Source: an uncultured Nitrososphaerota archaeon (GTDB taxonomy: Archaea; Thermoproteota; Nitrososphaeria; Nitrososphaerales; Nitrosopumilaceae). Taken from it: DNA of 64,000 nucleotides. The notes beneath the pieces were generated by a model, which was not told where the DNA came from, ran no database searches, and saw only the letters and a program-made list of their open reading frames with translations. The position numbers and the translations under genes are program-made. Positions 1 to 64,000 of this stretch are shown piece by piece (the first letter of the stretch is position 1; each line of letters starts with the position of its first letter). The stretch lies in NCBI GenBank assembly GCA_963824385.1, contig CAWGPD010000002.1:32001-96000 (forward strand), read 5' to 3'.

Positions 1-796
1 ATTTTGAATATCAATCTCATTTTGTAAGTGATCACCGGTACCTTGATTTGAGCGAAATACCATATAACCATAGAATTTTTCTTTGGATTTTACAAGAGAT
101 GCACCTTTTATTACAGCATCTGGATCTTCTCCACGCACACCAAAGAATACAGGATCAGGACCATGTGGTGCAATTAAAATCCTATTCCTTGTCTCATCAA
201 AAGCTGTTAAATGTTCTAGGAAATGTGACTTGTTGCATTTTTTCTACGCTATCTTTAAAAATTTCTCTTTTTTTCCTAAGATTTACTTTGTTCCTATATG
301 AGATTAATTCAAAAGTATGATCTCGAAAATCATACCCTATTGCGCCTATTGCACCTATAAGTCCTTGACCATTACCAAGATGATAAGTTTCAAGTTTGTT
401 ATCTTGCACGAACTTCTTTGCTTCATTTCTGCTTATGAGATGATCTAGTGCCATTTTTCCAAATTTAGTGAAACTTTCAGGGAGAATCTTATGTTCATAA
501 AAAACTAGCCCTGGATTTGCACCATCTTTTACAGCCGAATATTTTTGGACATATTTTACAATATTCTTTTTTACCAATTGAGGCTTTCTGGTCTCAATCT
601 TTAATGCAACTGCACCATTTCCCCTAGTTTTCCACGGTACATTTGGATTAAATCGAATCAAGTATGGATAATCAAGAAACTTTACTTTTTCTTTTTTTAG
701 ATATTCTACTATTTTATAGGCAAGAAAAGTAGTACACATTCCTTTTCTTGAGTCCGTATCATCAAAGCCAATATGAAGAATGGAGGTCTCTTTCAT
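1..796 (-). CDS. tiaS: tRNA(Ile2) agmatinylcytidine synthetase TiaS, 5' part (runs off window; +1 frameshift near 200)
   Basis: IGFDDTDSRKGMCTT and PWKTRGNGAV motifs; removing one T at ~199-202 continues into LIAPHGPDPVFFGVRGE. Confidence 0.9.
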
Positions 797-1023
797 TCGA
801 TTACAGTCATGGTAAGAGTAGAACGTACATTTTTGAGTTGCCTTATGTTATTTGAGATGGTTCTTTTTAGCGTCTCATTATCTGGCGCTTCCACTTTAAC
901 CACCAAGTCGTAGGCACCATATAGAACATAGACATATTTTACGCTCTCCATGTTTTTTAGCTGGTTCAAAAGATCAGTTTCTGCCCCTAATTCGGCATTT
1001 ATCAGTACAAAAGCGATTGGCAT
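793..1023 (-). CDS. Stand-alone Lrp/AsnC ligand-binding (RAM) domain protein
   Basis: 76 aa; AFVLIN...YGAYDLVVKVEA...IRQLKNVRSTLT. Confidence 0.85.
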   Translation of the reverse strand: MPIAFVLINAELGAETDLLNQLKNMESVKYVYVLYGAYDLVVKVEAPDNETLKRTISNNIRQLKNVRSTLTMTVIE

Positions 1024-1106
1024 TCATTTGGTCTTCAAAATGTGCAATATTAAATATTGTGGCAGTTTCGTTTGATTTAAATTAAAAAAACAATTTCTGA
1101 TAACGA

Positions 1107-2102
1107 TTGATAGTAATAGATGAGAAAAAGATTTTTGAAGAGATAGAAAAAAGAAAACCAGTCTCAGTTGCCTTAAATGGACCAGATGGAATAATACCAA
1201 AGATTCAAGAAACAGCTTCAAGAATAATGGAGAGATTTGGTATTCCAGCATATGTTATGGCAGATAGCTGTTTTGGTACATGTGATCTTAATTCAAATGG
1301 TGCAAAAGTTCTAGGGGCTGAAATTCTATTTCATATAGGACATACTATCAATTCAATGAGTTTTGGGGATAACATAGTTCTCATAGATGCTTTTGATGAC
1401 ATATCATTTGAAAATGTTGCAAGAAAATGTATAGATGAAATTAAAGTAAAAACTGTTTCACTTGTTACAGATAGTCAACATTTACATGAAATTAACAAAG
1501 TAAAAAAAATACTTGAAGAAGGAGGAATTACCGTAAAAATTGGAAAGGGTAAAGGTCAACTAAATGACGGGCAGGTATTTGGTTGTGAATTTTATCCTGT
1601 TTCAGAAACCAAAGATAGTGTAGAGGCAAATATATTCTTGGGGCAAAGTAATTTTCATGCTGCTGGAATTGCACTATCTACTAACCTACCAACATACATA
1701 CTTAATCCATACTTCAATGAGATTAGAGAGATTACAGAATTTGCAAAAACACTACAGAAAAAAGCTATACTTACCATCTACAAGGCTGCAGAGGCAGAAA
1801 CATTTGGAATAATTGTTGGTCTAAAAGAAGGTCAGTTTTCAAAACTGACTGCTCTTAAATTCAAAAAGGAGTTAGAAAGTATAGGAAAGAAAGTACAACT
1901 ATTTGCCATAACAGAAATTTCTGATGACAAATTACGTAATCTCAAAGGAATTGATGCCTTTATTCAGGTTGCATGCCCAAGAATATCAACAGATAATCAT
2001 TTTCACAAGCCAGTTTTGTCTACTCCTCAGGCAAATGCATTACTGAAAATATTAAAAAAAGAAGGCATTGAGGGATTTCTCCAGATTCCCCACTGGCTAT
2101 AA
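1107..2102 (+). CDS. dph2: Diphthamide biosynthesis enzyme Dph2
   Basis: CFGTCD, GQVFGC and ACPRI Fe-S cysteine motifs. Confidence 0.92.
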   Translation: MIVIDEKKIFEEIEKRKPVSVALNGPDGIIPKIQETASRIMERFGIPAYVMADSCFGTCDLNSNGAKVLGAEILFHIGHTINSMSFGDNIVLIDAFDDISFENVARKCIDEIKVKTVSLVTDSQHLHEINKVKKILEEGGITVKIGKGKGQLNDGQVFGCEFYPVSETKDSVEANIFLGQSNFHAAGIALSTNLPTYILNPYFNEIREITEFAKTLQKKAILTIYKAAEAETFGIIVGLKEGQFSKLTALKFKKELESIGKKVQLFAITEISDDKLRNLKGIDAFIQVACPRISTDNHFHKPVLSTPQANALLKILKKEGIEGFLQIPHWL

Positions 2103-2135
2103 ACAATTATAATCATCAAATTTCAAATCAAGACA

Positions 2136-2690
2136 TTGTCTCAGAAACCAACCCTTCCAGGAGATAAAATTGCAATTATTGAAGAATTTGAAACTGGTGA
2201 AAATACCTTTGATGACGGTCAATCTATAAGATCACTTGTTATAGGTACTTCCGAATTTGATAAAACTAATCGCATAGCTAAAATCAATGAAATGCGAAAA
2301 CCTGCAGTTGCACAAGTAGATGATACGATCACTGGTAATATTTCAGCACTAATGAACAATATGTTTGCAATAAACATATTGTACATAAATGGAAAACCCA
2401 CACATTCAGGTCTAGAATGTATTTGTCAGGCAAGAGGAGCAAAGAAAAGGATCATGGTAAGAGTGGGAGATATCGTAAGTGCAAAAATAATTAGTCATCT
2501 AAATGGAGTTGTACATGCTACAATTAGTGAACCAGAACTTGGGGTTTTATTTACACAGTGTAACAAGTGTGGAGCAAAGGTGATATCAATGGGTAGCAGT
2601 ATAAAATGCGTAGATTGTGGATACATTGAGGAAAGAAAATTATCAAATAGGTTTGGAAACAGCGATTTTATAAAATTCAACTCTAACTAA
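2136..2690 (+). CDS. csl4: Exosome RNA-binding subunit Csl4
   Basis: LPGDKIAIIEEF start, S1 domain (VGDIVSAKI), CxxC..CxxC ribbon then EERK. Confidence 0.9.
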   Translation: MSQKPTLPGDKIAIIEEFETGENTFDDGQSIRSLVIGTSEFDKTNRIAKINEMRKPAVAQVDDTITGNISALMNNMFAINILYINGKPTHSGLECICQARGAKKRIMVRVGDIVSAKIISHLNGVVHATISEPELGVLFTQCNKCGAKVISMGSSIKCVDCGYIEERKLSNRFGNSDFIKFNSN

Positions 2691-2694
2691 GAAT

Positions 2695-3510
2695 ATGTTA
2701 AAAGTGGCATTCCAAGGTGAACCTGGAGCTTATAGTCAAGCAGCCGCAGTAAGTTTTTTCAAAGAGGCAATTCAGACAATACCATATCCTACATTTTATG
2801 AAGCATTAGATTCTACAGAAAATGGAAGATCAGATTACACTATACTTCCTGTGGAAAATTCACTTGAGGGAAGTGTAGGGGAAAGTTATGATTTGCTACT
2901 TACTACTAAACTTAGAGTAGTAGGTGAAACATATCTTAGGATATCACATTGTCTCATAGGTTTGCAAAATCTGGAAAAAATTGATACGGTGTATTCTCAT
3001 CCACAGGCACTTGGTCAGTGCAGAAAATTCATACAGAGTAATCATTTGAAGCCTATACCAACTTATGATACTGCAGGTAGCGTAAAAATTCTCTTGGAAT
3101 TAAACAAGGACAACATTTCATGCATTGCTAGTAGAAAAGCTGCTGAGATCTATAATGTCCCAATAATAAAAGAAGGAATAGAGGATAATCCAAATAATTA
3201 TACGCGATTTCTCATCTTGGCAAATAATAAAAAAGAAAAAACATCTAAAGACAAGACATCTATAATTTTTTCAATAAAACATATTCCTGGTGCGCTATAC
3301 AATATTCTTGAAAAATTTAATATAAATAAAATCAATCTAACAAAAATCGAATCACGTCCTACAAAGAATACTCCTTGGGAATACAATTTTTATGTAGATT
3401 TTGATGGCCATCAAGATGACAACAGCATTTTAGATACTATTGAGAAGATACGACCAAATACAACATTTCTTAAGATACTTGGCTCATATCCAAGAGCTGA
3501 GTTAATCTAG
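2695..3510 (+). CDS. pheA: Prephenate dehydratase
   Basis: VAFQGEPGAYS, PVENSLEGSV, SHPQALGQC, NYTRF, INLTKIESRP. Confidence 0.95.
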   Translation: MLKVAFQGEPGAYSQAAAVSFFKEAIQTIPYPTFYEALDSTENGRSDYTILPVENSLEGSVGESYDLLLTTKLRVVGETYLRISHCLIGLQNLEKIDTVYSHPQALGQCRKFIQSNHLKPIPTYDTAGSVKILLELNKDNISCIASRKAAEIYNVPIIKEGIEDNPNNYTRFLILANNKKEKTSKDKTSIIFSIKHIPGALYNILEKFNINKINLTKIESRPTKNTPWEYNFYVDFDGHQDDNSILDTIEKIRPNTTFLKILGSYPRAELI

Positions 3511-3971
3511 AATCCCTTTGGTCTTCTAATTGAAAACGCCGCACTAATTCCAATTATTAGAACTCCTGAAGATATGACAATAAGATGAGATGTGAATATC
3601 AATGGATTTGAAACGGCTTGTAATTTTCCAGTTACATGGAGTACAGAGCCTCCAGTATTTGTTATATTCATGAAATGTTTTCCATTAGCAAGACTATACC
3701 AGTCAAAGCTAACGGTCTTTGTAAGATCACGATCAACTTGTAAACCATCTTTTGGTGTTTTCAGTGTCACATGAAATGAGTTTCCTGTAACATTTAGAGA
3801 TTCATGATAATGCTGTAGTGCATCAAATGAAAAGATATCACTTTTGCCAATATCTACAACATCATTAACATCTTGTGAGTTACTCATTATACCTTGGATT
3901 AGAAAAAAGGTACCAAGAATAACAGCTACTGAACCTATAGCAATTCCAAATATACTTCTTTTTGAAAGCAT
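3507..3971 (-). CDS. Hypothetical membrane protein with N- and C-terminal TM helices
   Basis: 154-aa ORF; two hydrophobic segments flank a beta-rich domain. Confidence 0.7.
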   Translation of the reverse strand: MLSKRSIFGIAIGSVAVILGTFFLIQGIMSNSQDVNDVVDIGKSDIFSFDALQHYHESLNVTGNSFHVTLKTPKDGLQVDRDLTKTVSFDWYSLANGKHFMNITNTGGSVLHVTGKLQAVSNPLIFTSHLIVISSGVLIIGISAAFSIRRPKGF

Positions 3972-4008
3972 GATGAAAAAACTAGTTTGTAATTATATTT
4001 AAAGTAAA

Positions 4009-5453
4009 TTACATTAACTCTACATCATGTGGTTGACTTTCTGCATATCCAGCGGTTGACATTTTTATAAATTCTGCATTTTGTTGCATTTGAAGAATAG
4101 TATTTGCACCACAATAACTTAAACCAGAACGTATTCCTCCAGTTAATTGTTTTATTATATCAGTTACACTTCCCTTGTATGGAACCATAGCCTCAACACC
4201 TTCTGCCACATAATCATTAAGATCTTCTACCATTGAAGCATTATTACTGGTTTCTTTACTTTTTCTACCAAGAGCTGCATAAAATGATGCCATTCCTCTG
4301 TAAATTTTGTATCTCTTACCATTTTTCGTCATAAATGAACCAGGACTTTCATCTGTTCCTCCTAACAAGCTTCCAACCATTACAGTAGATGCTCCTGCAG
4401 CAAGTGCTTTTGTTGCATCACCTGATGTCCTTACACCTCCATCAGAAATTATTGGAATATCATATTTTTTTCCAACTTGTGCACAATCTACTACAGCGGT
4501 AAGTTGAGGCACTCCAGAACCAGTGATTACTCTAGTGATACATATAGAACCAGAACCAACTCCTACCTTTACTGCATCTACACCAGTCTTTGATAAGATC
4601 CTCCGTACCTTGAGCGGTTGCAACATTTCCTGCTATTAATTCACAATTTGGGAAAGCTTTCTTTATCAATTGAACTGTATTAATTGCATTTTCACTATGT
4701 CCATGTGCAATATCTACCACTATAACATCAGCACCTGCATCTAGCAATGCTTCCGTTCTTTCTAAGAAATCTCCTTTTACACCTACTGCAGCTCCAACTA
4801 ATGGTCTTCCCTTTTTGTCTTTTGATGCGTGCGGATAATTACCAGCATTGATGATATCTTTACTAGTGATCAGTCCTTTGACATGTCCGCGTTCATCTAA
4901 AAGAGGTAATTTTTCAATGCAATTTTTTCTAAGTATTTCTTTGGCTTCAACTATGGCTATTCCAGATTTTGCTGTAATGACATCACTTGTCATGACCTCA
5001 TCGACTTTTTTACTCTCATCTTTTGTTTCTAGCATCACAATATCTCTTCTTGTCAATATTCCAACAAGTCTGACCTTGATTATCTGTCACTAGCAATCCT
5101 GAAGCTCCTTTTTCGCGCATAGATTCTATAACTTCACGTACTGTTTGTTTAGGATCAATAGTATATGGATTTTCTATTATTATGCTTCCTGAACGTTTTG
5201 TTTTGAGTACCTCGTTAACCTGTTCTGAAATAGTAAGAAATCTATGTATAATTCCAATTCCGCCTTCTCTTGCTATTGCCACTGCCATGGCAGATTCTGT
5301 TACAGTATCCATGTTTGCACTGATTACAGGTATGTTAAGAGAAATATTTCTTGAAAGTTTTGTTTGTAAATTTGTTTGAGATCTGGTAACTATACTTGAT
5401 CGTTTAGGAACAAGGAGTACATCATCAAATGTTAGTCCTTCCCTTATTTCCAA
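4009..5453 (-). CDS. guaB: IMP dehydrogenase (apparent frameshifts at ~5069 and ~4587)
   Basis: LTFDDVLLVP, SANMDTVTE, CBS pair, VDIAHGHS, GVGSGSICITR and YRGMAS spread over three ORF pieces. Confidence 0.93.
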
Positions 5454-5483
5454 TGAAACCTTCTTGATTAGAATGAAAATCTG

Positions 5484-6350
5484 TTATAAGCCTTTCTTGA
5501 GATTTTTTAATCTAGTTACGATCTTGATCACATCGCTTGTAGTTTTAACATTATGTGTTCGTAGTATATCAGCACCGTTTAGAGCCGCAAAAGTTTCTGC
5601 TGCAACAGAGCCATAGATTCTCTCTGCAGGATCTGGTTCATCTAATATTTTTCCTATAAATGACTTTCGTGAAATTGAAATAAGAACAGGATATCGTTCT
5701 TTAATTTCATTCAAGTTTCTCAGAACCAAGATATCTCTTTGCAACCAATCAGAATTTATTTTTGTAAACAATACGCCTTGTGCCTTTTGTCTAAAGAAGC
5801 CAATTGCAGGATCTACTACGATCTTGCTCTTTGGAACTCCTGATTTTAATGCCATTGTAACACTTTGATGAATCAATTTTCTTGTTTGTGTAATTGGATT
5901 TCCTTTAATCAGATCATGACTAAATGCACAAACAATAACAGATGGGCGATATTCCTCAAGTACATTAACCATATTTTTATCATATTTTAAACCTGAAACA
6001 TCATTGATTATTTCTGCTCCCAGTTGAAGGGCTACCTTTGCTACCTTTGCCCTACATGTATCAATAGAGATAGGTAACTTTGAGACTTTTTGGATAGATT
6101 CTATGGCGTTTGTAATTCTTTTGATTTCTTGTTCCTCTGACACTAGAGTTTTGATATATGGGGCAGTGGACATTCCTCCAACATCAATAAAATCAGCACC
6201 ATCTTCTTCCATTAATTTTGAAACCTTGCTTATATCTCGCTTATCAGTAAACACTGATTGTTTGTAAAACGATTCTGGACTTGTATTAATAATTCCCATT
6301 ATTCGTATCGGATTAGAACCACCGATTCTTATTCCTGCGAGTTCATGCAT
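5484..6350 (-). CDS. folP: Dihydropteroate synthase
   Basis: IMGIINTSPESFY, IDVGGMST, ISIDT, IINDVSG, SRKSFIG, LRTHNV. Confidence 0.92.
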   Translation of the reverse strand: MHELAGIRIGGSNPIRIMGIINTSPESFYKQSVFTDKRDISKVSKLMEEDGADFIDVGGMSTAPYIKTLVSEEQEIKRITNAIESIQKVSKLPISIDTCRAKVAKVALQLGAEIINDVSGLKYDKNMVNVLEEYRPSVIVCAFSHDLIKGNPITQTRKLIHQSVTMALKSGVPKSKIVVDPAIGFFRQKAQGVLFTKINSDWLQRDILVLRNLNEIKERYPVLISISRKSFIGKILDEPDPAERIYGSVAAETFAALNGADILRTHNVKTTSDVIKIVTRLKNLKKGL

Positions 6351-6386
6351 ATGGTTTATGATTAACCCAGATACATTTAGACTTAC

Positions 6387-7124
6387 ATGACTTTGAATGG
6401 TTGGCAGAAAAAATATCAAGAAATTTTAAAAGAATTTGATTATGATAGGATAAAGGAGATAAGATCAGCTAATATCCTCAATTCACTTCTAAAGACAAGA
6501 CTTGGGTTAAACAAACTAGAAAAAAAAATTAAAAACAAAACTGTTTTTGTTATTGGAGCAGGACCATCTCTCGAATCCTCTTTACCATATATAAAAAAAT
6601 TTAAAGATTTTACAAAGATTGTAGCTGATGGTGTTACACAGGCCCTGATTGAAAACAAGATAACGCCAGACATTGTAGTAACTGATCTTGATGGAAATAT
6701 AGAATATCTCAAAAAATCATCAGGACTAAAATCAATAATGATTGTACATGCGCATGGAGATAACATAAACAGACTTCCATATGCAATTTCATTCAAATAT
6801 AGTATAGGAACAACAGAAGACAAACCATTTGGAAAAATTAGGAATTTTGGAGGATTCACAGATGGCGATAGATGTGTATTTCTTGCCGATCACTTTGGAG
6901 CATCAAAAATCATCCTAATTGGAATGGATTTTGGAACTCGTATAGGAAAATATTCCAAAGTAGGAAAGTACAACAAATCTTTAAAACGAAAAAAGTTAGA
7001 GAAGGGAAAATCACTTTTAGAGTGGTTAGCCACAAAAAGCAATTCAGATCTTTATACTACATCCCAATCAATAATAGGATTCAAAAATATAAAATTAGAA
7101 GACCTTCAAAGGTTAGTCAGATAA
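6387..7124 (+). CDS. mptE: 6-hydroxymethyl-7,8-dihydropterin pyrophosphokinase (MptE family)
   Basis: GAGPSL, VTDLDG, HAHGDN, FGGFTDGDRC; divergent from folP. Confidence 0.85.
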   Translation: MTLNGWQKKYQEILKEFDYDRIKEIRSANILNSLLKTRLGLNKLEKKIKNKTVFVIGAGPSLESSLPYIKKFKDFTKIVADGVTQALIENKITPDIVVTDLDGNIEYLKKSSGLKSIMIVHAHGDNINRLPYAISFKYSIGTTEDKPFGKIRNFGGFTDGDRCVFLADHFGASKIILIGMDFGTRIGKYSKVGKYNKSLKRKKLEKGKSLLEWLATKSNSDLYTTSQSIIGFKNIKLEDLQRLVR

Positions 7125-7170
7125 CAGAGTCTGTTTTAATATTTATTATCCATTCAACAATAGAAAAAAC

Positions 7171-7728
7171 ATGGATAATTCAGAAGAAAACATACGTGAA
7201 ATTTTAGAGTTAAGAGAATGGATCTCTGAAGAAATTGAAAAAAGAGAAAGAGAGATAGACAAATTTCAACAGAGTCTTCGCATTCTTGATTCTATGGTTA
7301 AGCAATCAAGTTTTAGTAAAGCATCCTCTCTTGTATCATCTAATAAACAGAACAATCAATCAGATCAACAAACATCTTCTGTAATACCCATTAAAACACC
7401 AGACAGTAAAATTCTGGCAAATGCACATGTAACTTCCGATGAACTAGTAATCATTCCATTAGAAAATATCATGTTAGATGTAGAAACACATCCATTCAAG
7501 TCATTTTTTCTTGGAAGAATAATAGGAGGAATGGAAAGTCAGGATAGGTTAGATGTCCAAAATGGTAAGATTTCCCAAAATGCTGCAATATCATGTTTAG
7601 TAAATAAAGATGGCAATAGAATTAAAGAAATTCTTATCAAGAATTATCGTCAAAAGGAAAGAGTAACCGAGATAATAAATACGGTAACATGGTCATTTTC
7701 CAGAATGATAGAAAATTCTCAAAAGTGA
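7171..7728 (+). CDS. Hypothetical protein with N-terminal coiled coil
   Basis: 185-aa ORF 4 bp upstream of guaA. Confidence 0.7.
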   Translation: MDNSEENIREILELREWISEEIEKREREIDKFQQSLRILDSMVKQSSFSKASSLVSSNKQNNQSDQQTSSVIPIKTPDSKILANAHVTSDELVIIPLENIMLDVETHPFKSFFLGRIIGGMESQDRLDVQNGKISQNAAISCLVNKDGNRIKEILIKNYRQKERVTEIINTVTWSFSRMIENSQK

Positions 7729-7732
7729 TATC

Positions 7733-9256
7733 ATGGATAAAATAATAGTATTAGATTTTGGTTCGCAGTATAGTCATCTTATTTGTAGAAGAATTAGAGA
7801 ATTTTCAGTATATTCCGAACTTGTTCCATACAACATATCACCTGAAGAACTAAGAAAGATGAATCCAAAAGGGATCGTATTCAGTGGAGGACCTGCAAGT
7901 GTATACAACAAGGATTCACCTCAACCAACAAATGGAATATTTGAGATAGGACTTCCAGTTCTTGGAATATGTTATGGTCATCAATTAATTGTTAACAAAT
8001 TTGGTGGCAAGGTTAAGAGTTCTCACAAGGAATATGGTTCATCATTACTTAGCATAGATAATGATTCAGATCTACTTTCTGAGATGGGTCAATCAACAAG
8101 AGCTTGGATGAGTCATGGTGATGCTGCCGAAACTCTACCTGAAGGATTTGAAGTAATAGGACATACTGAAAATTCTTTTGCAGCTGCAATTGCTAATAAA
8201 CAAAAGAAGGTATATGGTATTCAGTTTCATCCAGAAGTAGTTCATACTGAAAATGGAGTTCAAGTACTGAAGAATTTTGTTTTAAACATATGCAAAGCAA
8301 AACAAGATTGGACTTTGGAGAATTTCATAGAAACAACAGTATCAGAAATTTCTAAAATTGACGGTAATGTACTATGTGGAATAAGTGGAGGTATTGATTC
8401 TACAGTAGCAGCATTATTAATTCAAAAAGTTATAGGAAATAGACTCGAATGTGTTTTTGTAGATAATGGTCTTTTGCGACTAGACGAAGAAGTAGAAGTT
8501 GAAAACATGTTTGAAAATAATTTTGGTATGAATTTTACAGTAATAAATGCCAAACAAAGATTTCTTTCCAGATTCAAAGGAGTAACTGATCCGGAACAGA
8601 AACGAATGATTGTAGGAGAAGAATTTGTTAAGGTATTTACAGAGTTTGCTGAAAAGCACGGTCCCTTCAAATGGTTAGCTCAAGGTACACTTTATCCAGA
8701 TGTAATAGAAAGCGGAATTTCCAAGGGCCCAGCAGCAGTAATTAAGACTCATCACAATGTTGGAGGATTGCCATCATGGTTAAACTTGAAAGTCTTGGAG
8801 CCTCTGAGATTTCTTTACAAGGATGAAGTAAGAAAAGTTGGCAAAATTTTAGGAGTACCAGATAATCTTCTTAATCGTCATCCATTTCCAGGACCTGGTC
8901 TTGCTGTAAGAGTAATGGGCGAATTGACCCCAGAAAAATTGCAGATCTGCAAACATGCAAGTAAGATTGTTGAAGACGAACTTGCCTCTTCATCATGGTA
9001 TGATAAAGTTTGGCAAGCTTATGCAGCAGTAGGAGATGATAGAGCAGTAGGAGTAGTTGGAGATGAAAGAAAGTATGGGCATGTTGTTCTTGTCAGAGTA
9101 GTAGATTCTATTGATGCAATGACTGCAGATTGGACAAGATTACCTTCGGATGTACTTGAAAGAATTAGTAATAGAATTACAAATGAAGTTGAAGATGTGG
9201 CTTGGGTAAGCTATGTAATTTCAAGTAAACCACCTGCTACTATAGAACCTCAATAA
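7733..9256 (+). CDS. guaA: GMP synthase (glutamine-hydrolysing)
   Basis: LDFGSQY, GICYGHQ, QFHPEV, SGGIDS, KTHHNVGG, KPPATIE. Confidence 0.97.
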   Translation: MDKIIVLDFGSQYSHLICRRIREFSVYSELVPYNISPEELRKMNPKGIVFSGGPASVYNKDSPQPTNGIFEIGLPVLGICYGHQLIVNKFGGKVKSSHKEYGSSLLSIDNDSDLLSEMGQSTRAWMSHGDAAETLPEGFEVIGHTENSFAAAIANKQKKVYGIQFHPEVVHTENGVQVLKNFVLNICKAKQDWTLENFIETTVSEISKIDGNVLCGISGGIDSTVAALLIQKVIGNRLECVFVDNGLLRLDEEVEVENMFENNFGMNFTVINAKQRFLSRFKGVTDPEQKRMIVGEEFVKVFTEFAEKHGPFKWLAQGTLYPDVIESGISKGPAAVIKTHHNVGGLPSWLNLKVLEPLRFLYKDEVRKVGKILGVPDNLLNRHPFPGPGLAVRVMGELTPEKLQICKHASKIVEDELASSSWYDKVWQAYAAVGDDRAVGVVGDERKYGHVVLVRVVDSIDAMTADWTRLPSDVLERISNRITNEVEDVAWVSYVISSKPPATIEPQ

Positions 9257-9330
9257 AAATAGTCTACCCCCCCCCCCTCGTATACGTAAAAATCCGCTGT
9301 CTGTCGTAAAAGTTATGGTTTAGAAAATAA

Positions 9331-10725
9331 CTAAGGTTGTACGTTTATCACAGCATTGGGTGGATTGCCTTCCCGAACTACTGTAACACTTACTGTACTA
9401 CTGTCTGAACCATATTCGTTGGTTACTGTGAGTTTGAACTCTACTACTTTTTGTTGGTTATAGTCAACAATTGGTGAGTAGAATGCTGGTTGAGCAGTAT
9501 CACTTAATATCAAAGTAACTGGTGTGCCGCTAATTTGCTGCCACTGGTATTTTAGATCAACACCTGTGCTTGCAGTTCCATCCAATACAACTCTGCTATT
9601 TGGATCAACAGTTTGAGCTGTACCTGCATTAGCTACTGGTGGCTGTCCTGGTGCTGGCATGTTACTTACGTTTACAGTAACAGAGCAGGATGGAATATCA
9701 ACAAGATTATCGGTAACATCTAGTGTAAATTGAAGTGTACCACTTGCACCATTTGGTGTTGGAGATACAAATGATGGACTCATGTCACTATTAGATGATA
9801 ATTGTACTGGTTGTCCAGAAACCTGTCTCCAGAAATATGATATTGTATCACCACTTGGATTTACAACTGATACTGGTAGTGTAACTAATGAGTTTGCATT
9901 AACTGAAGCGTCTTGACATGTGACAGTTGGATCTTGGTGAGTACTCTGGACAGTAACTTGTGTCATAGCAGATGCTTTACCTCCATGTCCATCATCTGCA
10001 CTAAATACGAACATCAAAACTACAGATTGACCAGGTGGTACTGCTGGTGCAGTAAACGATGTATCAGCAGTATCAATAGATGATAATTGTACACTTGGAC
10101 CAGAATATTGACCCCATGAAAGTGTTAATGGGTTATTGTCTGCATCTGTTGCTGTACCTGTGAGAGAGACTTGAGTTCCTTCATCAACAACTTGATCAGG
10201 ATTTACTTGAACAACTGGAGGATTATTTACGTGTAAAACTATAACATTGAATGTTGTTGTATCTTTTAACCCATATCCATCATCTACAGTTAAGGTTAAT
10301 GTCAATGACTTGACTTGATTTACAGGCACTGAAGGAGCTATGAAAGATATAACTGGAGCATTAGAACTTGGAGAAAAGGATACTGTGTCACCTGAAGTTT
10401 GTCCCCATTGATAGGATAATGTCTTGCCCTCATCAGGAGTTGTCGATTTTAGACCTGAAAGTGTTACTTTGGTATTTTCATTTACTACAATGCTATTTGC
10501 TAATGCGCCTTGTAAGTAATACTGGCCAAGAGTACCGGATCTAGCAACATTTGCGGTATAGAAATTAGTACAGTAGATATTACTAGAACCTTGGAATTGT
10601 TGAATGCATTGTTGAAGGGCTAGTCCTGCAGCATCACTGGTACTAGTTTGAGCATATGCGGACATTGGTAATACAGAAGAGAAAATCATGATAGCTAGAA
10701 TTGGTATAAAAAATTTGTAATTCAA
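9331..10725 (-). CDS. Secreted/surface protein with four tandem PKD-like (Ig-fold) domains
   Basis: Signal peptide ending AYA-Q; four repeats of W-x-Q-x-SG-x-x-V..P-x-F-x-x-P; TTG start at 10725 inferred. Confidence 0.8.
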   Translation of the reverse strand: MNYKFFIPILAIMIFSSVLPMSAYAQTSTSDAAGLALQQCIQQFQGSSNIYCTNFYTANVARSGTLGQYYLQGALANSIVVNENTKVTLSGLKSTTPDEGKTLSYQWGQTSGDTVSFSPSSNAPVISFIAPSVPVNQVKSLTLTLTVDDGYGLKDTTTFNVIVLHVNNPPVVQVNPDQVVDEGTQVSLTGTATDADNNPLTLSWGQYSGPSVQLSSIDTADTSFTAPAVPPGQSVVLMFVFSADDGHGGKASAMTQVTVQSTHQDPTVTCQDASVNANSLVTLPVSVVNPSGDTISYFWRQVSGQPVQLSSNSDMSPSFVSPTPNGASGTLQFTLDVTDNLVDIPSCSVTVNVSNMPAPGQPPVANAGTAQTVDPNSRVVLDGTASTGVDLKYQWQQISGTPVTLILSDTAQPAFYSPIVDYNQQKVVEFKLTVTNEYGSDSSTVSVTVVREGNPPNAVINVQP

Positions 10726-10856
10726 CTTGTAGAATCTAAATTTTAGATTATTAAAAAACCTTTCTCTCAATTTAGGACATTACAAGGATCAATTTTTTGA
10801 TCTAAAAACACTGTAAGAGATGTCAATTTCATCAATTTTATACCATAATTGAAGAC

Positions 10857-11870
10857 TCATTGGATATTATCCTCAACAAATGATAAAACTTCATCCATTG
10901 TTGGGGGAATTCCAAGAGAATTACTGACATATAATGAGGCAGTGGCATTTGCAAATCCAAGTCTTTCCAGAGGATTTAGGTTAACAAGATAACCTAGTAG
11001 ATTTGCAGCATCCCAGACATCCCCAGCTCCAGTTACAAACTTTGGTTGTACCTGAAAAGATTTAACAAATTCAACCTCCTTTCCGTTTGACCAATAGGAT
11101 CCTGTAGAGGTATGAAGATCCATGGATATAGAAAATCTCTTGGCTAATTCAAGTACCAGTTTTCTGGTTTCATTTTCCCCAGAAATCACGTCTAATCCCA
11201 ACTGTGTGAGAAGAATATTACATTCATTTTCATTAATACATAAAGAATCCAAATGATCTGCAAGTTTGGTTAATGCATCTTTGAATTCTTTGGGTCTTGT
11301 CTGTATATCAGCAGGATCCAAGAAATGAAATGCGGATGAAGATTGTGAAAAGGCGAATTGTGAAAGTTCAGTTCCCTTTTTGTTACTTGCCCAGTTTGTT
11401 ACAATTACAGCATCTGCATTTTTTATCGCATTTTGCTCTTTCATTCCAAGTTTTTCAGGTCCAAAATTTTCATTATCACCTAAATCAGAGATCATTACGT
11501 TTACAATGTTTCCTGCATTGTTAAATTCTAGAGATGTTGTTCTACCTGGTCTTCCATCAATTATAAAAAGTGAGATATTATCAAATTCAGAAAAAGTTTC
11601 TTCAAGTATATGGGAACAAGTTTTATCTGCAATTGTAATTAATGATACTGGACAACCAAGTCTTGCAAGCGCATAAGCAACATTTGTTGCATTTCCACCC
11701 TTCAGATCTGTTTGCGAAATTCCTCGAATACTTCCACCCAGTTTACTTTTTTGTAAAATTTGAGTGTAAAGTTCATCCAAGTTTTGGATCCTGATGATAC
11801 GATCTAGAAAAAAATCATTTAAAACAACAACTGAGTTGGCTAGTTTTAGATTTTGTAGCTTTTCTAACAT
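10857..11870 (-). CDS. PfkB-family carbohydrate kinase
   Basis: GGNATNVAYALARLG, INENE, TGAGD. Confidence 0.88.
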   Translation of the reverse strand: MLEKLQNLKLANSVVVLNDFFLDRIIRIQNLDELYTQILQKSKLGGSIRGISQTDLKGGNATNVAYALARLGCPVSLITIADKTCSHILEETFSEFDNISLFIIDGRPGRTTSLEFNNAGNIVNVMISDLGDNENFGPEKLGMKEQNAIKNADAVIVTNWASNKKGTELSQFAFSQSSSAFHFLDPADIQTRPKEFKDALTKLADHLDSLCINENECNILLTQLGLDVISGENETRKLVLELAKRFSISMDLHTSTGSYWSNGKEVEFVKSFQVQPKFVTGAGDVWDAANLLGYLVNLNPLERLGFANATASLYVSNSLGIPPTMDEVLSFVEDNIQ

Positions 11871-11878
11871 GAAACGGC

Positions 11879-13504
11879 TTAGCCCATTGAAGGACCTCTT
11901 CCGCCGCCACCTCGGCCGCCGGATGAGGCAATAACATCATCTATTCTAAGTATCATACATGCAGCTTCAGTTGCAGATTTTATTATCTGCTCTTTTACTG
12001 CAACAGGCTCAATAATATCGATAGAAAACATATCTGCAACTCGAGTGTTTCTTGCATCAATACCAGTCCATTTCCTTCCTTGGCTGTGTTTTGCACGAAG
12101 TGTAACCATAGTATTGATTGGATCCATTCCAGCGTTTTCAGCAATTGTAAGTGGAATTATTTCAAGAGCTTCAGCGTATTTTTTGATTGCAAGTTGTTCT
12201 CTTCCTTCGAATCTATCAGCCCATTCCTTTAGATGAGAAGCCAAGTATTCTTCGGGGGCTCCACCTCCAGCTACAACACTGGCTTTTCTATTACATCTTT
12301 TACAACCATAAGTGAGTCATGCATTGATCTATCAACCTCATCAACTACTCTTTGTGATCCTCCCCTAAGTAATAATGTGATAGCTTTTGGATTCTTGCAA
12401 CCTTCAATGAAGACCCATTTGTCTGTCTCCACTTTTCTTTGTTCAACAAGTTCTGCTGCACCCAAGTCCTTTGGAATCATATCATCAATATTACTACTGA
12501 TTCTGCCTCCAGTTGCCTTGGCAAGCTTTGTCATATCACTTTCTTTTACTCTTCTGACTGAAAGTATGCCTTGTTTAGCTAGATAATGTTGTGCAATGTC
12601 ATCTATGCCTTTTTGACAAATCAATACATTTGCACCAATTTGATGAATCTTGTCTACCATAGATTTTAGCATTCTATTTTCCTCTTCAAGAAACATCTGC
12701 ATCTGAGTAGGATCGCTAATTCTAATTTCTGCACTCATCTCAGTTTTTTCTATTTCTAGAGCTGAATTTAGTAATGCAATTTTTGCCTTTTCTATTTTAG
12801 TTGGCATTCCACTATGAACAACTTCTTTGTCAAGTACTATGCCTTTGATAAACTGAGTATTTCTAATAGAGCCGCCTGCTTTCTTTTCGACTTTAATATT
12901 ATCTAAATCTACTCTGTGTCCATCTGCTTCTTTTTCTACAATTTGTAGAATTGAATCTACCACGAGTTTGGATAGCATATCACTATCTTCTGAGATCAGT
13001 TTTGACTGCATGCTAGTTTTTGCAATTTTAAGTAGGATTTCTTTTTCATTTGGACTTACTTGCTTTGCCATTTCTGTAAGAAGTAAGAGTGCTTTTTCTG
13101 CTGCTGCTTGGTAGCCTTCAATAATTACGGTAGCATGAACGTCCTTTTCTAAAAGCTCTTCAGCTTTTGCTAAAAGAGCACCAGCAAATACTACAGACGA
13201 TGTGGTTCCATCGCCTACTTCATTATCAACAGTTTTTGAAATTTCAACCATCATTTTTGCAGCTGGATGTTGTACGTCAATTTCTTTTAGAATTGTAGCA
13301 CCATCGTTTGTAATTGTAACATCACCTAAGGAATCAACAAGCATTTTATCCATTCCTCGTGGGCCAAGACTAGTTCTTACAAGTTCTGCAACTAGTCTTT
13401 GATGCGGCAATGTTGTTCTTTTGTGCATCTCTACCCTTTTGTTGTAATGCACTTTCTTTTAGTACTAAAACAGGTCCTTGTGGTGTTTGTTGAATAGATG
13501 CCAA
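11879..13504 (-). CDS. ths: Thermosome (group II chaperonin) subunit (apparent frameshifts at ~13396 and ~12279)
   Basis: [33 protein letters not shown]-terminus [17 protein letters not shown] read from TTG at 13504. Confidence 0.93.
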
Positions 13505-13549
13505 AATTAATTCTCTTAGTTCGTGTAATTAGTTGCCCCTTTTAATACC

Positions 13550-15330
13550 TTATCGATTAAGATTCAAGATCTTCAGATATATTCTATTTTTTACGTCTAC
13601 AACGCCAGTGTGTAAGATTCTGATCTCAGGCAATGCAAGAAATGGTAGAAAGAGAGGTATGAGATGAGGATTTTTAAATTTACACCCAGTTTCAGTTAGT
13701 TTAGAATCTATACTGGAATACTCATCTAAAGTTTTTTCAAAAGGTAATGCGGATATAAGACCAGCAAGTGGTAATGAAAATTTACTTAGTATATTGCCGT
13801 TTTTAGCTACCATCATTCCTCCTTGCATTTTGGTTAGATTATTTGCAACAAAAGCCATGTCTTTTTCATTTGAACCTATAACTATCATATCATTTTCATG
13901 AAAACTTTGTGTGCACCCAAATGCTCCTATATCAGCACCAAAATTTCTCAAAAATGCTACAGTTTTTTTTCCAGTACCATATGTTCTATCAATAGCAGTC
14001 TACCTTCCACACATCTTTATCATGTGATGGTATAACATTACCATTCTTTACTTGAAGCTCCTCGTGATCTATTTTTGTTATTATTTCCGTGTCAAGTCTT
14101 ATAACTAATGCTTGTTCAGTATTTCCTTTACCTTGTATTACAAAGTCTTTTTCTCTAAACTTTGTTCCTGTTTTTACAGTTTTTAGCATCCAACCTGGAA
14201 TCACAGTTTTGGGTATGTCTATTACAAGATTATTATGAGCCACCATTAATTTTCCGCCTACAAAGACTTTGTTTGGCTTGATCTTTTCTAGATCATCAAA
14301 AACAAGAATATCAGCTGAGCTTGCCAGGAGCAATTGCGCCACGATCTTTGTTCATACCATAATAGTCATAGGAATTCTTTGATGCAATTGTTATAGCGTC
14401 TATTGGATCCATGCCAGTAGAGATAGCTTTTCTTATACAATGATCAATCATGCCATATTCAACAAGATCACTTGGGTTTACTCCATCAGTACAAAACATC
14501 AGTCTGTCAAGATAGGTTTTATGAGATAGTATGTTAGGTAGGATTTTATCAAGATCTCGTCTTATAGAACCTTCTCTCATCATAACCCACATTCCAAGTC
14601 TTAATCGTTCCAGGACTTGATCATAGTCAATTGGTTCGTGACATGAGAAAATTCCAGAGGCGATGTAGGCATTTAGCTTTTTATCACTTGCACCAGCTGT
14701 ATGGCCATTTATGATGCCATTATTTTTTAAAACATGGCGTATACTTTGAATAGTTTTAGGATCTCTTGTTGTAACTTTGGTCCAAGAGAATACTTCGCCT
14801 AGGCCAACTACATTTTCTATGTCTAGCCCTTTTCGCTCTTCTTTCTTAGTTAATGTTCTTGCATGACTAAATTTTCTATCAACTGGTAATCCTCCTGGAA
14901 TTACATGATAAACTCTGATTGGTAGGCTCTGCGTCATTTTAACAAATTCCTTGAACCCTTTGTAACCGCAAACACTTACAACATCAATTGGGTCTGAAAA
15001 TAAAGTCGTAGTACCTGACAAAAGCGATTTTTTTGCAAGTTCGGATGGAAGGACATATTGATCTATGTGGATATGAGGATCAACAAATCCTGGTGTGATG
15101 TACCTATCCTGTAAATCAATTACTCCGGTTTTCTCTCCAACAGTATGAGATGCGTCTTTTCCTACGTATGCAATCCTGTCTTTTTTTATTGCTACATGAA
15201 TTTGAGGTATAATTTCTCTAGAATAGACGTTAACTAGTCTACAATTTTTTAATACAATATCTGCCTTGTTTTCACCCATAGCTACTGCGTTGAGTGATAA
15301 GATCATGGAGGCAAGTGAGCTGGCCTTCAT
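13550..15330 (-). CDS. ade: Adenine deaminase (apparent frameshifts at ~14317 and ~13999)
   Basis: PGFVDPHIHID, DPID, MREGS, FCTDG, IAPGK(L)ADI, FLALPEIR. Confidence 0.88.
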
Positions 15331-15396
15331 AGAAGAGATACGGTCAAGAGACTATTAAAGCGATGTTTAAATTACGGTCAACGCAGCTCATTTTTT

Positions 15397-15675
15397 ATGA
15401 ATATGCCAAAGGAGATCAATAGGTTTTGTCCCAAGTGTAACAAACACACAGTTCAAAAGGTTTCCATATACAAGGCAGGAAAAAGAAGAGGTTCTGCCAT
15501 AGGTGAAAGAAGACACGCAGAAGATAAGAAAGGTTATGGCGGTCAGAAATTTCCCAAGTTAGCAAAACCAGCAAAGACTACAAAGAAGATTACTCCTATT
15601 ATGACATGTCCTGAATGCAAGAAGAAGTGGAATGTATCCGGCATAAGATTAAGAAAATTGGAGTTAGTTGCATAA
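15397..15675 (+). CDS. rpl44e: 50S ribosomal protein L44e
   Basis: FCPKCNKHT, GYGGQKFP, AKTTKK, CPEC. Confidence 0.95.
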   Translation: MNMPKEINRFCPKCNKHTVQKVSIYKAGKRRGSAIGERRHAEDKKGYGGQKFPKLAKPAKTTKKITPIMTCPECKKKWNVSGIRLRKLELVA

Positions 15676-15872
15676 TGAAAAGAGCCCATATTTGGATACC
15701 AAAACCAGGTAGCAAATTCCAAAGAGTACAGTGTAAAGAATGCGGAGAAGAGAGTGTTGTTTACTCACATGTTTCTTCAATAGTTACATGCAAGGCTTGT
15801 GGAAATACTTTAGCTGAACCAACTGGTTCTATATGCAAACCAAATGGAAAAATTTTAGGTAGCGCAGATTAG
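15675..15872 (+). CDS. rps27e: 30S ribosomal protein S27e
   Basis: IPKPGSKFQRVQCKECGE...CKACGNTLAEPTG. Confidence 0.95.
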   Translation: MKRAHIWIPKPGSKFQRVQCKECGEESVVYSHVSSIVTCKACGNTLAEPTGSICKPNGKILGSAD

Positions 15873-16439
15873 ATCATAATCCTTTTTCGTATTCAAGTTA
15901 GTAGCTATTCTTTTATCATCAAGAATTACGTATGATTCTGCCACATACTGCATATTTTTAATCTGTTTAGGATCGATGATAGATATTCCAGTATAAGCAC
16001 ATTCTTCATTATTATAATTAACAAAAAATTCTACTTCAAATCCAAGAGATTGAAGAAAACTTTTCCTAACTAATATGCTTGTCCATGGATTTTTTTCATT
16101 TACTAATTTCATAATTTTTCTGATTATTTCAGAATCTAAAAGCGGCATGTCACCAGAGGTTACAAAAATTAATTCGTCAAACTTTGGAATAGACTCACCT
16201 AGATCGTTGACATATCCACTTCCCTTTGTTTCTAATATATCAACTCCCATTCTAGAAACAAATTCACGTGTCTTTGGTGCATTATCACTTGTAACACATA
16301 CTATCTTTGAGAAAATTTTCGAGTCGTCAAAAGCATTTAGAACGTGTTCGATAATGGGTTTTTTATATTTTAAAAGAAGTTTTTCCTCTGATAACTTCAT
16401 TCTAGTACCTTTACCTCCACACATAACTAATCCTATCAT
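15855..16439 (-). CDS. cobY: Adenosylcobinamide-phosphate guanylyltransferase (CobY-type NTP transferase)
   Basis: MCGGKGTRM, SGDMP, NLNTKKD; inside cobalamin cluster. Confidence 0.85.
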   Translation of the reverse strand: MIGLVMCGGKGTRMKLSEEKLLLKYKKPIIEHVLNAFDDSKIFSKIVCVTSDNAPKTREFVSRMGVDILETKGSGYVNDLGESIPKFDELIFVTSGDMPLLDSEIIRKIMKLVNEKNPWTSILVRKSFLQSLGFEVEFFVNYNNEECAYTGISIIDPKQIKNMQYVAESYVILDDKRIATNLNTKKDYDLICAT

Positions 16440-17162
16440 ACCGAAGCAAAAATCAATAGTGATGCAAGTCTAACCAACTCATTACTTGCTCCAAATACAT
16501 CACCTGATATCCCTCCAAAACTCCTATTTGCTACGGTAAGCAATAAAAAAGAAAGTCCTACGCATGATATGACTACAAATACTCCTGTCATTCCGCCCAA
16601 AATCACGGTGGGTATTACAGCCAGTCCTACACCTACAGCAAGTTTTCTTGGATCTTTCATGTATTGAGTAAAAGGAGAACTAAGTCCTTGCCATGCTGAA
16701 AGACCGCGGCTAGCCTGTATTATCATGGAGAGTTTGGCCATTAGTTCACTTAGCAGGATTGCTTCAAACAATACAAAACCCTTCATCATGGAAATAGCCA
16801 GTATCATGCCTGCAGCATATAATACCACGGTTATTACTCCCGCAGAACCAACTGCTGGATCTCTCATTGCTTTGAGTTTCTTTTCTTTTGTTCCTTTTGC
16901 CATCAACCCATCTGCAAAATCACAAAGTGCATCAGTATGATGGATTCCTGTAATGATGACAAGTGCGCCTGTCAAGATTAAACCAGTAACCAGAGGTTGG
17001 ATAAATAATGAGAGACCATAACCCGCTGCACCAATTATCAGTCCTATAACAGACTCCTGCAATTGGAAAAAGATACATGTTCTTTGCAACAGTTTCTAGC
17101 TCACTATTCTTAGAAGGAATAATAGTTAGAAATGATACTACTGATGATATGCCCTTAAACAT
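16436..17162 (-). CDS. cobS: Cobalamin synthase (apparent frameshift at ~17053)
   Basis: SFLTIIP, TGIHHTDALCDFADG, MRDPAVG, FGGISGDVFGA. Confidence 0.9.
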
Positions 17163-18147
17163 TAAACCACCAACCAAGAGAGTACAATAATAAAATCACA
17201 GGGATTGTAAAAATTAAAACAAATAGTATTGAAGTTATTTTCATAATAGAAATTGCAGATTTAAAATGTTGTTCACTTATCTCTGAATTACCATCACCTA
17301 ATACGTAATGCTCAATCTTTTCAAATCGAATTCCAAGTGCACCTGCTAGAGTTGCCATTGGATAACCAGCGTTTGGACTTTCAGTTTTTGGACCATCTCT
17401 TTTCATGATATGAATTGAATGCCTCCAATCTTCTTTTAGAATAATACAAGAAAATACCATTACAAGACTTGTGAGTCTAGAGGGAAGAAAGTTAAGTATT
17501 TTATCACAGCTGGCGGTAAACCAACCTACATTTCTAAATATTTCTGTCTTGTATCCTATCATAGAGTCGGCAGTATTTACAGTCCTGTAAACAAATGCAC
17601 CTACTAGGCCAAAAATTGAGTAATAAAAAAGAGGACCAGTTATGCCGTCAACAATGTTTTCGCTGAGGCTTTCTAGAATTGCAGAGATAATATGTTGTTT
17701 ATCTAAATTCGTTGTATTTCTCTTTACTATCATGGAAAGTTTTGCCCTAGCATCATCCAGGTCATTTTTTGATAATGCATTCATAATTTTTGATGCGTGA
17801 TTTTCCATGCCTTTTATTGCAATAGTAGTCTTTAGAAGAATCCCAACTGATATTATGCTTAAACTTAGGAATAAAATTTTGTAAATTCCATTTAAATCAA
17901 AATTTTCTACATATCTTAAGGTAGAAGAAAATGAGAATATCAAAATAGAAACTATTGTTACTATTGAAATAAGAAGAACCATCCCATTAATTTTTTCAAT
18001 TAATGGATTGATAGATCTTGCATATGGCACAAATTTTCCTATCAGTTTTCCCGCCCAAACTGTTGGATGATATCTATTTTTTGGATCACCAAATAAAAAG
18101 TCTAAAACAAGAGCAAGTATAACTGCAACGATAGGTATCAAAATCAA
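17155..18147 (-). CDS. cbiB: Adenosylcobinamide-phosphate synthase CbiB
   Basis: GDPKNRYHP, ESLSENIVDG, YRTVNTADSMIGY, SPNAGYP. Confidence 0.92.
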   Translation of the reverse strand: MILIPIVAVILALVLDFLFGDPKNRYHPTVWAGKLIGKFVPYARSINPLIEKINGMVLLISIVTIVSILIFSFSSTLRYVENFDLNGIYKILFLSLSIISVGILLKTTIAIKGMENHASKIMNALSKNDLDDARAKLSMIVKRNTTNLDKQHIISAILESLSENIVDGITGPLFYYSIFGLVGAFVYRTVNTADSMIGYKTEIFRNVGWFTASCDKILNFLPSRLTSLVMVFSCIILKEDWRHSIHIMKRDGPKTESPNAGYPMATLAGALGIRFEKIEHYVLGDGNSEISEQHFKSAISIMKITSILFVLIFTIPVILLLYSLGWWFNV

Positions 18148-18989
18148 TTTAACATATTTCCTATTTTTTTCATATCTAAATTTTTTTTCACAATATGGGC
18201 CAGATGATCTATTTCTTGATCTAAAGTTACAAGATATTTTTTTGTCCATGAAACTTGTTTTGGATTTGCATGTAAGGAATCCTCATCGGGGATATCAAAT
18301 TCAATTAGAGGAATTGTTCCTATTACAGGTCTCAAAGTTTTCTTTTGCAATACAGAATAACTTGGACGTAGTATGGTTACATCTCCCCTGAATTTGTTTA
18401 TGACAAATCCCTTGATGAATTTTTGATATTTTTTATCAAGAAGAGATAATGTTCCAATTATACTAGCAAAACTTCCTCCCTTATCGATATCAGTTACTAG
18501 AATTACGGGAGATTTACAATACTCTGCCATTCTCATGTTAGCAATGTCATATCTTTGTAAGTTTATCTCAGCTGGAGAACCAGCTCCCTCCAGTATTACA
18601 ATATCATTTGTTTTTAACAATTGGTCCAATGCATTTTTTGATTTTTTAAGACCTGTTGAGAGTGCAAATTTTTCATAATAATTTTTGGCATGCATTTTGC
18701 GATAAAATACGCCGTTGACAAAAACTTGACTTGTGTAATTTCCAATGGGTTTTAGTAAAATCGGATTCATTATTGGAATTATTTTGGTTCTTGCTGCAAT
18801 TGCTTGAATAGCTTGCGCCCTTGAGATTTCAAACTCTTTTTCAACATAAGAATATGATGACATATTTTGGGACTTGAATGGAGACACCTTGAACCCTTTA
18901 TCAGAGAGAATTCGGCATAGGGCTGTTACCAGAGTTGTTTTTCCTGCTCCAGAGGATGTACCCTGTATCATCAAAGTTTTTGCGGTCAT
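18144..18989 (-). CDS. cobQ: Cobyric acid synthase, short form without glutaminase domain
   Basis: QGTSSGAGKT, PFKSQNMS, MNPILLKP, EGAGSPAEINL, INKFRGD, EDSL; 281 aa. Confidence 0.88.
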   Translation of the reverse strand: MTAKTLMIQGTSSGAGKTTLVTALCRILSDKGFKVSPFKSQNMSSYSYVEKEFEISRAQAIQAIAARTKIIPIMNPILLKPIGNYTSQVFVNGVFYRKMHAKNYYEKFALSTGLKKSKNALDQLLKTNDIVILEGAGSPAEINLQRYDIANMRMAEYCKSPVILVTDIDKGGSFASIIGTLSLLDKKYQKFIKGFVINKFRGDVTILRPSYSVLQKKTLRPVIGTIPLIEFDIPDEDSLHANPKQVSWTKKYLVTLDQEIDHLAHIVKKNLDMKKIGNMLN

Positions 18990-20071
18990 AATTCTCTTAA
19001 CGCCTCAATTAGTTTGAGATTATCTTCATGCGTTCGAACTGCAATTCTTATGAAGTTATTATCTAGTCCACGAAATGTTTTACAATCTCTTATGAGAATA
19101 TTTTTCTTCAATAATTTATCTTGTACTTGATTTGACTTTATCTTTGATTTTATTAGAATAAAGTTTGTATCTGAATTGTAGCAAGTAAAACCCTTTATCT
19201 TCGATATAGAACCTATGAGAAATTTTGATTCCTTTTTTACAAGATGCAGTGTTTTTGATAAATGTAATTTATCAGATAGTGCGTTTATTGCAGATTTTTG
19301 TGCAATTCCACTAACGTTCCAAGGTATCTTAATTTTTTGTAGGATTTCAATCATTTTTTTGTTGCCAAGTCCATATCCAATTCGTAGTCCCGCTAATCCA
19401 AATGACTTTGTTAAAGATCTGAGAATAAAGAGATTATCAAATTCTTTCAAATATGAAATGACGCTCTCATTTCCAGCAGGAACTAACTCAATGAAACATT
19501 CATCAAGAAAGACCATTGTAGATTTATCATATGCAGATTCTAAGATCTTTAACATATTTTTTCTTTTTATGAGAACTCCTGTTGGATTATTGGGATTACA
19601 TAAAAATATGCAATTTTTCTTTGTAATCATGTCTTGAAATTCTGACAAGTTTTCATTCAAATTCATCGTTTTAAAAAAGGAAATTATTGCACCATTTAAT
19701 TTTGCAGCAGACTCGTATTCACCAAATGTTGGTATTTGGACTAGCACTTTTTGTTTTCTTAAAAATGCATTACAATAGTTATAGATTATTTCTGTTGCCC
19801 CATTACCAACTATAATTTGATTTGTTGGAATTGCAGTATATTTTTGAAGATGAGTTCTTAATTCACTTGAATTAGGATCTGGATAAACAGAAACTTGTGA
19901 AAGATTTTTGAAAGCATCTCTCACTCTAGGCGGAAAACCAAGAGGGTTAACATTTGAACTAAAATCAAGTAAATTTGAATCATTTCCAATACCACTTGAA
20001 AATATTCCACCATGAGCAACTACTTTGTGATTTGCTATGACCTTTTCTACTTTAAACCGCACATTTTCCAA
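18986..20071 (-). CDS. cobD: L-threonine-O-3-phosphate decarboxylase (PLP-dependent)
   Basis: HGG, DFSSNVNPLG, GNGATE, CNPNNPTG, RSLTKSFGLAGLRIGY; cobalamin cluster. Confidence 0.85.
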   Translation of the reverse strand: MENVRFKVEKVIANHKVVAHGGIFSSGIGNDSNLLDFSSNVNPLGFPPRVRDAFKNLSQVSVYPDPNSSELRTHLQKYTAIPTNQIIVGNGATEIIYNYCNAFLRKQKVLVQIPTFGEYESAAKLNGAIISFFKTMNLNENLSEFQDMITKKNCIFLCNPNNPTGVLIKRKNMLKILESAYDKSTMVFLDECFIELVPAGNESVISYLKEFDNLFILRSLTKSFGLAGLRIGYGLGNKKMIEILQKIKIPWNVSGIAQKSAINALSDKLHLSKTLHLVKKESKFLIGSISKIKGFTCYNSDTNFILIKSKIKSNQVQDKLLKKNILIRDCKTFRGLDNNFIRIAVRTHEDNLKLIEALREL

Positions 20072-20147
20072 ATATCCATAACGGTATTTAGTTGTGTTTT
20101 GTTCCTACTTCTAAAAGAATATTAATTGTATAAGCACAATTTTCATT

Positions 20148-21224
20148 ATGAAACGCGTAGCCATCATAGGAGTTACTGGTGCAGTAGGACAGGAATTTGT
20201 TCTTGCTTTAGATAAACATCCATGGTTTGAGGTAAAACAGATAGCCGCATCTGAACGATCTGCCAAGAAAAAGTTTGTAGATGCAATTAGAGATGAAAAC
20301 AGCGGCATCTTAAAGTGGCACTTGAGAGAGCCTGTTCCAGAATATGTAAAAAATATGATAGTAGATTCCGTAGAGGATATCAATTCAGATAATCTTGATT
20401 TGATTTTTAGTTCAGTAGAAAGTGAAGCTGCAAGAGACATAGAAACAAAATTTGCAAAAACTACCCCAGTAATCAGCACATCTGCAGCGTATAGATATGA
20501 AGCAGATGTACCTATTCTGATTCCTGGAATAAATGATGATCATATTGCATTATTAGATATCCAAAGAAAGAACCGAGGTTGGAAAGGATTTGTTGCACCA
20601 TTACCAAATTGTACTACAACAGGACTTGCAATTACGATGAGACCACTTTTAGACAAGTTTGGTGCTCAAAAAATAATCATGACTTCAATGCAGGCAATGT
20701 CAGGAGCTGGTAGATCGCCTGGTGTTTCTGCATTAGACATTACTGATAACATAATTCCATACATACCAAAGGAAGAAGACAAAGTAAGACTAGAAACAGG
20801 AAAGATACTTGGAAAGTTAATAGATGGAAAGATTGATCCAGCAAAAATGAAAGTTAGTTGTACATGTACCAGAGTTCCAGTATTAGATGGACATACTGAA
20901 ACTGTTTTTGTTGAGACTGCCACTCATGTTGATCCAGAAAATGTCAAAAAAGCCATGCAAGACTTTTCAAACAATGTAAGTGTTACAGGTTTGCCCTCTG
21001 CTCCAAAAGAATATCTCATGGTCAATGAAGATCCCACAAGACCACAACCAAGACTAGATAGAGAAATCAATCAGGGAATGACTACAGTTGTTGGAAGATT
21101 AAGAGAAGACACAGTGTTTGACAATGGTATCAAGTATGTACTGTTTTCACATAATGAAAAGATGGGTTCTGCAAAGGGTGCAGTATTGTTAGCAGAAATG
21201 TTATACAAAAAAGGTTACATCTAG
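20148..21224 (+). CDS. asd: Aspartate-semialdehyde dehydrogenase
   Basis: GVTGAVGQ, PNCTT, QAMSGAG, CTRVPVLDGH. Confidence 0.95.
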   Translation: MKRVAIIGVTGAVGQEFVLALDKHPWFEVKQIAASERSAKKKFVDAIRDENSGILKWHLREPVPEYVKNMIVDSVEDINSDNLDLIFSSVESEAARDIETKFAKTTPVISTSAAYRYEADVPILIPGINDDHIALLDIQRKNRGWKGFVAPLPNCTTTGLAITMRPLLDKFGAQKIIMTSMQAMSGAGRSPGVSALDITDNIIPYIPKEEDKVRLETGKILGKLIDGKIDPAKMKVSCTCTRVPVLDGHTETVFVETATHVDPENVKKAMQDFSNNVSVTGLPSAPKEYLMVNEDPTRPQPRLDREINQGMTTVVGRLREDTVFDNGIKYVLFSHNEKMGSAKGAVLLAEMLYKKGYI

Positions 21225-21300
21225 TAAATTATAGAATTATAGAAATTTTATACTAACAACTTTAATAAGATCCAATTATTCACAATAAATGGTATTTTGA

Positions 21301-21759
21301 ATGACAAAAGTTGATGATTTAGACATGATAATCTTATCGGAATTATCACAAGATGCAAACATCTCAGTTCCACGAATTTCAAAGAAGATTAACGTAAATT
21401 CTTCTGTAGTATATAGCAGAATTAAGAGATTAATTAAGAGAAAACTCATTGAGCGTTTTACAATAGTAGTAAATGATAGAGAACTAGGATATACCGTAAA
21501 AGCACTCACTGGAATAAACATGGATTCCAAGATGAGAGATAATGTGATTCAAGAACTAATGAAGATCCCAGAAGTAAGGGAAATTTCAGAAGTAACAGGA
21601 AGATTTGATATCATTGTAACCATGTATGCTAAAAATCTCGATGAAATGCACCGATTAATATCTGAAAGATTAGGAAGAATTCAAGGAGTTCAGCGTTCAG
21701 AGAGTTTTATTGAAATGAAAAGGACGACAAAACCAATGCCTTACAAACCAGCAAAATAG
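21301..21759 (+). CDS. Lrp/AsnC family transcriptional regulator
   Basis: VDDLDMIILSEL HTH plus EVTGRFDI RAM domain. Confidence 0.92.
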   Translation: MTKVDDLDMIILSELSQDANISVPRISKKINVNSSVVYSRIKRLIKRKLIERFTIVVNDRELGYTVKALTGINMDSKMRDNVIQELMKIPEVREISEVTGRFDIIVTMYAKNLDEMHRLISERLGRIQGVQRSESFIEMKRTTKPMPYKPAK

Positions 21760-21804
21760 TCAAAGTGACCTTTTCAACCTATAAATAAGTAATAAGTTCC
21801 AAAT

Positions 21805-22722
21805 GTGGGTAAGAGTGTGCTAACAACAAAAGCAAGTTCAAGAATTAAGGTGTACTATGAAGTTACCAAGCCAAAGATATGGTATCTCCTTGTTTTCACA
21901 GCGATAGGAGCAGCCTTTACTGCATCCAATCTATATCATATTCCAATATCAGCATTAACTTGGAGTCTTCTTGTAGGTAGTGTAATAGCTGGCTCTGCTG
22001 CTGCAAATACACTGACTAACTACAATGACAGAGACATCGATGCAATAATGGAACGTACAAAGGACAGACCCATTCCAAGTAGGAGAATTTTTCCTGCTGA
22101 AAAAGCACTATATTTTGGATTAATTCTTACAGCAATATCATTAGTTAGTTCCTTTGCCATAAACATATGGGCAGGTATTTTCATGGCCTTTGGACTTGCA
22201 GATAACATTTTGATTTACAGCAAGTTACTCAAAAGGAGAAGTAGAACAAATATTGTTTTAGGAGGTTTTTCCGGAGGAGCACCTGCAATGATTGGATATG
22301 TAGCAGTTACAACTACAGGCCTATGGGATTTAGGATTAGTAATGGCAGGATTAGTTTTTGTTTGGATCCCTATGCACATATGGAGCCTTACACTTCACGT
22401 CAAGGATGATTATAACAAAGTCAATGTTCCCATGTTAACTGCTGTAGAATCTGAAAAGACATCAGTTCGAGTAATTGCGGGAACAACTCTTATGATGGTT
22501 CTTTTTAGCATCCTTCCATTCTTTATGACAGGTACATCTGGAAAACATCTATTTCATGAAGTATATCTTTACACAGCAATTGTTTCTGGTGCAATAATGG
22601 TTGCACTAAGTATATGGCTACTTGTAAAACCTTCTGAAAGAGCATCATGGACATTGTTCAAGTTTTCAAGTCCATATCTTGCAATACTGTTTATTGCATT
22701 GATGATTGATTCTGCACTTTAG
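21805..22722 (+). CDS. cyoE: Protoheme IX farnesyltransferase (heme o synthase)
   Basis: TKPKI, DRDIDAIMERTKDRPIP, WIPMHIW. Confidence 0.93.
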   Translation: MGKSVLTTKASSRIKVYYEVTKPKIWYLLVFTAIGAAFTASNLYHIPISALTWSLLVGSVIAGSAAANTLTNYNDRDIDAIMERTKDRPIPSRRIFPAEKALYFGLILTAISLVSSFAINIWAGIFMAFGLADNILIYSKLLKRRSRTNIVLGGFSGGAPAMIGYVAVTTTGLWDLGLVMAGLVFVWIPMHIWSLTLHVKDDYNKVNVPMLTAVESEKTSVRVIAGTTLMMVLFSILPFFMTGTSGKHLFHEVYLYTAIVSGAIMVALSIWLLVKPSERASWTLFKFSSPYLAILFIALMIDSAL

Positions 22723-22737
22723 TTTTAAGATGTATTT

Positions 22738-24073
22738 TTATTTCAAGTAATTTTTTAATGAAATATTGTCTGAACCAGGAATTTTAGCAATTTCAAATCC
22801 CTCGGCCCTTTTTGAGAAAGATTTGGTAGCATCAATTCCCATCTTAGTAGTAAGAAGATTTTTTTGATCACTTGATGGGTCTAGACTAGAGCCTCTTACT
22901 TTTGGCACAATTACTAGATCCTTGTCTGCTTGGAATCTTGTAGCCATTGCATATTCAACAGCAACTGGATCAGATGGATCAATATCATCATCTACCACTA
23001 CGACATTCTTAAGGGACCTATGAGCAGAAAATGTAGCAGTAATAGCTTTTTTTGGATCTGAATCATGTTTTTTTGAAATTTGAACTACGGCATGTAACCA
23101 TTTACAACCGCCCTCTGTTAGAACAACATTCTTGGTTTGTGGTAGTACTTGCTTTAGTTCCTTGTTTATTTTAGCTTCAATAGGCATCCCCATCAGTAAT
23201 TGATGCTCGGCAAAACCAGACTAACACATCATGGAAGATGGGATTATTTCTATAGTATATTCTATCAAGCTCAAAAACTGGTTGAGCTCTTTTGAAATCA
23301 TAAGTACGAAGCATTTCAACCATCCATTCTTTGTGTGTCTTATCCTTGAGAATTCTTCCCTCGATTATTATTTCTGATTCTGATGGTACATGCATTCCAG
23401 AGTAAGGAGACATAGAAAGTGTAAGTTTTTTGTTCAATAACTCATTTGCAATATTGAGCTCATCTTTTCCCCAATCAGCTTGATACGCCCCTGCAATAGA
23501 AACAGCTGGATGAACACCTATCGATATAGCAATTTTAAGATCTTCTCCGTGTTCTTTTGCATAAACAAATGTTCTATGAAGATGTCTTCCTTCTACCATT
23601 CTTATTGAGAAATGTTTGTCATCCATTCGCAATAATCTATTAAATGATGAGTTTTGTGTACCCATTTCTTGATTTTTAGTATAAATGATTGATGAAGTAA
23701 TGAAAGGTCCAGGTTCTTTTTCAAAATGAGTCACTATTGGTAAGGTAAAAAGATCCCTTGACTGATTTTCCATAAATTTGGCTTTTTTGTTTATTTTTGG
23801 TTTTGATGCATGATTTATAGCAGAAATTACTTTTTCATGTATTTTATCTTCAGTAGAGCCAACTGCATAAGCAAATCTCTTTCGTGTACCAACTAAATTT
23901 GAGACTACACGGAATTTACTATCTCTGATATTTTCAAATAATAGTGCTTTTGAGCCGTCCATCTTGGCAGTTACTGCTGCAATCTCAAATTTTGTAGAAA
24001 CCTTCTTTTTTATTAAAGCCAATTCACCCTTTTTAGAAAGGATGTCCAGATAGCTTCGCATATCAGAAGTCAT
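22738..24073 (-). CDS. UbiD-family decarboxylase (apparent frameshift at ~23220)
   Basis: RMVEGRHL, VVVDDDID, SSLDPS, KMGIDAT; substrate not assignable. Confidence 0.88.
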
Positions 24074-24409
24074 TGTTTTATAATCTCCATCAACTCATTC
24101 ATTAGAACTTTCATACTATCAAGATCTAAATCTTTTTCAATATTTAATGAAAAAATACAGATCCCGTTTATTGTAGAAGCTACTCGCTCTGATACCATCT
24201 TAAGAAAAATTGTCTCAGATTTTGATGGTATAACAGCAGTCTGTACTTATTCTCCCACCTGAACTAATAGAAACAACAAGTGTCCCTATCCTCTCCTTTC
24301 CTTCAGTAATGGAAACAAAATTTCCATTATCGTATGGAAGAATTTGTACCAAGAAATCTCGATGATTCACTTCGACGGTTTTTTTTGTATAGCCGACTTG
24401 TGAAATCAA
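24070..24409 (-). CDS. Small hypothetical protein, possibly proteasome assembly chaperone-like (apparent frameshift at ~24240)
   Basis: Removing one base gives ...STAAVIPSKSETIFL...MEIIKQ* overlapping the UbiD start. Confidence 0.6.
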
Positions 24410-24433
24410 CAGTTTACTTCAGACTTACTACGT

Positions 24434-24890
24434 CTATATTGCTACCGGCGCTAAAGATACTTTCTTTGTAACTTTTGCAGTCTTAGCATTTTTTGCTGGC
24501 TTTACTACCATAGGCTCTAGTTCAATTTTCTCTACTACAATTTTTGCAGTCTTAGCCTTTGCAGTCTTAGCCTTTGCAGTCTTAGCCTTTGCAGTCTTAG
24601 CCTTTTTTGCTGGCTTTACTACTATTGGCTCTAGCTCTATCTCCTCTACTTCTGCAGCCTTGACAGCAACAGCTTCTAGTTGATCAGCTTCGACTCTCAG
24701 CTCGTAATTTTGCTTTGTATTTTAGGTTTCGTGGTTTAGTTCTTAGTCTATATCCGCAGCAAGGACACCAAAGACCCTCCCATTTTATGAAAATTTCACA
24801 AATTTGGCATCTTTTTTGTCCTGACGCGTAACGACCAGTCCCTACTGGCTTCTGTGCCTTGTATCTTGTGCATATTCCTTTACATGTCAT
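24434..24890 (-). CDS. Cys-rich Zn-ribbon protein with Lys/Ala-rich repetitive tail (apparent frameshift at ~24698)
   Basis: MTCKGIC..CQIC..CPCC; after removing one base the frame continues RARVEADQL...KAKTAKAKTAK...APVAI*. Confidence 0.75.
24543..24602. repeat. Four perfect tandem copies of TTTGCAGTCTTAGCC (15 bp, KAKTA on minus strand)
   Basis: Copies at 24543, 24558, 24573, 24588; partial related copy near 24474. Confidence 0.97.
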
Positions 24891-25117
24891 GTTATTCGAT
24901 ATTTTATAGTAATAGTAAATATTTAAGCATGGATCAAAAATTTTTATAATTTTAAGACATCTTTTATGAAATAATTATTTTTTGGCCTTATTTGGAGCCA
25001 GATAGTTTTCAAGAAAAAAATGAAAAACACTATAAATATCTATCGTTCTTTTACATCTTGATATAAAGATCATCCTTAAATGAAAGATCGGTAAATTTTT
25101 TACGAATTTCGGTATTT

Positions 25118-25741
25118 TTAGCCCATTCTTGAAAGTGGAAGTATAAGATGTCTGTAACCTTCTCTTTGTGTAATACATCTGGCAGATATCTTATCACGTT
25201 CTCCCCTTTTGTTATAATTTCTTATCTTCAATGATGTTTTATGCTCATCCACAAATTCTAGTTCAAAGTGTGAACAGAATTGAAGATTAAGTGAATTTAC
25301 AATGTGCCTAGCAATTCTCATGGTACCATTTCCGACTTTGACAACTTTTTTTTGAGCGTTAATTCCTGCCAAAATTTTGACAATGTGTGATACCAGATCA
25401 TCAATAGAGGTATAAAATGAACTCTCAATTTCTTTTTCATAGTAAAAAACGGATAGTCCTATTCTACTACCCGGATCAATTCCGATTACTAGTGAACTCT
25501 TGTTAAGTCCCGATTGTAATTTTTTGACTATTTTTGCTTTTACAATAGTAGGATGATGATCGAACTCGTCATCTAAAAGAACTAGATTGGTTGGAATTTG
25601 TAATGATTCAGGCATGGTAGTAAGAATTAGTCTTTTATCTGAACAAGTAATTTCTTCAGGTAAGACAGAATCATAATTTAATTTAAGATATTTCAAAACA
25701 TTTACAAATTTAAAATATGATTTTCCAGATACCGTTGCCAC
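25118..25741 (-). CDS. Hypothetical protein with RNase H-like (YqgF/RuvC-like) domain
   Basis: VIGIDPGSRIGL, VKVGNG, VDEHKTS, RDKISA; true start uncertain. Confidence 0.7.
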   Translation of the reverse strand: MATVSGKSYFKFVNVLKYLKLNYDSVLPEEITCSDKRLILTTMPESLQIPTNLVLLDDEFDHHPTIVKAKIVKKLQSGLNKSSLVIGIDPGSRIGLSVFYYEKEIESSFYTSIDDLVSHIVKILAGINAQKKVVKVGNGTMRIARHIVNSLNLQFCSHFELEFVDEHKTSLKIRNYNKRGERDKISARCITQREGYRHLILPLSRMG

Positions 25742-25833
25742 TGCTATGTTATTTTGTGGTTGGTAGGGTATGATTAAGTACGCATCCTAGAAAATTTAAG
25801 GATTGTTTGTGTGTTGTTATTGATCAATGAATT

Positions 25834-26175
25834 TCATTTAGTTGTCAATAGAAGTATTGCTCGTGCAAGATCCCCCTTTGCTTCAGTTAAGGCATTTGTT
25901 GCCTCTTCTGGAGATACATTAGCCTGTTGTGCTACAAGTAGTATGTCTTCTTGACTAAAGATAGGTACTTCAAGTTCTCTTTCTTCATAGCTTTCGGCAA
26001 TTATTTGGAAAATTGAATTATCTTTTGCCTTCATTTCTGTAACTGACGGTTTTGTAATTATGATTTCTTTTGTATCTGTCTTAATTATGACCTCTTGTAC
26101 ATTCTGTACGTCTTTCATTTCAAGGCCCATTTTGTCCAACATTCTCCGCATCTCGCGGTTTCCCCCACGCATCAT
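25834..26175 (-). CDS. nac: Nascent polypeptide-associated complex protein
   Basis: MRRMLDKMGL, EVIIKT, UBA-like GDLARAIL. Confidence 0.93.
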   Translation of the reverse strand: MMRGGNREMRRMLDKMGLEMKDVQNVQEVIIKTDTKEIIITKPSVTEMKAKDNSIFQIIAESYEERELEVPIFSQEDILLVAQQANVSPEEATNALTEAKGDLARAILLLTTK

Positions 26176-26182
26176 GGTATAT

Positions 26183-26659
26183 TCATACTCCACTGTTTGT
26201 ACTTTTTAAACTATCTCTGATCTTCACAGCTACTCCTTTTTTAAACGACAGTATCATTCTTGCAGATAATACAGCCTTACCCACCGCTATTACTTTGTTA
26301 TTATGAAGAACTGCTACATCTCCACCTATCATTATGTTCTTTCCACACCAAGTAACATGCTTACAAAATACAGAGCTTCCTTCTTGAACAAAGGCCTTCG
26401 AGTCATCATCAATTTCAAGACAGTTTTCTTTGAACTTTTTACTCTTCATGAGTATCTGAGCAAAAAATGGTGTAATAGCAAGACCACCATCTGTTCTTAA
26501 CGTACAAAGTAAGGCATCATTTTGGTGTACATGTTTTATTCGTCCTGTATTCTTTGAATACGTGATCATTACGTACTTTGGAAGATATTTTGATACTCCT
26601 TGACCAAAAAGTGCATCCAATGTATACCTGATTTTAAGGACTGAATCCATGTGATTCAT
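26183..26659 (-). CDS. PUA-domain RNA-binding protein (archaeal TGT C-terminal-like)
   Basis: SKNTGRIK, SVFCKHV, AVGKAVLS, GVAVKIR. Confidence 0.8.
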   Translation of the reverse strand: MNHMDSVLKIRYTLDALFGQGVSKYLPKYVMITYSKNTGRIKHVHQNDALLCTLRTDGGLAITPFFAQILMKSKKFKENCLEIDDDSKAFVQEGSSVFCKHVTWCGKNIMIGGDVAVLHNNKVIAVGKAVLSARMILSFKKGVAVKIRDSLKSTNSGV

Positions 26660-26701
26660 TTCATTTACCCGTGTTAATTATTTTTGCAACATGAAAATGA
26701 C

Positions 26702-26730
26702 CTATATAGTAATCCCTAACAACTATATAG
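26702..26730. promoter_or_regulatory. Two CTATATAG palindromes 21 bp apart upstream of the PhoU-type regulator
   Basis: Copies at 26702-26709 and 26723-26730; second at TATA distance from ATG 26752. Confidence 0.45.
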
Positions 26731-26751
26731 AATAATCATTACACGTATAAT

Positions 26752-27795
26752 ATGGGATCAAATGAAGAGATGCGAAAAATACAGTTTACAGGTAAATCAT
26801 CATACATTGTTTCACTTCCAAAACAATGGATAATGGATATGGGTCTTAAACAAGGAGACCAGGTTGCTGTAGTTAGACAAGGAGTTTCCAATTTACAAAT
26901 TGTACCATTAAAACATCATAACAAACCTGCAGGTACAGAAGAAGCAACAATTGAGATCAAACCAGAAGACGCAGATTCTACAATAGTTAGGAAATTAATT
27001 TCACTGTATCTTCTTGGATTTACTATAATAAACATAAAATCAAAAGTCGGAAGATTAAAGCCATCTCAAAGAAATTCTATCAAAGATGCAGTAAAGGGCA
27101 TTTTAATGGGAACTGAGATTACTGCTGATTCGATTGAGGGAATTACTATTCAAGTACTCATTAATTTATTTGAACTTTCAGTTGATGGTGCACTAAAAAG
27201 GATGTTAATAATAGCAAAATCAATGCAAAATGATGCACTACTTGCGCAAGAAGAAGCAAATTTTGATCTAGCAAAAGAGGTCATAAACAGCGATGATGAA
27301 GTAGATAGATTCAGTTTTTACATCATGAGGCAGCTCAAGATAGCCATACAAAATGAACATATGTTAAATGAAATGGGAATAGAGAGTCCCTATCATTGCT
27401 TGGGATATAGACTAATAGTAAAAAACATAGAACGTGTAGGAGATCATGCAACAGAAATAGCAAAAGATTTACTTGAATATAAAAAACCAATCAAGAAATC
27501 AGTACTTGAACCCATACATGAAATGAATGCGTTTACCTTAGCAGTATTGGATGATGCTTGCTTATCACTATTCAAAAAGGAATCCAATCATGCAGAACGA
27601 ACGATACAAAAAACAGCTGAAATTTCAAAATATGAAAAAAAGGTACAAGACAGTATGAAAACATTGAGAGATGCTGAAGAGATCTACAGAGTAAGAAGAA
27701 TGAGTGAAAACATTCGAAGAATATCAGAGTATGCAAGTGATATAGCAGAAATTGTACTTGATGTAACTATAGAAAAGACTCTTCGAAAGCAATAA
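26752..27795 (+). CDS. phoU: AbrB-PhoU phosphate uptake regulator
   Basis: RKIQFTGKSSYIVSLPKQW AbrB domain; DDEVDRF and IERVGDHA PhoU repeats. Confidence 0.88.
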   Translation: MGSNEEMRKIQFTGKSSYIVSLPKQWIMDMGLKQGDQVAVVRQGVSNLQIVPLKHHNKPAGTEEATIEIKPEDADSTIVRKLISLYLLGFTIINIKSKVGRLKPSQRNSIKDAVKGILMGTEITADSIEGITIQVLINLFELSVDGALKRMLIIAKSMQNDALLAQEEANFDLAKEVINSDDEVDRFSFYIMRQLKIAIQNEHMLNEMGIESPYHCLGYRLIVKNIERVGDHATEIAKDLLEYKKPIKKSVLEPIHEMNAFTLAVLDDACLSLFKKESNHAERTIQKTAEISKYEKKVQDSMKTLRDAEEIYRVRRMSENIRRISEYASDIAEIVLDVTIEKTLRKQ

Positions 27796-27821
27796 GATAG
27801 CGAAGGGACGGTTATACAATA

Positions 27822-28950
27822 TTGAAAGATTCTGCCATTCTCATAACATATGATAGAGAAGATGCTCTAAAAGAAGCACTGGGTCTTTGTGATGCTGCAG
27901 GATATGAGGTTCGTAAGGTCATACAACATCGATTTTTAAACAAGTCAAAGTATGGTCTTGGAGAAGGAAAGGTAGAGGAACTTAGAGAAATGTTGAGTAC
28001 AGTAAAACCTGATGTAATAATCTTTGATGAAATTCTCAAACCAAGTCAGAATTATAATTTAGCCTCTACTCTTAAAATGAACATTCTGGATAGGGAAGCT
28101 CTAATTCTTCAGATCTTTGAACGTAGAGCAAAGAGTTCAGAATCAACATTACAAGTAAAAATGGCACAGTTAAGATATGAGATGTCAAGAGCTAGAGAAA
28201 AAGTTAGACTGGCAAAGATGGGAGAACAGCCAGGATTCATGGGAATAGGAAAGTTCGAAGTTGATGTCTACTTTAATGACATCAAAAATAGAATGAACGG
28301 TGTAAAAACAAAATTAGTAAAGGCATCAACTCAACGTGCTCTTCATAGACAAGCAAGAGAAAGATTTGGATTCAAAACGATCTCACTTGCAGGGTATACA
28401 TCAGCAGGAAAAACTACACTTTTCAACATATTAACAGGAGAAGAAAAAGAAGAAAGTCCAAAACTTTTCACTACTCTATCTACAACTACACGAAAGATCA
28501 CTCTCAAAAACTCTGAAGTTTTAATTTCAGATACTGTAGGTTTCATAAGCAAGCTTCCATCATACATGGTAGCAGCATTCAAGTCAACTCTTGAAGAACT
28601 TGTGTATACAGATGTTGTAATAGTTGTAATTGATGTTAGTGACGACATTTTAGAACTAAGAAAAAAATTCAGGAGACTGTATTTCTACTTTAGACGAAAT
28701 TGGAGTAAGTAAAGATAAAATGATTTTTGTTCTAAACAAGTCAGACTTGATTTCAAAAGAACAAGTTGCAGAGAGAGCTAAAGAATTAGGTATGGATGAT
28801 TATAAAAAATGGTTACCAGTATCTTCCATAACTAGATATAATATTAATCAATTAAAGACGCTAGTATTCGAGGCAATAGATGCAATACCTATAACAGGAA
28901 GAAAAACTGAAATATCAAAACCACAGAAGCAAAGAAAATTACAAAGATGA
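27822..28950 (+). CDS. hflX: GTPase HflX (apparent frameshift at ~28676)
   Basis: [33 protein letters not shown]4 motif in downstream piece. Confidence 0.93.
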
Positions 28951-29486
28951 AGATCGAAGTTTTACGCATAGGTACACGCCTTGTCAGAGATGACAGAGTA
29001 ACAACACATGTCACTCTAGTATCAAGAGCATTTGGCGCCTCAAAAATATACATGTATGATGCAAATCCGGAGATCAAAGAAACTATTTCCAAAGTAAATA
29101 AAATGTGGGGTAGCGATTTCAAAATAGAAATTATTGAGAATTGGAAAGATATTGTCAGATTAAAAAAGAAAGAGTCGTTTAAAATAGTTCATTTGACAAT
29201 GTATGGTGAGAATATTAACACTATACAAGATGAGATACGAAAAGAAGAAAATATTTTGATAATTGTTGGGGCAGAAAAAGTTCCAAGAGAGGCATATGAC
29301 ATGTCTGATTACAATGTAGCAATTGGAAATCAGCCACATTCAGAGATTTCAGCCCTTGCAATCTTACTAGATAGGATTTTACAAGGTCAATATCTTGAGA
29401 AAAAGTATTCTGATGGAGAACGAGAAATAGTACCAACAAAAAAAGGGAAAAACGTAATTACTAAAACTGCTATTTCAGATGATTAA
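28947..29486 (+). CDS. trm56: tRNA (cytidine56-2'-O)-methyltransferase
   Basis: RDDRVTTHV, HLTMYG, VGAEKVP, GNQPHSE. Confidence 0.93.
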   Translation: MKIEVLRIGTRLVRDDRVTTHVTLVSRAFGASKIYMYDANPEIKETISKVNKMWGSDFKIEIIENWKDIVRLKKKESFKIVHLTMYGENINTIQDEIRKEENILIIVGAEKVPREAYDMSDYNVAIGNQPHSEISALAILLDRILQGQYLEKKYSDGEREIVPTKKGKNVITKTAISDD

Positions 29487-29566
29487 ATATTTTGATAGAT
29501 AGTATTGGATAAAAAAACAGGTTTAAAACCATTGATTAAATATGGACATCAGGAAGTAAATGTACA

Positions 29567-30076
29567 ATGTCGGTTGAACATGAGGATCCTTTTGTAAAAA
29601 TTGCCGCATTAATTGGAGGAGATGAATATCTCAAAGTTGCTCGCTCTCTACTTAACACAGAGGATGCAACTGATGAAGAAATTGCAAGCTCGACTGGACT
29701 TAGAATCAACATAGTTAGGAAGGTTTTGTATGATCTTTTTGGTAAAGCTTTGATAACAGGAATAAGAGTAAAGGACGAAAAGAAAGGATGGTTTGTCTAT
29801 AGATGGAGAGCAAGAAGAGATGAGGTAGATAATTTCATTGAGAATCAAAAGAAAAAGATTGTAGAAAGATTACAACATAGAGTAGATTATGAAAACTCTG
29901 CAGACTTTTATCATTGTGGAAATGAAGACTGTCAAAAACTAACTTTTGAAAAAGCCCTTGATCTTTCCTTCAAATGTCCAACTTGTGGAAAATTAGTAAA
30001 TCTCTCAAAAAATGAAAAGCTCAAAAAAGCATTACAAAGCAAAATTAATCAGCTACGTGATGATCTAAAACACTAA
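29567..30076 (+). CDS. tfe: Transcription factor E alpha
   Basis: TDEEIA wHTH, VRKVLYDL, GWFVYRW, FKCPTCG. Confidence 0.93.
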   Translation: MSVEHEDPFVKIAALIGGDEYLKVARSLLNTEDATDEEIASSTGLRINIVRKVLYDLFGKALITGIRVKDEKKGWFVYRWRARRDEVDNFIENQKKKIVERLQHRVDYENSADFYHCGNEDCQKLTFEKALDLSFKCPTCGKLVNLSKNEKLKKALQSKINQLRDDLKH

Positions 30077-30717
30077 GAAGTATAATGTAAAACTATTTCA
30101 TTTTGTATTTTCTCAATCTTTTTTAATTTAAAAGAATCAGGTATTTCTCCAAAACCATCACCTTCAACTAGAGAAATTGCAGTACTACCTCCAATAACGT
30201 ATGGTGTGACTGTTAGTATAATTTCATCCACTAGTTTTTCCTTAAAAAAATACCAGTTTGTCGTACCTCCACCTTCAACAATAATTCTCTTGATTCCTTT
30301 TTTTTCTAGTATTTTTAATAGTTTCTTTAGATCGATTTTGTTTTTTCCACATCTTATTATTTCAACTCCTTTTGCAATAAATCTCTCAACTGTTCTTGGA
30401 GCATTTTCTGATACGACAAGTATGGTAGGAATTTTTTTTGCAGTTTCTATCACTCTGGATTTATCAGATAAACTTCCCTTTGAATCAAGAATTACACGAA
30501 TGGGATTTTTTCCTTTTACATATCGGACAGTAAGTAGAGGATCATCGATACTTATCGTATTTCTTCCTACAAGTATTGCATCAACTGTCTTTCTGAGTTT
30601 ATGAACTCGTATCAAATCTTGTTTGGATGAGAGATTAGATTTTCCCATGCGGGTAGCTAATTTTCCATCTATACTCATAGCAGCACTAACTATTACGTAA
30701 GGTCTAGATTTTGCCAT
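30073..30717 (-). CDS. arfC: 2,5-diamino-6-ribosylamino-4(3H)-pyrimidinone 5'-phosphate reductase
   Basis: AAMSIDGK, DAILVG, DDPLLTVR, VEGGG; no deaminase domain. Confidence 0.88.
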   Translation of the reverse strand: MAKSRPYVIVSAAMSIDGKLATRMGKSNLSSKQDLIRVHKLRKTVDAILVGRNTISIDDPLLTVRYVKGKNPIRVILDSKGSLSDKSRVIETAKKIPTILVVSENAPRTVERFIAKGVEIIRCGKNKIDLKKLLKILEKKGIKRIIVEGGGTTNWYFFKEKLVDEIILTVTPYVIGGSTAISLVEGDGFGEIPDSFKLKKIEKIQNEIVLHYTS

Positions 30718-31894
30718 GAACTAATTTTCCTTCATACATTACTGCTTTTATTGTATTTTCTGAGGCACGTTGAACGATTGAGGCATGAGGATTATGCATT
30801 GGTTCCAAATCTATTGAATGTTTTTCAATAAATATACAGTCTGCTATTTTGTTATTTTGAATGACTCCTACTTTATTACCTAAAAGATTTGAAGCGTTTG
30901 TAGTTGCCATTTGAAGTATATTTTTTGGCATTAGTCGTTTTTTCTTAATACCCATTGAGACTTTCCAGAGATAATCCATCTCTCTGAACATATCAGGTGA
31001 GTTTATCATAACATTATCAGTTCCAATTGCTACATTACAACCAGTATCAAGCATTAGATTCACATCAGGAATACCTTCTGCAAGAGAACCATTGGCTCTT
31101 GGACATATTACAATGTTTATCTTGTTTTTATATACAATTGCAAGATCTTTTTTTGAGGCATATGTCATATGAACCAAAAAGTGGGGTTTTGAAAGGAGGG
31201 CTCTTTGAGTCTCAGTTTTTCCATACTGCTTTTGAGATATTTTGTTACTTTCTTCAGTCTCAGCTGAATGTATAGCACGAATCTTTCTTGTTGTTGCAAA
31301 ATATTTTATCGTAGAATTACTAAATTCATTTGGACCACTGATTCCAAGTCCATCACATGCAGTCAGAAGATTTTTCAGATCTAATTTTTTTAATTCCGGC
31401 ATAGACGTATTGTTCTTGATAGATTTTGAATCTTGATAATATTCAATTCTTCCCAAGATTATAGGTCTTATAGGAATATTTGATATTGCATTTTTTAATA
31501 GATTAATTCCCTCAGTACCACCTTCTCGAAAATCAATGAATGATGTTATGCCTTTTCTAATCATTGAAATGCATGAATTTTTCATAAAACTTGTTAGATG
31601 AGATTTATCTGAATTCTTGAGAATTTTTTGTTTGAATCCACTAACTGGATGTATCTTTTCCTCAACGTCAGAGTCTATGCCTATGTCTTTTGCTATAGAA
31701 TCTCCAATATGTGTATGAGAATTAATTAATCCAGGCATCATTAACAGACCTTCGCAGTCAAGTACCTGTTCATCTTTATGAGGTAAGAGTTTTTTTCCTA
31801 TTTGCCCAATGTGTTTTCCAGAAATTCTTACATGAGTACTTGGAATATACTCAAGTTCTCTACCATAAAGAAGACTGATATTTTTTATCAGCAT
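30704..31894 (-). CDS. Metal-dependent amidohydrolase inside riboflavin operon
   Basis: PGLINSHTHIGD, DFREGG, HSAE, LVH, CPRAN, GTDN. Confidence 0.85.
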   Translation of the reverse strand: MLIKNISLLYGRELEYIPSTHVRISGKHIGQIGKKLLPHKDEQVLDCEGLLMMPGLINSHTHIGDSIAKDIGIDSDVEEKIHPVSGFKQKILKNSDKSHLTSFMKNSCISMIRKGITSFIDFREGGTEGINLLKNAISNIPIRPIILGRIEYYQDSKSIKNNTSMPELKKLDLKNLLTACDGLGISGPNEFSNSTIKYFATTRKIRAIHSAETEESNKISQKQYGKTETQRALLSKPHFLVHMTYASKKDLAIVYKNKINIVICPRANGSLAEGIPDVNLMLDTGCNVAIGTDNVMINSPDMFREMDYLWKVSMGIKKKRLMPKNILQMATTNASNLLGNKVGVIQNNKIADCIFIEKHSIDLEPMHNPHASIVQRASENTIKAVMYEGKLVHGKI

Positions 31895-32640
31895 GTTATC
31901 TCTAGAATTCGTGTATCTTTTTTTCCTGAATCTCTCAGTTCGCGGATCTTATCTAATGATTGAGTAGCCAACTTGGCTGCATCTCTTCCAGTTTTTGCTG
32001 TCCCAATTCCGCAGTTAAATGAGATATCATATTTTTGTTTCACAATTTCAAGAAACTTTGTTATTTCATCTTTATTCACACTTGAACTTATTATCATAAA
32101 ATTATCGCCCCCCATGAAAAATGCAAGTGAATTTCTTTGTAGAAAAAATTCTGACATTTCTGAACATAATTTGATAATAAGTAATGATACTTCATATGGT
32201 GACTTTTTTGCTGAGACTGAAGTAGAACCATCTACATCCATGTGTATAATCTGAACTGAATTTTCATCTGTTCCTAGAGGAAAGCCGAAAATATTATGAT
32301 CCTTATTTAATATGGTATTAGTGCGTCGTGCCTTGTCAGCAATTAAACTTGCTTCAAATGGAGTTTTACCTTGTCCTATAGACATTGACAAGCTCAACTC
32401 AAAGGACTTTACTAGTTGTTTTTGAATTTCTATATGATCATCAATTGAAAGACTGTTAGTTATAACAAATATTTCATCAAATCTGTTAGGAAATGCAAGA
32501 CAGTTTTTTTCTGAAAACAAATTTTGTATTTCTTTGTATAATGATGCTTGTAGCATCTGAAGTCTATGTTCCCGATCACTACCTAAGGTTAGAGTCCATG
32601 GTCCGTATCCAGTGATCTTAATTATTGTCAGTTGAATCAT
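31888..32640 (-). CDS. gch3: GTP cyclohydrolase III
   Basis: GYGPWTLTLGSDREHRLQ, RFD, FMGGDNF. Confidence 0.92.
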   Translation of the reverse strand: MIQLTIIKITGYGPWTLTLGSDREHRLQMLQASLYKEIQNLFSEKNCLAFPNRFDEIFVITNSLSIDDHIEIQKQLVKSFELSLSMSIGQGKTPFEASLIADKARRTNTILNKDHNIFGFPLGTDENSVQIIHMDVDGSTSVSAKKSPYEVSLLIIKLCSEMSEFFLQRNSLAFFMGGDNFMIISSSVNKDEITKFLEIVKQKYDISFNCGIGTAKTGRDAAKLATQSLDKIRELRDSGKKDTRILEITC

Positions 32641-33052
32641 TTTTAATTTTCTCCAGCTCGTCAGATAATTTCTTTACAGCCTCCACAGCTCTCTCAGATA
32701 CTGGTCGTATTCTTTGATGTGCCTGTCTATCGCTCATTCCAGGTCCTGTTATTCCTAATGTTACTGGTTTTTGATATTTAATTGAGAGATCTACAAGTGT
32801 TTTTGCAGTAACATTTGAAATTAGTTCATCATGTTTAGTTTGCCCTTTGATTACTGCCCCCAGAGTAATCACAGCATCAACATCCTTTTTTTGCAATAAC
32901 TTATCAATTATGAGAGGCATGTCAAACACACCAGGCACTTTACAGGTATACTTGACATTCATCTTCAACACTTTTGCCTTTTCTGTAGCTAGTTCCAGCA
33001 TTTTTGAAGTTACTTCACTGTTAAACTCTGCAACAACAATAGCTATATTCAA
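32618..33052 (-). CDS. ribH: 6,7-dimethyl-8-ribityllumazine synthase
   Basis: AEFNSEVT, VPGVFDMP, LGAVIKGQTKHD. Confidence 0.95.
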   Translation of the reverse strand: MNIAIVVAEFNSEVTSKMLELATEKAKVLKMNVKYTCKVPGVFDMPLIIDKLLQKKDVDAVITLGAVIKGQTKHDELISNVTAKTLVDLSIKYQKPVTLGITGPGMSDRQAHQRIRPVSERAVEAVKKLSDELEKIKNDSTDNN

Positions 33053-33054
33053 AA

Positions 33055-33735
33055 TTAATGCTCCCTTGAGAATTTAACAAGCTCAGTTCCATCAAAATAT
33101 GGTATTGCATTATCTGTAGAATACTGTTTGGCTTTTTCAGTAGATAGCGCATTATATGTTTGAGAATCCAACATTTCACAAATTGCTGCCACGGGTGTGA
33201 GTCCTGCAAGTTTCATTAAATAAATTGACATCTCAGTATGTCCAAGTCTATTTGATAATAACCCTTCTGAGGCAATAAGCATTGGAACATGACCAGGTGT
33301 CTTAAAGGTAGAAGTGAATGATTCTTTCTTCTTATTATTTTCAAGGTTGTATAATCTTGCCACTTCAGAAATTGTTAATGCTCTATCTTTATCAGTTATT
33401 CCAGTAAATGTATTTTTATGATTAATCGAGATTGAAAAAGAAGGTCTGTCTCCATATGGAGCAGTACCAATGATCATTTTTTTTGAATCTGAATCAAATT
33501 TTTGAGAATTAAATAGAATTTCATGCATATAGTCAAGACCTAAACTAGTTGCAAATTCATGATTTATTGACATACAGATTAGTCCTCCAGCATCATTGCG
33601 CATACGTGCTACATGCTCAGGAGTTACAAATTCTGCTGCAATTACCATATCTACTTCATTTTCACGTTTACCCCCATCATGTAGTAAAATAAAATCACCT
33701 CGTCTCAGAGATGTAATAGCTTCTTCTAAGGACAT
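33055..33735 (-). CDS. ribB: 3,4-dihydroxy-2-butanone-4-phosphate synthase
   Basis: RENEVD, TGITDKDR, PGHV, RLGHTE, ICEML. Confidence 0.95.
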   Translation of the reverse strand: MSLEEAITSLRRGDFILLHDGGKRENEVDMVIAAEFVTPEHVARMRNDAGGLICMSINHEFATSLGLDYMHEILFNSQKFDSDSKKMIIGTAPYGDRPSFSISINHKNTFTGITDKDRALTISEVARLYNLENNKKKESFTSTFKTPGHVPMLIASEGLLSNRLGHTEMSIYLMKLAGLTPVAAICEMLDSQTYNALSTEKAKQYSTDNAIPYFDGTELVKFSREH

Positions 33736-33768
33736 ACATGATCAGCTTTTCATTATTGTTATAAACTT

Positions 33769-33802
33769 TACTAGAAAATTGGTAATTACCAAAATAGTGG
33801 TA
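33769..33802. promoter_or_regulatory. Tandem TACYA-N6-TGGTA inverted repeats upstream of ribB (candidate RbkR operators)
   Basis: TACTA-GAAAAT-TGGTA at 33769-33784 and TACCA-AAATAG-TGGTA at 33787-33802, just upstream of the minus-strand TATA. Confidence 0.55.
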
Positions 33803-33807
33803 AGTAA

Positions 33808-34398
33808 CTAGTCATTAGATAAAATATATTTTCCAAGTATGTCAGTTTCAATATTAACTTTATCTCCAACTTTTTTGTAACTTAGATTAGTTACTTTCAT
33901 GGTATGCGGTATTATTGAAACAGAGAATTGATCTTTGAGTACATCAACAACTGTCAGACTAATACCATCAACTGTAACAGAACCTTTTTTGATAATGTAT
34001 TTTGATAATTCTTTTGGAACTTTTGTCCATATTTTTATTTGATTTGGTTGTTTGTCCATTTTAGAAATTACGCCCACACCATCAACATGTCCCAATACAA
34101 AGTGTCCCTCAAGTCGTTCACCAACTTTAAGACTTCTTTCAATATTGACTTTATTACCACTTTGTAGGGTTCCAAGATTAGTTTTTTGTATTGTTTCACC
34201 AATCATTTCAAATTCTGCAATATCTTTTGAAATATTTATCGCGGTAAGACATACACCATTTATTGCTACACTGTCTCCGATTTTGAGTCCTTTTGCAATT
34301 TTACCTAGTTTTATTTTCATTTTTGCAGCACTACGATTACTTGTTTTTTTATCAAATCGTATGATATTGCCCAAGCCTTCAATTATTCCAGTAAACAT
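33808..34398 (-). CDS. ribE: Riboflavin synthase, bacterial-type alpha chain
   Basis: MFTGII, SVAINGVCLT, GHFVLGHVDG, GISLTV, VNIETD. Confidence 0.95.
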   Translation of the reverse strand: MFTGIIEGLGNIIRFDKKTSNRSAAKMKIKLGKIAKGLKIGDSVAINGVCLTAINISKDIAEFEMIGETIQKTNLGTLQSGNKVNIERSLKVGERLEGHFVLGHVDGVGVISKMDKQPNQIKIWTKVPKELSKYIIKKGSVTVDGISLTVVDVLKDQFSVSIIPHTMKVTNLSYKKVGDKVNIETDILGKYILSND

Positions 34399-34496
34399 GA
34401 TTAATGAATTCTTATTTGTATCTAGATGATTTATGTTTATCAAATAATAGTTATATCTTCAACTAGGCCATATATTCAACTTTCTTGTTATATTGA

Positions 34497-35354
34497 TTAT
34501 TTTTTTACTGAATTTGATAGAGTTATGGCTCTCTTGTAATGTACTTCATCAATCATTTTTCCGTCAACTGTTGTAGCCCCTTTTTTATTTTTTTTGGCTA
34601 AATCATATGCATTGATAACTTTTTTTGCCCATTCTATTTCTGAGTGAGTTGGATAGAATACTTTATGAACAATATCGATTTGATTTGGATGAATAATGCT
34701 TTTGCCTACATAACCCAAGTTTTTGGCTGTGATTGAATCATGTTCTAATCCTGCAGTATCATCAATGTCTTGCCAGATTGCATCAATTGCATATTTTCCC
34801 GCAGCCTTTGCATCTACTGGAATTTTTGTTTTGGAATATACAGCTCCTTCTGGATTCTTGACATACTCCACACCTAGATCATTTAACAAATCAAACACTC
34901 CAAAAACCAATGCAGAGACTCTTTTACTGGATGAAGCTATGGCATAAGAGTTTACAACTCCTTTAGTAGATTCTATTGATGCAATGATCTCAATAGGTTT
35001 TAGTTTACGTTTTTTTTCCAATCCAATCATGGTTTTTTCAATTTTTTTTATATCACTTGCAGTGTCTACTTTTGGAATAACAATACCATCAACACCTTTT
35101 TGAATAATTTCTTTTAGATCATCAGGTATTAGTCCAGATATTGGAGAATTTGTTCTTACATAGATTTCGGAATAATACTCTGACCTATTTTGTAGTGCAT
35201 TTTTAATCAAATTTCTTGCTGCTTTTTTTTCTTCAAGGGGTACAGAATCTTCTAGATCAAAACAAATAATGTCAGCACGTAGTGATTTTGCTTTTTCTAA
35301 AAAGCGGCTATTATTACCTGGAACAAATAAGAGACTACGAAGGAGTCTTGCCAT
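34497..35354 (-). CDS. CitE/HpcH-HpaI family CoA-ester lyase
   Basis: RSLLFVPG, DLEDSV, IPKV, GKSIIHPNQ, GKMID. Confidence 0.88.
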   Translation of the reverse strand: MARLLRSLLFVPGNNSRFLEKAKSLRADIICFDLEDSVPLEEKKAARNLIKNALQNRSEYYSEIYVRTNSPISGLIPDDLKEIIQKGVDGIVIPKVDTASDIKKIEKTMIGLEKKRKLKPIEIIASIESTKGVVNSYAIASSSKRVSALVFGVFDLLNDLGVEYVKNPEGAVYSKTKIPVDAKAAGKYAIDAIWQDIDDTAGLEHDSITAKNLGYVGKSIIHPNQIDIVHKVFYPTHSEIEWAKKVINAYDLAKKNKKGATTVDGKMIDEVHYKRAITLSNSVKK

Positions 35355-35367
35355 AAATAAAAACTAT

Positions 35368-36417
35368 TTATGGTTTGAGTAGGATTTTGCCGACTAACCC
35401 TTTTCCAGTAAGCATTTTTGTATGTGCTTCTGCGGCATTTTCAAAGCTATATTCGGAATCTATTATAGCTTTAATTTTCTTTTTACCCATCCAGTATAAT
35501 CCTTGTTCTAATTCTGCTTTTGTTCCCTGTGTTGATCCTAAGATGTTTGTTCCTTTGAAGAATATGTGTCTCAAGTCTGTTTTTGCATCATATCCAGTTG
35601 TTGCTCCACATGATACCAAAGTTCCACCGTACTTTAGTAAAGTGAGTTGGTCATTCCAGTGAGTTTGACCTATATGATCAAATGATATGTCTATGCCACC
35701 TAACGGTTTTGCAATTTGTCTTACTTCTTTACTCCAATCTGGTTTTCTATGATCAACAGCAAAATCTGCTCCAAGTTCTTTTAGTTTGTCTAGTTTATCT
35801 GGACTTCCTGTAGCGATAACATTACAATTATACAGTTTTGCAATCTGGATTCCAAAGCTTCCTACACCAGAACCTCCTCCCATGATAAGGACTGTTTGGC
35901 CAGGATGAATTTTTGCTCTTCCTACTAACATGTGCCATGAAGTAAGTAATGTCATAGAAGCTGCTGCAGCTTCATCAAAGCTTACACCTTCTGGAATTTT
36001 TGCAACATTAACTTCAGGTAAGTGAGTAAATTCAGAGAATGCACCCCACAATGGTCCTGTTTGGAATCCCCAGATTGTTCTCTTTAGACAATCAAATTCT
36101 CTTCCATCAGTACATGCTTCACAAACTCTGCATGACATATTTGAATGTGAAACAACTCGGTCACCAACTTTGAAGTTTGTAACATCTTCTCCTACTGCAG
36201 TAACTTCACCTGCTGCATCAGAACCAGAAATATGTGGTAGTGGAACTGGAACTGGTTGTCCACGCATTCCCCAAATATCATTATAGTTTAAGGCGGCTGC
36301 CTTTACACGGAAAACAACTTCGTTTGGCTTTGGTTTTGGATCAGGTACTTCTTTTACACTTAGAATTGATTTGTAATCATCATTTGGAGCATATTTGTCA
36401 TAAACAACTGCTTTCAT
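35368..36417 (-). CDS. Zn-binding medium-chain dehydrogenase/reductase (possible acyl-CoA reductase)
   Basis: ISGSDAAG, structural-Zn CRVCEAC...C, GGGSGVG. Confidence 0.85.
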   Translation of the reverse strand: MKAVVYDKYAPNDDYKSILSVKEVPDPKPKPNEVVFRVKAAALNYNDIWGMRGQPVPVPLPHISGSDAAGEVTAVGEDVTNFKVGDRVVSHSNMSCRVCEACTDGREFDCLKRTIWGFQTGPLWGAFSEFTHLPEVNVAKIPEGVSFDEAAAASMTLLTSWHMLVGRAKIHPGQTVLIMGGGSGVGSFGIQIAKLYNCNVIATGSPDKLDKLKELGADFAVDHRKPDWSKEVRQIAKPLGGIDISFDHIGQTHWNDQLTLLKYGGTLVSCGATTGYDAKTDLRHIFFKGTNILGSTQGTKAELEQGLYWMGKKKIKAIIDSEYSFENAAEAHTKMLTGKGLVGKILLKP

Positions 36418-36460
36418 ATTTGTAACCGTTCTATTTACCCCTAATATATTTTCCCTAGAA

Positions 36461-36739
36461 CTACTTGCGGTTAATCTTGAAATCTCGCTTTGGTTGTTGA
36501 ATAGACAGTAAAATTTGCTTTAATTGATCGTCTGAGATTTGTGAATTTAGTCTTCCCTGAGATGCCAATCCTAAGAGATAATTTTCAACCATTGCTGCAA
36601 GTTCCGGTTTAACCATTCTGACATTATTTAGTCTCATTCTTGCTTCAGCAGTTAGGAGAGTTTTTAGTGCATTATCCTTCATGGTAGAAACTTCTGCATC
36701 GCTTGGATTTCGTTCATCATTTGGGTTATGAGAGCTCAT
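36461..36739 (-). CDS. PDCD5-family DNA-binding protein
   Basis: LTAEARMRLNNVRMVKPELA..VE, ISDDQLKQIL. Confidence 0.9.
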   Translation of the reverse strand: MSSHNPNDERNPSDAEVSTMKDNALKTLLTAEARMRLNNVRMVKPELAAMVENYLLGLASQGRLNSQISDDQLKQILLSIQQPKRDFKINRK

Positions 36740-36746
36740 AATACAA

Positions 36747-37199
36747 CTAGGAATATTTCTTTAGATTTGGATTTTTTGCAATTAATTCATTTAAGATCTC
36801 AGTTGATAGACGATCAAGTTTTTTCATACCCTCATGGGATATTGTTCTACCCTTTCCTTCAACTTTATCTAAATAACCTAATTTTTCTAAACTATGTATG
36901 GCTGTTCTAATTATTGAACCACCCGCATCTTTGTGATGTGCTCCTCCATAACCAACAGGTTTTGCACTTCCATACATTGATCTTAGATCATTTACTCCAA
37001 TAGGGCCGTGCAAGTAAATTTTTCTTAGAAGAGACGCACATCTTGTGTAATACCAATCGCTCTGTTGCGGAGGCTTTACTGCATGTGCACCAGTTTTAAC
37101 AAATGGAATCCAACTTGGTTGTACAATATCCTCATTTTTTAGAGTATCAGATAATTTACCAATCAACATATCTGCTGGTACATCATATGCCTTTGCCAT
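36747..37199 (-). CDS. rps19e: 30S ribosomal protein S19e
   Basis: YDVPAD, FVKTG, WYYTRCASLLRKIY, GGSIIR. Confidence 0.95.
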   Translation of the reverse strand: MAKAYDVPADMLIGKLSDTLKNEDIVQPSWIPFVKTGAHAVKPPQQSDWYYTRCASLLRKIYLHGPIGVNDLRSMYGSAKPVGYGGAHHKDAGGSIIRTAIHSLEKLGYLDKVEGKGRTISHEGMKKLDRLSTEILNELIAKNPNLKKYS

Positions 37200-37230
37200 A
37201 AAAACCAAAATTCAAAGTTCGTCTTATAAA

Positions 37231-37551
37231 TCATTGACCTATTGGAATTTGTTTTTTAATTATCTTTCTGTATGTATGATTACAAAAACCACAGGTAATA
37301 CGTATTGATTTGAGATTACTCCTTCCTATTCTCACCCTTGCTGAAAATCCGGGTACAATAAACTTCTTACATTTCTTACAAAAATGCATCCTCAACTCAT
37401 AGGGCATTCTAATCCTATATTTTGTACAAAGTCTCTTGGCAAGTGCTGCTTGTCTTTCTGCCAACTCTGGATTAGATCTTGCATAAGATATGGCATTTTT
37501 AATCAGAATTTGCATCCTTTCTATGAGAAGGTCTTTAATCGCAGGTTTCAT
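37231..37551 (-). CDS. rnp4: RNase P protein Rpp21
   Basis: ERMQIL, FCKKCKKFIVPG, ITCGFC. Confidence 0.9.
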   Translation of the reverse strand: MKPAIKDLLIERMQILIKNAISYARSNPELAERQAALAKRLCTKYRIRMPYELRMHFCKKCKKFIVPGFSARVRIGRSNLKSIRITCGFCNHTYRKIIKKQIPIGQ

Positions 37552-37585
37552 GTTGTTTAATAATTCCTACCCTTAAAATACAATC

Positions 37586-38254
37586 TTGCTCTCGCTGATA
37601 ATAGCAGAATCTGCATTAGAATTAGTACCTAAAGAACTACAGAGGCATAATTCAGTTATAGCATCGGCTAGAAGATTTAACAAAAAACCATCTGAAATTT
37701 TACTTGATATATCATGGCATTTTGCAGCAATGAAGGGAATCAAAAATGAGATAAAAAGAGGAAGGCCAGACCTTGTTCATTTTTCTTTACTTGAAGCTTG
37801 TAGTATTCCTCTTTATTTTGAAAACAAACTAGATATTTTTGTTCATACTATTGATGATAAGGTTATTTCTGTAGGTCAAAATGTTAGATTACCAAAGTCA
37901 TATCACAGATTCATAGGACTGGTTGAAAAATTATACGCTACTGGAAGAATTGAAGAAAACAACAATACACTTCTTGAAATACAGGAAATGAATTTTGGAG
38001 ATCTAATTAAAAAAATCAATCCAAAACAAACAATTGCACTTTCAAGTAAAGGTATCATAAGCTCTTATCAAAAAGTAGCAGAGGAATTGAATGATAATAC
38101 TTGTCTTGTTGTTGGAGGATTTTCAAAAGGTCAATTTTCTGATAAAAACAAAGATTATTTTAACAAAAAAGTATTAGTAGACAAAAATCCACTTGAAGCT
38201 CATATCATAATTTCACGTGTACTCTATGAATACGAAAAAAGAATTATTATGTAG
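37586..38254 (+). CDS. nep1: rRNA pseudouridine N1-methyltransferase Nep1
   Basis: ESALELVP, RGRPDLVH, RLPKSYHRF, VGGF. Confidence 0.9.
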   Translation: MLSLIIAESALELVPKELQRHNSVIASARRFNKKPSEILLDISWHFAAMKGIKNEIKRGRPDLVHFSLLEACSIPLYFENKLDIFVHTIDDKVISVGQNVRLPKSYHRFIGLVEKLYATGRIEENNNTLLEIQEMNFGDLIKKINPKQTIALSSKGIISSYQKVAEELNDNTCLVVGGFSKGQFSDKNKDYFNKKVLVDKNPLEAHIIISRVLYEYEKRIIM

Positions 38255-38274
38255 GTCTAAGATTGGCACAGTGA

Positions 38275-38348
38275 GCGGTCGTAGTATAGTTTGGTTAGTA
38301 CACTGGCCTTCCAAGCCCGTTACCCGGGTTCAAATCCCGGCGACCGCA
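38275..38348 (+). tRNA. tRNA-Gly (anticodon TCC), no intron
   Basis: GCGGTCG/CGACCGC acceptor stem, CT-TCC-AA loop, CCGGG-TTCAAAT-CCCGG T arm; one T.C mismatch in the anticodon stem. Confidence 0.93.
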
Positions 38349-38379
38349 TCTAATTTTTTTATTAAGAGATTATGACATT

Positions 38380-38586
38380 CTATGAATTATACAAGAAAGT
38401 ACGTGATAGTGATTTTTGAAAGGTCTGAATTATATCTGATGCATCTTTTTTTGTTGCATTAACTGCTTTAAACTGAACAAGTACCTGAGTAATACTATAC
38501 TTTTCTTCTTTAATTGGAGGTTCGAATAACGCAAATGTATCCGCTTCCTTGGTTTTAATAGTAAAAAACTGTCTCACATACTTCAA
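38380..38586 (-). CDS. Possible small hypothetical protein
   Basis: 68-aa ORF filling the intergenic gap; no recognisable motif. Confidence 0.35.
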   Translation of the reverse strand: MKYVRQFFTIKTKEADTFALFEPPIKEEKYSITQVLVQFKAVNATKKDASDIIQTFQKSLSRTFLYNS

Positions 38587-38613
38587 TAAATGAAAGTTTG
38601 CCTAATTCTACAA

Positions 38614-39745
38614 TTAGGAGTTAGGAATAGATTGTACTTGTTTGTTAAATTCATCCCATGCAGGTTTTGGATTTTTATCTACATCAATCAAACCAGAACC
38701 ACATAGATACGCAGCAGTATTATTCATGACTATATCATTGGCAAACATAGTATCAGTAGCTTTGTTTAATGAATTATAGCATGTATCAAATGGTCTATCA
38801 TATTGTCTATACCAAGTTAGAAACTCAAAATCAGATTGGTTTTTCTTGTAAAAATCAAATACAGTATCTACAAATTTTTGTTGGTCTTCTACTGTACCAT
38901 TAATTGATTTGTCAGTACTCCAACCAACTTCCATTAATGCTATTTTCTTTCCATTTGCATAATCAATCATCTTTTGTAGATTAGCTCCTTCATTTTCTGT
39001 GCTATTACCTTCATAGTATGTCATGTCAACTGGAGCATAAGAATATGCTACAAAGTCACCTTGGTTTAGCTTCCCTACCATATCTCCTTCATAGTGATTT
39101 GCATACATCATTTAATGAAAACCAATTTCCAAATTTGACGTCAGGGTGTTTTACTTTTAATTTACTATATACACCATTGAAGAAATCTACGTATTGTGGA
39201 ATCTCATCTGGATGTTGTCTAAAGTAACTATCAATATTTCCACCAATTATCACATAATCTACTATGTAATACCTTGAAAGCATGGCATCAAGAATGGCTA
39301 CTGTATGATCTTGGAGTTTTTGATCAAGTTGTGGTTTTCCCATCCAATCTGGAAATGGTCCAAAGTCTAGATTATTTATTACTGAAAAGTAAAGTGTAAC
39401 ATTGAGGTGTTGTTCACGATTCAACCCCATCAAGATATCGGAATAACTCCAGTTGTAATTTCCTTGTGTGGGTTCCATCAAAGGCCAAGAAAGATAGACA
39501 TTGCTTCTTCCTATTCCTGTTGATGCTGCCTGAGCATATGCATCCTTGACTTCTTGAAGAGTTGATTTTTGGGTAGGAGGTATAATTACAAGGCCAAGTT
39601 TTATGTTATGAGGAATATTTGCAGTTTGAGTTTGCGATATATTCTGAGGCATAGTTTGAGGTTGCAATTGTGGTATCAATATCAGAAAAACTGCTGCAAT
39701 AGTTACTGCATCTCCAATACCAACACCAATAATTTTCTTATTCAA
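38614..39745 (-). CDS. Membrane-anchored glycoside-hydrolase-like TIM-barrel protein (apparent frameshift at ~39100)
   Basis: N-terminal TM; WPLMEPTQGNYNW, AYSYAP, IALMEVGWST, GLIDVDKNPKPAW resemble clan GH-A. Confidence 0.7.
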
Positions 39746-39800
39746 TAATACTTTTAGAAATCTAAGATACTAAAAGAGTTTTGATTTAGATAAGAATATT

Positions 39801-42459
39801 CTAGCCGGATGTACAACCGCTGTATCCACATTCAATGCATACACTGCATCCCTCTGCAAATACCAAGTTGTTTTTACATGTAGGACAGAGTCTCTCTTCC
39901 ATTTGTTCTGGTGTAAGTGTTGGCGTTGGAGCAGATACTACATTATCTGGAATTTTTATCTGAAGTGCTCGTTCTATCTCAGTTTTTAGATATGCATTTG
40001 TGACATTCTTTGAGATATAGTCTGTAACAAATGGACTTGGAGTAACTTGGAAATTCTTTTGGACATCCTTTCCAGTCATGTGTAATACTTGTTCATGTCT
40101 TGAACCATCTCTAAAGACAGTAATTCCTTTTAGACCGAGGTCATGTGCTAATAGATATGCGGCTTTAACATCATCAGATGAAACGTCGCTTGGCATATTG
40201 ATTGTCTTTGCAATTGCATTACCTATCCATTTTTGCCATACTCCCTGAGCCATTAGATGGTCTGCCCAGTGAATGTCCATTGCTGTAACAAATATCTTCT
40301 GCATCCATTCTGGGATCTCAGCGATTCCTTTTACAGAACCGTAGTTATTTGCAATCTTCTCCAGAATTTGCTCGCTGTATAGTCCATGCTCCTTGAGTAC
40401 TGCTTCAAATATTTTATTTGTATAGAAGAATCTGCCTACTGTTACTCTCTTTTCAAAGACCAGGGCAAACATTGGTTCCATTCCATTTGAGCAATCAGTG
40501 TATCATTGATAGTGTACCAGTAGGAGCAACTGTAGTTGTTAGAACATTTCTAATGCCATGTTTCTGAATCTTGGCAATCAAAGCATCCCAATCATAAGTA
40601 CGAGCACTTTTTGGTTTCTCATAATATCCAGCAATAGGAATCTTAGCTTCTGGATATTCTGTTTTTGAGCACAGTGGAAATGATCCTCGTGTCTTTGCAA
40701 GTGCAATACTTTCTTCCATTGAATAATATGTTAATGCCTCAGCAAGTTTCTCTTGGAATTCGTATCCTTCTTGGGAATTGTATGGAATTCTTAATTTGAA
40801 TAAGAGATCAGCAACTCCCATTACTCCAAGTCCGATTCTTCGAGAATCTTTAGATGCCTTGTCAATTTCCGGAATTGGATATGTATTAACATCAATTACA
40901 TTATCAAGGAATCTTGTTGTTTTTCTTATTGTTTCTTCATATCGTTGCCAGTCAAATTCGTATTGACCATCTGCTTTTCTCTTGACATAGTTAGATAGAT
41001 TGATGGAACCAAGATTACATGATTCGTATGGATAGAGACTTTGTTCACCACATGGGTTGGTAGCTCTAATTGGTCCACCTCTTGCTTTTGCAAATACATT
41101 GTATTTGTTAATAATATCAAAGAAGATTAGTCCTGGTTCGCCACTCTTCCATGCAGAAAGTGCAATCAAGTCAATCAGATTATGTGCATTTATTTCTCTT
41201 ACAGGAGTTCTCTCTTTTGGACTTCGAAGGACAAATTTTCCATCCGCTGAATTAATTAGTGCTTCCCAAAAGTCTTCCCAAATTCCTACACTTACATTAA
41301 AGTTTTCTAAAACTCCTGGTTTTGTTTTTGCAGTGATAAATTTCTCAACGTCTGGGTGCCATGCCTCAATGATTCCCATGTTTGCACCTCTTCTTTTTCC
41401 ACCTTGTTTTACTACTTCAGTAACAGTATTGATGATACTCATAAAGGAGACAGGACCTGAAGTTACTCCAGATGTTGAGGCCACCATATCTCCTTCTTGT
41501 CTTAAATCTGAATAGTTGATACCAACTCCTCCACCTGACTTGAAGATCAATGCAGCGTCAGAAGACGATTTCATTATTCTTTCCATGTCATCTTCCATTG
41601 CTAGGACAAAACACGCAGAAAGTTGTCCTAATCTTGCACCAGCATTCATCATAGTTGGTGAATTTGGTAGAAAGTCCTGAGCAATCATTAGATCAGTATA
41701 TTCCTGAATTCTTTCAGCATATTGTTCAAACTTATTTGCAGCCAACATAGTCAACAGTTCACGGAAGCTGACTTTCATCTGGCCGTATTTTTCTAAATCA
41801 ATATAGTGATTTATCAATGATCTAAAGTGATACTTGTTTAGATAGTATTTTCCTACTTTGAATTTATAGTCAAAGTCATCAAGTTTTTCTAGATACTTTG
41901 CTGCCTCTTCAATACTATGAGTATAGCCACCTTCAATTTGAAATACAGATGGATCTCTTATGATATCCGCAATGCCTACAAGAATTGCAACTCTTTCAAA
42001 CATTTCACCTGGACTTTCAGTTATCTGACCTTTGTTATTTCTAAGTAAATATCGGGATGCTAAAACTCGTAAGCAATTAAGATCGAATTTTTTTGCTACA
42101 CTATCAAGAGCCTTTGATTCTAGAACCTTCATTTTTTCTTCTCTAAGTCGTCTTCGTTCATGTCTATACAGGATGTACGCCTTTGCAATCTCTCCTAGTC
42201 CTTCCTCAATCAGAGTAGACTCTACCATATCTTGGACATCTTCTACGCTTGGTGCTTCTGAACCAGAAAATCCACGGTTGACAAGTTTTGTAAGAACATG
42301 ATTTGCAAGCTTGTCTGCTAGTCCATGATCTGATCTTCCGCAAGCTACGAGTGCTTTGTATATCGCGCTTGAAATTTTATCTCTTTGGAAATCTGATACT
42401 CGACCATCGCGTTTCTTTACTTGAAGGATCGAATTCTCTATTTGTGAAAAATCTGTCAA
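39801..42459 (-). CDS. nrdJ: Class II (adenosylcobalamin-dependent) ribonucleotide reductase with ATP-cone (apparent frameshift at ~40499)
   Basis: VKKRDG cone, PNSPTMMNAG, LSACFV, TNPCGEQ, CNLGSINL, VAPTGT, C-terminal CxxC..CxxC. Confidence 0.95.
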
Positions 42460-42462
42460 CTT

Positions 42463-42490
42463 ACTCCCCGTACCCCTATCAAATGGGAGT
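42463..42490. promoter_or_regulatory. ACTCCC-N16-GGGAGT inverted repeat between the putative nrdJ TATA box and start codon
   Basis: Arms at 42463-42468 and 42485-42490; minus-strand TTTATTTAA abuts the upstream arm. Confidence 0.4.
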
Positions 42491-42748
42491 TAAATAAACA
42501 CTGCGGCAAAAAATAATTTTCTAAAGCTAAACTTTGGATCAATTTTGTTGACACCATTACGATTTTCATAGTATGAGATCACTTGAAGAATTACACATAA
42601 AAATTTAATCTACGCCTGAGATCAAATTTTCAGTTTAGCCCTTGGATCACAAATAACAGTTCGAAGAATTATTCATTAAAAATTCAAATAAAAGTTTAGT
42701 TTGATTGAAAAATTTTAATCTGATTATCAGTATTTCCTAAGGTGAGAG

Positions 42749-44845
42749 TTATGCAAGTATGTAAGGCGATTTGCATACTGAACATTTTTCGGCGATCTTT
42801 TCCTCTTTGAGACCACAGTTACTACATATGGGTACTTTTCTAATTGGTCTGAAAGATCCTAATAGATCACCTGCTTTTTCAATTGCTTTCTTAATTCCTG
42901 AAGAATCCATTGCGTCTGGGATCTTTAATTGAACTAGTAGTCCGCCGTTGAGTATCTTTGAGAAATAGTTTGATTCTACAATCTTTTCATTCTTAGGATT
43001 CATCTCTGTTATCTCAGAGGCATCAAGTACAATTCCTTCAGAATAGGACTCGCCCATGACATGTTGATTAATTGATGTCTTGCCATATTTTTCACCGTCA
43101 AGCGAGGAGAAACGGCTCGCTGCATCACTCTCAGTCATAGTTACGATAACATTATCTCCCATTTCCTTTCCTTTCTTTGTGGCTACTTCCATAGCAGTGT
43201 TTATCACTTTAGCCAGGATTTCGTGTCCAGCCTTGTTGTTTTCAAATCCTAAAATACCATAAACTGCCTCTTTGAGTCCTATTAGATTAACAACTAGAGT
43301 TACTGATCCCTTTTGCATATACTGAGTATTGTTTGCAAGAATTGGATTAAGACCACGTCTTGTTAGATCAGATATTTCCTTCTTTCTCAAAGACATGGCT
43401 GCAAGTGCTGGTTTCATCAATAGTGCAAGTCTTGCTCTGAAATAGGTTTCATCTTTGTTAGATTCAAAAGCCAATCTTGGCATATTGATTGATAGAGATT
43501 CTAAATTAATAGAGGTTGTTCCAACGTTCTTTGTATCTATTCGTGCCAAGCCTTTGTTAGATACCAAGCCTTTAGCAAACATAATGTGTCCTCCTAATGC
43601 AATTATATCTGCCAAAATTTCTGAATAATCACTTATCTTGGCTTTTTCATAATCAACTATCAATCCTATTGAAGGAATTGGTGTTGACTTTACATATTTT
43701 TTGTAGGCTTGAAGAATAGTATTAACTAATTTTGGTTCTGTTCCAATAGAAATTCTAAATGAAGTAAGTGTTCCATTCTTTCCGTATTTAGATCCTGTAG
43801 ATATTTTTGCAAAGCAGCTTGCAAGTTTTTCTTCAATTTCAGGTAAATTCTTGGAATATTTTTGTAATACAGCAACTAATCCGTCCATTATTACTTCTTG
43901 TGATGCTTCTTTTATGAGAAGACTTGTCAATAGAGACAGAGATGTGAAGAGATCATCTAGTGAATTTGGTGGTGATGTTCTTGTAACACCCAAGAATTTT
44001 CCTCGCAGATCAACACCATCCTCTATAAGTTCCTTAATGTTTACAAATATGGTATCTGGAAGAAGTGACCATAATCCAGCATTTGTAATATGAAGATCTC
44101 CTGAGAGATGAGAGTCAGCAACGTCCTTGGGTAATGTGTTTAAGACAAGATATTCACCAAATACTGTTTGTCCCGTTTTAAACAATAGACCCTCCACGCC
44201 ATTATGTATACCATCTACGTTGGTTAACAATTCATGAATATCATAGCCAGGTAATCCAAATCTTGCAAGTTTGTGCCTATAATCTTCGTGTCCTTGTTCC
44301 AAGAGGACAGAGTTAACCATCTCACGTATGAGTGAGGATGTAAGGTAAGATGTCTGGAATTTGTATATTCTATTCTCTACTTCCTCAGTTATCTTTTGAG
44401 CAAGTTCAAGTGGAAGGCTGCCTTCGCGAACCAGGGATTGGATAATTTTATGAGAGTTGAATTCTTCTATTGATTCATGTGAAGTTCGTACATACATTTT
44501 GCCACTTTCAATGATAGATCGCTCTTCAATCTGTCTTGCAAGACTTAGGACTAGTTTTCCCAAGTTAGTAATTGTGTATCTTCTTTCAGACTTGTTTAGA
44601 GCTACAAGAGATTGTCTTAGTAATTTTCTTAAATGATATGCAAACTTACCACTTTCCTTTTTTGATTTAAAGCCAGCTAGAGATTTTAGTTCAGAATAAG
44701 TAAGAGGTCCTTTTGAGTTTAAGATACGTAAAATATCAATTCTGTTTGGACTTGCCATAACAGAGAAAATCATTCTTACACGCTTTGATGCTGATTGTAA
44801 TATTCCACCACGTTTTGGATCTCCAAAGTCTTCACTTAGCTCCAT
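42749..44845 (-). CDS. wHTH + ATP-cone + degenerate class III RNR (NrdD-like) protein
   Basis: ArsR-like HTH (SPNRIDILRIL..LTYSEL..FAYHLRKL), ATP-cone (VRTS..IEEFNSHKI..LIREMV), SHLSGDLHI, SINMPRLA, terminal CxxC..CxxC; no RxxGY. Confidence 0.85.
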   Translation of the reverse strand: MELSEDFGDPKRGGILQSASKRVRMIFSVMASPNRIDILRILNSKGPLTYSELKSLAGFKSKKESGKFAYHLRKLLRQSLVALNKSERRYTITNLGKLVLSLARQIEERSIIESGKMYVRTSHESIEEFNSHKIIQSLVREGSLPLELAQKITEEVENRIYKFQTSYLTSSLIREMVNSVLLEQGHEDYRHKLARFGLPGYDIHELLTNVDGIHNGVEGLLFKTGQTVFGEYLVLNTLPKDVADSHLSGDLHITNAGLWSLLPDTIFVNIKELIEDGVDLRGKFLGVTRTSPPNSLDDLFTSLSLLTSLLIKEASQEVIMDGLVAVLQKYSKNLPEIEEKLASCFAKISTGSKYGKNGTLTSFRISIGTEPKLVNTILQAYKKYVKSTPIPSIGLIVDYEKAKISDYSEILADIIALGGHIMFAKGLVSNKGLARIDTKNVGTTSINLESLSINMPRLAFESNKDETYFRARLALLMKPALAAMSLRKKEISDLTRRGLNPILANNTQYMQKGSVTLVVNLIGLKEAVYGILGFENNKAGHEILAKVINTAMEVATKKGKEMGDNVIVTMTESDAASRFSSLDGEKYGKTSINQHVMGESYSEGIVLDASEITEMNPKNEKIVESNYFSKILNGGLLVQLKIPDAMDSSGIKKAIEKAGDLLGSFRPIRKVPICSNCGLKEEKIAEKCSVCKSPYILA

Positions 44846-44913
44846 GAAATTACCTAATTGGCATCGGTAATTAAGATTTTTGACTGATTTGATCTCTACG
44901 GAAGCTTTTTAGA

Positions 44914-45075
44914 TCAGTTTTTCTGTACGTCTACACTAAATTCAGATGGAGATAGACTCTGCCCACATGAGGGACATTTACTGTTATACGGTCTCATCAC
45001 ATCTTTTATTGATTTTAGCATACGCATATTTGCAATTTTAGCTCCACATTTTCCACAAACAACATCTACAGACAT
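44914..45075 (-). CDS. Small Zn-finger protein (53 aa), absent from ORF track
   Basis: MSVDVVCGKCGAKIANMRMLKSIKDVMRPYNSKCPSCGQSLSPSEFSVDVQKN; TTTATAA about 25 nt upstream. Confidence 0.75.
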   Translation of the reverse strand: MSVDVVCGKCGAKIANMRMLKSIKDVMRPYNSKCPSCGQSLSPSEFSVDVQKN

Positions 45076-45147
45076 TTCAAGTTATGTCAGATCAAATATT
45101 ATAAAAGAGATTTTTTGAATTTTTTTAATCAGTTTAATAAATTTAGT

Positions 45148-45513
45148 TTATTGTTTCTCGATTATGATTCCACGTTGATCGTAACCGGTTATTTTTACTC
45201 TTGTTCCAAGAGGAAGATCCGCGGGGGAATTTATGCCTGCCATAAAACCTGAGATCCTCAATTCAGACTCGTCTAATTTCATAACTACCCATGCATATGG
45301 AACATATTCTTCGTATCCTTCAGGTGCTACAGTGATTATTGTATAGGTTACAATGTAGCCTTTACCATCAATTACAGTATTCTCAAATCCTTTGTTTCCA
45401 CAATTTTGACAATAATAAGTCGTTACTAGATGAAGATGACCACATTTAGTACATTTTCTAGTGAGAACTTTTCCCAGTTTTGCATTGTTGGCGAATTCTT
45501 CTTTTGTGAGCAA
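45148..45513 (-). CDS. DUF35 Zn-ribbon/OB-fold protein (thiolase partner)
   Basis: CTKCG..YCQNCG, TYTII, PYAW; directly downstream of thiolase. Confidence 0.88.
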   Translation of the reverse strand: MLTKEEFANNAKLGKVLTRKCTKCGHLHLVTTYYCQNCGNKGFENTVIDGKGYIVTYTIITVAPEGYEEYVPYAWVVMKLDESELRISGFMAGINSPADLPLGTRVKITGYDQRGIIIEKQ

Positions 45514-45514
45514 T

Positions 45515-46669
<1,155 letters not shown>

Positions 46670-46732
46670 AAATCTCGCTGACTAGATTCCATATAAAAAT
46701 TCTTCAGTAGTTTCTTTAATTCGATAACCAGT

Positions 46733-47200
46733 ATGATATCATCATTGAATGACATTACTCAGATGACAGTAGTCAAAAAACGATCAGATTCAAGAAATTC
46801 TGTTAAAATTTCAAAGAAAAAGGTCGGCAGGATTCAGAGTGAGGTAAGACAATACTATGACAAGAATGGATATCTTTCATGGTCAGAGAAGAAGAGAAAA
46901 TATGTCATTCTAGGGACAAATACTCCTGTTAATGGTCTTGTGGAATGTCCAGATTGTCATGTAGGAAAACTTCTCATCATCAGATCTCGCAAGACAAAGA
47001 AGCGATTCATTGGTTGTTCAAATTATTATAATGGTTGTAGGGCATCTGCTCCATTAGTACAAAGGGGAATGATTTGTGCAACAAAGATGCCTTGTAAAAT
47101 TTGTCTTTGGCCAATTATTTTATTGCGATATTCCAGAAAACAAAAATGGGTAAGACAGTGCTCTAATATGCGATGTGAAAGTAGAATTTCTAAATCTTGA
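46733..47200 (+). CDS. Stand-alone topoisomerase-type C4 Zn-finger protein
   Basis: CPDC...RFIGCSNYYNGC, CKIC...CSNMRC. Confidence 0.75.
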   Translation: MISSLNDITQMTVVKKRSDSRNSVKISKKKVGRIQSEVRQYYDKNGYLSWSEKKRKYVILGTNTPVNGLVECPDCHVGKLLIIRSRKTKKRFIGCSNYYNGCRASAPLVQRGMICATKMPCKICLWPIILLRYSRKQKWVRQCSNMRCESRISKS

Positions 47201-47999
47201 GATCTTTGTAAATATCAGTACGTCTATTGCGTAATAGTGGAAGTCTTTGTCTTACTTGCTTGACTTGATCTAATGAAATATCAACAATTCCTATTCCTTC
47301 TCTTTTTTTCATATCAAGTAGTATCTTTCCGTAAGGATCAACTACAATACTTCTTCCACAGTAAATGTTTCCCACCTGATCTGGAGAAATTACATAGCAA
47401 CCATTCTCAATTGCTCTTGTCTTGTTTATAGTCAACCAATGTTCTTCTTTCATTTTTCCTTTAACCCATGCAGAAGGTACTACTAGAACTTCAGAACCTG
47501 ACGAAGCCAAGATTCTAGACATTTCAGGAAATCTAAGATCATAGCAAATCATCATACCCATTTTACCTACACTAGTTTTTACTGGTTTTGCAATTGAGGA
47601 ACCAGGATAAAGTTTTACGGATTCTTTAAAGCCAAGTGCATCATAGAGGTGAATTTTTCTATATGTTGAAATCACTTTTCCGTTTTTATCTACAAGAAAT
47701 GATGTGTCATATACTTTATTTGGTTTTGGACTTTTTTCATATAGAGTACCAACAACTTGAATTGAGTTTTGTTTTGCTACTTTAGATATGGATAAGACAA
47801 ACTCACCGTCAATCTTTTCAGCAATACTTGCAAGCTCCAAAGGAGATTGGGAAGGTGGAGTATAACACATCATAAATTCAGGAAATGTGCACAGAACTGC
47901 ACCTTTGTGTGCTGCTTGTGAAATATATTTTAGAATTTTTTTTAAATTATCTTTCTTGTCTGCTTCAGCTCGCATTTGAACTACAGCTATCTTTGCCAC
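47190..47999 (-). CDS. Carbon-nitrogen hydrolase (nitrilase/Nit family)
   Basis: FPE, YRKIHLYD, ICYDLRFPE, RAIEN. Confidence 0.92.
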   Translation of the reverse strand: MAKIAVVQMRAEADKKDNLKKILKYISQAAHKGAVLCTFPEFMMCYTPPSQSPLELASIAEKIDGEFVLSISKVAKQNSIQVVGTLYEKSPKPNKVYDTSFLVDKNGKVISTYRKIHLYDALGFKESVKLYPGSSIAKPVKTSVGKMGMMICYDLRFPEMSRILASSGSEVLVVPSAWVKGKMKEEHWLTINKTRAIENGCYVISPDQVGNIYCGRSIVVDPYGKILLDMKKREGIGIVDISLDQVKQVRQRLPLLRNRRTDIYKDLKI

Positions 48000-48034
48000 A
48001 AGCTTGTTTGATTAGTATTAAAATAAAAATGTGT

Positions 48035-48211
48035 TTAGAGGGGATTTCCTGCCATATACCAGTTTTCTTTTGGATTATCTTCAAAAATCACAATCACGTG
48101 ATTCTCTTTTGTTTTTAGAATCTCCACTGCTGATTTTGTAATGGCTTTTGCAAATTCCTCTTTTTGTTGAACAGTTCTGCCTGGATACATTGACACTGTT
48201 ATGATAGGCAT
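48035..48211 (-). CDS. 4-oxalocrotonate tautomerase family protein
   Basis: MPIITV (catalytic Pro1), GRTVQQK, ENWYMAG. Confidence 0.9.
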   Translation of the reverse strand: MPIITVSMYPGRTVQQKEEFAKAITKSAVEILKTKENHVIVIFEDNPKENWYMAGNPL

Positions 48212-48285
48212 GTTTTTCAAGGAATTAGTATTAGATTTATTCTTTGATACTAGAGAATTATTAGATAAATAATAAAGAAAAAAGT

Positions 48286-49878
48286 TTAGTATCTTAGAAT
48301 TCTAGTCTTTACAGTAAACACTACAACACTCAATACAGCAATTGCAAGAATTATTGATGCTACTGGACCAAATTCTGGTACGGTTGCATTATTGCTAGAT
48401 GTTACATTACTTGCTGTTACATTGGCTGGTGGTGACGTGGTTGTCATATTTGACATTTGTTGCATTGGTGCTGTTGTATTATTGACTGGTGCTACATTAG
48501 TTGGTTGGCTACCTGATTGTGCCAATACATCCTGTTCTTCTGATACAGTAGAAGGTATCACTATGTTTCCTCTAGCCATACCTATTCTAGAAGTATCTGG
48601 AAAACCATTGGTTGTAATCGATTTTACTTTAACAGTAATTTCATAGATTCCGTTACTAGGCAAGTTTACAGTTTGAGTATCAGAACCTTGTGAGGCAATA
48701 GCATCAGTCTTTGACCATAATACGCTTTGATCTTTGTCAAGTATCTGAATATCATAGTCCACATCTCCTGTTACCTGTTGTTCTGTAAATGAATCATAGA
48801 AGTTAATATTCAAGTTATTTTGTGAATTTGCAGTCAAGTCAGTAGGATTCCATCCCAGCTTTACGTGCCACCCCCCAAAGTCTGTTAACATTGAAGCAGA
48901 TGTTTGCACATTGGGGTTTTCTGGAGCTACTTTGAATTCAATATCATTTGTTCCAGGCGAGATAGTCTTTGACATGTTTACCAAATCAAGCTTGTTTAAG
49001 AACAAATGAACTATCATGTAATCACCAATTGTATACGGGTCCACAATGACTCGTCTTCCAGAAAGAGTAAATCCTTCTGCACTTGCGGCATATGATGGTG
49101 TATCTGAGAAGGCAGAAAGTGACTTTGGAACTCTTAATTCTTCATGTATGAATATTGGTCTATCTATGAATCTATTAACATCCCAATCAAATGGCATCTT
49201 CCAAGAAAATTGTTTTGTGGATTCATCAAAATTAAAATCAGATGTCTTGTCATAGTAAGAGATTAGTGTTGTATTATATGGATTATTTTGATAAGTAACA
49301 TCTTGGTTTGATACATCACCAACACTAAGATACGAATCAAATTTTGGTGGATTTGTTCCGTTAATTAGAGTATTAGCATAATCAAGAGCTAAAAGAGACA
49401 GATTAAGATGGTAAAGACCTCCCTCTGTAAGTATTGGTGCTATAACGTTTACGTCATCATCTTGTGACATCCATCCACCCAATACTGGATCTTGATCACC
49501 CTGTACTGTCCATTTACCTGGCTCACCTCCTGGTAAGAAATGTATTGTAAGAAATCCTGTGTGAGTGTAAAAAAGATCATACATTAAATTTTGATTTCCT
49601 TTTGTTGCGTTGATGTAAAATGATACATTTTGTATTGTTGTATTTGTGTTTGCGTCAAAAAATCTAAAAAATATAGACTTGTCAACTGTAGTATCAGAAG
49701 TTATAATTGGAGGACTGAGTTTGATAAATGTTGTAATCACTCTATTTCCAATGCTTGCCTGTACATTTTCCTGAGTAAATCCATCACCATATGCTTTCTG
49801 TGGATTAAACGAAGATGCAGATGAAAAAACTATCAAGCCAAAAATTAGTACTAATACAGTCTTTGCATAAAGTTGCAT
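48286..49878 (-). CDS. Large PEFG-CTERM surface protein
   Basis: Signal peptide ending AYG; S/T/N-rich linker; VPEFGPVASIILAIAVLSVVVF plus basic tail. Confidence 0.88.
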   Translation of the reverse strand: MQLYAKTVLVLIFGLIVFSSASSFNPQKAYGDGFTQENVQASIGNRVITTFIKLSPPIITSDTTVDKSIFFRFFDANTNTTIQNVSFYINATKGNQNLMYDLFYTHTGFLTIHFLPGGEPGKWTVQGDQDPVLGGWMSQDDDVNVIAPILTEGGLYHLNLSLLALDYANTLINGTNPPKFDSYLSVGDVSNQDVTYQNNPYNTTLISYYDKTSDFNFDESTKQFSWKMPFDWDVNRFIDRPIFIHEELRVPKSLSAFSDTPSYAASAEGFTLSGRRVIVDPYTIGDYMIVHLFLNKLDLVNMSKTISPGTNDIEFKVAPENPNVQTSASMLTDFGGWHVKLGWNPTDLTANSQNNLNINFYDSFTEQQVTGDVDYDIQILDKDQSVLWSKTDAIASQGSDTQTVNLPSNGIYEITVKVKSITTNGFPDTSRIGMARGNIVIPSTVSEEQDVLAQSGSQPTNVAPVNNTTAPMQQMSNMTTTSPPANVTASNVTSSNNATVPEFGPVASIILAIAVLSVVVFTVKTRILRY

Positions 49879-49969
49879 TAGTTGAAAAAGTATTCTATAA
49901 CCTATTTAATTCTTGAGTAAGATCTGCATCTAACATAAAATTATTAACAAGATACAATAGAATTATGAA

Positions 49970-51088
49970 ATGAAAAGGCTGTCAAAAATAACATATATTT
50001 TTGCAATATCGGCTTTTGTATTGGTTTTGTATCTTGTATTAAACTCTGGAATTTACCACTCTATAAATTCTGTATTTGCACAAAATTCATCTCTTACAAT
50101 AATCTCTCTTTCAAATGATAACAAGTTGATCGGGGCAGGTCAATTTGTCATATCACCCAATCCCTTTACAGGTTCAGGAAATTATACAATTGTAGATAAT
50201 GGTCCAGATGATACTGAAAAAGACAAGGATGGTATAATCACTTTGTCAGGAATAAAAAATGGAAATTATATCATAATTCAAACGAGTACAATGCAAGGAT
50301 TTAGTGTAGACCAGATTCAAAAGACAGTGCAGGTAAATAATTCATCAGGTGTTGCAACTTTTATGGATTTGCCCATCAATAATGCTGTGCAGACAAGTTC
50401 TTCAAGCAGTGTTACATATACAACCAAGTTTGAATGCGGTTCCATATACGCAGGAGAGGGACCACTAAGACCTGGTCATTATGATACTGACATTAGTTTG
50501 TATAATAAGCAAAAATTCCAGACTCAGGTTCTATGGAATTCTGTACCTACTAACGGTTCAAGTTCAAATGCCATGTTGATGAAAATGGATTCTGAAACTG
50601 CAAAGAGTATAACTTGTAAAGATATCAGAAATGCACTTGGAGATTATGATGAAAATTTCATTGAAGGGTTTACCATCATCAATGTTCCATTAGATTCAAT
50701 ATTGAATAGTGGAATGGCAACAAGTTCTGCCTCAAATGATATTAATATTTTAGATGTTCAAGCATTTTACACTGCAAATGCTTTGGATATGCTTCCACAT
50801 GAAGTGATTGTTGATAAAATTTCATTTTACATAACACAAGATCAAAGTGGAAAAATTCCAGCTAACTTGATAAATAAGACTCTTGACATATCCATGCCAT
50901 CAGGTCTAAATCAAATATCAGACACTGAAAAGAAAGTAAAAGATGCTCTTGCTAAACAATATACTCTTTCTGATGACGACTTGACAAAAATTGTTATCCA
51001 GATAAAGGATGTAGCAGTTGGAGTTGGAGTTCTAATAGATGATCATGCCATATCATTATCTACAGTAAAACCAGAACTAGGTTCTTAG
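49970..51088 (+). CDS. Secreted hypothetical protein (Ig/SpaA-like domain plus YxxKFxCG domain)
   Basis: N-terminal hydrophobic segment; DGIITLSGIKNGNY; YTTKFECG..LRPGHYDTDI. Confidence 0.7.
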   Translation: MKRLSKITYIFAISAFVLVLYLVLNSGIYHSINSVFAQNSSLTIISLSNDNKLIGAGQFVISPNPFTGSGNYTIVDNGPDDTEKDKDGIITLSGIKNGNYIIIQTSTMQGFSVDQIQKTVQVNNSSGVATFMDLPINNAVQTSSSSSVTYTTKFECGSIYAGEGPLRPGHYDTDISLYNKQKFQTQVLWNSVPTNGSSSNAMLMKMDSETAKSITCKDIRNALGDYDENFIEGFTIINVPLDSILNSGMATSSASNDINILDVQAFYTANALDMLPHEVIVDKISFYITQDQSGKIPANLINKTLDISMPSGLNQISDTEKKVKDALAKQYTLSDDDLTKIVIQIKDVAVGVGVLIDDHAISLSTVKPELGS

Positions 51089-51110
51089 AAAAATAAAAGG
51101 AAAGTTGATT

Positions 51111-51674
51111 TTAGAATCTAGGAATTACTCTAGTCTTTGCAGCAAACACTACAACGCTCAATACAGCAATTGCAAGAATTATTGATGCTACTGGACCAAA
51201 TTCTGGTACGGTTGCATTACTTGCTGGCATTGAACCACTCGTCATGTTTGACATTGGTGCTGTGGTACTCGCTGCTGCTCCACCTACGATTACTTCACCT
51301 GTCATCCATGGATGGACAGTACAAAAGTAATTGAATGTGCCTGCATTTGCAAAAGTAAATTGGTATGTACCTGCTGGTTTGATTAAATTACCGCTATCAA
51401 ACACAGTTCCGGTTGTGTTATCGGATGGTTTACCGCTTGTCACATAGTGACTTACAGTATCAGTGTTTTTCCAAGTTACTGTTGTTCCTGGTGCAACATT
51501 CAGTGGATTTGGAGAGAAGCAATTATTTGCTACAACACAGGGTGCGCTTGCACTTGCGCCTGCACCTGGTGTCATATCAATTTCATTTGCTGCTTGACCA
51601 AATGCTGGTACTACACCTAAGATAGCAACTAGAGCCAATAGACCAAATAGTGCGCCAAATGGTTTTGACTTCAT
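51111..51674 (-). CDS. Blue (type 1) copper protein with PEFG-CTERM, copy A
   Basis: SHYVTSG and YFCTVHPWM (His/Cys/His/Met ligands); VPEFG tail. Confidence 0.92.
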   Translation of the reverse strand: MKSKPFGALFGLLALVAILGVVPAFGQAANEIDMTPGAGASASAPCVVANNCFSPNPLNVAPGTTVTWKNTDTVSHYVTSGKPSDNTTGTVFDSGNLIKPAGTYQFTFANAGTFNYFCTVHPWMTGEVIVGGAAASTTAPMSNMTSGSMPASNATVPEFGPVASIILAIAVLSVVVFAAKTRVIPRF

Positions 51675-51816
51675 TATATGATGTGATCCAGAGCTACTAT
51701 AAAAATCTCTCAAGCAAGTAGGTACAACTAAGAGAACTTTATACTAGAAAATCGTTCATGATAATTTCCTAATAATATAATCTAGATAAATAAAATAAGA
51801 AAAAGGAAAGTTGATT

Positions 51817-52431
51817 TTAGAATCTAGGAATTACTCTAGTCTTTGCAGCAAACACTACAACGCTCAATACAGCAATTGCAAGAATTATTGATGCTACTGG
51901 ACCAAATTCTGGTACGGTTGCATTACTTGCTGGCATTGAACCACTCGTCATGTTTGACATTGTTGTATTAGCTGGTGCTGTATATGGTGGACCTAGTGGA
52001 ATTCCAGTTTGATTTCCTGGTGCATTTTGACCTAGTGGACCTACAATTACTTGACCTGTCATCCATGGATGGACAGTACAAAAGTAATTGAATGTGCCTG
52101 CATTTGCAAAAGTAAATTGGTATGTACCCTGTGGCTTGATCAAATTACCGCTATCAAACACAGTTCCGGTTGTGTTATCAGTTGATAGACCGCTTGTCAC
52201 ATAGTGACTTACAGTATCAGTGTTTTTCCAAGTTACTGTTGTTCCTGGTGCAACCATATCTGGGTTTGGAGAAAAGCAATTGTGTACTGCAACACAGGGT
52301 GCGCTTGCACTTGCGCCTGCACCTGGTGTCATATCAATTTCACTTGCTTCTTGACCAAATGCTGGTACTACACCTAAGATAGCAACTAGAGCCAATAGAC
52401 CAAATAGTGCGCCAAATGGTTTTGACTTCAT
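51817..52431 (-). CDS. Blue (type 1) copper protein with PEFG-CTERM, copy B
   Basis: Near-identical to copy A with the same ligands; longer Pro-rich linker. Confidence 0.92.
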   Translation of the reverse strand: MKSKPFGALFGLLALVAILGVVPAFGQEASEIDMTPGAGASASAPCVAVHNCFSPNPDMVAPGTTVTWKNTDTVSHYVTSGLSTDNTTGTVFDSGNLIKPQGTYQFTFANAGTFNYFCTVHPWMTGQVIVGPLGQNAPGNQTGIPLGPPYTAPANTTMSNMTSGSMPASNATVPEFGPVASIILAIAVLSVVVFAAKTRVIPRF

Positions 52432-52567
52432 TATATGATGTGATTCAGAGCTACTATAAAAATCTCTCAGCTAGTTCCCTGAATTGAACTTGCTTGATAC
52501 TAGAAAATTGCTTATGATAATTTCCTATAATATAAGATCGCATTTTGAAATAAAAAGAAAGTTGATT

Positions 52568-53140
52568 TTAGAATCTAGGAATTACTCTAGTCTTTGCAGC
52601 AAACACTACAACGCTCAATACAGCAATTGCAAGAATTATTGATGCTACTGGACCAAATTCTGGTATGGTTGTATTGATTAATGCAACTTGAGAAAAACTA
52701 AGTACTTCACCTTTAACACCTGTCCATGTGGATGGATCTGTTGTCGGAAGACCAACACCTAGAAGTGTCATCTGGATATTGATTTGATCAGTAGATAAAA
52801 GATTCTGAGTAACCTGAATATCCATTCCAGTATGTGTATGTGCATGGGGATTTAATAATATAGTATTATTATCTTGTATGACAGTAATTGCATAATTCTG
52901 ATGCTTTACAAAATTTCCATTACTGTCATTGAATTCAATTCCTAATACTAATGGTTGTCCACTTGTAAAAGCTGTTGTAGTTATTACAACAGTTGTACCA
53001 TCAGAAGCTTTTGCGGTATATTCCATATTAGCATTTACAATATTACCTGATGAATCAATTTGCCCAAATGCTGGTGCTACACCTGCAACAGTAATTATAG
53101 ATAATAGACCAAATAGCATACCTAATGTTTTTGGCTTCAT
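52568..53140 (-). CDS. PEFG-CTERM surface protein with His-rich motif
   Basis: Signal ending PAFG-Q; KHQNY and HAHTHTG; IPEFG tail. Confidence 0.85.
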   Translation of the reverse strand: MKPKTLGMLFGLLSIITVAGVAPAFGQIDSSGNIVNANMEYTAKASDGTTVVITTTAFTSGQPLVLGIEFNDSNGNFVKHQNYAITVIQDNNTILLNPHAHTHTGMDIQVTQNLLSTDQINIQMTLLGVGLPTTDPSTWTGVKGEVLSFSQVALINTTIPEFGPVASIILAIAVLSVVVFAAKTRVIPRF

Positions 53141-53390
53141 TGTTTTGTATGCCCTAGACTTTGATAAAAACATGATTCTATCTCAATTGTTTTAATATCA
53201 AATTATTACTCATAGAATATATCATAAAGATCAAAATTTGATTTTGTAATTAAATTTTATAACATTCAGTAGTTTTTAGTACAAATTTGTTTCTTAATCT
53301 CAATGATTTTATTCTAAAATACTTGCAGATTTTCTTTCTATCAAGTGATAAAAAAATTAAACGACATATCTTTTTTGTATTAACATCCAA

Positions 53391-54260
53391 TCACTGAAAA
53401 TTAGTCTGATAAACTTTCTTTGGTTTAATTCTTTGATAAACAAACCTGACAAACAAGTAGAAAACAAACACTATACTTGTTATGAAAAAACTTACTGGAT
53501 ATGGCTCATAAAATGAAATAAAGAGCCCCAACCATGTTGCCATTAGAGCAATAATTACAGAGATTATGATAACTCGCTGTGGTCGTTTTGCTAATCGTTG
53601 AGCAGTTGCCGCTGGCGTAACCATTAATGAGAAAATAAGAAGGACACCAACTACTTGAACGGCAATTGATGCTGCAACTGCAACTAAAAGCATGAAAACA
53701 ATACCAAGTAAAAGCACAGGCATTCCCTTTGCCTCTGCTACTTCTTCATCAAGTGATGAGAATAATAGTGGCCGATATACAACTGCAACTGCAGTTAAGA
53801 TTATTGAACCAGTAACAAGTGTCAAAAGTACATCGTTGCTACTAATGCCCAGTATTTCTCCAAACAAGATAGAGTATGCCTCAGTAGCATAACCAGTATA
53901 GAGACTGATGAATAATACACCCATACCTAGCATAAATGCAAGAACTATACCGATCTGAGTATCACGATGGGCTGCACGAGGACCAAGTATGGCCATTACA
54001 AAGCCACTGACACTTGTAGATAATAAAAGACCAAAAACAGGCCTGATTCCAAATAATACTGCCCCTGCTGCACCAGCAAAACCAATGTGAGCAAGGGCAT
54101 GCGCTGCAAACGACGAACGACGCAAGACAACAAAGTAGCCAATAATGCCTGCTATGATTGCAACTATTGTTCCTGCCTCAAATGCATGTTGCATAAACTC
54201 GAACTGAAACATTTTTTGCAGATCTGCAATTAAATTAATGCTGAAGGGGATACTATTCAT
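53391..54260 (-). CDS. Zn/Mn-type metal ABC transporter permease
   Basis: GYFVVLRRSSFAAHALAH, LFGEILG, DEEVAEAKG, VVGVLL. Confidence 0.92.
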   Translation of the reverse strand: MNSIPFSINLIADLQKMFQFEFMQHAFEAGTIVAIIAGIIGYFVVLRRSSFAAHALAHIGFAGAAGAVLFGIRPVFGLLLSTSVSGFVMAILGPRAAHRDTQIGIVLAFMLGMGVLFISLYTGYATEAYSILFGEILGISSNDVLLTLVTGSIILTAVAVVYRPLLFSSLDEEVAEAKGMPVLLLGIVFMLLVAVAASIAVQVVGVLLIFSLMVTPAATAQRLAKRPQRVIIISVIIALMATWLGLFISFYEPYPVSFFITSIVFVFYLFVRFVYQRIKPKKVYQTNFQ

Positions 54261-55048
54261 GACCATGACTGTCCTCAATACCTATAATTGCAATATTTCC
54301 CTTGGAATCATTTAGTACCTCAATGGGAACCCCATACAAAGCAGTAAGAGACTCGGATGTCAGGACTTCTTTTGGTTTCCCAGTTGCTAGCTTGCCATTG
54401 GCGATGTAAACCACTTTATCAAGAAATGGTAAAAGAGGATTGATGTTATGAGCTATCAGTAATGCTGTAACGTTACGAGAACGAACTACGTTATTTACAA
54501 GTTGCAACAATTCTTTTTCGCGCCTCATGTCAAGATTTGATAATGGTTCATCAAGCAACAATATATCGGGATTACTTACCAATGCTTCTGCTAGAAATAT
54601 TCTTTGCAGTTCTCCACCTGACAATACACTGAGTGGATGATGTGCTAGCTCTTTTGCTCCAACAGCTTCCAGTGCATCAAAAGCAGCTTTACGATCTTTT
54701 TGGGAAAATAAATTAAAACCCCACTGTTTGCCGGAAAAACCTAATCGTACTAACTCAAGAGATTCAACATTAGTTTCGCTGTCAATTGTATGACGCTGGG
54801 GCACATAACCAATCTGCGGATTTCCACGCTTAGGAGGGGCATTAAATATCTTAATAGTACCGCTAATTGGTTGCTGCAAGCCAAGAAGTAGACGAAATAG
54901 AGTTGTCTTGCCTGCTCCGTTAGGACCAATAATTGCCACAAACTCACCTTGATCAATATCAAAACTGGCGTCACTCCAGACGGTCTTGTCCTGATAACCG
55001 GCTACTACATGCTCAGCATGTAATGATCTTGGAATGCAATGTACTCAT
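54253..55048 (-). CDS. Metal ABC transporter ATP-binding protein (apparent frameshift at ~55018)
   Basis: GPNGAGKTT, GYVPQ, LSGGELQR, LLLDEP. Confidence 0.92.
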
Positions 55049-55051
55049 TCA

Positions 55052-56022
55052 TCATTGTCCGAGGGCTTGGGCATTAAGTGCGTTTTGGAGAGAGAGTAAT
55101 TCTCCATTCATCCAATCTTGGAATGTAGTATCAGGTGGTTGTATGGTTTCCGTTACACCAACAATCGGAATGCCTTGTTTAGCAGCAAGTGCCTTGATAC
55201 TTTGCGTGAGCGGTGTTACTGTTTGTTCGTTGTATACCAATACGGTCACATTTCCACCCTGACCTTGTAGACTGCTGCTGAAATTGTACAACACTCTGTG
55301 CAGGTGGATCATTTCCTTCAGCGACAGCCTCCATAAATTCAGGAGGGGAGACAAGGTCAAGGCTTGTAGCATTTGCCAGATACTCAAAAATGCTCTCTGT
55401 GGATGCTACTCTTGTGCCATGGAACTGCTGCTTGATCTCGTTAATTCTACTATTATATTGTCCAAGTGATGCATTCAAGTTAGTATACTGTTGTGTATAA
55501 TATGCAGTATTAGTAGGATCGATAGAAACAAGATTTGAATACATCTTATTCACAGTTTCATTCACATAAACAGGATCATACCAGAAATGAGGATTGTCAC
55601 CATTTTTTTTTCCGATAAGATCTGCAACATTCAAAACTTTCTGATTTGGATTATTGCTTGCTGCAATAATTTTTATAGCCCAATCGTCATACCCGGCTCC
55701 ATTAACAATTACAAAATTAGCAGTTGCAATTGCTTGGGCATCGGCATTGTTGCTTTCGTATTCATGTGGATCTGCATTAGGATCTGAAACAATACTCAGC
55801 ACTTGGACATGTGTTCCTCCAAGCTGAGATACTAAACTACCCCAAAAATTTTCAGCTGCAACTATTTGTATCTTTGATGTTGAATTTAGATTAGCAGATG
55901 ATATTGTACTTTGTGTGTTTTGCTGTTGAGAAATACTAGTACTTGTCAAAACAACAACAGTCTATAATTATTGCAGCTGCAATTCCTCCGCCTATTATTG
56001 CAATCTTCTGTCCAGATTTCAC
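55052..56022 (-). CDS. Metal ABC transporter substrate-binding protein, ZnuA/TroA family (apparent frameshifts at ~55961 and ~55271)
   Basis: DPHEYE, NGAGYD, NPHFWYDP; TM anchor from GTG at 56022. Confidence 0.9.
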
Positions 56023-56036
56023 ATTGAGGATATAAT

Positions 56037-56066
56037 ATTAATAACTTATAATCTTTTGCTATTAAT
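56037..56066. promoter_or_regulatory. ATTAATA-N16-TATTAAT inverted repeat over the ABC operon TATA box (candidate NikR-type operator)
   Basis: Arms at 56037-56043 and 56060-56066; region is very AT-rich, so chance is possible. Confidence 0.4.
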
Positions 56067-56142
56067 TTCTATATTATAGATTGTTATAATTTATTAATTA
56101 TTCCATACTAACTTTATATACAGTTAATAATCATAATTCTGC

Positions 56143-56526
56143 ATGGGAATTATTAGCATATCTCTTAATGATAATATCTTAAAAGAAATGGATGATCTTC
56201 AGAAAGAATTTGGCTTTACAGGTAGGTCTGAATTAATAAGAGCAGGAATAAGGATGCTTTTGTCAGATAAACTAGAAAAAGAGAAACAAACTGGTGACAT
56301 TGGATGCGTCTTGACAGTTACGCATGAAGAAGATGACGAAGAATCTGTGACAAAAATAAAACACAGATATGAAAACATAATACAGACACATCTTCATTGT
56401 AAGATAAAGAATAACAAGTGTCTAGAATTGTTCATACTCAACGGCAAGGCAGTAAAGATCAATGAAATGTCACGTGAATTCCAAGCAAGTGATGAAATGG
56501 AACATGTAAAATTGACTACTACTTGA
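56143..56526 (+). CDS. NikR-family (RHH + ACT) metal-responsive regulator
   Basis: IISISL..GRSELIRAGIR ribbon-helix-helix; H..THLHC..CLE metal site. Confidence 0.88.
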   Translation: MGIISISLNDNILKEMDDLQKEFGFTGRSELIRAGIRMLLSDKLEKEKQTGDIGCVLTVTHEEDDEESVTKIKHRYENIIQTHLHCKIKNNKCLELFILNGKAVKINEMSREFQASDEMEHVKLTTT

Positions 56527-56771
56527 TTTCAATTTGAAATTTAGCAATTTCATTAAAATTTAGAAATTTTTTGGTCATTGGATCATATGATCTTTAACTA
56601 AAATTTGTTTTATTTATTCAGCTTTTGTAAAGAAATCTTTTGGTGTTGACATAATGTCATTCATTACATAGTAGAAAATAAAAATTGATCTAGTTTGAGC
56701 ATCAACAAAAGTCTTAACAACTTTTGTGATACATCATTTTTTCAATTGTAAAAATATGTATTTTCTTTTGA

Positions 56772-56945
56772 TTATTTTTTTGCTTTTGACGCTTCATCAT
56801 TTCCCAAGATCCTAACAACTCTAATTCCCGTAACAGAGCTTTTCCCAACTACCGCCCATCGCTTGTTTTTTAGTTGAACTATTTCTGGATCCAGAATCTT
56901 TACTTTCTTTCTTGCTTTTACGTCATATGCTTCCCATTCAGTCAT
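56772..56945 (-). CDS. Small basic CC1/DUF5679-like protein
   Basis: AYDVKARKKV...AVVGKSSVTGIRVVRILG, 57 aa. Confidence 0.7.
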   Translation of the reverse strand: MTEWEAYDVKARKKVKILDPEIVQLKNKRWAVVGKSSVTGIRVVRILGNDEASKAKK

Positions 56946-57064
56946 TAAACACCATATCATAAATCACTATATTAATTTTTAATAAATTCTTATTATATAT
57001 TATATTTTAAATCATATATTAATAATAAGAATTATATAGTAAGCGATTATTAAGTAATAACAAG

Positions 57065-57319
57065 ATGACCAAAATGATCTCTGTAAACATTGAGACAAAC
57101 GGATATGGCGCATCAGATCCAAAAGATTGGGCAAATGAATTATCCAACGTATACGCAGATGTTGAACTTGCAGACCTTAGCGTATCAGGAAATATGATTT
57201 TGTTCAAAATGGGGTTCTCAGGAATGGATGATACCAGTCCAGAAGACGTCAAGATGAAGATAGAAGAATACCTGACAATGAATGAGGCATTTGAGACGAG
57301 GAATATTTCTTGCCACTAA
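57065..57319 (+). CDS. Small acidic hypothetical protein
   Basis: 84-aa ORF with TTATATA at promoter distance. Confidence 0.7.
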   Translation: MTKMISVNIETNGYGASDPKDWANELSNVYADVELADLSVSGNMILFKMGFSGMDDTSPEDVKMKIEEYLTMNEAFETRNISCH

Positions 57320-58047
57320 ATCCTTTTTTATTATTTATTACTGCAATATTGGTCCTATTCCCAATGGGGCAAGTAACAAAGGTTTTTGGTGTTGAGCAAA
57401 ATGTAAATCTAAACTCAAACGAAAATACTTCTGTAACACCACCAACAAAACTTTGCAACATGAAATTACATCCAAGTGTGGACTTGAGCAACTGTCATTG
57501 GTATAATCTTAGTATTCATAATGCTAATATGTATGGCGCTAATATGTCCGGAAGTGTTTTTGTAAACGCAGATTTGTTTGGTGTCAATCTTCAAAATGCA
57601 GATCTCCAAAATGTAGACTTAAAGGGTGTAAACCTTTCAGGTGTAAATCTTTCAGGTACAAACCTTCGTGGTGCTGACCTTAGATATGCAGTTATTTGGT
57701 CCACAAATTTTAATGGCGCAGATCTTAGAGATGCCAAGTTTACTGATTCTACATTTCCATGGTCCACCTTTCAAGATGCAAACATGCAAGGTGCAATATT
57801 CACACAAGCCCAATTCAATGGTGTTGATTTTACAAATGCAAATTTGGCAGGTGTAGATCTTTCATATTGTGTATGTCAGACTTCTACTTTTACACGTGCT
57901 AATCTAGAATATGCGAACCTTTCTGATGCATCTCTTGTCGGGGACATCTTCCACCTTGCACACCTTCATGGTGCTAACACACAAGGATCTGATATTTCTG
58001 GTATTGATAACTCATGTTATGGAAACGAAATATGTACTTTCAAATAA
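57310..58047 (+). CDS. Secreted pentapeptide-repeat protein
   Basis: Signal peptide; long A(D/N)LxG repeat run. Confidence 0.88.
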   Translation: MPLNPFLLFITAILVLFPMGQVTKVFGVEQNVNLNSNENTSVTPPTKLCNMKLHPSVDLSNCHWYNLSIHNANMYGANMSGSVFVNADLFGVNLQNADLQNVDLKGVNLSGVNLSGTNLRGADLRYAVIWSTNFNGADLRDAKFTDSTFPWSTFQDANMQGAIFTQAQFNGVDFTNANLAGVDLSYCVCQTSTFTRANLEYANLSDASLVGDIFHLAHLHGANTQGSDISGIDNSCYGNEICTFK

Positions 58048-58066
58048 TTTTATTATGTGGAAAAAT

Positions 58067-58462
58067 ATGAGTACAATTTACAAGTTAATATCAAAGACAA
58101 AATTTCATTCATACAAGCTTGAAAGCGAGAATAATCTTTTTACATGTATTCTAGATTACCGTGGTTCTAATACCACTACAATCTTTCAGATTGGCTTTAC
58201 AGATATTTTTTACAAACCATTGTATTTCTCTGATGGAGATCTTACTGATATCAACATCTATTATGTAAAGAGTAAAAATCTAAAAGATGCAACAGAAGTA
58301 AGCAAGGTAATCAAGTTCAATCCTGGAACTTCAGAATGGCATCCTGCAAAAGATGACATTGAAGATACACATGGATGGATATTCATTTCTAGAGTCTTAG
58401 ATACATCATCAACAGAAATACAACAGATACTTCAACTTGAGGAAAAAATAAATTCAAAATAA
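58067..58462 (+). CDS. Hypothetical protein
   Basis: Open frame ending 3 bp before the ClpP-like gene; start uncertain. Confidence 0.55.
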   Translation: MSTIYKLISKTKFHSYKLESENNLFTCILDYRGSNTTTIFQIGFTDIFYKPLYFSDGDLTDINIYYVKSKNLKDATEVSKVIKFNPGTSEWHPAKDDIEDTHGWIFISRVLDTSSTEIQQILQLEEKINSK

Positions 58463-58465
58463 GAT

Positions 58466-59034
58466 ATGACACAAGAACTAGAATCAAAATCTGTTGCAAT
58501 TAGACTAAATGGTCCTATCAATAATTCTACAATCAATTCATTAATGAGTACAATTGACAACAAGATGAAAGAAGGAATAAATGATTTTGTACTTCTTCTT
58601 TCTTCACATGGAGGAGATACTGCCGCAGGTTTGACAGGATATAATTATCTAAAAGGCATTGCCTGTGAAAATAACTACCTGCAACATTGGAACTGTATCA
58701 TCCATAACAACAGTGCTTTATTGTACCGGCAGTAGACGTATTTCAGTACCGCATGCAAAATTTTTGATTCATGAACCATACTGGACATTTGAGCAATCAA
58801 GTTTAAATGAAGGAGAGGTTGATGAGATATTAAAACGGTTAACAGCATACAAACAAAATGTAGCAAAGGTCATAGCAATCAACACAGGAAAGACTACTCT
58901 TGAAGTTCTAAACATTATGCATCAAAGAACTACGTTTACTCCAGATGAGGCTGTAACGTGGGGATTAGTACATGAAAATCAATTCAGAATTATTCAAAGA
59001 ACATTCAGAAGTCATTTCAATCATCAAGGATTGA
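58466..59034 (+). CDS. ClpP-like protease family protein (apparent frameshifts at ~58655 and ~58977)
   Basis: LNGPIN, LSSHGG, NIGTVSS, FLIHEP, FTPDEAVTWGLV. Confidence 0.75.
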
Positions 59035-59100
59035 TCTATCATAATTTCAAAAACTTGTAAAACTAGTTGCAATGTAAAAAATTTTATTTTTTTAATATAA

Positions 59101-60033
59101 CTATATTCCATTTTCATTAAGAATTAGTGCGAGAAGTGCGGCACGTGTATCTTTTCCATATTGTGCTTGTTTAAAGTATTTGGCCTGTTTTGTAGAATCT
59201 ATTTCTGGAGATATCTCATCAAGACGAGGTAGTGGATGCATTATGATAGCATCATCTTTTATTTTCTTTACAAGTTCTGTACCAATTTTATAGCTTCCTC
59301 TTACTTTAACATATTCTTCAATGTCAGCAAATCTTTCTTTTTGTATTCTTGTTACATATATTACATCTAGGTCTTCAAGATTTTCTTCCAGATCACTAGT
59401 CTCAGTGTATTGAAGTTTTTTTCTTATTTCATAAGTTGAATCAGATCGAATTTTAAGTGAAGGAGGAGATATCAATTTTACATCAACATTGTAATTGCTC
59501 AAAGCATGTAAAAGAGAGTATACTGTTCTTCCATATTTTAGGTCACCAACAATTCCTATTTTGAGACCATCAATTTTCTTTTTTTCTTTTCTAATTGTAT
59601 AAAGATCAAGAATTGCCTGTGTTGGATGCTCTTCTGTACCACTTCCTGCATTTATCAGTGGTTTTTCTGAAATTTCAGCAGCAAATCTGCTAGAACCATC
59701 AAGTTGATGCCTAAGAACCAAGACATCAGAATACAAAGACATAATTTTTACAGTATCTGCAAGGCTTTCGCCCTTTTTCGCAGAAGATGATGAGGCATCA
59801 GATATTCCAAGGGATGCTCCCCCGATTGAGGCCATTGCTGCCTCAAAGCTTAGTCTGGTTCTAGTGCTAGGTTCAAAGAATAGATATCCAAGTGTCTTTC
59901 CACGTACAAGTTCTCTTTTCTCATTTGGGTTCATCTCAATTATTTTATCAGTTGCTTGGAAAACAGTTTCAAACTTTTGTTTATCAAAATCTCTCACTGA
60001 GACAATATCTTTTTGGAAAAAAGAATTGCTCAT
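59101..60033 (-). CDS. pyrB: Aspartate carbamoyltransferase catalytic subunit
   Basis: FFEPSTRTRLSF, HPTQAILD, GDLKYGRTV, MHPLPR. Confidence 0.97.
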   Translation of the reverse strand: MSNSFFQKDIVSVRDFDKQKFETVFQATDKIIEMNPNEKRELVRGKTLGYLFFEPSTRTRLSFEAAMASIGGASLGISDASSSSAKKGESLADTVKIMSLYSDVLVLRHQLDGSSRFAAEISEKPLINAGSGTEEHPTQAILDLYTIRKEKKKIDGLKIGIVGDLKYGRTVYSLLHALSNYNVDVKLISPPSLKIRSDSTYEIRKKLQYTETSDLEENLEDLDVIYVTRIQKERFADIEEYVKVRGSYKIGTELVKKIKDDAIIMHPLPRLDEISPEIDSTKQAKYFKQAQYGKDTRAALLALILNENGI

Positions 60034-60076
60034 TAGCAATTCACTATTATATATGAGTAGTATACAAACTATTCCA

Positions 60077-60538
60077 ATGTCAGAATCTGATCTTATTGTA
60101 AGAAGAATCAAGAATGGAACTGTAATTGATCATATTGAATCCGGAAAAGGACTAAAAGTATTGAGTGCATTGGGAATAGACGGTAGAGACGGTAATGTAA
60201 TTACAATTGCATTAAATGTTCCAAGTTCCAAGGTTGCAAAAAAAGATATCATAAAAGTTGAGAACAAGTTTCTACAAGATACAGATACTAACAAACTTGC
60301 ACTTATTGCGCCAAAAGCAACAGTGAACATAATTCGAGATTACAAATTAGTTGAGAAGAGACGTGTTGCCTTGCCAAATCAAATTGAGAGAATTTTCCGA
60401 TGTTCAAATCCAGATTGTATAACAAACAGTGATGAAGATATTCAACCCATCATGGACGTTGTTGACAAAACAGGACTTGTTCTAAGATGCAGATATTGTA
60501 CAAGAACTTTGGATGTTAATGAATTAAAATATTATTAA
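60077..60538 (+). CDS. pyrI: Aspartate carbamoyltransferase regulatory subunit
   Basis: IKNGTVIDHI, KKDIIK, CSNPDCITN, CRYC. Confidence 0.96.
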   Translation: MSESDLIVRRIKNGTVIDHIESGKGLKVLSALGIDGRDGNVITIALNVPSSKVAKKDIIKVENKFLQDTDTNKLALIAPKATVNIIRDYKLVEKRRVALPNQIERIFRCSNPDCITNSDEDIQPIMDVVDKTGLVLRCRYCTRTLDVNELKYY

Positions 60539-60543
60539 AATTT

Positions 60544-62559
60544 CTATTTCTTTTCTATTTGCATTTCATATTGGTCAAAAGTAAACTTTCTTGCAGTTCC
60601 AAATGGTTTGAATGCTCTTCCGTTACCATGATAGAACTTTGAGAAGAATTCAACATAGATCAACCTAGCTCCCTGAATACCTGGTTCAAAGACACCAATT
60701 ATGATATTGAATATGTGGCCTATGAATAGTATCATTGTTCCAAGAATAATGAAAGGAATTCCATGATGTAGTGTTTTGAAAAAGATAAAGTCAATTACAT
60801 CAGCCAAGATTACAGATGCTAACAAAATACCAATAAGTCTGGTGTATGAGAGTATGTGACTTACAATAGATGGCAACTCCATGATTGCCCTTGGACCCTC
60901 TCCAACAAACATCAGTCCAATTCCACCTATCATCAAGCCAATGTAGGCTGCACCTTGTGTACTATGTACTGGATTAACGTGTTGATGATGCATTAGTGCA
61001 AGGCCAAAGAGTACTACACCCCAACCAAAGAGTAACCAGCCCACTTTACCAATTGCATGTTTTTTGAGACCTTCACGCATACTGTTCAAAATACCAAGAA
61101 TTAGACCAAATGAAACCATTCCAAGACCAATGTATCCACTGATGAGCAATAATTTTCTTAGACTAGTAATTGGACTGAATATTGTTCCATCTGCTGGAAG
61201 ATGCAGGCCAAAATGGCTATTGAGAAAACCAAATAGATAGCCGTTAAGATGGAATCCAAAGTAGAGGTTAAACACAAATCCTAATCCTATTGCAATGATA
61301 GCACCTGGTGTCATTGCTTTTGCAAGTTTTACCATCTGACGTCTTTTCAGTATATTCAACGCAAAATTTTTCAGCATGCCAGGCATTATGTTGATGTCTT
61401 TTTTTCCACCTTCGATTCTTCGGATAACCCACCGACAAACTAGAAGTATAAAAAGTCCATATCCTGCATCTCCTACCATCATACCATAGAATATCGGGAA
61501 GAGTAAACCAAAGATGAGTGTAGGATCAAATTCTTTGCCTTCGGGTAAAGAATAGAACCTGATAAAGGCCTCAAACAGTTTGAATCTTTTTGGATTATCA
61601 AATTGTGTAGGTGGATGCTCATCTGTTTCAAGTTCAAACAGCATTGTACCTTTGGTATTTTTTTCAAATACTGCTCTTAGTTGATTTACCTTTAATTTTG
61701 GTACCCAGCCTTCAAGTGCAAACGAGTCGGATGTAACTCCCAAGTTATCAATGACTTCAAGTTTTCTATTCTCAATTTCGAGTTGCTCCTCTACGCATAC
61801 AATATCAACATAATGAGCCTTTGAGATTTCATCTAGTTGTCTCTCAACTTCTTTTAGTTTTTGTGAGATCTCGGATTGTTTTGTTTTTAGTTTTTGAATT
61901 AGCTGGTCTGCCTTTCCATCTAGTTTTGGAACTGCCTCCAACTTTACATCATATTCTTGAACTATAGTGGCAAGTGCATGTGGCGGAAAGTTTGGAAATG
62001 TGACAAGAACCATACTTGTGTTATCTTTTCCTTCCTTAGTATTGATAAAAACATCTTGGCTGTTAACATCAAGTGCCTTTTTGAAAGCAGAATAGTTCTT
62101 TGAATTCATCCTACCAAAGTAAGAGTGGGCCATCTTTAATTGAAGAACACTAAAATCCTCTGCAAAAAATGAGAATTCTTCAACTAGTTTGATATTGTTT
62201 TCTGTTTCATTGAATTGTGTTAGAAGACTTTCCTTTTCTTTTTCCAAGGTTGCAACGTTGCTATCGATATCAATAGATTGCGCAGCTTTCATTATTTGGT
62301 CTACGGAGGTAAATCTCTGACATTGTGTAGCTGCAATTGGGGGAAGAATGGTTCTCAGAGCCTTCATTCGTAAAAGTTGATCTGAAACTTGTCTGAATAG
62401 ATCATTGTCACGCTCATTTCTTAACATAGGGATAACATCTTTTGAGAGCGGTTCTAGCTGTACAACATTAAGATCGTGTAAAATAGATACTACAATCTGA
62501 TTTTCTTTTCGCAATCCAAGCACTGCAATTTTTTGCATTGGAGTTGGTTTTAGAACCAA
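60544..62559 (-). CDS. atpI: A/V-type ATPase subunit I (a)
   Basis: LEGWVP, YSLP..EFDPT, GMMVGDAGYG, SHILSYTRL, RLIYVEFFSKFY. Confidence 0.95.
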   Translation of the reverse strand: MVLKPTPMQKIAVLGLRKENQIVVSILHDLNVVQLEPLSKDVIPMLRNERDNDLFRQVSDQLLRMKALRTILPPIAATQCQRFTSVDQIMKAAQSIDIDSNVATLEKEKESLLTQFNETENNIKLVEEFSFFAEDFSVLQLKMAHSYFGRMNSKNYSAFKKALDVNSQDVFINTKEGKDNTSMVLVTFPNFPPHALATIVQEYDVKLEAVPKLDGKADQLIQKLKTKQSEISQKLKEVERQLDEISKAHYVDIVCVEEQLEIENRKLEVIDNLGVTSDSFALEGWVPKLKVNQLRAVFEKNTKGTMLFELETDEHPPTQFDNPKRFKLFEAFIRFYSLPEGKEFDPTLIFGLLFPIFYGMMVGDAGYGLFILLVCRWVIRRIEGGKKDINIMPGMLKNFALNILKRRQMVKLAKAMTPGAIIAIGLGFVFNLYFGFHLNGYLFGFLNSHFGLHLPADGTIFSPITSLRKLLLISGYIGLGMVSFGLILGILNSMREGLKKHAIGKVGWLLFGWGVVLFGLALMHHQHVNPVHSTQGAAYIGLMIGGIGLMFVGEGPRAIMELPSIVSHILSYTRLIGILLASVILADVIDFIFFKTLHHGIPFIILGTMILFIGHIFNIIIGVFEPGIQGARLIYVEFFSKFYHGNGRAFKPFGTARKFTFDQYEMQIEKK

Positions 62560-62562
62560 GAT

Positions 62563-62886
62563 CTATACCTCTTTTAGTAAAATGTCAATTATTTCTTTAA
62601 CTGTATGAGAATCAATTTTTGAAGAAATTGTTTTTGCCTTATTTTTTGCTTCCTCGACAATTTTTTCTGTTTCAGCATTTGCTTTCTTTCTTGCCTGATC
62701 TATAGATGATTCAACTAATTTTTCTCCATCTGATTTTGTAGTTGTAATTGATTGAGTAACATGAACTTCTAAATTTCTTAATTCCTCGGATATTTTCTTC
62801 TTTTGTTCATCAATTTCTTTTTGAATGCTATCTTCTGCTTCTTTAATTTTTGCAAGTGAATGTACGTATTTTTCTGATGTAGACAT
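62563..62886 (-). CDS. atpH: A/V-type ATPase subunit H/G (peripheral stalk)
   Basis: LAKIKEAE; charged coiled coil between atpD and atpI. Confidence 0.8.
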   Translation of the reverse strand: MSTSEKYVHSLAKIKEAEDSIQKEIDEQKKKISEELRNLEVHVTQSITTTKSDGEKLVESSIDQARKKANAETEKIVEEAKNKAKTISSKIDSHTVKEIIDILLKEV

Positions 62887-63005
62887 TTTAGACTCCCAAA
62901 AAGTGCTTACCTGCGTATAGTGCTAAAGCAACAGTAGCAAGAATATTTCCTAGCTTAAATGCTCTAATTATCATAAAGAATCTTCTCTGTTGGGAATTTA
63001 CAAAT

Positions 63006-63674
63006 CTAGGCAAGAATTTCTTTCTCCTTTTTCAGTAAGGCTTCTTGTTCTCTCTCCCCCATCTTTCGTTTTACAGTCTTTAGCATCATGAAGGTATCTC
63101 GTTCCATCTCATCTAGTCTGAATATGATGAATTTGATTGCAGCTAACAATCTTGGGATGAATACATTTTCAATAGCATTAGATTTTCTTTTTGTTTTTTC
63201 GATTTCAAGCAATAGTTTACGAAGTGTTGTTTCTTTTTCAGCAACATCAAGAACCATCTTGTGTACATTCTGAAATGCTTTGATTGCTTCATTAATTGAT
63301 GGAGGCAATTCCAAGAGATGTTCTGTAAGCGCTTGATTGCTTTTTCCACCCTCAATCTTTGGAATTCGAACACCCATAACGTTCTTTGGAGTAATATGTA
63401 ATTTATTTAATTGTGGTATCTTCATGGCTTCATTTTCTAGTCTCATAGCGCCAGCAAGCATCTCGGCCATTCGAATGGCTTGGTATCCTTTTACTAGTTC
63501 TGCTTGAAGACCGCTTCTAAGTGAGGCTACACTCTTGCTGGTGTTAAAGAACTCCAAAATTAGTGCCTGTCTTTTTAGCTTGAGTAATTTCAGACCTTTT
63601 TTTGCAACAATAATTCTTCTTTTTGTACGGATGTATTCAAGACGGGTTGGTCTAATGTTAATTACTGATGGCAA
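63006..63674 (-). CDS. atpD: A/V-type ATPase subunit D
   Basis: RPTRLE, GLKLLKLKRQAL, NVMGVRIP, EIEKTKRKSNAIE. Confidence 0.95.
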   Translation of the reverse strand: MPSVINIRPTRLEYIRTKRRIIVAKKGLKLLKLKRQALILEFFNTSKSVASLRSGLQAELVKGYQAIRMAEMLAGAMRLENEAMKIPQLNKLHITPKNVMGVRIPKIEGGKSNQALTEHLLELPPSINEAIKAFQNVHKMVLDVAEKETTLRKLLLEIEKTKRKSNAIENVFIPRLLAAIKFIIFRLDEMERDTFMMLKTVKRKMGEREQEALLKKEKEILA

Positions 63675-63676
63675 TT

Positions 63677-64000
63677 TTATGCACCTGCACCAGATTTCTT
63701 TCTGTACTTCTCGATTAATTCTGGCTTGATACGATTAAGTTCAGAGTCTGATAATTCACTTAGTAGTTCCCAGCCAATATCCAAAGTTTGTTCAATTGAA
63801 CGGTTCTCGTCCATTCCTTGGTTGACAAACTTTCTTTCAAAGTCATTAGCAACTTTCATGAATTTTCTATCAAGGTCACTAAGAGCCTCTTCACCAACTA
63901 TTGCAGCCAATGATCTTGCATCCTTACCCTGTGCATAAGATGAGTAGAGTTGGTCTGCAAGACTTCGGTGATCTTCTCTTGTACTTCCTTTTCCAATACC
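63677..64000 (-). CDS. atpB: A/V-type ATPase subunit B, 3' end (runs off window)
   Basis: [29 protein letters not shown]. Confidence 0.93.

Follow-up and report, generated by a model that had tools for sequence, protein, structure and literature searches.

The window analysed here, a 64,000-nucleotide stretch of a contig from an uncultured archaeon of the Nitrososphaerota, raises the question of what a protein whose family several database sources label 'anaerobic ribonucleoside-triphosphate reductase' is doing directly upstream of nrdJ, the only class I/II ribonucleotide reductase (RNR) gene of the genome. The label is of practical concern, as it can lead metabolic reconstructions of aerobic ammonia oxidisers astray.

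Architecture and catalytic residues of the protein

The gene (42749..44845, minus strand) is an intact open reading frame of 698 codons with an ATG start. It is followed on the same strand, after a gap of 289 bp, by nrdJ (39801..42459, minus strand), which Pfam and NCBIfam identify as a class II, B12-dependent RNR with an ATP-cone of its own. The encoded protein begins with an ArsR-like winged helix-turn-helix (HTH; aa 26-100, 44546..44770, minus strand) that is matched by the Pfam families DUF7347 (40.8 bits, cut-off 27.6) and HTH_20 (32.6 bits, cut-off 27). Next come a divergent ATP-cone of a 'VRTS' variant (aa 117-189, 44279..44497, minus strand), matched by positions 1-75 of the 88 of PF03477 (39.9 bits, cut-off 25.8), and an NrdD-like ten-stranded barrel without radical residues (aa 206-660, 42866..44230, minus strand), assigned by structure comparison and alignment. 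The C-terminus is a zinc ribbon (42752..42865, minus strand) recognised from alignment and from the positions of its four cysteines (C674, C677, C688 and C691), which are invariant in a broad alignment of the family. The Pfam NRDD profile matches aa 442-693 through its positions 275-529 of 562 (85.1 bits), and the motifs SHLSGDLHI, SINMPRLA, LIGLKEA, ESDAASRF and NGG start at residues 245, 452, 521, 572 and 633, respectively. A preliminary description had claimed an intact 698-residue frame co-oriented with and directly upstream of nrdJ, a fusion of an HTH to an ATP-cone and an NrdD-like barrel with these motifs, and a single cysteine outside the zinc ribbon; it is borne out on all of these points, the single cysteine being C344.

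Structure prediction, which had been proposed as a check, gave an AlphaFold2 model (pLDDT 92.7, pTM 0.86) in which the barrel keeps the NrdD fold. The solved structures closest to the modelled barrel are true NrdDs (Z 24-29.5), with P. copri NrdD (8p2s_A) at a VIA Z of 29.5 (rmsd 2.9 Å over 433 aligned residues) and T4 NrdD (1h7b) at 29.1. Foldseek matches the model to NrdD with E 1.7e-20, and a profile of the family matches NrdD in the PDB with E 2e-43, while a search of the PDB with the single protein sequence returned 0 matches. With the NrdDs of T4 (1h7b), T. maritima (4coi), P. copri (8p2s) and S. thermophilus (9d3x) the protein shares the barrel fold (Z 26-29.5) and the four-cysteine zinc ribbon, and its cone is N-terminal as in 9dca, to which model residues 116-698 were aligned. 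It differs from them in lacking the glycyl-radical tail, the finger-loop cysteines, the second cysteine and an activase partner, and in the addition of the winged HTH. It is a descendant of the NrdD family and not a functional member of it.

The catalytic residues were compared in an alignment of six bona fide NrdDs, encoded beside the bathyarchaeal relatives described below, with seven thaumarchaeal proteins, namely that of the window and six relatives. The CC pair of the finger loop, the second active-site cysteine and the glycine of SRITGYY are each present in all six NrdDs. In all seven thaumarchaeal proteins the finger-loop segment with the cysteine pair is deleted and the column of the glycyl-radical glycine is empty, the tail being truncated; the second active-site cysteine is replaced by T, A, S or N, and is T265 in the protein of the window. 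Here the chain ends 7 residues past Cys691, with no glycyl-radical tail, and none of the three frames downstream of the stop codon contains R..G[YF]. The NCBIfam equivalogs of NrdD are not passed either, neither TIGR02487 (76.2 bits against a cut-off of 326.35) nor any of five others (29-43 bits against cut-offs of 545-764).

The searches for an activase were negative with a single exception. In the genome to which the window belongs (86% complete), the best match to NrdG reaches 40.3 bits (cut-off 126) and that to NrdG2 49.8 bits (cut-off 131), and no activase exceeds its cut-off in 40 of the 41 genomes of the order examined; the one genome in which NrdG2 does so is also the single one with a true NrdD. 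The earlier claims of a lost RxxGY loop that no other frame supplies, of missing catalytic cysteines and of no nrdG nearby are upheld by the alignment with NrdDs and by the genome-wide and order-wide searches. On the sequence evidence, the protein is a catalytically dead homologue of NrdD.

Linkage to reductase genes and distribution

Orthologues occur in 39 of the 41 genomes of the order, and one genome that is 99% complete does not have the gene. In a first set of 30 loci the gene lies directly upstream of, and co-oriented with, an RNR large-subunit gene in 29, the single exception being cut by the end of a contig, and the same arrangement is present at all 14 loci from other families. The synteny that had been suggested as a test is consequently found across the order, and the suspicion that the family is widespread and mislabelled as NrdD agrees with the range of the orthologues and with the database labels.

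The same architecture of HTH, cone and dead barrel is also found in the anaerobic Bathyarchaeia, in relatives that are longer and likewise catalytically dead. There, a full-length NrdD is encoded by the next or next-but-one co-oriented gene at 13 of 26 loci, and a class I/II RNR at 1 of 26. The position of dead relatives upstream of a working nrdD indicates that the regulator candidate follows whichever class of RNR the cell uses. It is also at odds with the history put forward in the preliminary description, according to which an anaerobic RNR of no use to an aerobe took on a new role, because the architecture stands beside a working nrdD in anaerobes. The regulator most likely arose there by duplication and was kept when nrdJ took over. 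Under the most likely course of events, nrdD would have undergone a tandem duplication in an anaerobic ancestor shared by Bathyarchaeia and Nitrososphaeria, and one copy would afterwards have gained the HTH and lost the radical residues. The ammonia oxidisers would have kept this regulator when nrdJ replaced nrdD, the C-terminal tail being lost too.

Candidate operator and promoter DNA

Alignment of 23 loci revealed a block spanning some 120 bp ahead of nrdJ (42460..42580, minus strand) that is nearly invariant in the genus, and DNA further upstream that is unconserved. The block comprises a candidate operator, GTCAACAAAATTGAT (42538..42552, minus strand), a TATA-like word, TTTATTTAA (42490-42498), and a Shine-Dalgarno-like word, GGGGAG. 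The candidate operator is an N5 variant, with one mismatch, of the palindrome GTCAA-N6-TTGAC, and relative to the start codon of nrdJ it extends from 93 to 79 nt upstream. An N5 site is present at all 23 same-genus loci, at two of them with a perfect TTGAC half, and the 247 kb of intergenic DNA of the genome contain 14 N5 sites, that of the window included. The best TATA-like word is found some 50 bp downstream of the window's site, an arrangement that indicates neither repression nor activation.

The regions between regulator and RNR gene were compared on a broader scale in 15 lineages. An unbiased k-mer scan of the 15 regions ranks TGTCAAA first (7 of 15, 0.61 expected), and a score of this level was reached by any k-mer in 1 of 400 shuffles. 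The palindrome GTCAA-N6-TTGAC, specified beforehand and allowed at most one mismatch, occurs between the two genes in 6 of 15 lineages, where 0.078 would be expected, and 4 of 15 have it in the 200 nt that precede the regulator gene (0.098 expected). In either case 0 of 1000 shuffles was as extreme; these figures overstate independence, as the lineages are kin. The palindrome was not found with up to two mismatches in the intergenic region of 5 of the 15 lineages, and neither TGTCAAA nor the palindrome words are enriched in intergenic DNA genome-wide. Among eight non-redundant bathyarchaeal intergenic regions, only one contains the palindrome and one TGTCAA; GTGTYAA, a word chosen after looking, is present in four.

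The promoter region of the regulator gene itself (44868..44884, minus strand) is conserved at the 23 same-genus loci. A GTCAA half-site (44880-44884) abuts there on the TATA-like word AAATCTTAATTA, whose centre precedes the ATG by about 29 nt; in the window, this half-site is not part of a full palindrome. A wider regulon is not visible in the genome, where the 15 other intergenic palindrome sites adjoin no dNTP gene and are instead found by genes for a corrin methylase, a GATase, an arginase, SepF, an NTP-transferase and a piece of topoisomerase IB, and by reading frames without a family.

Several other candidates from this DNA were set aside. TGATCY words had seemed to recur in the intergenic DNA, yet the window has 120 of them where 97 are expected; such words are common, and they were dropped as a motif. 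The reading of the conserved block as a riboswitch or structured leader was not adopted, since no Rfam family matched at E <= 1 and covariation gave no support; the RNAalifold consensus (-10.4 kcal/mol, covariation term +0.38) was matched in energy by 2 of 200 column shuffles, and a hairpin around the Shine-Dalgarno-like word stays conceivable. A frame of 37 codons inside the block was rejected as a gene, the substitutions of relatives being without synonymous bias.

Proposed function and its alternatives

With a probability of roughly two in three, the 698-residue protein acts as a nucleotide-sensing pseudoenzyme transcription factor of the adjacent RNR gene and is a functional analogue of NrdR, its DNA binding and its ligand being what we infer; it most likely controls the neighbouring gene of the working reductase. 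The ArsR-like N-terminal winged helix would bind the promoter of the adjacent RNR gene and, in many lineages, also its own promoter, with the palindrome GTCAA-N5/6-TTGAC as candidate operator. The ATP-cone would sense the ATP/dATP or (d)NTP status, possibly together with nucleotide sites kept in the dead barrel, and RNR expression would thereby track the supply of DNA precursors. The archaeal NrdR analogue of the preliminary description survives in this form without its history of repurposing in an aerobe: the protein is dead and syntenic, its HTH is conserved, and NrdR is absent from the genome, where the sole match of TIGR00244 (19.3 bits) falls in the cone of nrdJ. A bolder version, put forward tentatively and at slightly worse than even odds, holds that the family is the missing general RNR regulator of two large archaeal classes, Nitrososphaeria and Bathyarchaeia. 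It would read nucleotides twice, ATP/dATP in the cone and (d)NTPs at effector or substrate sites kept in the dead barrel, act at GTCAA-N5/6-TTGAC of RNR promoters and of its own, and have survived the exchange of its target from nrdD to nrdJ.

The HTH is the part of the protein on which selection bears most heavily. The family profile matches chains of NolR, HlyU and ArsR (E 1.7e-4 to 5e-4), and the metalloregulator subfamily NF033788 is not passed (23.3 bits against a cut-off of 55). The segment aa 20-105 is 100% identical in nine of nine same-genus pairs whose dS ranges from 0.6 to saturation, and in a relative from another family the HTH is 97% identical against 47% for the barrel. Omega of the barrel is 0.04-0.06 within the genus; among 16 more diverged relatives the HTH is retained in all, and the NRDD signal is fully gone in six. 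Judged from these sequence comparisons, strong purifying selection acts on the gene, most intensely in the HTH, and the gene is no decaying relic. A predicted complex of two copies of aa 1-205 scored 0.37 against a mark of 0.42.

The cone is conserved too, with V119, R120, S122, E127, F129 and I134 retained in at least 90% of 101 relatives. It reads VRTS at the position where canonical ATP-cones have a K-R pair and where the nrdJ cone of the window has VKKRDG; of the six bona fide bathyarchaeal NrdDs, four also have the word VRTS. Compared by sequence with solved structures, the cone alone matched no cone at E <= 0.5, and returned chance rows at E >= 0.6.

These observations bear on an alternative in which the protein regulates transcription from the RNR promoter in response to a signal other than nucleotides, the barrel serving as a dimerisation scaffold or sensing redox (through the zinc ribbon) or cobalamin. 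The divergence of the VRTS cone and its failure to match any solved ATP-cone by sequence would suit such a factor, as would a barrel so much more variable than the HTH between families and whose signal is wholly lost in some relatives. We nevertheless consider it unlikely, given that the cone exceeds its Pfam cut-off and keeps its residues, that VRTS recurs in working NrdDs, that the barrel evolves with an omega of about 0.05 in the genus, and that linkage to two classes of RNR suggests nucleotides as the signal shared by the two.

Decidedly improbable is a working, non-radical enzyme on the NrdD-like scaffold, which the HTH would turn into a bifunctional enzyme and repressor. The precedent is GlyXL, which is reported to be related to NrdD, to have no radical residues and to function in aerobes, and is proposed to take part in glycine synthesis (PMC13759103). 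Kinship to NrdD, missing radical residues and function in aerobes are points that it has in common with the 698-residue protein, and the purifying selection on the barrel would also agree with an enzyme. However, GlyXL has no HTH and is marked by an ACT-domain partner, GlyXS, and by linkage to glycine metabolism, none of which applies here: no GlyXS-type partner stands beside the regulator gene, and linkage is to RNR genes rather than to amino-acid genes. The closest solved structures are, moreover, true NrdDs, and the barrel decays in relatives in which HTH and cone stay; the GlyXL structure 2HA9 is not among the profile or structure matches listed, and a likeness to it is still possible.

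More doubtful still is the idea that the protein targets NrdJ itself, or nucleotide pools, instead of DNA, as an allosteric partner or nucleotide buffer whose winged helix makes protein contacts. The NrdD fold is kept, including the region in which true NrdDs bind effectors, and the products of adjacent genes often interact, yet the most conserved domain is an HTH that matches DNA-binding chains of the ArsR family, the palindrome is enriched at both promoters, and one protein family accompanies two structurally different classes of RNR. A genuine class III RNR with a separately encoded glycyl-radical peptide and activase has practically no claim to belief despite the NrdD fold, the zinc ribbon and the annotation by several sources, as the lack of both the thiyl and the second cysteine already contradicts it and as RxxGY is found in no downstream frame, NrdG or NrdG2 passes its cut-off in none of 40 of the 41 genomes, and the NrdD equivalog scores are far too low.

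Transcription factors in which an HTH is fused to a sensor domain derived from an enzyme are represented by MocR/GabR (aminotransferase fold) and by the ROK repressors (sugar-kinase fold). The proposed nucleotide-sensing regulator would resemble them in this combination, in the loss or change of catalysis and in the use of the domain as a ligand sensor. It would be set apart by the scaffold of a radical enzyme (RNR), by the added ATP-cone and by a target that is the gene of the paralogous or analogous enzyme itself.

NrdR is described as a bacterial RNR-specific repressor composed of a zinc ribbon and an ATP-cone (PMC9110341, PMC12176259). The 698-residue protein resembles it in having an ATP-cone, in being encoded next to RNR genes, in the presence of candidate operators both upstream of the RNR gene and upstream of its own and, presumably, in coupling RNR transcription to ATP/dATP. 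NrdR binds DNA through its zinc ribbon and tandem NrdR boxes, whereas the 698-residue protein would do so through an N-terminal winged helix and a single candidate palindrome of 15-16 bp, and adds a dead NrdD barrel of about 450 residues and a C-terminal zinc ribbon. TIGR00244 is not among its NCBIfam matches; we infer an NrdR-like action, and the protein does not belong to the NrdR family.

The literature searched holds no description of this family of HTH, cone and dead NrdD, nor of RNR regulation in archaea without NrdR, for which the family offers a concrete candidate together with a candidate operator. It occurs in the dominant nitrifiers of soils and oceans as well as in Bathyarchaeia. 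If the proposed function is true, the family shows clearly how a radical enzyme can become a ligand-sensing transcription factor, and how a regulator can retain its role while the class of the enzyme under its control is exchanged.

Two minor observations concern the presumed target. Metatranscriptome contigs of relatives (88-99% alike, from 4 runs) cover parts of the regulator gene and of nrdJ; among those listed (73 further pieces lie outside the listing), none spans the intergenic region, one entering it by 16 nt, and DNA carry-over is possible, hence they are a sign of neither expression nor co-transcription. In this assembly nrdJ is split by a frameshift of 1 nt near 40495-40500, and the gene is intact in all five relatives compared.

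Architecture and predicted fold of the proposed regulator

As the preliminary description had stated, the ORF of 698 aa directly upstream of nrdJ (42749..44845) is intact; it lies on the minus strand and opens with ATG, and nrdJ (39801..42459, minus strand) follows on the same strand after a gap of 289 bp. Pfam profiles assign a winged HTH to aa 26-100 (DUF7347, 40.8 bits; HTH_20, 32.6 bits), an ATP-cone to aa 117-189 (39.9 bits against a cut-off of 25.8) and the C-terminal half of the NRDD profile to aa 442-693 (85.1 bits, profile positions 275-529 of 562), while all NCBIfam equivalogs for NrdD score far under their cut-offs, the best being TIGR02487 with 76.2 bits against 326.35. Every motif quoted from the first reading is found in the protein, and its count of a single cysteine outside the Zn ribbon is also correct: the only cysteines are C344 and the ribbon four (674, 677, 688, 691), the chain ends 7 residues past C691, and R..G[YF] is absent from all three frames downstream of the ORF. 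The cone carries the word VRTS at the place where the cone of the genome's own nrdJ reads VKKRDG; since four of six working bathyarchaeal NrdDs also have VRTS, the word is a variant proper to the lineage and no sign of a decaying cone.

A confident AlphaFold2 model (mean pLDDT 92.7, pTM 0.86), computed from an alignment of 101 relatives, has only class III RNRs among its best matches of known structure. Foldseek aligned it to S. thermophilus NrdD with an E-value of 1.7e-20, and VIA-align to the NrdDs of P. copri (8p2s_A; Z 29.5, rmsd 2.9 A over 433 residues), T4 (Z 29.1) and T. maritima (Z 26-28), followed by class I and II RNRs and pyruvate formate-lyase at Z 18-21. The match to S. thermophilus 9dca begins at model residue 116, so that cone and barrel together are predicted to resemble a cone-bearing NrdD. 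Searching the PDB with the protein as a single sequence gave no match; the family profile retrieved NrdD chains at E-values of 2e-43 to 3e-33 and, through its first 90 positions, the ArsR-family chains NolR, HlyU and ArsR at 1.7e-4 to 5e-4.

Loss of radical chemistry

The active site was compared across seven thaumarchaeal proteins (that of the window and six others), seven bathyarchaeal regulators and six of the true NrdDs encoded next to such regulators. All six true NrdDs have the CC pair of the finger loop, the second active-site Cys and the Gly of SRITGYY. In the bathyarchaeal regulators the finger-loop pair is replaced by G followed by T, T, C, F, F, C or E, the second Cys by E, E, T, E, Q, E or T, and the Gly by A, T, A, A, a gap, S or A; where one long relative was aligned independently to T. 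maritima NrdD, Ala likewise falls at the radical Gly. In all seven thaumarchaeal proteins the finger-loop segment is deleted and the chain is truncated before the Gly, and the second Cys is T, A, T, T, S, T or N (T265 in the window). The earlier proposal of a catalytically dead NrdD is thus borne out, with the finger-loop cysteines, the second Cys and the Gly tail all gone from the window protein. As the losses are found in thaumarchaeal and bathyarchaeal proteins alike, the radical machinery has been lost across the whole family, beyond the ammonia-oxidiser branch, and the branch of the window has additionally lost its C-terminal tail.

The gene content of the genome (1.68 Mb in 5 contigs, 86% complete) was surveyed as well. 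The regulator gene is its sole NRDD match and nrdJ its sole class I/II RNR; NrdR is absent, and NrdG reaches at most 40.3 bits (cut-off 126) and NrdG2 at most 49.8 bits (cut-off 131). The absence of nrdG noted at first near the locus extends to relatives, NrdG2 passing its cut-off in just one of 41 genomes of the order, the window's included. The same genome (G039, 82% complete) is the only one of the 41 with a true NrdD. Its nrdD (457 bits) is the direct neighbour of nrdG (198 bits) on contig C30, and its regulator gene adjoins another RNR gene on contig C22; either the anaerobic enzyme was retained in this lineage or the pair is a binning artefact.

The single RNR gene of the genome, nrdJ, is interrupted by a 1-nt frameshift near 40495-40500 (minus strand) and reads as two ORFs, of 654 and 226 aa. 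The window reads ATACACTGA at this place and five of five same-genus relatives ATA-GCTGA; the extra base is also absent from the relatives' contigs in two RNA libraries. The frameshift is probably an assembly error, the alternative being a real split.

Distribution, gene neighbourhood and history

A word-indexed search gave scores for 4097 relatives. In the top 120, identity to the window protein is 72-100% and the length mostly 694-703 aa, four being shorter (582-674 aa); all but one have the same four Pfam families. Where named, their origins are Nitrosopumilaceae, Nitrosotalea or Thaumarchaeota, and the sources call them anaerobic RNR, ArsR-family regulator or HTH protein, so the suspected mislabelling does occur. 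An exhaustive search of 50%-identity representatives returned 1138 matches at E <= 1e-3, 187 of them reaching E <= 1e-30. Within the order, the regulator gene is present in 39 of 41 genomes (23/24 in the same genus, 15/16 in other families); the two genomes without it are 63% and 99% complete. It stands co-oriented and directly upstream of an RNR large-subunit gene in 29 of the 30 loci first compared, the sole exception being a contig edge, and in 14 of 14 loci from other families; synteny with the RNR gene holds throughout the order.

Longer members of the family (about 740-770 aa) belong with few exceptions to Bathyarchaeia. The genome collection has at least 583 stretches coding for such a protein, and of the best 80 nearly all are titled Bathyarchaeia or Bathyarchaeota. 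Among these 80, 27 loci had full flanks, and the downstream ORFs were scanned in 26. In 13 of the 26 the next or next-but-one co-oriented gene encodes a full-length NrdD, which scores 481-539 bits over the whole length of the profile; in each of the four among these 13 in which the small ORF between regulator and nrdD was scanned, that ORF is glutaredoxin-like. One locus has instead a class I/II RNR bearing a TSCPD domain, and the remaining 12 have unrelated neighbours. Anaerobes thus have a regulator-like gene beside nrdD, and ammonia oxidisers have one beside nrdJ, as would be expected if the protein regulates RNR but not if it is an enzyme bound to one chemistry.

The preliminary description had further supposed that an anaerobic RNR was repurposed after becoming unusable in an aerobe. 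Dead, HTH-bearing copies already adjoin working nrdD in anaerobic Bathyarchaeia, and therefore the loss of activity preceded life with oxygen and did not result from it. This part of the proposal is not supported. Sequence evidence, as far as it reaches, does support the notion of a dead NrdD that acts as an NrdR-like regulator and is widely mislabelled. Full-text literature searches found no description of the family, and it is not mentioned in the portions consulted of two RNR surveys (PMC3019208, PMC2795772). The only related precedent found, GlyXL, is described in the part consulted of its report as an NrdD-like, non-radical protein of glycine synthesis, and differs from the regulator in architecture and gene context (PMC13759103).

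Three of the same-genus genomes are unpublished (G011, G012 and G019, with loci L029, L022 and L028). They enter the regulator and NrdG/NrdD tallies, the promoter alignments and the operator count of 23/23 reported below, and L028 and L029 form two of the nine pairs in the selection test. Without the three genomes the genus tally becomes 20/21, the operator count 20/20 and the order-wide NrdG and NrdD counts 1/38 each; the conclusions do not depend on them.

Some single loci deserve mention. Two archaeal-type regulator genes lie on contigs named for bacterial MAGs, Krumholzibacteriaceae (L110) and Methylomirabilota (L134), which are probably mis-binned. A same-genus genome (G023, 54% complete) carries a second copy, 69% identical, on another contig (C10), and may represent two strains binned together. 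Between a DUF35/thiolase pair and the regulator gene, an ORF of 53 aa with two CxxC pairs (44914-45075, minus strand), encoding a small zinc-ribbon protein, is conserved as coding in 22 same-genus loci with upstream DNA (79-98% identical), and recurs in one other family, at 60% identity, some 800 bp before the regulator gene.

Conserved core and candidate operator

In comparison with nine same-genus orthologues, identity over the HTH (aa 20-105) is 100%, with dS ranging from 0.6 up to saturation; it is 98-100% over cone and linker and 81-93% over the barrel, for which omega is 0.04-0.06 wherever dS can be measured. Against another family of the order, identity is 97% for the HTH, 81% for the cone, 47% for the barrel and 51% for the ribbon. 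The closer and longer relatives, 33 in number, all have HTH, cone and NRDD, a single NRDD match of 24.9 bits falling barely under the Pfam cut-off; among 16 more diverged relatives the HTH is kept in 16 and the cone in 14, and NRDD matches in 10 (7 at the Pfam cut-off), with none at E <= 1e-4 in the other six. By these identities and this pattern of retention, HTH and cone are the constant and most constrained core, and the barrel is under purifying selection in the lineage of the window and dispensable over long distances.

Same-genus loci share a nearly invariant block of about 120 bp directly upstream of nrdJ (42460-42580), beyond which the DNA cannot be aligned; the regulator gene is preceded by a shorter conserved stretch with a TATA-like word. 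An unbiased k-mer scan of the regulator-to-RNR intergenic DNA of 15 related lineages (the window and 14 from other families) ranked TGTCAAA first (7 of 15 lineages, 0.61 expected), and a k-mer with an equally high score arose in only 1 of 400 shuffles; no enrichment of this word was found in the intergenic DNA of the window's own genome. The palindrome GTCAA-N6-TTGAC, set as the pattern before the test, occurs in the same intergenic regions with up to one mismatch in 6 of 15 (0.078 expected) and with up to two in 10 (1.3 expected), the other five having none; in the 200 nt upstream of the regulator gene the counts are 4 (0.098 expected) and 9 (1.26 expected). Each of the four counts was reached in 0 of 1000 shuffles, which keep base composition only, the 15 lineages being kin.

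In the window the candidate operator is a variant with an N5 spacer and one mismatch at 42538-42552 (GTCAACAAAATTGAT), which starts 93 nt and ends 79 nt before the start codon of nrdJ, the best TATA-like word following about 50 bp downstream of it. All 23 same-genus loci carry this variant, two of them with a perfect TTGAC half. In several lineages the palindrome stands 45-65 nt before the first start codon, near the expected place of the core promoter. Upstream of the window's regulator gene there is a GTCAA half-site only, abutting the TATA-like word. Sites are rare genome-wide, with 44 of N6 type (5 intergenic) and 73 of N5 type (14 intergenic) in 1.68 Mb, and the genes next to 15 other intergenic sites are unrelated to dNTP metabolism. 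Two one-mismatch palindromes of this genome, 139 nt upstream of a corrin/porphyrin methylase gene (C2:142891) and 56 nt upstream of the SepF cell-division gene (C2:121815), are compatible with chance in number.

Under the proposed mechanism the winged HTH would bind the palindrome, presumably as a dimer, because NrdD and ArsR proteins are dimers. The cone, and perhaps the barrel too, would bind ATP, dATP or dNTPs, and this binding would alter the transcription of nrdJ, by either repression or activation.

Other features of these intergenic regions were also recorded. Directly before the nrdJ start (42460-42500, minus strand), the words ACTCCC and GGGGAGT, 16 nt apart, are able to pair, and the Shine-Dalgarno-like word of the gene would then be enclosed; relatives show no compensatory change, and the single change seen leaves a G-U pair. 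The gap between regulator and nrdJ, usually 220-300 bp, is about 600 bp in the same-genus locus L014, where the promoter/operator block occurs twice, and also 600 bp in L015. Among non-redundant bathyarchaeal intergenic regions the palindrome occurs in one of eight, the others having different conserved words; the one is that of Candidatus Bathyarchaeum tardum (L092, complete genome), with three GTCAA-N6-TTGAC sites, one of them perfect. In this and related loci, the DNA from the regulator to glutaredoxin-nrdD has a conserved layout of GTGTYAATTT, two TATAC words 12 nt apart and a TATA box, in this order.
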